IMG/VR virus record: IMGVR_UViG_3300031586_000003
Location: 1-54,571 of that record
DNA length: 54,571 nt
Strand: one strand, 5' to 3'
Source of the DNA: a virus
Taxonomy: Duplodnaviria > Caudoviricetes
The notes beneath the pieces were generated by a model. The model was given only the letters and a program-made list of their open reading frames with translations. It was not told where the DNA came from and did not search any database. Position numbers and translations under genes: made by a program. Of this stretch, positions 1 through 54,571 are shown in pieces (positions within the stretch are counted from its first letter, which is position 1; the number at the start of each line of letters is the position of its first letter).

Positions 1-127
1 TATCTATAGTAGATGCAACCCCAGTTCCTCCTCCGTTGCAGTAAATAAACGATGTGGCAGTTCCAAGACTTGCACCAGTAGCCGCAGACAATTCCAGTTC
101 TAATGGTGCATAGTTTCCTTGAGTAGT
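1..127. repeat. Terminal overlap copy 1 (circular assembly overlap, 127 bp)
   Basis: 1-127 is identical to 54445-54571; 127 bp is a typical assembler k-mer; an ORF reads in frame through the junction. Confidence 0.95.
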
Positions 128-571
128 CCCAGCGGATAACGTCATCTCCGCACAGAAGGCAGAACCCAATCCATTCGTCCTACCGCTAGCTCCATATGTC
201 ACCTCAGCTTTCAAGGCATTTGACCAGCCTCCCAATGCAACATCGGTAGTCATATAAAATCTCGCACGACCCCCAACTCCACCTATCCCCGCCATAGTGC
301 TTTCCATTAAAAATGGCTCAACACTTACAGAGGAGCTAATAGATGCAGAGCTTGCATAAAGGTATTGTCGGGCATTCCCAACATCACAAAGCATGTAATT
401 GGTAGAACCCAAGAACACTTTGAAGTCTATGTCATTGGTCGCACTACCTACTGTTACCGCATCATCTCCTATTGTTAAAATGTTATACAGAGCTAGAGGT
501 CTTACTGATAGTGCTTCGTGGAATATCAGGTCGCCTCCGCTCCAATGTGAACGTACATTTGTTACTGGCAC
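1..571 (-). CDS. Virion structural protein, N-terminal part (about 240 aa total, continues across the junction to 54293)
   Basis: GTG at 571 with GGAGGA RBS at 580-585; reads MPVTNVRSHWSGGDLIF... open to position 1 and in frame with ORF 54293-54535; G/S/T-rich; lies in the capsid operon. Confidence 0.8.
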   Translation of the reverse strand, partial: MPVTNVRSHWSGGDLIFHEALSVRPLALYNILTIGDDAVTVGSATNDIDFKVFLGSTNYMLCDVGNARQYLYASSASISSSVSVEPFLMESTMAGIGGVGGRARFYMTTDVALGGWSNALKAEVTYGASGRTNGLGSAFCAEMTLSAGTTQGNYAPLELELSAATGASLGTATSFIYCNGGGTGVASTID

Positions 572-619
572 TTAAATCATCCTCCATACGCTTTTAGCGT
601 TTAAGCGGTGGTTCCGCTT

Positions 620-808
620 TTATTTTTGTAGTCTCGGCTCCCTTACCATCTTGTCGCGAGGAGGAGAGCCGAGATTTTTCATGTAATCGTCTTTCTTAGC
701 CCTCATCGCCTTGTGAGCAATGATAAGCTCAAACCCCTCATCGTCAGGAAGCTCCAAGACGCTCCCTTTGCGGTAGTTATGCCAATCTCTAGTGAGTCTT
801 ATGAACAT
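620..808 (-). CDS. Small capsid-operon protein, ribosomal L9 N-domain-like
   Basis: MFIRLTRDWHNYRKGSVLELPDDEGFELI; ATG at 808; paralogous to 789-944. Confidence 0.55.
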   Translation of the reverse strand: MFIRLTRDWHNYRKGSVLELPDDEGFELIIAHKAMRAKKDDYMKNLGSPPRDKMVREPRLQK

Positions 809-944
809 TTCTCTTCCTGGGTGTTGCCTTCTCAAAAGGCTTGGCTATCTTCCTCGCAATCAGATCCTGGGCTGCCCTATCTATCAAATCCAAGACAGCC
901 CCCTTTTTATTCCCTAGCCATTCCTGTAAAAGTTTGATTTTCAA
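789..944 (-). CDS. Small capsid-operon protein (51 aa, not in ORF track), L9 N-domain-like
   Basis: TTG at 944 after GGAG RBS: MKIKLLQEWLGNKKGAVLDLIDRAAQDLIARKIAKPF... Confidence 0.6.
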   Translation of the reverse strand: MKIKLLQEWLGNKKGAVLDLIDRAAQDLIARKIAKPFEKATPRKRNVHKTH

Positions 945-953
945 CTCTTACTC

Positions 954-1460
954 CTAATCAGTTATTGCAGTGGGCCCAGCCGCATCTGCGAAGCGAGGTT
1001 TGCTTAATATGCAAATAATACTCATCTGAGTAGCCTCGCCAGCCCATACCATCCCCAAGCGAACTGTGTCATACGGGTTGGCCGCAGTCGGGGCCAGGTC
1101 AGCAGCGTCTATCTCCACAACGAGAAAACCGCCACCCGTGCCAATATCCTCAGTATTACTTGCTCCCAGGGATACTCCTGTAACTGCCAGGGCAGTCAAC
1201 GCCCCCAGCGTATCTGCTGTGGCGTCCAATTCCGCCCGATACCGACAGGCAAAAGCGGTGTCGCAAGTGGTCACGTCCTCGCCTTTGTAAGCGATGAGGT
1301 TTGTAGTCGTTGCCGCATCGGTATGGCATGTCCCAAAGCTGATTATGAAAGTGGCGTGGTCGTAGTTCTTCATACTGACAATATCAGTGGCCACCGTTGC
1401 GCCAGTAGCATCTTTCGATGGATATGCATTTACAATCTTATTTCTTTCTGAGAAAATCAT
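954..1460 (-). CDS. Putative capsid decoration/structural protein
   Basis: 168 aa, A/T-rich beta-type sequence directly downstream of the major capsid gene; GAGGTG RBS. Confidence 0.6.
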   Translation of the reverse strand: MIFSERNKIVNAYPSKDATGATVATDIVSMKNYDHATFIISFGTCHTDAATTTNLIAYKGEDVTTCDTAFACRYRAELDATADTLGALTALAVTGVSLGASNTEDIGTGGGFLVVEIDAADLAPTAANPYDTVRLGMVWAGEATQMSIICILSKPRFADAAGPTAITD

Positions 1461-1485
1461 CTTATCTCACCTCTCTATTTCAGGA

Positions 1486-1507
1486 TGGGGAGGGAAAGCC
1501 CTCCCCA
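1486..1507 (-). terminator. GC-rich hairpin after the major capsid gene
   Basis: TGGGGAGGG-CTTT-CCCTCCCCA perfect 9-bp stem; no U-run, so stabiliser or weak terminator. Confidence 0.5.
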
Positions 1508-1515
1508 AATTATCA

Positions 1516-2739
1516 CTATCTTGCGTCCAAACATATAAATGGGCTCAAGTCATCACTGGAATACCTCGGAGTTACCGCCGAAGGTAACCAGGGCTGCCCA
1601 TCCACTCTGAAAGTAAATCTGAACGCTGTTTGATCATAGTCAAACTTCAAGTGCATGGAGGAATCGGCCTTAATCCCTCTTCCCTTTTTCTGTCCCAAGA
1701 GATATTGAGAAAAATCAGCTAAGAAAATATCCCCCTTGTCTCCTACCGTCTGGCAATGCTCCGTGAAGATTAAGGGTCTCCCCATAAGTGTTTTATAGGG
1801 TTGACCTGAAGCTCCGCCGGCAGGAAGATAGACAGGCACTCCACCAGTCCCTACCGCTATACTCATACTGGCAAGCTGCGGGAACGTGTCCTTATTGGCC
1901 AAGTAGACAGCTTTGCCCTCGGATTCGGGAAGCAAGCGAGCCTCCATCTTCACGATATTCTCGTAAACTATGGTATCAGCCGCCTGTCCAGTCTCCTTGG
2001 TTATGCTTACCAAAGCAGTAGCATTTAATATTCCCTTAGGCTGTGCCGCTCCAGTCCCGTTAAGAAGCATATTGTCCATTGTCCAGGCAAAAGCGTCACT
2101 GAAGCAAGCCGTCAAAAGGGGCTCTAAACTGATGGGCGAATCCTCCAATATCTGATTAGAGGTATAGGCCAGCCCTGCCAGCTCATGCAAGGTCAAAGTG
2201 ACCTGTCCGAACTTGGGCTTGGATTCAGTCTTAACCGCTTCCTCCCCTACCCAGTAGAGCATTATTGCTCCGTGGACATATCCAGAGCTTCTGTCAACCG
2301 CCTTAACGTAAGGCATGGTGATAGAATTCACGGACATAGGAACGTCCATGCACCGACCCATAAGGTTCGACTTCTCCTCAGCCAGCTTCAATAGTTGAGC
2401 GCGAAACTCAACCGGAATCAAGAAGCCGCCCTCGCTGTCAGTCCCAGCAGTCAGCCCATCTCCTGCGGCTTTCACCTCAAGAGCAACCAATCTTTTGTCT
2501 ATATTCCTCGGGTTTACCTCGGCTCTGGAAACTGCCTGAGCATACTCGGCAAAGTTGTAGAATCCACCTTTGGGGTCTCCCTCCTCGGTGGGGTCAATTA
2601 GTTTCTTATCTACGGGCTTCTTGAGTTCCTCAAGCTGTTTCTCCATGCTCTCGATGAATTTCTTATTCTCCTCGGTCAGGTTCTTGGTCGCCTCGGTTAT
2701 AGAATCATTTATCAATTTTGTGAGTTCATCTGTAGTCAT
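1516..2739 (-). CDS. HK97-fold major capsid protein
   Basis: N-terminal coiled-coil delta domain, GGFLIPVEF, WVGEE, TLMGRPLI, FRFTFRVDG motifs; GGGAGGTG RBS favours ATG at 2739. Confidence 0.95.
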   Translation of the reverse strand: MTTDELTKLINDSITEATKNLTEENKKFIESMEKQLEELKKPVDKKLIDPTEEGDPKGGFYNFAEYAQAVSRAEVNPRNIDKRLVALEVKAAGDGLTAGTDSEGGFLIPVEFRAQLLKLAEEKSNLMGRCMDVPMSVNSITMPYVKAVDRSSGYVHGAIMLYWVGEEAVKTESKPKFGQVTLTLHELAGLAYTSNQILEDSPISLEPLLTACFSDAFAWTMDNMLLNGTGAAQPKGILNATALVSITKETGQAADTIVYENIVKMEARLLPESEGKAVYLANKDTFPQLASMSIAVGTGGVPVYLPAGGASGQPYKTLMGRPLIFTEHCQTVGDKGDIFLADFSQYLLGQKKGRGIKADSSMHLKFDYDQTAFRFTFRVDGQPWLPSAVTPRYSSDDLSPFICLDAR

Positions 2740-3037
2740 CTTAGTTGTCACCTCCCGTGACATACTAGGAAGGACAACCATCGCTACTTTCTGGCATCTC
2801 TGGTATTGTGTTCACCGCCTGGCTTGCCAGCCTCCAGCGATTACTATGCTTTACCTGATACCTCTAATTTCGGAATAGTCGCTTTCCCGTTATCCCCTTT
2901 TTTTCAAAGAGCGGTTTTCCTTAGTGGAGGTGGAGAGAATTGCACTCTCGTCCTCGGCAGACGCTTCGGCCTTTCTCCGAGTCGACCTTTTTCACCCCCG
3001 ATTATGGTTCAGGCCATAAACATTGCTGTTCTCTCAT

Positions 3038-4873
3038 TTATTCCACCTTCCCACGTGCCTTATCTATCATCTTCCTGGTCTTTTCTTGCTCTTCAATCAT
3101 CTTGGCAAAATGCGTCTGTAAACTATTCTTAACTATATCCTGAACGTTTTGTTCGTTTAAATTGACTTTTTTATCCGTCTGTTTAGGACTTTCTTTAATT
3201 AAATCTAAATCGACCTCTTCTGCTTTCGGGGGTTCAGTCGCTGTCAAGAGAGTTTTTAGAGGGGGTATAGCAGCTTCCATACTAGCCAGACAGTCCTGAA
3301 TGAGCTTGCGGTTCTTCGAGGAGAGGACACGGCCTTCCTTGAGGGATTTGAGCTCCTCTTCTATCTTGTTTAACTGCTCGGTCGTTCTGTCGAATAGCTC
3401 TCTTGTGATTTGTTGTTCTCTTTCGGTTTGCTTCAGTTCTTCCTTTGTTAGTATATTAACTTCTACGTCCCATTTTTTACAGAACTCAGTAACATCTTCG
3501 TAAGTAGGGTCGCTCTCATATAGCTCTTTCCACGCTTTTTCTAGTTTACTTTTGTCTGAGGAATTGAGTGGATTTTTCAGCTTTATAACTGCATTATCCA
3601 GTTGAATCTCTAATTCGTTCTCTTCCAACTCAACCACCTCCCCGTTGCCGTATATATCCTCCCTTTCATCCTTTAGGAAATCAAAGCTATTTAGATTATC
3701 CGTTGATTCCTGCCCTGGCCCTGGCCTTCCTACACGGCGCATAGTCCCCCCGCACTTAGGGCATTTTAAGTCCTTACAGTGCTTGTCGGAGGTTAGTTTG
3801 TGACCACACTTAATACATTCGCAGTTATATTTTGCCTTCTCATCCCAATCCTTATAATATTCCTCTCCACCATATAAAACTGCTATACCTTCCTTGTCGG
3901 TGAGAGTGTTTACAGTTTCATAAATCTTAACTTCCTTCCCGTGCTCCTCTACCCACTTCTTCGCCTTCGCCATCGTCCAGTTATAAGGAGCTTTCTTGCT
4001 GAATATGTAAGTCCGAATTTTCTTTATTTTTCCGCAGTAAAGAGCCGTTATCCCCTGCTTTTCTGATATGGTGATAGTAGCCGTCACCTTGCAGTCTCTC
4101 ACGGGAATACGGATCTGGTCGTCGGTCTCCTCGGGTTTGGTGATTAAATCGCTTGAATTGTAAACAACATTATCATAGTCATTATCTAATCCCTCAATAG
4201 CACACTCATCACCAATACACTCAATAATTTCTTCCTTCAGCTTCTCCGATTTTATCAGCCCCTTCGCCACCATCTCGGTCAGGGCCTCGCGGTTGGAGGG
4301 GATCATAACCCCCGAATATTCTAACAATTCCCATTTTGTATATTTGCGTCTGGGTCTAATGTCAGCTTCTCCTTCTTTAGCTTCACCTTTCCTCTCGAGC
4401 TCTTCCCACTTCAAAGGAATGAAACCAATACTCCAACTATTCAGCGCTGGGCCAGTACCAGCAACATCATCAGTAAACATATGATAAAGCTCTTCATTGA
4501 TAGCAGGACGTTTAAGAAATATCGTCTTTGCTAAAAGCCCCCTTTTACCGTTTTTAGTAGCTTTTTTAATCCACATACTCTTGCCCATAGGGAGTCCTCG
4601 ATAATCATGTCCATAAGGAACAGTCTTATTGTAGTGTTTAAGAATTGCTCCATCCGGGTCGATTATCTCATTATCCCTATCTACAGTTTCCATATTGATG
4701 AAACTAATCACTGCCCTTTCCTTCTCAACCGTCTCAATCTTCTCACTTATGACTCCCTTCTTTATCAGCTCCAAATCCTCGATGTCGATATCGTGCTCTT
4801 TTGATAAAACCTCAGCCCGCTCGGGGTATAAGTCCTTGAGCTTGAGCCGCTCTGTCACAAAGTCCTTAGTCAT
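3038..4873 (-). CDS. HK97-family prohead protease with inserted domains and C-terminal coiled-coil scaffold
   Basis: VDRDNEII, YGHDY, SWSIGF, ELLEYSGVMIPSN motifs; internal CxC..CxxC Zn ribbon; KEGRVLSSKN scaffold-like tail. Confidence 0.9.
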   Translation of the reverse strand: MTKDFVTERLKLKDLYPERAEVLSKEHDIDIEDLELIKKGVISEKIETVEKERAVISFINMETVDRDNEIIDPDGAILKHYNKTVPYGHDYRGLPMGKSMWIKKATKNGKRGLLAKTIFLKRPAINEELYHMFTDDVAGTGPALNSWSIGFIPLKWEELERKGEAKEGEADIRPRRKYTKWELLEYSGVMIPSNREALTEMVAKGLIKSEKLKEEIIECIGDECAIEGLDNDYDNVVYNSSDLITKPEETDDQIRIPVRDCKVTATITISEKQGITALYCGKIKKIRTYIFSKKAPYNWTMAKAKKWVEEHGKEVKIYETVNTLTDKEGIAVLYGGEEYYKDWDEKAKYNCECIKCGHKLTSDKHCKDLKCPKCGGTMRRVGRPGPGQESTDNLNSFDFLKDEREDIYGNGEVVELEENELEIQLDNAVIKLKNPLNSSDKSKLEKAWKELYESDPTYEDVTEFCKKWDVEVNILTKEELKQTEREQQITRELFDRTTEQLNKIEEELKSLKEGRVLSSKNRKLIQDCLASMEAAIPPLKTLLTATEPPKAEEVDLDLIKESPKQTDKKVNLNEQNVQDIVKNSLQTHFAKMIEEQEKTRKMIDKARGKVE

Positions 4874-5118
4874 TTATTATCATCTCCATTAGATTGTTTT
4901 ATTATTAAAATCCTTCCATCTTGTAAATTAATATGACCATCTTCCTTACCATGTCCACAACAGGAGCCCCGCATATCAATTCCCCCTTCTTGGAGAGCTT
5001 TGACCAGTGAAGCGATACACGAATCAATTGCTTTCCATCTCCAATGAACTTTACCAGTTCGGTCGAGATCAGCGGGGATTTTAACCTTTAATAGTATGGT
5101 CTGACCCCATTTGCACAT
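4870..5118 (-). CDS. Hypothetical protein (IDSCIA...SCCGHG family)
   Basis: ORF track; overlaps the protease start. Confidence 0.6.
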   Translation of the reverse strand: MCKWGQTILLKVKIPADLDRTGKVHWRWKAIDSCIASLVKALQEGGIDMRGSCCGHGKEDGHINLQDGRILIIKQSNGDDNK

Positions 5119-5122
5119 AGAT

Positions 5123-5356
5123 TTAATCTAAGGTTGCGGGTTTTGCTAAACCATAGTTGTAGAAATAATGCCATACAATTTCTGCGTCTTTGCCAGTAAA
5201 TTCTACCCATTCATTAGCTCCACCAAACAGCACGTAAATAATAGGGTCTTCAGGGTGATATCCAGAGCTAACTCTCTTTCTCTTTTCAATATGCGACACT
5301 TTTTCAGGATCAATAAGAACCTCGTTGTCGCCTTGGGGGAATCTCACAAGTTTCAT
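5123..5356 (-). CDS. Hypothetical protein
   Basis: ORF with GGAGAGG RBS. Confidence 0.6.
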   Translation of the reverse strand: MKLVRFPQGDNEVLIDPEKVSHIEKRKRVSSGYHPEDPIIYVLFGGANEWVEFTGKDAEIVWHYFYNYGLAKPATLD

Positions 5357-5368
5357 AATCCTCTCCTG

Positions 5369-5542
5369 TTATTTTGGTGTATAATATTCGGATAACTCAC
5401 GGGAAAATTCCTCGGCAACTTGCACCCAGCCCAAACCACCACACCCGTGGCAGGTCACTTTATATCCTATGCTATAACTTCTTTCATCCCTAGGGAAAAT
5501 TGCGCCACCTCCATTGCATATTGGGCAAACTTCTGCGTGCAT
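5369..5542 (-). CDS. Small DnaJ-like zinc-finger protein (57 aa, not in ORF track)
   Basis: MHAEVCPICNGGG...TCHGCGGLGW; AAGGAG RBS. Confidence 0.65.
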   Translation of the reverse strand: MHAEVCPICNGGGAIFPRDERSYSIGYKVTCHGCGGLGWVQVAEEFSRELSEYYTPK

Positions 5543-5563
5543 TCTATTTCTCCTTTCTTATAA

Positions 5564-6138
5564 GGGGGCTGGCAGGATTTTTGCATACCTGCAATTCCCA
5601 GGATCACTGCATATCCATTTTCTTGATAGATAATGGATTACAAGGAAATACCCTCAACTGGAGTCCTCAGCATTTGCCATACCCCTCCAGCGAAGTACCT
5701 TAGCCCGTGATCAGGCTTGCCCATACGCTTCTCAAGAATAGATAATGCCTTTTTAGCCTTTTCCTTTTTGATTATTAGAAAAGGTAAAAGCGCTATCAAA
5801 ATTGTTTGCACTGCCTTTTGAGGATTAACAATCCAAAAATACATTGTTGTTTTGACTAATTTATTTTTGCTTCTGACTCTGACTAAACCTTTGCAAAATT
5901 TTTCACTCATCCAGTCAAGCATTTCTCTATTTGAATTGTAAATTTCCATTCGGCAACGAGGGTTATTTGGTCTCCTATAATGTTCTTGAATAACAATACT
6001 ACCCTCTCCGTCCAAAATGCCTGCGGTATAAGCCAATTCTGCTTCGGTTAGTTTTGGTAATGTGTATTCTTCGAACTCTCCAGCTTTTGGCATTATTCCT
6101 CCTCAAAAAGCGTATGGGGGTTTTTCAGTCACAGCCCC
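5564..6138 (-). ncRNA. tRNA-like element A enclosing a LAGLIDADG ORF
   Basis: 5' GGGGCTG-TG-ACTG (6138-6126) ... CAGT ... GCAGG-TATGCAAAAAT-CCTGC-CAGCCCC (5592-5565); 17-bp stem 6118-6102/5736-5720 loops out most of the ORF. Confidence 0.7.
5638..6093 (-). CDS. Single-motif LAGLIDADG homing endonuclease
   Basis: LAYTAGILDGEGSI motif, LLPFLIIKKEKA C-terminal signature; GAGGAGG RBS. Confidence 0.9.
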   Translation of the reverse strand: MPKAGEFEEYTLPKLTEAELAYTAGILDGEGSIVIQEHYRRPNNPRCRMEIYNSNREMLDWMSEKFCKGLVRVRSKNKLVKTTMYFWIVNPQKAVQTILIALLPFLIIKKEKAKKALSILEKRMGKPDHGLRYFAGGVWQMLRTPVEGISL

Positions 6139-6493
6139 AAATTGTCAAATGATAATTGCTATTTTTTCAGTTATGAACCACACGCCAAATCTTGGCCGGC
6201 AGTCATAAACATCCAACTGAACACCCAAAACATCAAATAATTGCAATTGAATATGAAAGCATCTCCTAAGGTGCAGCCAAAACCTAATCTTGGGTTTATC
6301 GATATAAATATCCATTCTAGTCTTTAAGTAAGTCCTTAATCAACATTATCCCTGCCATACCAGATAAAACCATTAAAATTCCAATACCCATTAAAAGAAA
6401 CTGTTTATATCCTGCTCCAAAAAGACTTAAAGCTAGACCTATTACTGTAACCCAGAAACAAAGCGCTGCCTTCTTAGTCATATACTTCTCCTT

Positions 6494-7075
6494 TTATTCA
6501 ATCAAAATCGGTATTAAAATAAATGATACCTTCCTATGCACTTCCCTGTGGCAAGTCTGGCATAGTGTAATACCATTATTAGTATCATATCTTAACTCAG
6601 GAAAATCCTTGAATGACTTGATATGATGAGCATTTAAATTACCGCCTTTGTCGTCCCCACAGAGTTGGCAAGTATAGCTATCTCGCTCATATACGGCTTC
6701 ACGCCATTGTCTATACTCTGAGCGACTCCAAGCTCTCTTATAAAGAATAGTCAACCCATGTTTGAATTGAGGACTTAAAGAGCCAACCTTGCCAAACATC
6801 GGATTTTTATTGCCAATCATCTGTTCAGCTTGTTTCTTTATTGATGGATGAGTGCGCTTATTTAATCCCTTACTCCAAGTAGGTTTACCTCGTCGATTGG
6901 GTAGTCCAAATTGCCTTACTTTCTCGTTTGCCTTCTGAGTAATACTAAATTTATCTCTTATCCCATTAGCATATTCATAATTCATTTGACATTCACCATT
7001 ACAATAATTCCGTCCCTTTGCCCGACAGGGTCTTCGTTCAAGTTCATTACCACAATAAGCACAATTTACTTTCAT
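6494..7075 (-). CDS. HNH homing endonuclease with Zn finger and NUMOD3-like motifs
   Basis: CAYCG..C..C, GNKNPMFGK, WREAVYERDSYTCQLCG...AHHIK...NGITLCQTCH. Confidence 0.9.
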   Translation of the reverse strand: MKVNCAYCGNELERRPCRAKGRNYCNGECQMNYEYANGIRDKFSITQKANEKVRQFGLPNRRGKPTWSKGLNKRTHPSIKKQAEQMIGNKNPMFGKVGSLSPQFKHGLTILYKRAWSRSEYRQWREAVYERDSYTCQLCGDDKGGNLNAHHIKSFKDFPELRYDTNNGITLCQTCHREVHRKVSFILIPILIE

Positions 7076-7085
7076 ATTTCCTCAC

Positions 7086-8066
7086 TCATTCTATCAAAAT
7101 GGCTATCAGACTGCATCTGCACGATGGGTGCAACGGAGGATATGGCATCTCGCCCTCTGTATAATCAAAATTCATATCTATATCCGATACATCGAAAGAC
7201 TGGCCCAGCTTTGCTGTTCTCGGCTTACCTGAAGTCTTACCGCCCATTTCTTCGCAAGACGTGCAAGTCCTCTCATCGAAGGCAGTTAGCCACTCCTTCC
7301 CTTCCACTACCCCTGATTGTATATAAGCCTCCTCTGCGCCAAAATTGCTTGCTCGTATTGTCTCAGTGCGGGCGATCATGGTTGACCTTTGCCTATCGGC
7401 AAAATCAAATACCTTACTTACTCGCTTCCTTAAGTGAGGAATGCTCTCCCCTTCTCCTATTCCTTCCTGTAGGGTTTTCTTTAGGCTGTCTACAGTAGCT
7501 TTATTTACTTCCTCAGAGTATTTCTTAATAAACTTCTTCTGGAATTGAACCGCTGCGGGTGATGAAATATCAAAATCAATCCCTACCGCTAAATCTGCTA
7601 GCGTAGATACTCCTACGCTCTCCATAACCCCACCGATAAAGGGTTTCCCTTCCTTGCCGAACCGCTCAACCCACAGCTTCTCATTGAACAGCCAATCCTC
7701 TTCCCAGCCCTTCTTGACGGCTTTAGGAGAATGCTTCATGTTAGCGAGGACTTCCTTCTCCTGCTTGCCGAACAGCTCCTTGAGCTTAGTAATGAATTTG
7801 CGCTCATAGGGGGATTGGCGCTTTATGAAGAGCTGCCATTTTTGCTCTCGCAGTTTTTCGTCGTTTTTTGGAGACCCCGGAGATCCTGGTATTGAATTTC
7901 CCTCTCGTGATTTTCCGTCATTAATTGGACTGTCTCCAATCTTCTCGGCTATTTCTCTAGCGACATCCTTAACCAAGTCCTTAAACTCCTCTTTTTCCTT
8001 TATCAAAAAGACTATTTCATCAGCTATTTGCTCAATTACTTTATCGGTGAAAAAATTCGCTATCAA
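7086..8066 (-). CDS. Head morphogenesis protein (Mu gpF/SPP1 gp7 family)
   Basis: IARTET, KEWLTAFDERTC, PPLHPSCRC motifs. Confidence 0.92.
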   Translation of the reverse strand: MIANFFTDKVIEQIADEIVFLIKEKEEFKDLVKDVAREIAEKIGDSPINDGKSREGNSIPGSPGSPKNDEKLREQKWQLFIKRQSPYERKFITKLKELFGKQEKEVLANMKHSPKAVKKGWEEDWLFNEKLWVERFGKEGKPFIGGVMESVGVSTLADLAVGIDFDISSPAAVQFQKKFIKKYSEEVNKATVDSLKKTLQEGIGEGESIPHLRKRVSKVFDFADRQRSTMIARTETIRASNFGAEEAYIQSGVVEGKEWLTAFDERTCTSCEEMGGKTSGKPRTAKLGQSFDVSDIDMNFDYTEGEMPYPPLHPSCRCSLIAILIE

Positions 8067-8288
8067 TTCTTACCTCTCAAATCTTTCATCTAATAACATT
8101 TATCTCCTCATTAATGGCAATTTTCCGCAAAAAAGGTCTCTAGCTTCTCTATAGAAATTGCCGACTCATTTATCAAGAACAGGATAATCTACCTTTTTAC
8201 CAAGGACATAGTTATGAATTTCGTGAGAACAAAATGCAGATTCGTTGTGTTCTTCCAAAAATTCAATGAATTTACTTACTAGATTCAT

Positions 8289-8531
8289 CTAAATTCTCCT
8301 CTCTATTTTATTCATTGATTCTAAGCCCAATTCATCCTGAAAATTCCCAAACAACCATTTGGTAACAAAAAACGTCCCATCTTTTCTGCAGTCTAGTACG
8401 AATTTCATCGAACAGCGCGGACACACAATATCCTTTCTATCAACCCTATAAACCACAAATCTCCTTTTACACCTCGGACAAAACATTTTAATCTTCACGC
8501 TTTTCCTCCCTTCATTTAATTGCTTTTTCAT
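8289..8531 (-). CDS. Zinc-ribbon protein
   Basis: CPRC...CPRC. Confidence 0.6.
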   Translation of the reverse strand: MKKQLNEGRKSVKIKMFCPRCKRRFVVYRVDRKDIVCPRCSMKFVLDCRKDGTFFVTKWLFGNFQDELGLESMNKIERRI

Positions 8532-9882
8532 TTAATTTTTCTTTAACCTTCTTAGCAATTTTCCTTGATAACTCACTTATCTCTTTCTCAGAAGTTGACC
8601 CTACTGGCACAAGGTTCATAGGAAGAAGAGGCTTATTCAACCCTATTGGCTCACGTCCTACCAACTGTCTTTCCTCGTCAATCGGTGCGAAGCCACTCTT
8701 AATGTTAATCTCACGTTCTTTAAGCATTAGTTCCATATCCTCTGGAACGGGATTATCAAAGGCGCAAAATAATTTCTCATCATATCGGGGTAAAAGCTTC
8801 TCGTTCAACTTCTCCTCGAACCGCCTGCACCGAGGAAGTATAGCATTCTTGGCGTGCTGGTAGTTGCCCGCTTTCGCATTGGCCAGATTCACCGCATCAG
8901 TGGTGAGCATGGACATGGGAATCCCGAAGGCGTTGGCTATTTGCTCTTTGCTTTTCTTTCTTCCTGCTAGATAGCTCATTTCTCGGGGTGGAAAGCCGAA
9001 CTCCTTGACCTCTAAATCCCCTTGTAGAACGGCGACCTTTCCTGCCTTTTTGGGCCCGCCGTATGCACCCTTCCACATTTCTGTCAGCCTCTTTCTTTTA
9101 CCCTCACCTTCCAGTCCTCCCTTCTTGGCCAATATGGCAATATCGGGCCTTCCCATATTCTCAAACATAGCTTTCTCGTAATCGGTCATGTCCTTCTCCA
9201 GGTCGTAAGCATTAGCCGCCCCCATCAGCGGCCCCATCCCGTAGAATTCGCTGAACGGAGAAGGGTATTTAAAATGGACGATCTCGGATTCGTCAAACTT
9301 GATTTTTTTCATTCCCCTTTCCAGGACATATCCCTTAATAAATTCTTTGGGATCGGGGATAATCTTCATCCACTGGGAATAAAGCAACCATATCTCGGCA
9401 GGAGTTCCCAGCCCACTTGAAGGACAATACCAATAACCATTCCCCGTAAGCTCAAGGAATATAGTCGTCAGTTCCTTTAGGTCAAACTGATTGTTGAACC
9501 CGTTGACATTCCTCATAAGGTCAAAGAACGGGTGGTCGGTTACTTCCTCTATGTCAACCGCCTTCCTTAGATAGGGCTGCAATGAGGCTTCGGAGAAAAG
9601 ATAATCCTTCTGCTGCTTACTTACCTGTTTGGTCTCGGTCAATTTAAACGTCTTGGTCTTGCTACCCTTAGCTATATATAGCCTCAAGGGTATTCCAGCC
9701 ATAGTCGTGGCGTTGATAGTGACGCAGCTAAAAACCGTATCCCGATAAGCCTTCACCTGGCGGTCGAAGTCCGTGGGCTGCATTTTGCCCTCGCCCATCC
9801 CCCAGGTGGAGTAGTCAACCCAGCCCATATTAGGGGATTTGCGGGTGTAAAAGAAATTCCCTATCTTGTTTAGTAGTCCCAA
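8512..9882 (-). CDS. HK97-family portal protein
   Basis: LELTGNGY, EIVHFKYPSP, YGMGPL, IANAFGIP motifs; follows terL. Confidence 0.95.
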   Translation of the reverse strand: MGLLNKIGNFFYTRKSPNMGWVDYSTWGMGEGKMQPTDFDRQVKAYRDTVFSCVTINATTMAGIPLRLYIAKGSKTKTFKLTETKQVSKQQKDYLFSEASLQPYLRKAVDIEEVTDHPFFDLMRNVNGFNNQFDLKELTTIFLELTGNGYWYCPSSGLGTPAEIWLLYSQWMKIIPDPKEFIKGYVLERGMKKIKFDESEIVHFKYPSPFSEFYGMGPLMGAANAYDLEKDMTDYEKAMFENMGRPDIAILAKKGGLEGEGKRKRLTEMWKGAYGGPKKAGKVAVLQGDLEVKEFGFPPREMSYLAGRKKSKEQIANAFGIPMSMLTTDAVNLANAKAGNYQHAKNAILPRCRRFEEKLNEKLLPRYDEKLFCAFDNPVPEDMELMLKEREINIKSGFAPIDEERQLVGREPIGLNKPLLPMNLVPVGSTSEKEISELSRKIAKKVKEKLNEKAIK

Positions 9883-10218
9883 TCAATTCTCACCTCTTAA
9901 TTCTTTGACAGAAATAACATTATCACCAATATACATATTCCTTAAATTTCTTTTCATTATTTCAGTCGTAACGTTCCCCTTCATCCTTACTTCAAACACT
10001 CTCTCTTTCTCTGGCCAATTGCTGATATTTACAACACCATGATCAAAATATACCTGGGCTCCCTGCCTCAGCCATCTATCAAGTACGATAGTCGTATAAA
10101 AATTAACCCCTTCAATCCCAACGTTGGTTTCACTCGTTCTTACTATGTGACCCCCATGATCCACGACAAAATCTTCAATCATCTTGGCTGATTTTTCATC
10201 TAGTAATTCCGTAGCCAT
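9883..10218 (-). CDS. Hypothetical protein
   Basis: ORF with AGGAGG RBS. Confidence 0.6.
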   Translation of the reverse strand: MATELLDEKSAKMIEDFVVDHGGHIVRTSETNVGIEGVNFYTTIVLDRWLRQGAQVYFDHGVVNISNWPEKERVFEVRMKGNVTTEIMKRNLRNMYIGDNVISVKELRGEN

Positions 10219-10231
10219 TTTACCCCTCCTT

Positions 10232-11503
10232 TTACTCTATTATAAAACCACCTATTTCTACCTGAACTTTACCGATAAACGCCATAATAACTGCGTCAGA
10301 CCTGTTAGGTGACTTTAACCCCCTTTTCTTCATATCCTCTTTGGACTCAGCCTGGATCTTCTTGTCACTCCTGATCTTATACCGAATCCCGGAAAGCTCG
10401 GCTATTAATTGAGGATCATCGGGTAAATCCACATCCCCTTTTTCCAGTCTCTCCCGGAACAGCCAATGAGCTTCAGCCCTCAAATTCAAGAATCTTTCTT
10501 TATCCTGTGCCTCCGCACCACTCACAAATTCCTCTACTCGATAATTCTGCTCTTCCAACCGGTCGTAAACTCCTCCCCCCACTCCGACGGTATCAACCCT
10601 TGTGGTTTCAGGCTTTTCCTCATCAATTACCAAGGCCGTTTCCCCGACGGTCTGCATAGTGCTGACAAATGCCGAGATATGGACTATCCTCACTACCGGC
10701 CCCCGTCTGCGAGCTATTATGTTCTCATCCCCGCCATAGCGGGCTACGTCAACCCCCAACTCACAAGGAGAACTTTCTTCCAAATTCCTCTCCACTGCCA
10801 TCTTGATCCACTTATAGGGGAAAATATAATTACCCTCCGTCATAATGTCCCAGTCACCCTCAAGATACCTCTTGATCCACTCCGGAGGGAACAGGGTTCT
10901 CAAGCGGTCTTCGTAGTCAGAAGGGTTGTAGGGATTCTCCCCTGGCAAAGCCGGAATAAACCGGTGACCAGGTAAGCTCTGCTCTATGAACCTGTGCCTC
11001 ACCCATCCTGGCTCGGGGTTCGTCGCCAGCAAGCCATAGTATTTTATCCCCGGAAGATTCAACCTCAAGCGTGAGGAAAGAATGAGGAAATACTCCTCTT
11101 GAGTCTCAGTAGCCTCATCTATGCCGAACCAGCCCAAATCCATCGATTTAATACGGTCAATGGGCTTATCGGACTGCGTGGGTTTCAACCCTCCGTAGTA
11201 TATAAAAGAGCCATTAATTAATTCATAATACTGGTCGCTCTTGTGGTGGCGTCTAATAAGCTCACCAGGTAGAAACTTCTCCAGGGTCAATAAAGTAGTC
11301 TTCTTGAAGGTAACATTCTCGTGCCGGCACAGGTATCCCCTGTTGCCTGGATATTTAAGGCTAAGTCGTATTCCCTCGTTTGCCAAAAAAGCCGATTTCC
11401 CTCCTCCCATCGCTCCCCCAAAAAGCAAATACATCTCAGGGGCTTCGTGGGCCAATGCTTGTTTTTTTGTCGGCTTATAGATTTGAGAAAGATCAATCTG
11501 CAT
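10232..11503 (-). CDS. terL: Terminase large subunit
   Basis: Walker A GGAMGGGKS, Walker B FGIDEA, ATNP, nuclease GVDVAR...D, SPNRSDA. Confidence 0.95.
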   Translation of the reverse strand: MQIDLSQIYKPTKKQALAHEAPEMYLLFGGAMGGGKSAFLANEGIRLSLKYPGNRGYLCRHENVTFKKTTLLTLEKFLPGELIRRHHKSDQYYELINGSFIYYGGLKPTQSDKPIDRIKSMDLGWFGIDEATETQEEYFLILSSRLRLNLPGIKYYGLLATNPEPGWVRHRFIEQSLPGHRFIPALPGENPYNPSDYEDRLRTLFPPEWIKRYLEGDWDIMTEGNYIFPYKWIKMAVERNLEESSPCELGVDVARYGGDENIIARRRGPVVRIVHISAFVSTMQTVGETALVIDEEKPETTRVDTVGVGGGVYDRLEEQNYRVEEFVSGAEAQDKERFLNLRAEAHWLFRERLEKGDVDLPDDPQLIAELSGIRYKIRSDKKIQAESKEDMKKRGLKSPNRSDAVIMAFIGKVQVEIGGFIIE

Positions 11504-11789
11504 TCTTGTGTTCAGGGATTGCGGAGATTACTGTAATGCTTAAATCTCCACGTAAATCCAAATCAGCCTGAGTTTTATCGGGAAGTAGCTTCTTAACTAA
11601 GGCCACAAGAACGGCATCGTTTCTGTAAGCTCGTTCAACGAAATGCTTGAATAGACTTTTATCTTTTTCTTTTTCAACTTCTCGAATTGCTTTTTGCAAA
11701 TCTAAAGTTAGCTTATTTTTACTACCCTTTGGTCTACCTGGCCCAAGTTTATTCCCTTTTACAAAGCTCGGATTCCCTCTTTTGTCCAT
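11493..11789 (-). CDS. terS: Terminase small subunit
   Basis: FVKGNKLGPGRPKGSKNK N-terminus; overlaps the terL start. Confidence 0.75.
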   Translation of the reverse strand: MDKRGNPSFVKGNKLGPGRPKGSKNKLTLDLQKAIREVEKEKDKSLFKHFVERAYRNDAVLVALVKKLLPDKTQADLDLRGDLSITVISAIPEHKNAD

Positions 11790-11844
11790 TGGCTCTTAAA
11801 TAGTTATTTTTTAGTTATTTTAACTATCCCTCTCAAGTTTAGCA

Positions 11845-12132
11845 TTAAACCCTAACTCTTTTTATAAGACTCAAATGCTCCCTTATCATCATTTCCACCG
11901 CATTTCTCGTTTCTGGCTCTAATTCATCTAAATCTATTGAATGTGATTTATCCTTTCCTATTCCATGTCCATCATATCTACTTAACAATTTTTCTATTTT
12001 TTCCCAAAGTAACTTTTCTTGAACAGTAGTAGCCTTTTCTTTGTTATAACCAGCACGATAAAACAAATCATCCAAAACATTTTCCCCTAACCTTCGCAGA
12101 TACACTTCCCCTACAAAATCCTCTACTAACAT
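11845..12132 (-). CDS. Hypothetical protein
   Basis: ORF with GGAG RBS. Confidence 0.6.
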   Translation of the reverse strand: MLVEDFVGEVYLRRLGENVLDDLFYRAGYNKEKATTVQEKLLWEKIEKLLSRYDGHGIGKDKSHSIDLDELEPETRNAVEMMIREHLSLIKRVRV

Positions 12133-12133
12133 T

Positions 12134-12307
12134 TTACTCTCCTATAGTGATTTTTACCGTCTGATCTGCCTTCATCAAACGGTTAAGTTTATCAATAATC
12201 TCAGGGTCTTCTCCATTAAAATCTATCGTCAGCCTAGCTACTTTGTCTAAGCTCACGAGAGACTTTATTTCTAGCTTTTTAATGAGGGCTTCGAAGGTTA
12301 TCTCCAT
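12134..12307 (-). CDS. Hypothetical protein (57 aa, not in ORF track)
   Basis: MEITFEALIKKLEIKSLVSLDK...; AGGTGG RBS. Confidence 0.6.
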   Translation of the reverse strand: MEITFEALIKKLEIKSLVSLDKVARLTIDFNGEDPEIIDKLNRLMKADQTVKITIGE

Positions 12308-12329
12308 CCCGCACCACCTATAATACTAT

Positions 12330-13347
12330 TCTATAGCGTCTTTCAGAAGACGCTTTGACCATTTTTCTTTTTTAATTATGAATCCTCAAGAATCGATTAT
12401 TCAACTCTCTAATATCAAAAAAGCGGTTTCTGGCTGTCTGAGCAAATATTCCTACTGTAATCGTTACCTCACAGGAAAATCCCAATTTAATCCCTTCTGT
12501 AATACTGCCCTATAGCCAATTACAGAGGACAACTTCACATTTTGTTTTTCTCTGCACGCATCGTCAAAAATCTCACTTTTGGAGCTAAAATGCCAATATC
12601 TCAAAAATGACGATATTCTTAGAAAACTGGTATATTCACTCAAAAAACGGACGCCCTCTTGAAAACTACGATTTGCCGCCCTCCATAACCCCGATAAACA
12701 CTGCATCGCAGAGAGCACCTTTACGTCAAACGAACTTCTGCACGTTTAGGAAAAAATCGTCACGCTTCAAGTAAAATTACCTGTCTGATTTTTTCCTTCT
12801 GAAAAGCTAATTTTTTTTCAGCCTCTTAAAAAAATTCATCAATTTTTAGGAAAATTAGAAAAAGCTCCAAAATAGAAAAATCTGCATATTTCGGAAAAAA
12901 TTGAATGCCCCTATCTCCTCCGTCAGAAAATCGGTTTTTGCTCTCTGAGGTAAATATTCCGATAATAATCGTTCGTCTGAAATAAAATGTTGTTTTTACC
13001 CTTCCTGTAATGCTATTCTATGCTGTGTTTCAGGGAACACTTTCATCGTTTTGTTTTCTTCCGCACGGAAGCAGTCAAAATGCAATTCTTGCGTAAAAAT
13101 CGCAATATCGGGAATCCTAGCGATGTTTTTAAAAAACCGCATATTTTTCACAAAATCGAACGGTCTAATCACTTTTGCCCATTTTACCCTTTCTATGTTA
13201 CCGATGAATACTACATTACAGAAGATAGTTTTGGTTTTTATAAAAAGGTATTGTAAACTTGAAAAAACGCTACGTATTTTTAGAATTATATTTCTCCTTT
13301 TTTCGCTTTCCGATTCACAGTTTTTTTCAGAGCCTCTAAAATAAATT
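12330..13347. repeat. Degenerate tandem duplication (~508-510 bp period), A-tract rich, non-coding
   Basis: 12424 cggtttctggctgtctgagcaaatattcc vs 12932 cggtttttgctctctgaggtaaatattcc; 12691 ccgataaacactgcatcgcaga vs 13201 ccgatgaatactacattacaga; both units end ttttttcag..cctct..aaa. Confidence 0.75.
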
Positions 13348-13469
13348 GCCTCTGTTTTTCCCTATTTTCCATAATTTATGTCCTCTGTATGCCTATCTAG
13401 GACTACATCATAAAAAGAGCCTTTTGAGTATCTTCCCCCTGCCTATATCAACCGTCTTTATCTCCATCC

Positions 13470-13679
13470 CTACACCACCGACTCATCCGGCGTGTTTGCC
13501 GAGTTGGCTACGATTAGCTCAAGGCAAAGACCATCCCTTGCTTCCTGAGAAAGCTCATCATCCGGGTCAATGTTGGCCAGTAGTCGAATCCTATCCAATT
13601 CTTCTTCCAATAATTTATAGGCACTGGAAGGTAATCTGCATTTGAATATGAACCAGTTAGTTGACTCCACCAAAGACAT
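13470..13679 (-). CDS. Hypothetical protein
   Basis: ORF with GGAGG RBS, overlaps HNH gene. Confidence 0.6.
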   Translation of the reverse strand: MSLVESTNWFIFKCRLPSSAYKLLEEELDRIRLLANIDPDDELSQEARDGLCLELIVANSANTPDESVV

Positions 13680-13965
13680 ACGTTTCCTCCCTTTTCTTCT
13701 CCACTTTTGCCTTTATCTCAAATAATTGCTCTTTAGTTAAATATGGCTCTCTCTTAAAATGCGCCCTATCATGGTCGGGCCTGCATATCGAAATCTCATT
13801 ACTGGGAATGCATTGCCCCCCCTGCGAGCGATAGATAATTTCGTGTATTTCCTGGGCTAATCGTTCCCCTCTTCCCTCGGCTAGGCAGACTTCGCAGTAA
13901 GGATGATCCTGCAGGTAAGCCCACTGGGCCAGCCTGTCCTTTTTTCTCCTCATCCTCCAATTCAT
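13657..13965 (-). CDS. Small HNH endonuclease (HK97 gp74-like position)
   Basis: CEVC...EIHEI...SQGG...SNEISICRPDHDRAH. Confidence 0.75.
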   Translation of the reverse strand: MNWRMRRKKDRLAQWAYLQDHPYCEVCLAEGRGERLAQEIHEIIYRSQGGQCIPSNEISICRPDHDRAHFKREPYLTKEQLFEIKAKVEKKREETYVFGGVN

Positions 13966-14165
13966 TTAGCCCGCCTTATCCTCTTCGCCAGTTCTCTCCT
14001 CGCCTTGCGGTTCAGCCCCGGCGGGTTCTTTTTGACCCAGCGCTCTTTTGGCTGCCCGTGCTGCGTCTCCTTATAATCGTTTTTTTCATTCCCCACTTTA
14101 TATCCCCTTCACAATTAGCTAATTGCCGGCGGTCCTTACCCTACGCCAAAGTATATCGGTGGGCT

Positions 14166-14483
14166 TTATTTGCCTAGACAAATTTTACGTATTTTTTTTA
14201 AAGCGGCGTTTAGATGTTGATTAACCGCTTGTTGAATCATACCTAAATCTTGAGCAATTTTCTCTTCTGTCTTGCCCTCAAAAAATCTTTTTTGAACAAC
14301 TTTCTTTTGTTGGTCTGTTAGCTGATTTAAAGCTAGACGCAATAGAAGTCTTTGCCCGTCTGTAAAATCTGACGAAATTCCATTATCAAAAAAGACGTTA
14401 TCTTCTTCGGTAATGGTTTCTTCGATCGGAAGTTCGTTGCCTTCCTCGTCTATAATCGGTTCCAAATCCGAAAATCTTTTCAA
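14166..14483 (-). CDS. Sigma-70 region 4-like HTH transcription regulator
   Basis: LNQLTDQQKKVVQKRFFEGKTEEKIAQDLGMIQQAVNQHLNAALKKIRK. Confidence 0.85.
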   Translation of the reverse strand: MKRFSDLEPIIDEEGNELPIEETITEEDNVFFDNGISSDFTDGQRLLLRLALNQLTDQQKKVVQKRFFEGKTEEKIAQDLGMIQQAVNQHLNAALKKIRKICLGK

Positions 14484-14561
14484 TCATACCCCACTTTCCC
14501 TCCTTTTTATTTTTTTCCCTTTACTACTAGCAATCCTACTAGTGTTTTACTAGTATATCCC

Positions 14562-14588
14562 TTGACTTTTTCCAAAAATGACTATAAT
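14562..14588 (+). promoter_or_regulatory. Sigma70-like promoter (+ strand)
   Basis: TTGACT-15 nt-TATAAT; predicted +1 near 14595. Confidence 0.5.
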
Positions 14589-14594
14589 AAAAAC

Positions 14595-14663
14595 GGGAGT
14601 GCCAGGGAGAACATCCCATAAAACAAGACTGCTTGGCCGCGGACTTGTGGGCGCTCCCATTTT
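14595..14663 (+). ncRNA. Small three-way-junction RNA, antisense to the sigma-4 gene leader
   Basis: P1 GGGAGTGCC/GGCGCTCCC, P2 GGGA/TCCC, P3 ACAAG..CTGC/GCGG..CTTGT, then TTTT; G-U pairs form only on the + strand. Confidence 0.5.
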
Positions 14664-14868
14664 GTTGCTTATTTATACTATTAAATGGTTATATACACCA
14701 AAAAAAGTGTATTAGGCAGAAAGCAAGACGAACATAGAACAAAGTCATTGTTGTTATAGCATTTCTGCCTATATTTAATAAAAAACGAACAGAAAAAAAT
14801 CTCCTTTTAAGATTTTCCGCTGTTCGTGTTAGTCTTTTTGTTAGTCGATGTTTATGTTCGTCAATTAC

Positions 14869-14896
14869 AGTATATACTAAAAATTTAAAGTGTCAA
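14869..14896 (-). promoter_or_regulatory. Sigma70 promoter driving a structured leader of the sigma-4 gene
   Basis: TTGACA-16 nt-TATACT. Confidence 0.75.
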
Positions 14897-14951
14897 GGGG
14901 AAGAGCAAGTGGCTCTTAGATATACATTGACATTTTAGCGTCTTCCCCTAA

Positions 14952-15084
14952 AGTGGCTCTGGCAGGATACCCCTCCCTGCGTCCCTATCATAGCTTTTCC
15001 AATCCGCTCAAGAAAAGTTTCTAGGTTCATCAAGATTCTGGATTGGTTTCTTTCCCAAGCATCCTAGAATGCCACAGAGCCACT
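14952..15084 (-). ncRNA. tRNA-like element B
   Basis: AGTGGCTCTG/CAGAGCCACT stem, TG, GCAT-TCTAGG-ATGC D-like arm, CCAATCC/GGATTGG arm, GCAGG-GAGGGGTAT-CCTGC T-like arm. Confidence 0.7.
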
Positions 15085-15087
15085 ATA

Positions 15088-15115
15088 ATGATAGCAAATA
15101 AATTTAGAATGTCAA
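15088..15115 (-). promoter_or_regulatory. Sigma70 promoter for element B
   Basis: TTGACA-16 nt-TATCAT with TGn extended -10; predicted +1 ~15081 coincides with the first G of the acceptor stem. Confidence 0.65.
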
Positions 15116-15468
15116 GTCCCCTTAATGGATTTTCCTTTTATGTTTGGCCCATCGGGTTTAACCACATACTCTTTATCCAAATTATAGTTGTCAAATGCCT
15201 CTATCTCCTCTGCTTCTTCTGGAAGCCATCGAATTAAAACATTAGCCCTCCATCTCTCACAATATTTGTGTGCAGTCAAATAATTTGCTGTTTTGTTTTT
15301 CCGCAATCTCTCCCAAGCCAAAAATGCCCGCTTCACATAACCTATCCCACAGTCATTGGGAACAAAAAGTCGAACATCATCGGCATAAACTCGTCCAGTA
15401 ACAATCCAAGGTCGGCCTCTTTTCAAAAAATAACCATCAATATATATAGAATGACCTTTAATTTCCAT
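15112..15468 (-). CDS. Hypothetical protein
   Basis: ORF with GGAG RBS. Confidence 0.6.
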   Translation of the reverse strand: MEIKGHSIYIDGYFLKRGRPWIVTGRVYADDVRLFVPNDCGIGYVKRAFLAWERLRKNKTANYLTAHKYCERWRANVLIRWLPEEAEEIEAFDNYNLDKEYVVKPDGPNIKGKSIKGT

Positions 15469-15469
15469 A

Positions 15470-15652
15470 TTAATCTCCTAATAATTTTTCCTTTTTCTCT
15501 AAACTACGGTATTTTGTGCATAGATACACTCTTCCCCCGCTTGAAGCCATCGTAAGTCGTCTAGAACGAATATTACATACATCAGATGCCTTTGAATAGA
15601 ATTTACAGCTATCAGCGAATCTACATCTAGCATTCATTTTATTTTTCCTCAA
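15470..15652 (-). CDS. Small Cys-rich hypothetical protein
   Basis: ORF track. Confidence 0.45.
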   Translation of the reverse strand: MRKNKMNARCRFADSCKFYSKASDVCNIRSRRLTMASSGGRVYLCTKYRSLEKKEKLLGD

Positions 15653-16103
15653 TCACAATCTGCGTCCTCGGTTGCTTCCTATCATACAGCAATTCCCAAT
15701 CTAAGTCAACCCTGTCATTAGAATCATCTACAATAACCCGCCCTTTTAGGCAGTCCAAAATTACTTTAGGTGTATAATTATCCTTATCCCTCTTATGTTT
15801 TGTCCTGAAATAATACTTAATCCTGATTTTCGCTCTCTCAAACAACCTAACCAGCCGCGCCCCCTCCCCCGCCTGCGCCAGCGCCTTGACCACCTCGACA
15901 TCCCAGTCGTCCTGCGTGGAGCTATCAGGAGTGATGGGAATAATTAGTTTTAGAATTCTTGTCACTGGGACAAACTCTGCTCTTGTATTGTCTATATTGC
16001 TCTTGGCTATATCTAGGACAACCATTGCGTCACCTGGAGGGGTATCATATTTTTTCAATAAATTAACTATCTTTTTTGCCATTATTTTATGATTTTCCCA
16101 CAT
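15639..16103 (-). CDS. RusA-like Holliday junction resolvase
   Basis: KRDKDNY.PK..LDCLKG..IVDDS motif. Confidence 0.8.
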   Translation of the reverse strand: MWENHKIMAKKIVNLLKKYDTPPGDAMVVLDIAKSNIDNTRAEFVPVTRILKLIIPITPDSSTQDDWDVEVVKALAQAGEGARLVRLFERAKIRIKYYFRTKHKRDKDNYTPKVILDCLKGRVIVDDSNDRVDLDWELLYDRKQPRTQIVIEEK

Positions 16104-16104
16104 T

Positions 16105-16398
16105 TCACAGCCTCTTTTGTAAATCTTTTAATCTTATTAGGATGTAATCATCCTTTCTGTTAGCCGCTTTCAAAGCAAGGATGGGTATTTTCTTCTCCTT
16201 CTTCGCCTTCGGTACAATCTCGGTAAACCACTCCAGCATTGCTATCGTCTTTCTGCGCTTGCACTCAATATAAAAGCGCCCGTGGAGGGTATCCGAGCTG
16301 GTGCCGACCTTACTCATCTTGCCGCTCAAACTATTCCTCAACGTCCCGAATGCTTTGGCTATACGCCTTTCGTGTGCCTTCCAAGATTTATCACTCAT
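16105..16398 (-). CDS. PD-(D/E)XK resolvase-like nuclease
   Basis: KAHERRIAK...SDTL...YIECKRRK. Confidence 0.75.
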   Translation of the reverse strand: MSDKSWKAHERRIAKAFGTLRNSLSGKMSKVGTSSDTLHGRFYIECKRRKTIAMLEWFTEIVPKAKKEKKIPILALKAANRKDDYILIRLKDLQKRL

Positions 16399-16411
16399 AC
16401 TAACACCTCCC

Positions 16412-16744
16412 TTAACTGCGGGGTTTAAAATCTTTTATAAAGCAGGGAATTGTCTTTGCTCTCCACGATTCTTCAACTTGAGTTCTATCCTCTGCCCTAA
16501 ATAACGATTTGCATTTCGGGCAGATTGGTGCGGCAAAGACATCATAAAATTCTACCTCTCCCCAATTAGCATAAACCGATAAAGGCTTCTTGCCTTCGGT
16601 ATAACCGCAGTTGATACATTTATAATCAACATCGAATCTGCCACACTCACCGCACTTCACGCATATTTCGCCGTAAGTTAGCTCAGGGTGGCGGCAACCC
16701 TTGACTGGACGATAATCTAGATGAATAGCATTTACCTGGTTCAT
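16412..16744 (-). CDS. Multi-zinc-finger hypothetical protein
   Basis: Several CxxC pairs. Confidence 0.6.
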   Translation of the reverse strand: MNQVNAIHLDYRPVKGCRHPELTYGEICVKCGECGRFDVDYKCINCGYTEGKKPLSVYANWGEVEFYDVFAAPICPKCKSLFRAEDRTQVEESWRAKTIPCFIKDFKPRS

Positions 16745-16941
16745 ACCAACACCTCCTCTTTAATCCGCTTCTTCCTCATCCACGCAACATGCTTTCGCAC
16801 CTTCTCCTCAAGCAAAGCCGCCCCCTTCGCACCCAGCCATACGCCGTCCCTCACTACCTGCAGGTCGCCGAGCCAGACATCGGCGGTGGCATAGTTGTGG
16901 CGGATGAGCTTTTTTATTGCGTCTGTGTCAATTTGGCTCAT
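16741..16941 (-). CDS. Hypothetical protein
   Basis: Coupled ORF; start region shared with dnaB via a 31-bp repeat. Confidence 0.6.
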   Translation of the reverse strand: MSQIDTDAIKKLIRHNYATADVWLGDLQVVRDGVWLGAKGAALLEEKVRKHVAWMRKKRIKEEVLV

Positions 16942-17282
16942 TTTTGCTCCTTATTCCAATAGCGAATAGGCTTCCCATTCGCCTTTGCATATTCTATTTC
17001 ACGTCTTGTTGATTCACCTATATAGCCATCAAGGTTGATAACAAAGACTTCGTCAGCCAAATCTATTTTCCTTAAATGAAGTTCATCTAATGCTTCTTTA
17101 TTCCCTGATTTTTCACCGAAATGGTCAAGTCCATTCCAACCTTGTTCGTCCGCATACCAAGACGGTAAACAGTTAATCATCAAACATATAGCCTTGCCGT
17201 CTTTCTCTAATTCCCATCTTTTTATTGCGTGATAATCGGCAAATCTGGTTGAGCCACAAATACATATAATTTTAGGCTTCAT
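16938..17282 (-). CDS. Nucleoside 2-deoxyribosyltransferase-like fold protein
   Basis: ICICGSTRF...LHLRKIDLADEVFVIN.DGYIGESTRREIEYA. Confidence 0.7.
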   Translation of the reverse strand: MKPKIICICGSTRFADYHAIKRWELEKDGKAICLMINCLPSWYADEQGWNGLDHFGEKSGNKEALDELHLRKIDLADEVFVINLDGYIGESTRREIEYAKANGKPIRYWNKEQK

Positions 17283-18594
17283 TTGCCCCTCCTTCCTTTT
17301 TCTCCTCCACCTCGAAAAACCTCAGTCTTTTTAAGTCAAAATGCAGGTCAACCTTGCCTGTCATCCCATCCCGGTTCTTGGCTATGTAAAGTTTCGTATC
17401 TTCAGGGTTGTTTTTAAAGTTCTCCACACCGGGCCGATATAGGAGTAGCACCTGATCCGAGTTATCCTCTATCCCCCCGGACTCCCGGAGGTCTCCCAAA
17501 ACTGGCCGCCTCCCCTCCGCCTTCCGGCTCAACTGTGAAATAGCCAATATAGGGATATTCCTTTTCTTCGCCAGTCTTTTCAAAGAGTAAGTCAGCCTCC
17601 CTAACTCCAAAGCCCTGGTCTCCTCTTCTCTGGCCGCCACTAGCTGGATATAATCTACAACTATCAGATCGCAGGGGATCTGTCCTGACAGAGCCTCGAT
17701 CTGCGCTATGTCCTCCAGATTGTCCAGGATAGTCAGCTTCCACTTCGCGATTTCCCTTGAGGCTTCGTTGACTTTTTCCAGATTATCCAAGCTCAAATTC
17801 TTTATCGCAAATCTTGAGAGATCTACTCCGGTCTCCATAGTCAAAAGCCTTCTAATCAGCTCAGATGCCCCCATTTCCAGGGAAACATAGATAATCTCTT
17901 TTCCTCTTTCTTTCAGCCCATACCGGCAAACAGTCAGGGCAAAACTGGTCTTTCCCATAGAGGTTCTTGCCCCCACGGTGATCAGCTTAGGGGCGCATAA
18001 TCCACCGATCCTCTCATCCAGGTTCGAAAGGCCGGTAGGAAATTCCAGCTCTTTGCCGATCCTATTCTCTATATCATCGTAAGTCTTTTTTATATTCTCA
18101 GGAAAATCAGTCTGCCTTTCCCTTGCCAATGTCCCCAAAGCCTCCCCTATCGTCCCCTCGATGATCTCCCGGCCTTCCGATAGAACCTCCACCAGCGGTT
18201 TTTCTTCAAAAACAGCCTCCCCTGCCTGGTAGTAGGCTCTCATCAACTGCCTGAGGTAATGCTTTTCCCTCACGATCCTGGCGTAGTCCTCGGCTACCAG
18301 CGGGGTCGGCACCAGCTCAATTAGCGTAGCTAAATAGGCTTTGCCCCCGCACTTTTCCTTATCTAGCCTGCTGTCTAGCAATACTTCATTTATAGTCAAT
18401 TGCTCATCGGCCATCTTCAGCATTACGTTATAGATGTGCCGGTGGGCTTCGGAATAGAACATTAACGGGTCAGGCAGGATCGCCCTCACCCGATCGATCG
18501 TATTGTTAAGTAGAATACATCCCAGCACGGCCTGCTCGGCGCTCAAATCGTGGGGTGGCACTCTCTCAACGCTATCTGTGTCAATTTGTCTCAT
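17272..18594 (-). CDS. dnaB: DnaB-like replicative helicase
   Basis: PPHDLSAEQAVLG, GARTSMGKT, VVDYIQL, SQLSR, DLRESGGIE, IAKNRDG; AAGGAG RBS favours ATG at 18594. Confidence 0.95.
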   Translation of the reverse strand: MRQIDTDSVERVPPHDLSAEQAVLGCILLNNTIDRVRAILPDPLMFYSEAHRHIYNVMLKMADEQLTINEVLLDSRLDKEKCGGKAYLATLIELVPTPLVAEDYARIVREKHYLRQLMRAYYQAGEAVFEEKPLVEVLSEGREIIEGTIGEALGTLARERQTDFPENIKKTYDDIENRIGKELEFPTGLSNLDERIGGLCAPKLITVGARTSMGKTSFALTVCRYGLKERGKEIIYVSLEMGASELIRRLLTMETGVDLSRFAIKNLSLDNLEKVNEASREIAKWKLTILDNLEDIAQIEALSGQIPCDLIVVDYIQLVAAREEETRALELGRLTYSLKRLAKKRNIPILAISQLSRKAEGRRPVLGDLRESGGIEDNSDQVLLLYRPGVENFKNNPEDTKLYIAKNRDGMTGKVDLHFDLKRLRFFEVEEKKEGGANEA

Positions 18595-19412
18595 TTTTGC
18601 TCCTTCATCATACTTTTTATAATCGCTGGTCTTGACCATCTTCTCACAAATAAATTATTTTTTCTCCCAACTACTCTCTTTTGCTTATTTGGTGGTTGAT
18701 AAAGTTGAACGAAAGGCAATGCCCCGCACTCATAGGCAAATCGCAACCTGTCCTCGCTTTCTTGAATGGGCTCACTAAAACCCGCTAAAACATAGCATCT
18801 TATTTTATTTCGACTGAAACCTGCCATCCTTAATTTTTCAGCCACTTTGGCAAATTGCTTTTGACTATCCCAGTTATCCAAAGCTAGCCACAATTCTTTT
18901 ATTCGTAGTCCTCTCAATTCTTCAATGTGCCAATCCTTAAACAATCTAACATCTAATCCTCCTAAAAATTGTATTGCTCGCTGAGTTTTTAGCATTGAAA
19001 AGACTTTCATTAAGTGATCTCTATTGCTTAAAAGAATATTATTATCCTGGATAATGTTGCCAGCCGCAATTTGATTCAATGTTCTAAATCTGCCTTCGAT
19101 TTCGGACACTAAGCACCAAGGGCAGGTAAAGTCGCAACCCCTCGATGTAAACACAACTCCTTTTTTGATGTACCTACCAGGCACAAACTCATCTCTATTG
19201 AGTCTATAAGCTGGGCCTCCGATCTTCACAACTGGATAATATTCAGACCATTCATTTTTTATCTCCTCACAGAAGTCTCTATCCCAGGTGAATAGACAAG
19301 AGATATGCACCTCGTCTACCTCGGGCCTCCATAACTCTGGAGAACCGATAATAACCAAGTTATCCTTGGGAGTGAAGTTTGTCCTCCTAGGGAACACTCT
19401 AAGGATTTTCAT
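18591..19412 (-). CDS. Radical SAM protein
   Basis: TSRGCDFTCPWC (CxxxCxxC), IQDNNIL, GGLDVRL. Confidence 0.88.
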   Translation of the reverse strand: MKILRVFPRRTNFTPKDNLVIIGSPELWRPEVDEVHISCLFTWDRDFCEEIKNEWSEYYPVVKIGGPAYRLNRDEFVPGRYIKKGVVFTSRGCDFTCPWCLVSEIEGRFRTLNQIAAGNIIQDNNILLSNRDHLMKVFSMLKTQRAIQFLGGLDVRLFKDWHIEELRGLRIKELWLALDNWDSQKQFAKVAEKLRMAGFSRNKIRCYVLAGFSEPIQESEDRLRFAYECGALPFVQLYQPPNKQKRVVGRKNNLFVRRWSRPAIIKSMMKEQK

Positions 19413-19483
19413 TTAATTGCTCTACCTCCTTGCTTATCATCCCCACCTGCTCGGCGGCGAGGTCGTGGGGAGGGACGCGGTCG

Positions 19484-20269
19484 TTAATCGGCGACGTGGT
19501 AGGGAGCGGTTGGTTGTGGTTGTTTGGCATTGCTCTTTTCCTTTAAAAAATTTTCCAATGGTTTATTAATACTCAAAAACCTATCTAATCCTCTTTGTAA
19601 AAAATCTCTCAATTCCCATTTATGAGTCCAAAAGTATTTATCATCTTCCAAAATAGTCTTATAGTTTTGCATGGCATCTCTAATTTCCTTTTCTGAATAC
19701 TTCTCAAGAACAGCATTGAGGTTGGGTTTAAACTTTTCTCTATCCCTGTGTACCATAATTTTTAGTGAGTTCCAAAAATCAAAAAGACTATATATGTTTT
19801 CTTTCCTTTTCTTTCTTTCTTTAGACGCTCTGGAATTCTTATCATTACTATCTTTTTTTGAGGTCGAGGTTGACGTTTCGTCAAGTTTTACTTGACGTTT
19901 TGTCAAGTTTTTGGTTGACGTTTCGGCAACCTTCATTCTCCATTTTTCGTCAAAGGTTGACATTTCGTCAAGTTGCCATTTTTCATAATCTTTGTGGAAG
20001 TAAATATAACCATTGTTCTCAGCAATTTTTATGATGTTCTTTTTTTCCAGATTAGTTAACGTTTTGGCAACCTTTTCTAGAGGTATTCTTGTGAGATCAG
20101 CTATGTCTTTTTTTTTGAGTCTGGCGTATTTTTGCTTAAATCCATAACTGTATCTAAGAATACAAAGAGTAGCCCTATATTCGTTTTTGTTTAAACCAGC
20201 GCCCATTAAGGCTTCCCATAAATCATTTGCTATCTCTACGTGTCCGTTTTTTGTCTGTGGATTTGCCAT
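19484..20269 (-). CDS. Lambda O-like replication initiator
   Basis: MANPQTKNGHVEIANDLWEAL N-terminus, wHTH, internal iteron-coded linker. Confidence 0.88.
   Translation of the reverse strand: MANPQTKNGHVEIANDLWEALMGAGLNKNEYRATLCILRYSYGFKQKYARLKKKDIADLTRIPLEKVAKTLTNLEKKNIIKIAENNGYIYFHKDYEKWQLDEMSTFDEKWRMKVAETSTKNLTKRQVKLDETSTSTSKKDSNDKNSRASKERKKRKENIYSLFDFWNSLKIMVHRDREKFKPNLNAVLEKYSEKEIRDAMQNYKTILEDDKYFWTHKWELRDFLQRGLDRFLSINKPLENFLKEKSNAKQPQPTAPYHVAD
19870..19971. repeat. Replication origin iterons inside the initiator gene
   Basis: Palindromic TTGACRTTTYGKCAA at 19870, 19892, 19915, 19957, a half site ~19945 and a variant ~20056; AT-rich tract at 19790-19860. Confidence 0.8.
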
Positions 20270-20278
20270 TTTCTGTTT

Positions 20279-20521
20279 TTATTTTCCTTTTTTAGACAGC
20301 CCCGTCACGTCCTTCCCATCCACACCCGCCAGATATAATTCCCCTTTGCATTTATAACCAGCTATCGTTCTGTCTTCTATTTCCGTCTCATCCTCTAAAA
20401 TACGCTTGCCGTATATAATTTTATGCGTTTTTCCGCATTGGGGGCAAAGCACCTCATCCCCCAAAGCTGGCAGTTTTGCCAGTTCATCATTTCCAAAAGC
20501 AACAAAAGGTATTTCACTCAT
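20279..20521 (-). CDS. Zinc-ribbon hypothetical protein
   Basis: CPQCGKTH. Confidence 0.6.
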   Translation of the reverse strand: MSEIPFVAFGNDELAKLPALGDEVLCPQCGKTHKIIYGKRILEDETEIEDRTIAGYKCKGELYLAGVDGKDVTGLSKKGK

Positions 20522-21060
20522 TACTTTATTTCCTTCCCCAACTCAATCACCGCCGCATATACGGCTTCTTGGCGGGTTTTGCCCTTGCCATTAATTCTAA
20601 CTCCATTCTCGCCCATCAGAGTGCAACGGTAGTAACCGGAATCTATCTTATTTGTTAGTTCACGAAAGAAATATCCCATCCCCTCCAGTATCTGCTCAAT
20701 CCTCTCCCAGGGCAGGAGAGGGATAAGGTTATCCCGTTTTTCCCAAGTAGTTATATCCCCAGAGCTTGTTATCTTTACCTCATCATATTTACTACTATAT
20801 TGTAAGACCGTAAAAACATCACGGTAAGTGGTAAATATACAGGCATCCCGATACTCCGCCTCCCATTCCCACTTCCCCTTAACCTTGCCAAGTCCTTTGC
20901 ATTTAGGGCAAGTATATGGTATGCTTTGTTCTGAAGTTCTTCGACCTATCCATCCTTCTCCATAACATTCTGGACATTCCTTCTCCTGCCTTTCGGCAAT
21001 TTTCTTGATAGCCTCATAGCAAGGCTTTGCTAGTTCTTGCGCTTCTTTGGTGAACTGCAT
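20521..21060 (-). CDS. Protein with DnaJ-type zinc finger
   Basis: CPECYGEG...CPKCKGLG. Confidence 0.65.
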   Translation of the reverse strand: MQFTKEAQELAKPCYEAIKKIAERQEKECPECYGEGWIGRRTSEQSIPYTCPKCKGLGKVKGKWEWEAEYRDACIFTTYRDVFTVLQYSSKYDEVKITSSGDITTWEKRDNLIPLLPWERIEQILEGMGYFFRELTNKIDSGYYRCTLMGENGVRINGKGKTRQEAVYAAVIELGKEIK

Positions 21061-21747
21061 TTTTCACTCCTTTTTTATGCAACCCTTTCTCCTTCTAAAT
21101 ATCTCTATCCGAGAGAACTCTTTTGAGTGAGCTTTTTAATTGATAACGCAACGCTAATTCATCACCAAGATCCCTTGTCTTTACCCAGTCTTTAAATATT
21201 TCTACTCCTCCAATTTTTAGAACAATTTTTTGATTTTTTCTCATCTATTTCTCCTTCCTTTGCCCAACGTATCACCTTATAGGGCTCTCTGACCACAATT
21301 TCTTCTGTGTTTACATTTGCCCATACTTCTGTGTATCGCATTTATTCCTCCTTTCAACCCATAATGGCGTATAAATATCAAATGTTTTTCCGCAATAACC
21401 ACAATACAGACACCGAAGACCACTGGTATCCCAACCGCACCTATGGCATTTAGGGCAGAATAACATTTATTCCTCCCAAATTTCACCACATACGTTACAT
21501 CTCCAGTTTTTCATTATAGGGTCATAATCTATATCCGTGCTGCCACAATATGGACATCGTTCGAGTTTGGTGATGTCAAATGGCGCTACTACTTTGCGTT
21601 TCATTTTGCTTCTCATCATCTTCTCCTCCGCATTCAAAACAGAATTTTCTACCTACTTCGATAGCTTCATCACATAACTTTGCTTTGCAGTTATCACATT
21701 TAGTATCTGATTCTCTTATCATTTTGATTCCTTCCTTGCCCGCTCTC

Positions 21748-22014
21748 TCAAATGGCTTTACAAAAAGGTTTATTCCTTTTTCCCTGCGTTCCTAGAATCT
21801 TCGGAGCTTGTTTAATTCGCTGTATCCATTTTTTGATTTCTCTAGCCAATTCAGGTTCACAAAAATCAGAGTAACATTCCAAAGCTACCATAGCTGCAGG
21901 GTCTTTTCTGGGCACCAGCACAAAAGGGCTATCTACATCTAGCACATCCACTGAGGACTTCCCAGAATTCTGAACGCCTTTTTGATAAACAAGATATTTT
22001 TCATATAGTTTCAT
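21748..22014 (-). CDS. Hypothetical phage protein
   Basis: MKLYEKYLV...FVLVPRKDPAA; AAGGAG RBS favours ATG at 22014. Confidence 0.65.
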   Translation of the reverse strand: MKLYEKYLVYQKGVQNSGKSSVDVLDVDSPFVLVPRKDPAAMVALECYSDFCEPELAREIKKWIQRIKQAPKILGTQGKRNKPFCKAI

Positions 22015-22033
22015 CTTCTTCTCCTTTTTCCTT

Positions 22034-22099
22034 GCCCGCCCTGCCTCACGGACTCTCACCGTGAAGTTAGATACGTTTTCCCGTATTCGCAGAGCGGGC
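22034..22099 (-). ncRNA. tRNA-like element C1 (minimal, anticodon-less)
   Basis: GCCCGCTCTG/CAGGGCGGGC stem, ATACG-GGAAAA-CGTAT arm, CTTCACGG-TGAGAGT-CCGTGAGG arm with a 7-nt T-loop-like loop. Confidence 0.65.
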
Positions 22100-22111
22100 T
22101 ACATAAGTTAT

Positions 22112-22294
22112 CTATCCATCAAGATAAAAACCACCATCTTCATCATAAATACTACCACTTCTTTCCATTTCATCCGAATTATCACCATAAACTCGTCGAG
22201 ATACTTTCTTCCCTTCTTTTGACGAGGGGTGGTGCAACGTCCCATCTTTTCTCAAAATCGCTTCTCCTCTTTTGTTCCAGACATTCTTTGCCAT
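22112..22294 (-). CDS. Hypothetical protein
   Basis: AAGGAGG RBS before MAKNVWNK. Confidence 0.55.
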   Translation of the reverse strand: MAKNVWNKRGEAILRKDGTLHHPSSKEGKKVSRRVYGDNSDEMERSGSIYDEDGGFYLDG

Positions 22295-22524
22295 TGCTCT
22301 TCCTCCTTTCTTGCCACCTCGGCGAATAACTGCTTTCTCAATTTTCCCCCTTCTTTTATTTATCTTCAATGAAATCGCTACCAAAAGCATTTTTAGTATC
22401 TTCTCGGTAAATTCGTTGCTTTATATTTCTGTAAAAAAATCGTCCTCCGTCTCTTTGAGCTGCCTTGTTTAATCCTTTTAACGTCTTTCTTCTTTGTTCT
22501 TTATTCATTTCCCCCTCCTTCCTT

Positions 22525-22599
22525 GCCCGCCCTGGCAGGATTACAGCGCGCTTGTCACCTTACGTCCTGCCCGCAAATGAGGTGGCGTACAGAGCGGGC
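22525..22599 (-). ncRNA. tRNA-like element C2
   Basis: Same 10-bp stem as C1, TA, CGC-CACCTCATTT-GCG arm, GCAGGA...TCCTGC arm stacked on CAG. Confidence 0.65.
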
Positions 22600-22604
22600 T
22601 ATAT

Positions 22605-22823
22605 TCAATCAATAACCACCCGGTACCCCATAATCCTAGTAAAACGCCTTTCCCTCCTTTCGTCTGGTTTTTCCTTATAAACCCGGGGCGCCGGGTGGGG
22701 TTTCACTTCCAGCCTGCCGAGCTGGGCGGTTATCTGCCAGCGGTTGCGCCTGTAATAAAGCAGCTTGCCGTCGACGTCGGAGAATGTCCTGGTGTAACCG
22801 TTCTTTCTGGCTGTGTATATCAT
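22605..22823 (-). CDS. Hypothetical protein
   Basis: GAGGAGG RBS. Confidence 0.6.
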   Translation of the reverse strand: MIYTARKNGYTRTFSDVDGKLLYYRRNRWQITAQLGRLEVKPHPAPRVYKEKPDERRERRFTRIMGYRVVID

Positions 22824-22975
22824 TTCTTACCTCCTCTCAGTTTGTTTTCTCCATTCAGCTAAACATTCTTTTTCAAACAAATTCCAAATCTCATTTAGGA
22901 GTTTGTTTTCCTTGTCTTTCCACTTGTGCCGATTCCACTCACAAAGAAGCCTAGTTAATTTCTCTATTCTTTCTT

Positions 22976-23899
22976 TCATTTTTTGCCCCCCAGCTCCTTT
23001 TGCAGCTCCTCAAACATATCGTCAAACACAGAGTCTATCTCCACCAGGTAGTCGTTTGAGAGGCCCAGAAATGATTTGACTTGATAGTTCTTAGTCAGCC
23101 ACTCTTCCAACCCCAGCCCCTTCGTCTTGCCGCTCACAAACAGCTCTGCGAACCGCTTGCCCAGCCGCTTTATCAGCTTGTCGCGGTCGAAGTCCTTATC
23201 GACTACTTTGTCTAAGGATGTTCCCGGCACGGTTTCTATCTTTTCTATGGTATTTTCTTCTAGCTTCTTTCCCTCTTTGGGTTTTCCGATTGCAGCGCCT
23301 TTTTCTAAATGATCCATTCTTTCAGGTTTAACGCGCTCTTGCTCTTCTCCTTTTTTGGGTTCATTGTTGTATATCCACCCCAGCCAGCCATCAGCTTCCT
23401 TCTCCACTGCCTTGCTCCATTTCAGGCCCGCCTCGATGAGGGATTTAGCAACGGCGCTTTTGGTGATAATTCTCTGCTCTTTATCCTTTCGGTGATCCCA
23501 ATATTCTCGTTCATCCTCTTTAGAATCAAGCACACCCGACCCACCCTGGGGTGGTTTTTCACTATTCAAGAGCTTTACTTTCCCCCTCGCCAGCCTGCGC
23601 TCGTCCTTATAGATGTCGGTCTTGGCATCCTCAACCCTAATCCTTTTACCTATCGCTGTTCCAGGGATGGCCTCCTCGGCCTTATTGGCTATGAAATCAA
23701 CGACAATCGCTCCCGTGCCGTCATTTATAACCAGTTTCTGACTCCAGAACGCCTGGCCTTCCCTCTTCCCACTCTTTACTTTGCGCTCATATGCCTGTCT
23801 AGCTTCCTTGACGGTGGCCTCCAGGGTGATGTCGGACATCTTGGTGAAGATGGTCTCATCTAGGTCTAACAGCTTTTTGATGGTTATATTGTCGCTCAT
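22976..23899 (-). CDS. OB-fold ssDNA-binding/recombination-like protein
   Basis: QKLVINDGTGAIVVDF OB-fold-like strands; adjacent to a nuclease gene. Confidence 0.5.
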   Translation of the reverse strand: MSDNITIKKLLDLDETIFTKMSDITLEATVKEARQAYERKVKSGKREGQAFWSQKLVINDGTGAIVVDFIANKAEEAIPGTAIGKRIRVEDAKTDIYKDERRLARGKVKLLNSEKPPQGGSGVLDSKEDEREYWDHRKDKEQRIITKSAVAKSLIEAGLKWSKAVEKEADGWLGWIYNNEPKKGEEQERVKPERMDHLEKGAAIGKPKEGKKLEENTIEKIETVPGTSLDKVVDKDFDRDKLIKRLGKRFAELFVSGKTKGLGLEEWLTKNYQVKSFLGLSNDYLVEIDSVFDDMFEELQKELGGKK

Positions 23900-24123
23900 G
23901 ATTCCCCCCTTTCTTTTTCTAGCTCTTTTACTAAATTATTTACAATATCAAAGAGCCGAATTACCACTACGGTCTCCTCCCAAAAATAATCGTGGTCTAT
24001 CTTTATCTTTAGTTCGTTTAGTTCTTTGCGTATTTCTTTTAGATTCATAATTTCCCCCTTTCTTTAGGCTCTGGATAAATTTTCTTTGGTCATTGATTTT
24101 ACCGAATGGTAAGTTTTGTTTCT

Positions 24124-24861
24124 TCATTTTCCCTTTATCTTCTTGTGTGTTTGATATATGTCCAGCAGATTCAGGAAGATTCCCCAATATAGGTCTATAT
24201 TGCCGACCACCTGCTCCTGGAAGGTCTCACTCTCAGCCCGGGGTATGTTGAGGATTCTCACCTTGTCCACTCCATAGCCATTTTCTATAAGCAAATGCCA
24301 ATATGCGACTACCTGAACAAAATGCTCAGGATATATGCCTGACCCGGTCTTCAGGTCAACCAGTTCAAATCGTACCCCCTCACTCCGTGCATATATATCA
24401 AGGGTTCCCCCAAATCCAAAAGTCTCACTGACCAAAGGTTTCTCTATTAAAATCGGCTCTATCTTGTGGTCTTTTTCCCACTCCCAAAAACTTAAAACCG
24501 AATTCTCAGCTTGGTCGATCTGGTTCTTGGAATACTCGCTGGTATCCGTTCTCTTTCCTGAGAGCCGATCGGTAATCATAGCATGTGCCAAAATCCCTAT
24601 GTCTGCCTTTTCATCTCTGTATTTGTTCGCCGAGATTCCTTCCAGTCCTATTCTGTTCGCCCAATTAACCAAGGTCTGTTTGTTCCAGCCCAATTGTCCG
24701 ACTATGGTCGTGGCACCAGGGACTATCGTGCCATCTTCCTTTCGATATGTCTGGTGCGCCCTGACTTTTTTCCCTATTTTCTCCTTCTTCTTTTTCGGCC
24801 TTCCCCCCTTGTTCTCTATTAGCACTACTTTGGCCTTATTCGGCTCCCATAATAGCGTCAT
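24124..24861 (-). CDS. PD-(D/E)XK exonuclease
   Basis: PGATTIVG, GILAH, GGTLDI, LVDLKTG, QVVAY. Confidence 0.85.
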   Translation of the reverse strand: MTLLWEPNKAKVVLIENKGGRPKKKKEKIGKKVRAHQTYRKEDGTIVPGATTIVGQLGWNKQTLVNWANRIGLEGISANKYRDEKADIGILAHAMITDRLSGKRTDTSEYSKNQIDQAENSVLSFWEWEKDHKIEPILIEKPLVSETFGFGGTLDIYARSEGVRFELVDLKTGSGIYPEHFVQVVAYWHLLIENGYGVDKVRILNIPRAESETFQEQVVGNIDLYWGIFLNLLDIYQTHKKIKGK

Positions 24862-25151
24862 TTTCCCCTCCTCAATAAACCCTCAAATTCCCCTTGCCGA
24901 CCAGCCAATTCTTTACGATCCGCTCGATTAGCTCCCTCGGCAAGAGGGCTTCCTTTCCCGCTTCCCTTGCCAGCGCCTCGGATGCTTCGTGGTCTAGGAT
25001 AATCTGGTAGCATCTTTTCATCGTTTGACCTCCAGCCCCGACACCAGCCTTATCTCCGGGAACTCGCTGACCGTTCCATTCCTGAAAATAATGTTAGGGC
25101 GGTTGATCATCCTTTTCACTCTCTTTTTCTCTCTTCCCTTAATTCTTTTTT

Positions 25152-25349
25152 TCATAATTCCTCCTTTGCGTAAATTAATCCGATAAATTCTCTTAGCGCC
25201 TTGTTGGATCTTCTTGTTTTAATACCCCTGCGGATACTAGGATGCTCAAGCCCAATCCCCTTATTCCAGGGAACTCTGCCCGTCATAAGGCGAGATACTC
25301 TTTCTTTTGCTTGTTCACTGCTGCGTTTATCCATTTTGCGTTTTTTCAA
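25152..25349 (-). CDS. Stand-alone NUMOD3-like mini-protein
   Basis: GRVPWNKG...HPSI resembles PTWSKG...HPSI in the HNH at 6494-7075. Confidence 0.5.
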   Translation of the reverse strand: MKKRKMDKRSSEQAKERVSRLMTGRVPWNKGIGLEHPSIRRGIKTRRSNKALREFIGLIYAKEEL

Positions 25350-25502
25350 CCTTGATCTCCTTCCCGTCAGTCATAATTAGCCTTAATGTTCCGTCTAAGG
25401 GCCATCTGATAAAAGCAAATTTCTTATCTTCCCCGAATTTCTTCTTTGCCTTCTTAATAACTCCTTGAATATCGTCCGTGCGGCTTATTTTAAGTATTTG
25501 CG

Positions 25503-25721
25503 TCACCTTCCCCTCCTTTTATTTGGAATAGCATTATACTTAATCATTATTCTAACTTGTTCTAGTGCTTTAACTCTCTCTTTTATTTGTCGCTCCAAGC
25601 CAGTCTCACGGTATTCTGGCCCTATTTTATCACTCGGCACTCCGCTTGACTCCAGTAGTGACCGCTCAATTTCCTTAATTATTTTTTTGTATTTGTTTAT
25701 CATCCTCATCTCTCCAATCAA
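25503..25721 (-). CDS. Hypothetical protein
   Basis: ORF track. Confidence 0.5.
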   Translation of the reverse strand: MIGEMRMINKYKKIIKEIERSLLESSGVPSDKIGPEYRETGLERQIKERVKALEQVRIMIKYNAIPNKRRGR

Positions 25722-25777
25722 GAATTGCTACTTTAGCCCCCGCTTCTCCTAATACCTCAATATATTCTTGCCACTCG

Positions 25778-26122
25778 TTACTCATCTCCCCCTCCTTTTT
25801 TTCGCTCTTCTATATAATGGCTACCCGTCTGCTTTATGCGGGCTTTTATGAGGTCTTTTAGCTCGCCGATGCGGTTGAGGTAGTCGTGGGGTTCAATTCG
25901 CAGTTTTTTGTTGAGGTAGAGCTGGATTAAGTCCTCGGTTTCCTCGTTTTTTTCCAGCACAATTTCCTTGGTTTCCGAGAAGGGCGTATCCTGGACACGC
26001 AGGAATTTCAGCCCCTGGTGCTCTGTCCCGTCCTCGTGATAATGCTTGCCCGTGAGGGCAGCCGCTATCGAAGCGTTCTCGAAAACTATTTCCCCGTCTG
26101 TTTCGTCGTAGCGTTTTTTCAT
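25778..26122 (-). CDS. Hypothetical protein
   Basis: Coupled ORF with AAGGAG RBS. Confidence 0.6.
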   Translation of the reverse strand: MKKRYDETDGEIVFENASIAAALTGKHYHEDGTEHQGLKFLRVQDTPFSETKEIVLEKNEETEDLIQLYLNKKLRIEPHDYLNRIGELKDLIKARIKQTGSHYIEERKKGGGDE

Positions 26123-26529
26123 ACCTTATTCTCCTTTAATAGCTCATTATTCTCGTAGATGTTGCCGATTAGTTTTATTTCTAAATCTTTATGGAGGGGC
26201 TCATCCTTATCTCCATATCTGACAAACCAACCATTGCCAATTGTCTCCCCACTTTCATCGGACTTGTAACTTCCAAATTCTACGACGACATGCCCGATAT
26301 AATAATCTCTACTAATATCAATAATATCCCCCTCGTAAATCTCCTTGCCGTTTTTGTCCAGCAGGTTAGTAAATAAATTCCTATCAGTAGCATACAAAAA
26401 GGCAGGATACCATATCGTTTCACCTTTTTTCAGGTGTTCCCAGTGAGCGTTAGAACCGTCTCCCTTGTACCACCTCTCGTAACCTATTATTTCGTCTCCT
26501 ATTCTTAATCTAAATTTTATCTCTTTCAT
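26119..26529 (-). CDS. YopX family protein
   Basis: MKEIKFR...FTNLLDKNGKEIYEGDII...IGNIYENNELL. Confidence 0.9.
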   Translation of the reverse strand: MKEIKFRLRIGDEIIGYERWYKGDGSNAHWEHLKKGETIWYPAFLYATDRNLFTNLLDKNGKEIYEGDIIDISRDYYIGHVVVEFGSYKSDESGETIGNGWFVRYGDKDEPLHKDLEIKLIGNIYENNELLKENKV

Positions 26530-26708
26530 ACCTCCACCCTCCTTTTTACCCCCCCCGTCCTGCTATTAGGCGGGGTGATTTTCCATCTTTCTTCTAGCAG
26601 TCTCATCTTAGATAATAAAGTTTGACGAATCACTCCTTGCCCTGCTAATAACGGTAGCCTATTTTTTATGTAATCCTTCAATTCTTTCCAGGCATTTTTG
26701 TAAAGCAT
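26526..26708 (-). CDS. Hypothetical protein
   Basis: AAGGAG RBS. Confidence 0.55.
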   Translation of the reverse strand: MLYKNAWKELKDYIKNRLPLLAGQGVIRQTLLSKMRLLEERWKITPPNSRTGGVKRRVEV

Positions 26709-34765: not shown

Positions 34766-35781
34766 CTTATCTCCTTATTTAATTTTTTAACTTGCTCTTT
34801 CATATCATCCCTCTCGGCAAATCCTGTAGCTTCATTACCCGCACCGTGCAGATAAATCGCATAGCTATTCATACCTCCAGGAATGTTGTTATTCCACCAA
34901 CGATATTGCTCAATTATGTTAGGCACACCTTCAGACTTCTCTTCATAGCCCCTCAGAATTACCATAAAAGGTTTATTTTGAGGCAGAATAGTTTTAATCT
35001 TCCCAAGATGTGCATTCATCGCCGCTTGATTTTGCCATTCCTCTAGATTAGGATAACAACTTGCCATAATAATATCCCAGCTATCGAAATCCACCCATTT
35101 ATTCCAGTCGCCCTGATCGATAGAGGCAAATCGGAGGACATTAGGGGCTTCTTTCTCACATATCTTGGCAAATAACTGTTGGTCATCTTTAGAGATATGC
35201 TCGCAGTCCAGTTCATCCCAACAGGTAACTCCAGCCAAATTTGGGTCATCCTTGATGTGAGGAAGAATTGACTCGGCTTGCCCAGTCGTGATGCGAGGCA
35301 GAAAATACATATTCTTTTCATTGCACTTATCTAGCCACAGCCGAAAGTCAGCTATAGAGAATTTCCTGCTATCGTTGGTATGTATTACATTGAACCCAAG
35401 CTCCCAGAGATCGTGGAGGCAGCGTGATATAGCAGAAGTAGTATGACCAATACGATATACTTTATCGGTATGATGGTTCTCAAACTCTCCCTCTGGCCAA
35501 TCCTCTATGGCTTTTCCTTCCTCGATGGCACTCAAAAACTCCTCCCATTCTGGGACAGAGAGAATCTCTATATCTTCCCAGGCTATTCCTAAGTCAGCCG
35601 ACATCTTATTCCAAACTTCGAGAGTCTTCACCCAGCGCCTTTTACCGTTTTGCATATAGTAAACTTCTGGATGGATCGGACACCTGTAGAAATTGCCATC
35701 TGGATAGCTCAGCTTTATCTCCTCTACGCTCTCCGCTTCAATAACAATGTTGTCACCCTTTACGTTGAATCTTTTCATCAT
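34762..35781 (-). CDS. Putative glycoside hydrolase-like TIM-barrel protein with N-terminal accessory domain
   Basis: ELGFNVIH...WLDKC...CWDELD...DIIMASCYP pattern. Confidence 0.5.
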   Translation of the reverse strand: MMKRFNVKGDNIVIEAESVEEIKLSYPDGNFYRCPIHPEVYYMQNGKRRWVKTLEVWNKMSADLGIAWEDIEILSVPEWEEFLSAIEEGKAIEDWPEGEFENHHTDKVYRIGHTTSAISRCLHDLWELGFNVIHTNDSRKFSIADFRLWLDKCNEKNMYFLPRITTGQAESILPHIKDDPNLAGVTCWDELDCEHISKDDQQLFAKICEKEAPNVLRFASIDQGDWNKWVDFDSWDIIMASCYPNLEEWQNQAAMNAHLGKIKTILPQNKPFMVILRGYEEKSEGVPNIIEQYRWWNNNIPGGMNSYAIYLHGAGNEATGFAERDDMKEQVKKLNKEIR

Positions 35782-35783
35782 TT

Positions 35784-36974
35784 TTATTCCTTATATTCAA
35801 ATTCGACAGTCACTAGAACCGGGATAGCATTCGTAGACTCCCCTCCACCCACCAGCTTCAAATACTGGTCAGTTCCATTGAAACTATGATTTGCCGATGG
35901 CGTGCAAGAGTCTATATCTCCCGCTGCCGATCCATCATACCCAATCGTAATCACGCCGTCCGTCAGGGCCGTATCAATCCGGTAGGCGGTAATTGTGGCA
36001 TCTACATCTGCAATTACCCCCGATAGCACTGACCAAATCTTTGTCACTTGACACTTAGGGAGCATCAAATATAGAGTCTCTGCGGTGCTAATATCGGCAA
36101 TTCTAACTACAATGGTGCCCTTTTGAGTGTGTGCACCGAAGAACGGTCTAACGTCCTTAATCTGCCATTGATAAATTGCCGTATCCCCGGCCTCCAAATA
36201 GACTTCGCAGATTACTATTTTATCAGTAGGATAAGTAGGAGCAGACGGCTCATTGGGCGAAACAACCTCTTCACCCTCGGTGATAGCCAAAGTCCCGCTA
36301 CTATCGATGTGAAGAATGTCTATGGCGCACTTAGTGGCAGCAGGAGCCGTAAAAGAAGGTGAGTTCCCGACATCTTTGTCTACCAAAATATTGCCTACAT
36401 AACCCCTTCCAAAATTCACCTTCACAGTCATGTCCGGTGTATCTTGTGCGGTAGGTCTGAACATTACCAATGGAACATACATAGGCTTCCAGCCCCTGAG
36501 GGTCACTGTGGCCGAGCTTTGAGGAATATCCACTTCCCTAATTTTCAGATAACCCGAAGGAGTAGCTGGTACTAAGGGATTAGCCGCCGCCGTTCCCTTT
36601 GTTATCGCTACAGTTCCCGACCCCGTAATTTCCCCGCCGCTTGTCTGTACCGCCGGATTTACGCAGATAATGTCAATCCTGGGATGCGTATCGTCAGCAG
36701 CATCGTGGGTCACATTGCTTGCAGCCAGAGCGCAGTAAATCCCATCCTCTGTTAGGCACTGGAAGGCATTGAAGCTGACCTTCATGTCATCCGGGTCATT
36801 AGCAGTGAGCCCAGGTGGGGTCAACAGCCCCTCGAAATGCCCCTGCCTGGCTAAATCTTCAATGACATTCTCTATCAAATCAGTGGTATTATCTACAATA
36901 GAAGCATCAGCAGCTACTTTGCCCGTCGCATCCGGGTCTCTATCTGCTATCCGAATACCTAAATTATCTGCCAT
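35784..36974 (-). CDS. Tail/baseplate protein
   Basis: Two HPRIDII...GT...P.AP..P-type repeats, IKDVRPF; distal tail position. Confidence 0.7.
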   Translation of the reverse strand: MADNLGIRIADRDPDATGKVAADASIVDNTTDLIENVIEDLARQGHFEGLLTPPGLTANDPDDMKVSFNAFQCLTEDGIYCALAASNVTHDAADDTHPRIDIICVNPAVQTSGGEITGSGTVAITKGTAAANPLVPATPSGYLKIREVDIPQSSATVTLRGWKPMYVPLVMFRPTAQDTPDMTVKVNFGRGYVGNILVDKDVGNSPSFTAPAATKCAIDILHIDSSGTLAITEGEEVVSPNEPSAPTYPTDKIVICEVYLEAGDTAIYQWQIKDVRPFFGAHTQKGTIVVRIADISTAETLYLMLPKCQVTKIWSVLSGVIADVDATITAYRIDTALTDGVITIGYDGSAAGDIDSCTPSANHSFNGTDQYLKLVGGGESTNAIPVLVTVEFEYKE

Positions 36975-36986
36975 TTTTTATCACCC

Positions 36987-37421
36987 CTAACTTGTTTGAT
37001 CAAAATAATATCCCGCATCCCAATGGTCTGCGGGGTCTGCTTTGTCGAAGTGCATAATCTCAGCGACTTGCACCAATTCGGCCTCCAGCCCCAAGATTGT
37101 CACCCAATGCCCCGCCTCGACCGTATGGTCGATTCTTATAACCCGGCATTGTAGGTTGCTCACTGAGCACTTTGGAGCAGTTAGATTTACTTCATCTAGT
37201 AATTCCACATAAGGATTACCTCTAACCGTGCAATCATAATAGACCTTGATATTCTTATTCTGCTCCAGAAGCTCATCAGCGACCTCCTGCACCTCCTCGG
37301 CAGCGATAAAGTCAAAAGTGAACTCCCTCTTTCTCTCACCTAAATAGGTTCGATAAATGGACGGCTCGTCCTTTGCTTCGCCTATGTAATCACCCTGGAT
37401 TATCACTAGCTCTTTACTCAT
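36987..37421 (-). CDS. Tail hub C-terminal-like protein
   Basis: VRGNPYVELLDEV...RVIRIDH pattern of hub C-termini. Confidence 0.55.
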   Translation of the reverse strand: MSKELVIIQGDYIGEAKDEPSIYRTYLGERKREFTFDFIAAEEVQEVADELLEQNKNIKVYYDCTVRGNPYVELLDEVNLTAPKCSVSNLQCRVIRIDHTVEAGHWVTILGLEAELVQVAEIMHFDKADPADHWDAGYYFDQTS

Positions 37422-37426
37422 TCAAA

Positions 37427-39250
37427 TCATCCCATTAAAGCTAAGGTGGTGTGAATTTCCAATCTTGTTGTATAGCCACCAGAATAAGTTATTGTATATA
37501 TTACTTTAACCGAATGACTGGTATTATAAGAAGGAAAGTTTAAGCATCTTATCGTAATAACTCCTCCGAGAGTATCGGTAAAGTTAAGCGCTAAACCATT
37601 CTTCTCTCCAGTCAAGTGTTTTTGGCTAGAAAGATGTGCTGGGTTGCCATGAATTTTAATATCCCAAGAATGTTTAAATCTCAGCCAACTAACAGAATAG
37701 CTACGAGGAAAAGAAAAAAATCGTCTATAATTTACTGACTTCCAATAGTTGACTGGTGCGCCTGGCTGAAAATCCCTCTGAATGGAGGCAGTGTCCAATT
37801 CTTCTCGAAAAGTAGGGCCAGTCGTAGCCGAAGCATGGACACCACTAGACCACCTGCCCGAAGTGTTTTGAGCAAATGCTGAATAATAGTATGTTTGGTC
37901 AAGAGTGAGGTTCTCATGAACTTTAGCTTGTGCAGACCCTTGATACAACTGGGTACCATCTGTGACCTCTTCGGGGTAATCTGTTATGCTCCATCGAATT
38001 TCAACTAAAGAAAAATCAGCTACCTTGGGATTTACCCAGGTCAATTTTATCTCGTCCCAGTCACTTTCAGCTTTAAAATTAGTCACTCGACTTGTGTAAG
38101 TCTCATCTTCCCAAGCATCTCCTCCTTCCCCAGCAATTGCCGAAGCATGAGCAGCATCTGACCAATTCCCCACATCGTCTACTGTAAATGCGGAATAGTA
38201 ATATCTGGTGCCATTGGTCAATCCTGTATGAGATTTTGCCTCTCCAGTCCCCTCATATATGTTAGTTCCGTCATCTTCGTTAAGAGGATAAGCTGTCGTA
38301 CTGAACTGGATTTTCACTTTTTCAAAATCCTCATTTGTCGGATTCGACCAACTTAGGTCTATCTTTAAGTCTCCTGGCGTCGCAGTGAATCCTGCAATCT
38401 TACCTGGCGCATCAAGGTCTGGCTGAATCTCGTGAGGCCTTGCGTGAACTACAACCCAGTTAATAATGCTGTTAATATCCCGCCTCTCGGTCACATCCTC
38501 TAGGTTATAATCATACCCAACAGTCAACGGGTCGCGGTCGGGATTACGACTGGCACAGTGCAGCTTCCCAGAAGTATCCGTGTATATCCGCTTGCTTCTC
38601 GACTCGGCTATCATCTTTAGCTCGCTCAATAAATTCAAATCTGTATAGCCAATAGCTGGAATAGTGCTGCCTCCTAAATCCTCGACAAAGTAGTCAACTC
38701 CGTGTGTCCAATCTGTAAAAGCCAACTCAACTAAATTCTTGAATAACTGCGTCAAAGAAATACTCTCCCAGACTGGAGTTTCCTTAAGTGTCACTCTTCC
38801 GAAATAATCAAGAAAATCGACTACTTTTATCTCGGCGGTAAGGCTAAGTCTGTCTACATCTACCGCAGAAATTATCCCCGTGAATAACTTAACGCTGATA
38901 GGAGATCCCCCAATGTCGCAGCCGACTTTAATCCGGATCGCATAGCCTTCTAAACTCTTATACCAGTCGCTAGCTTCCTCGAAACTATTGAAATTCTTGG
39001 AGATATTACAACACGTCACCTCTGCCTGCCCTATCTCAACAGGAGCACGGGGCGAAGATGTATCCTTACCGTTTGACGTGTGAATTCTCATTACATCTGG
39101 AAGGGTAGTCCATTCACCGCTGCGGCGGGGAATTTCAACCTCGACATCACCCGTCGGGTCAATAATATCCTCTTCCCAGGGGAGTTCTTTATCAATCGCC
39201 ATAGTAAAATGTGCTTCTTCAGCTGACCATTCTGTCTCTACCCAAGGCAT
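37427..39250 (-). CDS. Tail hub/central fibre protein with two fibronectin type III domains
   Basis: LSWSNP...HTGLTNGTRYYYSAFTVD..GNWS present twice. Confidence 0.75.
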   Translation of the reverse strand: MPWVETEWSAEEAHFTMAIDKELPWEEDIIDPTGDVEVEIPRRSGEWTTLPDVMRIHTSNGKDTSSPRAPVEIGQAEVTCCNISKNFNSFEEASDWYKSLEGYAIRIKVGCDIGGSPISVKLFTGIISAVDVDRLSLTAEIKVVDFLDYFGRVTLKETPVWESISLTQLFKNLVELAFTDWTHGVDYFVEDLGGSTIPAIGYTDLNLLSELKMIAESRSKRIYTDTSGKLHCASRNPDRDPLTVGYDYNLEDVTERRDINSIINWVVVHARPHEIQPDLDAPGKIAGFTATPGDLKIDLSWSNPTNEDFEKVKIQFSTTAYPLNEDDGTNIYEGTGEAKSHTGLTNGTRYYYSAFTVDDVGNWSDAAHASAIAGEGGDAWEDETYTSRVTNFKAESDWDEIKLTWVNPKVADFSLVEIRWSITDYPEEVTDGTQLYQGSAQAKVHENLTLDQTYYYSAFAQNTSGRWSSGVHASATTGPTFREELDTASIQRDFQPGAPVNYWKSVNYRRFFSFPRSYSVSWLRFKHSWDIKIHGNPAHLSSQKHLTGEKNGLALNFTDTLGGVITIRCLNFPSYNTSHSVKVIYTITYSGGYTTRLEIHTTLALMG

Positions 39251-39562
39251 TTAATCACTCCATGCTCTAAATCTAATACGCCAATAATATTTTGTCCCAT
39301 CCTCTATTAGAGTTGACCCACCGTAATTCACATTTTCACATCGTGTATCGAAGGGGCAAAGCGATCCAAGAGCAGTCCATTCACTATCCCAAATAGGGCT
39401 GCCGAATTCAGAATCAGTATCGACCTGAATCTGATATTCCTCAGCCGACATACCATATAAAGACCGATATATTGCTGAAAAATAAGGAGCTGGGCTTGCT
39501 GCTACATCAGACGGATTTGTCTCTCCATTGCAAAGTAAAGTATCAGGAGCTGTATCTGCCAC
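39251..39562 (-). CDS. Tail-associated Fn3-like protein
   Basis: YQIQVDTD...WDS...YYWRIR. Confidence 0.6.
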   Translation of the reverse strand: MADTAPDTLLCNGETNPSDVAASPAPYFSAIYRSLYGMSAEEYQIQVDTDSEFGSPIWDSEWTALGSLCPFDTRCENVNYGGSTLIEDGTKYYWRIRFRAWSD

Positions 39563-39697
39563 AAAATTCTCCTATTTCCAATATTATTTTCATATTGCGA
39601 CTCCTGCTTTCCATAGCCACATCCACAATGTCCACATTCCCAATAGCATTACTACCCAAAAAAGCACCTTTAATAATGTCAATTCTGATTCTTTCAT

Positions 39698-40075
39698 TTA
39701 CGCCTCCGCAGTCACTATGAGCGAGAATGTGAAATCGTATTTTGTGAACGGCCCTACTCCTCGGCTGGAGCCGAGAATCATATAGCCGGTATCTACGTGT
39801 GTATGGTCATCCTCGTCATACCAGGTGACCTGCATCTGGCAGGCGAGTTTTGCCCAGTCTTCCATCTTCTCCCGTTCAATCCGGGTGATGAGCATGGGCC
39901 AGGCGAAAGTTATCTCCTTGATGAGATGTGCTTCCCGGTCAATCTTGACTGTTCCATCCAATAGTTTATGCCGGGTAATTGTCTGGTCATAATCGAACGT
40001 AGGATAGCAGTCCAGATAGTCAGAAAACGTATGTTCCTCGCTCGTATCCAGTCTTTTGATCTTCCAATCAGCCAT
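39698..40075 (-). CDS. Distal tail (Dit)-like protein
   Basis: Position after tape measure; size and beta pattern. Confidence 0.55.
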   Translation of the reverse strand: MADWKIKRLDTSEEHTFSDYLDCYPTFDYDQTITRHKLLDGTVKIDREAHLIKEITFAWPMLITRIEREKMEDWAKLACQMQVTWYDEDDHTHVDTGYMILGSSRGVGPFTKYDFTFSLIVTAEA

Positions 40076-43000
40076 TAGTAAGTCCTCTCCTCAAGTTCTA
40101 GCATAAGGGGCCTTATCTCGTATTGCACCATTTGTCTAAGCTCGGATTTAGTCATTTTGGCTCCAGGCATGACGGTAAAGTTGAAACTATAATTTCTGGT
40201 ACTGGTAGTGGATGATCTCCCCGCCGGGATTATTCTCTCTCCTTTCTCTACTTTGGCTAAGCCTGTCCTTGGGACTATTCCTCCTAATTGATAATTGCCA
40301 ACAAAAGCCTGATGCTCTGGAAAAACCTCCCATCCGGGCCATCCTGGCTTTGATACCAAGCCTTCCCAGCCAAGCTGAGGCCAGTTTTTACTTAAATCTC
40401 TTACAGCCCTAACTGTCTCCTTAACATTCTCAGTAAGCCGCTTAACGCTATTAGAACTCTCCTCTATTTTTACTTTGGATTCGTCGAATTCAGCTCCAAT
40501 CTTTTCCCATCCTTTAAGTAAAGTATCTGTTGCTTTTTCCCAGACTTCATGGACTTTTTCCATGAAACTGCCTATCTTCTCTGTGAGATTCTTAAAAGAG
40601 TCCGCCCCCCAGTCAATTGACTCCAGTAGTTCGTTGAAATTCAATTGAACAAGGATGGCCTGCGCCATAGCTGTCAGGAACTTGTTCTTTATAATATCAA
40701 CAAGGCTATTCCAGGCCTGCTCCACAGTAGAGGTGCCTTTGACAAAACCAATAAATACCTCCTCGAAGGAGTCTTTGACTGAAGAAGTAAAGGATTTCCA
40801 AATGTTCGCAATCTTCCCAACATGGCTTTGCCAGTCCTGAAACATCCTTGCAAGCGTAGCCTCATCTTTTGCACTAAGTTCTTCTAAAAAGGAGTGCAGT
40901 TCTTTATAAGTTCTAAACGTGGAGAGAGTAATGCCATCCAAAAAAGCATTCCAGTCCACTAACATTTTCTCTTCCTGCTTTTTATAAATAGGGGCTAAAT
41001 GCTTTTCGATGGCCTCTTTTATCGTGGGAAGAAATCCACCGGGGGAACTTCCATAAAGGAACGCTTCTGCGGTCTCAGTCCCCGCTTTGGCAGCCGCATC
41101 TCTTGCTTCCGTCGCTGCGAATACATCGGCTATACTTTCCTTAGCGAGCCCTAACTGTTTACGTAGATCCTCCACCTGCTCAGTCGCGGTCATAGCTGCT
41201 TTGGCAACTGCGTCTCTTCCCTCCGTTGATACAAATACGTCAGCTATACTCTCCTTGGTGAGCCCTAGTTGTTTGCGTAGGTCTTCTACCTTCTCAGTCG
41301 CAGTCATGGCTGTCTGGGCAATAAGTTTCTGCATTTTTTCCTGTTCAAGTCCCATGCTCTCTGCTCCGGCCTTGAGCTTATTCATTCTGTCCTCTAGCTT
41401 TGTTAATTCTTCAGTTGTCTTTTTAGTTGCTCCTCCGAAACTCTCCATTCCCTCTTTCGCTTTGTATAAAACTGGCCCTGCTGTTTTCCCAAACTTTTCC
41501 ATCTCCTTTTCTAATACCGATGTATCTACGCCTGCCGCCTTGAGTTTCGTTATAATTCCTTCAACTTTTTTCTTATAATCAGACCAATCCACTGCATCTT
41601 TAAACTCCCCGGCCGCCTCAGTGACATTCTCCCATTCCACGCCGAGGTCATCCACATATTTCTTTAAGTCGCCGGGGATTTTCGAGTATTGGCCTTTGAT
41701 AATCTCCCAAGCCTCACTCATCCGGGCGCTGAATTTAGCGGGCTGTTTCAGGGTAGACTCAGGGATTTGTATGGTAAGGGCATCCTCTCCTAATCTCTCA
41801 ATCTTCTTGAATTCTACTTTGGCGATCTCCCCGAACTCTTTTATGCCCTCAGGAAGTTCTTTTTTAAGAATATGCTCGGCAAACCAGCCGAGGGCACTGA
41901 TGACGGGCTTTATGGCCTTGACAACCATATTCATCCCACTAATGAAAAAGTTGACGAAAGCCTGAGCTCCCTCTCTCATCTTGTTAGCGGCATCAATAAA
42001 GAAATTGGCCATCGGGGTGAATACATTGGAGGTAATCCAATTGACCCCCTTGATGATGATATTCTTCACATCCTCTATGGCCAACCTGAAATAATAGACC
42101 ATGTTATCAGCTACCCATTGGAGGGTTTTTATATAAGGGGCCCAGATTACCGATGATGCCCTGGCTATGAGTCCGGCCAGCATCTTCAGTATTTCATCCA
42201 TAGACATTAAGACTGCCTTTCCGTATTGATACCATAGATTCAGTCCTGCCTTAAATGCCGACCAGTCGGTGAAGAATTTCTTGATTCCGTGGCCGATCTG
42301 GTTAAGAGTTTCAATTAATATTTGATAAGCACTCTCCCAAACTTGAGTCCAGTTGTTTATCAGAAATTGAAGACCATCAATAAGCACGTTGAGCCCTTTC
42401 ATAATTTCTTTCAAGGCAGGAGATAGCTTCGCCCCTATGGTGATGGCAAGATTGACAACATTCCCTGTAAATATAGCCCACTGGGCCGAGAGCCCTTCAA
42501 GGGCAATTTGATATTCTTTTTCCAGACTGGTATTTTCTTCAAAGGCTTTTTGGGAAGTTGCAAGATTTACATTCAATTGTTCCTGTGCCCCCGAGAGCTT
42601 CATCAGGACATCAGTCATCCGGGCACCTTCCATTCCCAATTCCCCCAAAGCCTGTGCCCGCTCTATCGGCTTCATCTTATCCATAGCCGATAGCCATTTT
42701 TGCAGTGCTTCCCAAGCATCAACCTCGACAAGGTGATTCCATTCCTCCATTTTCATACCAGCCTGATCAGCAAACGTCTTAGCTTTGGTGAGCATCTTGG
42801 TGAAGAAGTTGGATATAGCCGTCCCAGCTACCTGAGTTGTAACACCTAAACTATCAAGAGTAGCTCCCATAGCAGTCAATTGGGGAATGGTGAGACCAAG
42901 GGTAGATCCTGCCCCTGCTACTCTTCTGGTGAAGTCCCCAATGATAGGAGCGGTTGCGGTTGTAGTATTGGCAAGCTCATTCATAGCCGAGCCAAGTCTT

Positions 43001-43548
43001 CCAATTTCAGAGTAGGGAAGTTTCATTACATTAGCAATTTTGGCAAAGTCCAGAGAGGCTTGTTCCTCGGTATACTGGGTAGCAGTTGCCATCTTAATCA
43101 CGGTCTCTGAAAAAGCGGCTAAATTATCAGACCCTTGAATGCCGAGTCTTGCCGCCGCCGCCGCTATTTCTAAAAGACCAGTGGTCGAGGTAGGCATGGT
43201 TGACGCCATATGTTTCATCCGATTAGAGAATTTATCAATCTCTTCCCGGGTCATGCCGGAGGTTTTGCGAAGCTCTAACTGCGCATCCTCAAATTGGGCG
43301 GTCGCCTGGACTATCTTTTTGAATGCCATAGCTATAGCAATAAAGCTAATGGCTCCGATGGCTACTTTTAAGAGCTTCATAGCCGCTGAAGTTCCTTTAG
43401 TGGCCGCAGCTACATTATTCATGCCTGTCTGCATCTTGGCTGTTGCTGTGCCAGTCAGCATCTTGGCTGACCTCAGTTGTGCTTCGAACTTTGCCATCTT
43501 GGCAGTGAGTTCGATATAAGCTTCGCCAACTTTACTACCTACTGCCAT
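40075..43548 (-). CDS. Tail tape measure protein (TP901 family core)
   Basis: 1157 aa; VGEAYIEL, FEDAQLELRKT, LGSAMNELAN, YQLGGIV. Confidence 0.93.
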   Translation of the reverse strand: MAVGSKVGEAYIELTAKMAKFEAQLRSAKMLTGTATAKMQTGMNNVAAATKGTSAAMKLLKVAIGAISFIAIAMAFKKIVQATAQFEDAQLELRKTSGMTREEIDKFSNRMKHMASTMPTSTTGLLEIAAAAARLGIQGSDNLAAFSETVIKMATATQYTEEQASLDFAKIANVMKLPYSEIGRLGSAMNELANTTTATAPIIGDFTRRVAGAGSTLGLTIPQLTAMGATLDSLGVTTQVAGTAISNFFTKMLTKAKTFADQAGMKMEEWNHLVEVDAWEALQKWLSAMDKMKPIERAQALGELGMEGARMTDVLMKLSGAQEQLNVNLATSQKAFEENTSLEKEYQIALEGLSAQWAIFTGNVVNLAITIGAKLSPALKEIMKGLNVLIDGLQFLINNWTQVWESAYQILIETLNQIGHGIKKFFTDWSAFKAGLNLWYQYGKAVLMSMDEILKMLAGLIARASSVIWAPYIKTLQWVADNMVYYFRLAIEDVKNIIIKGVNWITSNVFTPMANFFIDAANKMREGAQAFVNFFISGMNMVVKAIKPVISALGWFAEHILKKELPEGIKEFGEIAKVEFKKIERLGEDALTIQIPESTLKQPAKFSARMSEAWEIIKGQYSKIPGDLKKYVDDLGVEWENVTEAAGEFKDAVDWSDYKKKVEGIITKLKAAGVDTSVLEKEMEKFGKTAGPVLYKAKEGMESFGGATKKTTEELTKLEDRMNKLKAGAESMGLEQEKMQKLIAQTAMTATEKVEDLRKQLGLTKESIADVFVSTEGRDAVAKAAMTATEQVEDLRKQLGLAKESIADVFAATEARDAAAKAGTETAEAFLYGSSPGGFLPTIKEAIEKHLAPIYKKQEEKMLVDWNAFLDGITLSTFRTYKELHSFLEELSAKDEATLARMFQDWQSHVGKIANIWKSFTSSVKDSFEEVFIGFVKGTSTVEQAWNSLVDIIKNKFLTAMAQAILVQLNFNELLESIDWGADSFKNLTEKIGSFMEKVHEVWEKATDTLLKGWEKIGAEFDESKVKIEESSNSVKRLTENVKETVRAVRDLSKNWPQLGWEGLVSKPGWPGWEVFPEHQAFVGNYQLGGIVPRTGLAKVEKGERIIPAGRSSTTSTRNYSFNFTVMPGAKMTKSELRQMVQYEIRPLMLELEERTY
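41084..41311. repeat. 114-bp (38-aa) tandem duplication in the tape measure gene
   Basis: AMTATE.VEDLRKQLGL.KESIADVF..TE.RDA.AK present twice. Confidence 0.9.
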
Positions 43549-43572
43549 TTATAAATCTCTCCTTATGTCTAA

Positions 43573-43818
43573 TTAGCTCTTCCATTTCCCCTCTCTGACT
43601 AACTTAGCTTTCCTTCGTTTCGCCATATCTCTTAGTCTTCTTATCTTCCCCTCTTGCGTTTCTGTTATTTGTTTTTTTTCTCCGCTTTCCATTTTTGCCA
43701 ATTCTTCTCCGTCCTCTAGTAATTGAAAGACCTCATATAGCGTCATTTTCTTAAACTCAGCTTTTGAGCACCTATAAAATCTCTTTAACTGAGCAAAGAC
43801 GAAATCCCAGTCCAGCAT
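43573..43818 (-). CDS. Tail assembly chaperone GT, -1 frame segment
   Basis: Reached by a -1 slip at A AAA AAC (43866-43860); the -1 frame is open KKRTESEDVNYFCQLW-MLDW. Confidence 0.75.
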   Translation of the reverse strand: MLDWDFVFAQLKRFYRCSKAEFKKMTLYEVFQLLEDGEELAKMESGEKKQITETQEGKIRRLRDMAKRRKAKLVREGKWKS

Positions 43819-43838
43819 CCAGAGCTGGCAGAAATAGT

Positions 43839-44318
43839 TTACGTCTTCGCTCTCGGTGCGTTTTTTGGTTTTTTCTCCACTGGTTTTTTCTCCACAATTG
43901 CACCCATCACATAGGCTATAAGATCTTCCATTCCCCCAGGATTATTCGCTATAATATCCTCTGCTTCCTGTAGAGTTAATTGAGGCTGTTCTTTCCTCAA
44001 TGCGATATAGAGAATGTAAGCCATACCCTCATGCGATGATATTAAGGGTTGAATCCGCCGAACAAAATCCGCTCGTGCTGCATCGGGACTTTCTCCTTTG
44101 ACACCCCACTCCTCGAATTGCACTTTTCTGATCTCCGCTATAACTTTGCTTTCCGAAATGCCCGCTATTCGCATGGACTTTCCAATTTCGCCTATATAGA
44201 GTGTCTTTAAATGTCGGGCGATTTCTCCAAAATCTTGAGTAGTTACCTGACCAACTTTGTATTTTTTCCCCTTGAAATCAACCGTCACAGGACTATCCAC
44301 AGTCCTATCTATACCCAT
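43839..44318 (-). CDS. Tail assembly chaperone G
   Basis: Between tube and tape measure genes; slippery heptamer near the 3' end. Confidence 0.8.
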   Translation of the reverse strand: MGIDRTVDSPVTVDFKGKKYKVGQVTTQDFGEIARHLKTLYIGEIGKSMRIAGISESKVIAEIRKVQFEEWGVKGESPDAARADFVRRIQPLISSHEGMAYILYIALRKEQPQLTLQEAEDIIANNPGGMEDLIAYVMGAIVEKKPVEKKPKNAPRAKT

Positions 44319-44433
44319 ATTATCACTCCTTAATCTATGTCATAACCTACTTATGACATTTTTTATACTCCTCTTTAGGGCCGCACGGCTCAAGGAGTCT
44401 CTTAGCCTTCCTGCACCAGCCCTGAAAAACTTA

Positions 44434-44871
44434 CTATGCGCTTGTGGATGCAACGGTCACTCTCACCAGACCAGTAGAAACAAAGTCAAAACTGACAGCC
44501 TGCGCCCCGTCATGAGGAACATCTATTGCCTCTCCCGTAATTAAAGCCCAGCAAGAGTAAGTGTTCCCGGTCTTGGACAGAAGCTGTAAATAAACTACTG
44601 TTCCACTGACCGTGGCAGAACCCAATATGGCGTCCTGCAGCACCTTTTGACCTGTCGAATCTTGTAAATACCATGATCCGTCAAACGAGCCGCTGAAGTC
44701 CCTCTTTCCGGCAATTCTGGTTCTATCGGGTTGGAACTTGGGAGTCTCGATAGCATCTAATGCTATAGCTCCCGTCCAGTGCCCTATCTCTGCAACCTCA
44801 GAAAGAGGAGAGGAGGCAGCTCCTACGTAAACCTTTCCTTGATACCCTGCAATTGCTTTCGTCTCGGCCAT
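44434..44871 (-). CDS. Major tail tube protein
   Basis: AIAGYQGKVYVG...RIAGKRDFSGSFDG...VSFDFVSTG. Confidence 0.8.
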   Translation of the reverse strand: MAETKAIAGYQGKVYVGAASSPLSEVAEIGHWTGAIALDAIETPKFQPDRTRIAGKRDFSGSFDGSWYLQDSTGQKVLQDAILGSATVSGTVVYLQLLSKTGNTYSCWALITGEAIDVPHDGAQAVSFDFVSTGLVRVTVASTSA

Positions 44872-45017
44872 TTCATATTCACCTCCATATATTTAATAAA
44901 AAGCCCTCTAATCCATTGCCATCTAGCTAGATTAGAGGGCGTATCTCGGTTAGCTAGACCGAGTTTTACTGAAAATGGTTCTTTCAACAAACGTTGAAAC
45001 TACGTCAAAGAGTGAAA

Positions 45018-54571: not shown

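Follow-up and report, generated by a model that had tools for sequence, protein, structure and literature searches.

A probable homing-endonuclease cassette inserted in a manA-like leader RNA of a salt-marsh phage

Homing endonuclease genes are known from self-splicing introns, from inteins, and as free-standing genes between other genes. Among their products, I-CreI and I-MsoI are encoded within self-splicing group I introns of organellar 23S rRNA genes. The open reading frames (ORFs) in the peripheral loops of group I introns are closed off by a helix, with ribosome-binding site (RBS) and start codon buried, so that the host RNA folds. The free-standing seg and mob genes of phage T4 represent another arrangement, as they reside in a phage genome without any intron, lie between structural-gene modules and show presence/absence polymorphism between close relatives. 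An RNA structure enclosing a nuclease ORF is also found in the HEARO/omega RNAs of IscB, where the nuclease requires the RNA as a guide and homologues retain it. RNAs of the manA family (Weinberg et al. 2010, PMC2864571) occupy potential 5' UTRs in phages, namely T4-like cyanophages. According to a 2026 preprint (10.64898/2026.07.01.735769), other manA RNAs form defined homo-oligomers, including decamers and a 60-mer cage.

The window analysed here is the whole stretch of 54,571 nt of the record IMGVR_UViG_3300031586_000003 and represents a ~54-kb phage from salt-marsh metagenomes. On the minus strand of the window, a LAGLIDADG endonuclease ORF and its RBS are nested between the two halves of a structured RNA, termed element A, just as an earlier note on this DNA had reported. 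Element A is quite probably a manA-family leader RNA that was invaded by an intron-less homing-endonuclease cassette adapted to a structured RNA. Here, the endonuclease gene lies in the structured non-coding RNA itself, where no splicing element is present, and still shows intron-style adaptations, namely ends that pair in a closing helix and an RBS and start codon that are buried. The features of the locus are as follows.

6149..6177, minus strand: promoter-like site TTCATA, 17 nt, TATCAT (consensus scan, 9 of 12 positions; a consensus match only)
6124..6138, minus strand: 5' segment of the manA-like RNA, comprising the closing-stem 5' strand (6138-6132), UG, and ACUGAA
5719..6123, minus strand: putative homing-endonuclease cassette, the 405-nt insert (alignment A2; DNA contig joint in run X8)
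6100..6118, minus strand: 5' arm of the insert-closing helix, overlapping GAGGA of the RBS
6098..6104, minus strand: RBS GAGGAGG of the endonuclease ORF (sequence reading; paired in the minimum-energy fold)
6089..6096, minus strand: second segment of the closing duplex (AUAAUGCC), holding the start codon; 8 perfect pairs with 5749-5742
5638..6093, minus strand: endonuclease ORF, 151 aa; LAGLIDADG homing endonuclease of I-CreI/I-MsoI type (profile, Foldseek, dimer model)
5720..5749, minus strand: 3' arm of the closing duplex (5738-5720 and 5749-5742), within codons ...KALSILEKRMG; the partner starts at 5750
5638..5718, minus strand: last 26 codons and stop of the ORF, a read-through of manA RNA sequence (insert boundary at codon 125/126)
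5565..5718, minus strand: 3' segment of the manA-like RNA (nhmmer, Rfam, RNAalifold)
5369..5542, minus strand: first downstream gene, 57 aa, CxxC zinc-ribbon-like; RBS ~12 nt past the RNA

The 5' half of element A reads GGGGCTG-TG-ACTG (6138..6126) and the 3' half CAGT ... GCAGG (5592-5588) / CCTGC (5576-5572) / CAGCCCC (5571-5565). The 3' segment consists of a second hairpin (5717-5702), internal helices, a 3' hairpin (5592-5572), and the 3' strand of the closing stem (5571-5565). The further stems AGCC/GGCT, CTGGAG/CTCCAG, and ATCCATT/AATGGAT as well as the pair GATCAC/GTGATC, all listed in the earlier note, are present. The promoter-like site ends ~10 nt upstream of the first paired base of the RNA, and transcription presumably starts there. 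No sign of an own promoter was seen in the cassette. The downstream 57-aa gene gave only sub-threshold Pfam matches.

The limits of the insert were defined by comparison with two related phage contigs, L116 and L117, which carry uninterrupted, ORF-less alleles of element A of ~170 nt; the ORF-less relatives anticipated earlier thus exist. In alignment A2, the insert spans 405 nt (6123..5719) and replaces the dinucleotide TT of the ORF-less allele, its 15-nt 5' flank and 23-nt 3' flank being identical between the window and both contigs. L117 is also syntenic with the window, both having a portal-head fusion, an HNH gene, a small ORF, the RNA, and a protease-capsid gene in order. Moreover, a DNA contig of run X8, another salt-marsh run that also contains insert-bearing pieces (records 16 and 17), joins 5718 to 6124 with 2 letters in between, and the sequence at this joint is that of the L116/L117 allele. 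As the joint is exact, insert-bearing and insert-free alleles seem to exist side by side; the joint is a single contig with a depth of 3.7, a shorter side of 23 letters and 85% likeness, and such joints can derive from relatives. A naturally occurring pair of alleles, one carrying the insert and one lacking it, is thereby at hand. A scan for the junction pattern returned a single locus (L240), which was a chance match in a GC-rich coding region and was dropped. Additionally, blastn of window positions 4800-7100 against the phage collection gave no match.

The identity of the host RNA was derived from the ORF-less alleles. They match the Rfam manA model RF01745 over model positions 1-192, with 50.9 bits for L117:6743-6919 and 50.0 bits for the L116 allele (G001:28865-29051). 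The E-value is 2e-10 over the 30 kb searched, or 2.6e-14 and 1.1e-13 per record, and none of the 14 control genomes had a match at E <= 1. Since neither score reaches the gathering cut-off of 55.2 bits and canonical manA RNAs score 89-197 bits, the salt-marsh RNA would at best represent a divergent manA subfamily. The ORF-less alleles match the conserved manA blocks GUGACUGAAU.AA, UAAGGU, and GGUAU.CA..AAUCC. In the window itself, nhmmer with a manA profile matches 5717..5563 (E 3.2e-8), and the interrupted fragment 5565..5718 obtains 18 bits in the Rfam manA search; the L117 counterpart of the 5' segment aligns with approximately model positions 14-30. RNAalifold on three sequences only, the manA portion of the window plus L116 and L117, yielded 43 pairs, four of them with a compensatory change, which suggests that the manA helices are kept in the insert-carrying allele.

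The salt-marsh RNA shares with the manA motif (PMC2864571) the full-length alignment, the conserved blocks, and the position of the GGUAU.CA..AAUCC hairpin flush against the closing stem. Both are phage-borne and form a 5' leader directly ahead of a gene; in the window, L116, and L117, an RBS and ATG follow the RNA after 12-40 nt, as in a potential 5' UTR. On the other hand, the ORF-less alleles differ from the motif in the central helices, and they occur in salt-marsh phage contigs and not in T4-like cyanophages. Furthermore, element A is broken by the 405-nt ORF cassette, while a large insert or ORF was found in none of the 35 canonical manA copies examined. The literature search found no report of an endonuclease gene inside manA, although the supplementary tables of the manA papers might list such cases. 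The manA family would be extended by a divergent subfamily that lies ahead of the capsid module in salt-marsh phages, and by a naturally occurring variant with a 405-nt insertion.

According to the alignment to the manA model, the insert interrupts the conserved internal loop that precedes the second hairpin on its 5' side, and does not lie in an expanded D-loop as had been proposed. This also distinguishes it from group I intron ORFs, which occupy terminal loops. Because the insert adjoins highly conserved loop nucleotides of manA and not a variable loop, the insertion may well impair the RNA. The 405-nt variant could reveal which part of manA tolerates cargo. The dyad symmetry around the insertion point is weak, with 6 of 11 positions, a value equalled by 7 of 189 centres.

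The ORF encodes a protein with the motif LAYTAGILDGEGS, which includes the terminal acidic residue E30. We take this residue to be the catalytic equivalent of D20 of I-CreI. Residues D28, G29, E30, G31, and S32 are invariant in all seven homologues, the invariant PxLIIKK block is present, and the ORF is intact. A profile of the seven homologues matched I-MsoI (3e-19) and I-CreI (3e-10) in the PDB. The window protein alone reached 14 bits (E 0.097) against Pfam PF00961 (LAGLIDADG_1), below the cut-off of 23.1, and a precomputed PF00961 match exists for five of six homologues. In the AlphaFold model (mean pLDDT 71.4; core blocks mostly 84-93), the elements follow the order H17-29, E, E, H, E, E, H, H and end at residue 124, giving the alpha-beta-beta-alpha-beta-beta-alpha fold. 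Foldseek aligned this model to I-CreI with an E-value of 1.5e-8, a TM score of 0.62, an rmsd of 2.3 over 116 columns, and an identity of ~25%; the top 14 among the matches listed are all I-CreI chains.

A homodimer model scored 0.70, against 0.22 for the best control, with at least 97% of contacts shared between runs and a partner pLDDT of at least 81. The two chains meet at residues 17-30, i.e. the motif helices. Among proteins with solved structures, 20 of 30 pairs and 1 of 23 single chains reached the mark used for dimers, and the pass of the model may be due to likeness to solved I-CreI dimers. The protein is thus presumably a single-motif, homodimeric enzyme of the I-CreI type. It has in common with I-CreI and I-MsoI (PDB 1bp7, 1m5x and others) the single motif, the core of ~125 residues, the fold, and the dimer modelled through the motif helix, whereas it lacks the intron and possesses a 26-residue read-through tail. 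The insert supplies the codons of the folded core (residues 1-125), while residues 126-151 are read from manA sequence, have a pLDDT of 29-32, and are predicted to be disordered.

Homologous proteins provide a further view of the insertion site. P0002 is 86% identical to the window protein, with a different C-terminal tail. As this tail matches the same-frame translation of the ORF-less L117 RNA at 22 of 24 positions, P0002 is probably nested at the same manA site. It has His for the Arg of the window protein inside the 3' arm of the closing duplex. Another homologue, P0003, is 49% identical. Scans with the window protein and P0003 confirmed no close relatives in viral contigs, and the metagenome scan gave only relatives at 27-40% identity, at 80 loci.

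These loci bear on the proposal that a tRNA-like RNA and the nuclease constitute one system, either an RNA-associated or RNA-guided nuclease or a tRNA-capped mRNA freed by tRNA-processing enzymes. Such a system might be suspected from the physical nesting of the ORF in the RNA and from the closing stem with its flush 3' hairpin, which loosely recalls an acceptor/T stack; additionally, two jumbo-phage contigs, L081 and L082, have a related RNA of the D type (ORF-less elements treated below) within their tRNA arrays. The tRNA likeness does not extend further, as ARAGORN found no tRNA or tmRNA genes, the element has no match to the tRNA model RF00005, the supposed T loop in the 3' hairpin counts 11 nt, and there is neither an anticodon arm nor a CCA, CUUAUAAG following the stem instead. 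When the flanks of the homologues were searched for the RNA halves, none of the 80 loci held manA-like sequence (nhmmer, manA profile) and none a D-type match at E < 0.01; two weak D-type matches, at L014 and L016 (E 0.1 and 0.67), lie ~400 nt from the ORF and are not convincing. Conversely, manA occurs without any ORF in all 35 canonical cases as well as in L116 and L117. LAGLIDADG enzymes read DNA via protein contacts, which also counts against a guiding RNA. The locus differs from HEARO/omega RNA and IscB in the nuclease family and in the RNA, which is not conserved with the homologues (0 of 80). A system of either kind, as raised in the earlier note, is therefore very improbable.

The insert is closed by a long duplex, whose core, 6118-6102 paired with 5736-5720, had been noticed previously as a helix that loops out the ORF and covers the RBS. 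The helix is real and proved to be longer, as 19 bp (6118-6100 with 5738-5720) are followed by a 3x3 internal loop and 8 perfect pairs that include the AUG. Within it, the 17-bp helix has 11 perfect Watson-Crick pairs extended with G-U pairs. The duplex begins 5 nt after the 5' limit of the insert and ends 1 nt before its 3' limit. Its energy of -40.1 kcal/mol was reached by none of 1000 dinucleotide shuffles (mean -23.3, sd 2.8, best -36.4), while a bare 11-bp perfect stem is marginal, one occurring somewhere in 10 of 200 shuffles. The 582-nt RNA folds at -171.2 kcal/mol (z = -5.4), and none of 100 shuffles was as good. The minimum-energy fold includes the closing stem, the insert helix, and an AGCCUG/CGGGCU hairpin. 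In this predicted fold, the ORF projects as a loop from the duplex, which sequesters the RBS and AUG. The likeness to ORFs in group I peripheral helices is evident, since there too a helix closes off the ORF so that the host RNA folds. As far as can be read from its sequence, however, the manA host RNA is neither a ribozyme nor spliced out of anything.

A nearly perfect duplex lying exactly at the insert ends, together with manA helices that the carrier allele keeps and a distant enzyme relative beside a group I intron (L007; RF00028 77.2 bits at 860-1050, with the ORF ending at 878), could also point to removal or separation of the insert at the RNA level. The insert would then be an unrecognised intron, or an RNase III-type cut of the 27-bp duplex would release the endonuclease mRNA and leave a two-piece manA RNA held by the closing stem. 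This is unlikely. The group I intron model RF00028 gave no match at gathering, at E <= 5 across the window, or at E <= 10 over 5450-6250, in agreement with the earlier view that this is no standard group I intron, and other ribozymes had no match on 5450-6250 even at E <= 10. Only ~30 nt of the insert are non-coding, and with no ribozyme core found, the label intron-like is not supported. Moreover, the cassette brings no used stop codon, and because the ORF meets its first stop only after another 26 codons of manA sequence, precise excision would remove the stop codon. RNase III cleavage is a speculation from helix length alone.

A further possibility is a dead end, in which the insertion destroyed the RNA, the endonuclease gene is decaying or domesticated, and the helix only silences translation or is fortuitous. 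The position of the insert against conserved loop nucleotides and the low manA score of the carrier's fragment would agree with such a fate, and homing endonuclease genes commonly decay once fixed, as stated in the abstract of PMC13619312. Nevertheless, a dead end is quite unlikely given that the ORF is intact with E30 and the PxLIIKK block, that the 86%-identical copy P0002 exists elsewhere, and that insert-bearing and insert-free alleles both occur. Additionally, compensatory changes preserve the manA helices of the carrier, and the duplex is far stronger than expected by chance.

For the invasion of a manA-family leader by a homing-endonuclease cassette, the following course of events can be envisaged. 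A single transcript starting at the upstream promoter-like site would cover both the RNA and the cassette. In co-infecting phages, the enzyme would cleave the allele that lacks the insert, in or close to ...GACTGAA/TT/AAGCC..., and the cassette would be copied into the cut allele during repair, which amounts to homing. The carrier should be immune to its own enzyme, because the insert splits the target site. The closing duplex may bring the two manA halves together, as with ORFs in the peripheral loops of group I introns, so that the RNA could still fold. As the duplex is predicted to bury the RBS and AUG, the enzyme would be made only from transcripts with an open duplex, and on any one molecule either the tail could be translated or manA could fold, but not both. 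With the T4 seg and mob genes, the cassette shares the phage genome, the absence of an intron, the presence/absence polymorphism, and the position between structural-gene modules. Those genes lie between protein genes, whereas the window gene lies inside a structured RNA gene, probably on a common transcript, and borrows its stop codon. The locus thereby offers a concrete, testable example of how folded RNAs could be colonised before or without the help of a ribozyme.

A more far-reaching, though unlikely, possibility is that the chimera is a working composite, with the manA fold and the closing duplex acting as a switch, and not a parasite in a tolerated host. With manA folded, or assembled into the multimers reported for the family, the endonuclease message would be locked; with manA unfolded or the duplex cut, the message would be released and a two-piece manA left. 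If this held, a homing endonuclease would here have colonised, in nature, a structured RNA other than an intron; a helix-closed, looped-out ORF as in mobile introns could then arise on any foldable RNA, and manA assemblies would be able to carry a 400-nt cargo.

The window also contains two ORF-less elements of the D type.

33903..34021, minus strand: element D, ORF-less, D-type architecture (85.4 bits to model R1, training member)
14955..15081, minus strand: second D-type element (69.7 bits to model R1, training member)

Element D shares with element A an identical 7-bp closing stem and an identical GCAGG/CCTGC stem, and it lacks an ORF, in accordance with the earlier note. The D-type set comprised 35 loci. 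Seven without a closing stem (L093, L095, L096, L105, L108, L109, and L113) were removed, as were L086 and L094, probable chance matches lacking a hairpin or GGUAAG, and L082, which has the same sequence as L081, leaving a final alignment of 25 loci and the two window copies. The hairpin is 95.3% paired in this alignment. Independent covariation was found for all 4 pairs of the second hairpin and for one pair of the 3' hairpin, while covariation of the closing stem is partly circular because this stem defined the 5' ends. Model R1 run on the window did not find element A, and the ORF-less L116 allele obtained only 15.8 bits, so a common origin of element A and the D-type RNAs is suggested by architecture only. 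The element at 14955..15081 sits directly after a TTGACA / TATCAT promoter-like site, and its orthologue in L117 (763-893), which is not a training member, scores 73.7 bits to R1.

The locus of element A, a structured RNA on the minus strand (6138..5565) that encloses a LAGLIDADG endonuclease ORF (6093..5638), is, as judged from its sequence, a LAGLIDADG homing cassette that has no intron and sits inside a manA-like leader RNA of the phage. The record is a complete phage genome with a 127-nt terminal direct repeat (1-127 = 54445-54571), in which the minus strand carries nearly all genes, and the sequencing runs containing this stretch are salt-marsh metagenomes. The locus and its neighbours are laid out as follows.

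7075..6494, minus strand: HNH endonuclease gene (PF01844, E 3.9e-9), upstream and separated from element A by one small ORF
6481..6317, minus strand: 54-aa ORF between the HNH gene and element A
6177..6149, minus strand: promoter-like site, proposed origin of the element A transcript
6138..6124, minus strand: 5' segment GGGGCTG-TG-ACTGAA, start of the element
6104..6098, minus strand: ribosome-binding site GAGGAGG, in the leader before the ORF
6093 (ATG) to 5640..5638 (TAA), minus strand: endonuclease ORF of 151 codons
5592..5572, minus strand: 3' hairpin GCAGG / 11-nt loop / CCTGC, flush against CAGCCCC
5571..5565, minus strand: CAGCCCC, 3' strand of the closing stem and end of the element
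Downstream of element A: three small ORFs in a run, ahead of the protease-capsid fusion gene
4873..3038, minus strand: protease-capsid fusion gene, after the three small ORFs

Two unlike nuclease genes, HNH and LAGLIDADG, thus fall inside 1.5 kb.

Related phages carry ORF-less alleles of this element. A scan of viral contigs for the element A 3' hairpin returned two, L116 and L117, both holding the element without the ORF in 167-170 nt. L117 is close and syntenic, with the portal-head protein fusion, HNH gene, small ORF, RNA and protease-capsid gene; the three small ORFs between RNA and capsid gene are all absent from it. When aligned, the window, L116 and L117 are identical over 15 nt ending GACTGAA and over 23 nt starting AAGCC, and between these flanks the window has 405 nt (6123..5719) where the other two have TT. 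Independently, both alleles also appear to occur in X8, a salt-marsh DNA run not marked as the possible source of the record. One X8 contig joins 5718 to 6124, skipping the 405 nt, and the two letters at the joint are those of the L116/L117 allele; this joint is seen in one contig at depth 3.7, with a short side of 23 letters and a likeness threshold of 85. Insert-bearing pieces are present in the same run. Another X8 contig skips 69 nt (5612-5680) within the manA part, and a further one has two extra C, following 5679 and 5680; strains therefore differ in the variable arm of the RNA. A second indel polymorphism lies near the capsid gene, where one X8 contig replaces 496 nt (4888-5383) with 16 other letters and so loses the greater part of two small ORFs, 5356..5123 and 5118..4870.

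The RNA that received the insert had been taken for tRNA-like. However, ARAGORN returned 0 tRNA or tmRNA genes over the whole window, and the ORF-less copies align to manA (RF01745) instead, scoring 50.9 and 50.0 bits across the full 192 positions of the model; E was 2e-10 when 30 kb was searched and about 1e-13 to 3e-14 for single records. The same model matched 0 of 14 control genomes at E <= 1. Model and ORF-less copies have in common a closing stem followed by UG, a loop ACUGAAU.AA, a hairpin followed by UAAGGU, and a 3' hairpin with the loop GGUAU.CA..AAUCC stacked on the closing stem. Since their scores are slightly under the curated cut-off of 55.2 bits and far under the 89-197 bits of canonical copies, element A is best called a divergent manA-family RNA rather than a certified member. 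The interrupted copy in the window scores 18 bits only, and Rfam gave no match at gathering thresholds; a profile from 39 manA sequences matches the 3' part of this copy (5717..5563) with E 3.2e-8 (nhmmer). On the manA consensus, the insertion falls within the conserved internal loop, immediately 5' of the second hairpin, neither in an expanded D-loop, where the gene had been placed, nor in a variable terminal loop. Two sources describe manA as a riboswitch or cis-regulatory candidate of marine phages with no known function (PMC2864571; PMC9964418), and according to a 2026 preprint manA RNAs form decamers as well as a cage of 60 copies (10.64898/2026.07.01.735769). No precedent for an endonuclease gene inside manA was found in the literature searched, a search that excluded supplementary files, a possible place for such loci.

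The insert is closed by a long duplex of its own. The 17-bp helix described earlier proved real and longer: 19 bp (6118-6100 with 5738-5720), a 3x3 loop and 8 perfect pairs (6096-6089 with 5749-5742) that include the AUG. It starts 5 nt in from one end of the insert and stops 1 nt short of the other. Its energy is -40.1 kcal/mol, against -23.3 +/- 2.8 (best -36.4) for dinucleotide shuffles of the partner sequence, with 0 of 1000 as strong. A perfect 11-bp stem somewhere in the 575 nt arose in 10 of 200 shuffles and is not rare alone; what chance would not predict is how strong the duplex is as a whole and where it lies. For the 582-nt RNA the folding energy is -171.2 kcal/mol (z -5.4; 0 of 100 shuffles as good); closing stem and insert duplex both appear in its minimum-energy fold, as does the hairpin after the duplex. 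In a rival and unlikely reading, the insert would be removed or cut at the RNA level; no ribozyme was found, but the duplex could be a target of a double-strand RNase.

The inserted gene encodes a protein of the I-CreI fold. A word-index search gave six homologues only, the closest being P0002 (86%) and P0003 (49%). The window protein alone falls under the Pfam cut-off, and a profile of the seven sequences matches single-chain I-MsoI (3e-19) and I-CreI (3e-10). Its AlphaFold model has the expected helix/strand order through residue 124, and I-CreI chains fill the first 14 places among the Foldseek matches listed for the PDB (best E 1.5e-8, TM 0.62). Two copies of residues 1-125 were modelled as a pair with a score of 0.70 against 0.22 for the best control, contact agreement between runs >= 97%, pLDDT >= 81 and an interface at residues 17-30; 20 of 30 solved pairs passed the dimer mark, as did 1 of 23 single chains, and the score indicates likeness rather than proof because I-CreI dimers are already solved. 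Residues 126-151 have pLDDT 29-32. The folded core gives way to the disordered tail at 125/126, exactly where the insert has its 3' limit; the final 26 codons are manA sequence. Translated in the tail frame, the ORF-less L117 RNA gives DHGLRYLTGGVRQAVEDSGWRVSP and then a stop, matching the P0002 C-terminus at 22 of 24 positions. The tail therefore tracks host RNA sequence, not protein constraint, and we infer that P0002 occupies this site too, in an allele like that of L117.

Pairing of this enzyme with such an RNA does not appear to be general. A metagenome scan confirmed 214 relatives, and at the 80 loci kept (27-40% identity) manA-like sequence was found at none (nhmmer, E <= 10) and a D-type element, the architecture of the ORF-less element D, at none with E < 0.01; weak D-type matches at two loci (L014, L016) lie about 400 nt away from the ORF. 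At L007, a 38%-identical relative ends at 878 and abuts the core of a group I intron at 860-1050 (RF00028, 77.2 bits), the locus spanning 303-1050; at least one member of the enzyme family is therefore intron-associated. The other 19 of the 20 best loci reached no Rfam family at gathering score, and at most of the 25 loci examined the gene is, judging from ORF spacing, packed between other ORFs. The enzyme lineage thus lives in several contexts, of which the manA site is a special case of the window's clade. In the reverse direction, 36 of 49 viral records picked by the manA 5' pattern had a manA match (35 above cut-off), none with a large insert (longest span <= 212 nt), although this pattern excludes inserts at the element A site. 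The tRNA-like, RNA-associated nuclease proposed in the earlier note is contradicted by the ARAGORN result and by homologue loci without the RNA; its observation of an ORF nested in a structured RNA stands, and the interpretation given there is right in part.

The analysis shows the insert and its limits, both alleles, the families of the RNA and of the protein fold, and the duplex; beyond these, a most likely course of events may be proposed for the homing cassette. The homodimer would cut the insert-free allele close to the insertion point, and the cassette would be copied in by repair, the carrier being immune because its site is split by the insert. The endonuclease gene would be co-transcribed with the RNA from the promoter-like site, and the closing duplex would bring the manA halves together and hold translation low, while ribosomes translating the tail would have to unwind manA helices. 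Alternatively, the insertion may be a dead end with a broken RNA, which is possible for the RNA and unlikely for the enzyme. Four compensatory pairs among 43 in the manA part of the three-sequence alignment faintly suggest that the carrier's manA part is still structurally constrained.

D-type RNAs were found at the following positions.

34021..33903, minus strand: element D, ORF-less
15081..14955, minus strand: second D-type copy
L117:763-893 and L081-L115: further D-type loci on viral contigs

The stem sequences of element D are exactly those of A, as previously noted, and both window copies have in common with A a closing stem with pyrimidine + G after it, then a hairpin, the motif GGUA and a 3' hairpin set directly against that stem. 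The full architecture comprises a 7-bp closing stem, pyrimidine + G, a hairpin resembling GCG-UUCUGG-CGC, then (A/G)GGUAAG, a middle part that varies and a GCAGGGUGGGGAAUCCUGC hairpin that directly adjoins the closing stem. Scanning viral contigs for the 3' hairpin gave 35 loci. After exclusions, 25 loci and the two window copies were aligned, with 97.8% of cells paired. Covariation is seen at 4 of 4 pairs in the second hairpin; that of the closing stem is partly circular because the stem was used to choose the ends. Rfam gave no match to these elements at E <= 10 in eight loci or at E <= 5 in the window. From its sequence, the D-type looks like an undescribed manA relative, the literature having been compared for manA only. 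Most copies directly precede a ribosome-binding site and ATG, and two sit in tRNA arrays: L081:4872-5039 and the identical L082 element, on jumbo-phage contigs of 145 kb and 269 kb, each have one tRNA about 10 nt ahead of them and the next tRNA close behind.

Several other elements of the window were recorded. Just downstream of the protease-capsid gene, a 78-nt element (2922-2999, minus strand) aligns from one end to the other with the Rfam tmRNA model (43 bits, cut-off 47; E 7.7e-14), lacking all of the mRNA-like middle. Its stem is GGGGGUG/CACCUCC, the third pair being G-U, and its T-like loop has 7 nt; it ends in ACUA, not ACCA, and received no ARAGORN call; it may be a mimic of the tmRNA tRNA-like domain. 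The 7-nt stem of A and D (GGGGCTG ... CAGCCCC) recurs as a plain hairpin with a 9-nt loop at 54257-54279, immediately ahead of a ribosome-binding site. The window has 18 copies of GGGGCTG where 6.9 are expected, a number that 0 of 100 shuffles reach. A 40-nt repeat in three copies (family D4; 14860-14899, 27133-27172 and 28138-28177) reads on the minus strand as a TTGACA ... TATACT promoter-like unit. Four 21-nt repeats at 19867-19974 (family D5), spaced 22-42 nt, are imperfect palindromes around TTGACGTTTCGTCAA and look like iterons or operators. Finally, a G+C-rich repeat of about 240 nt with a 9-nt period (family D1; 51980-52221) is consistent with a collagen-like Gly-X-Y stretch of a minus-strand gene.
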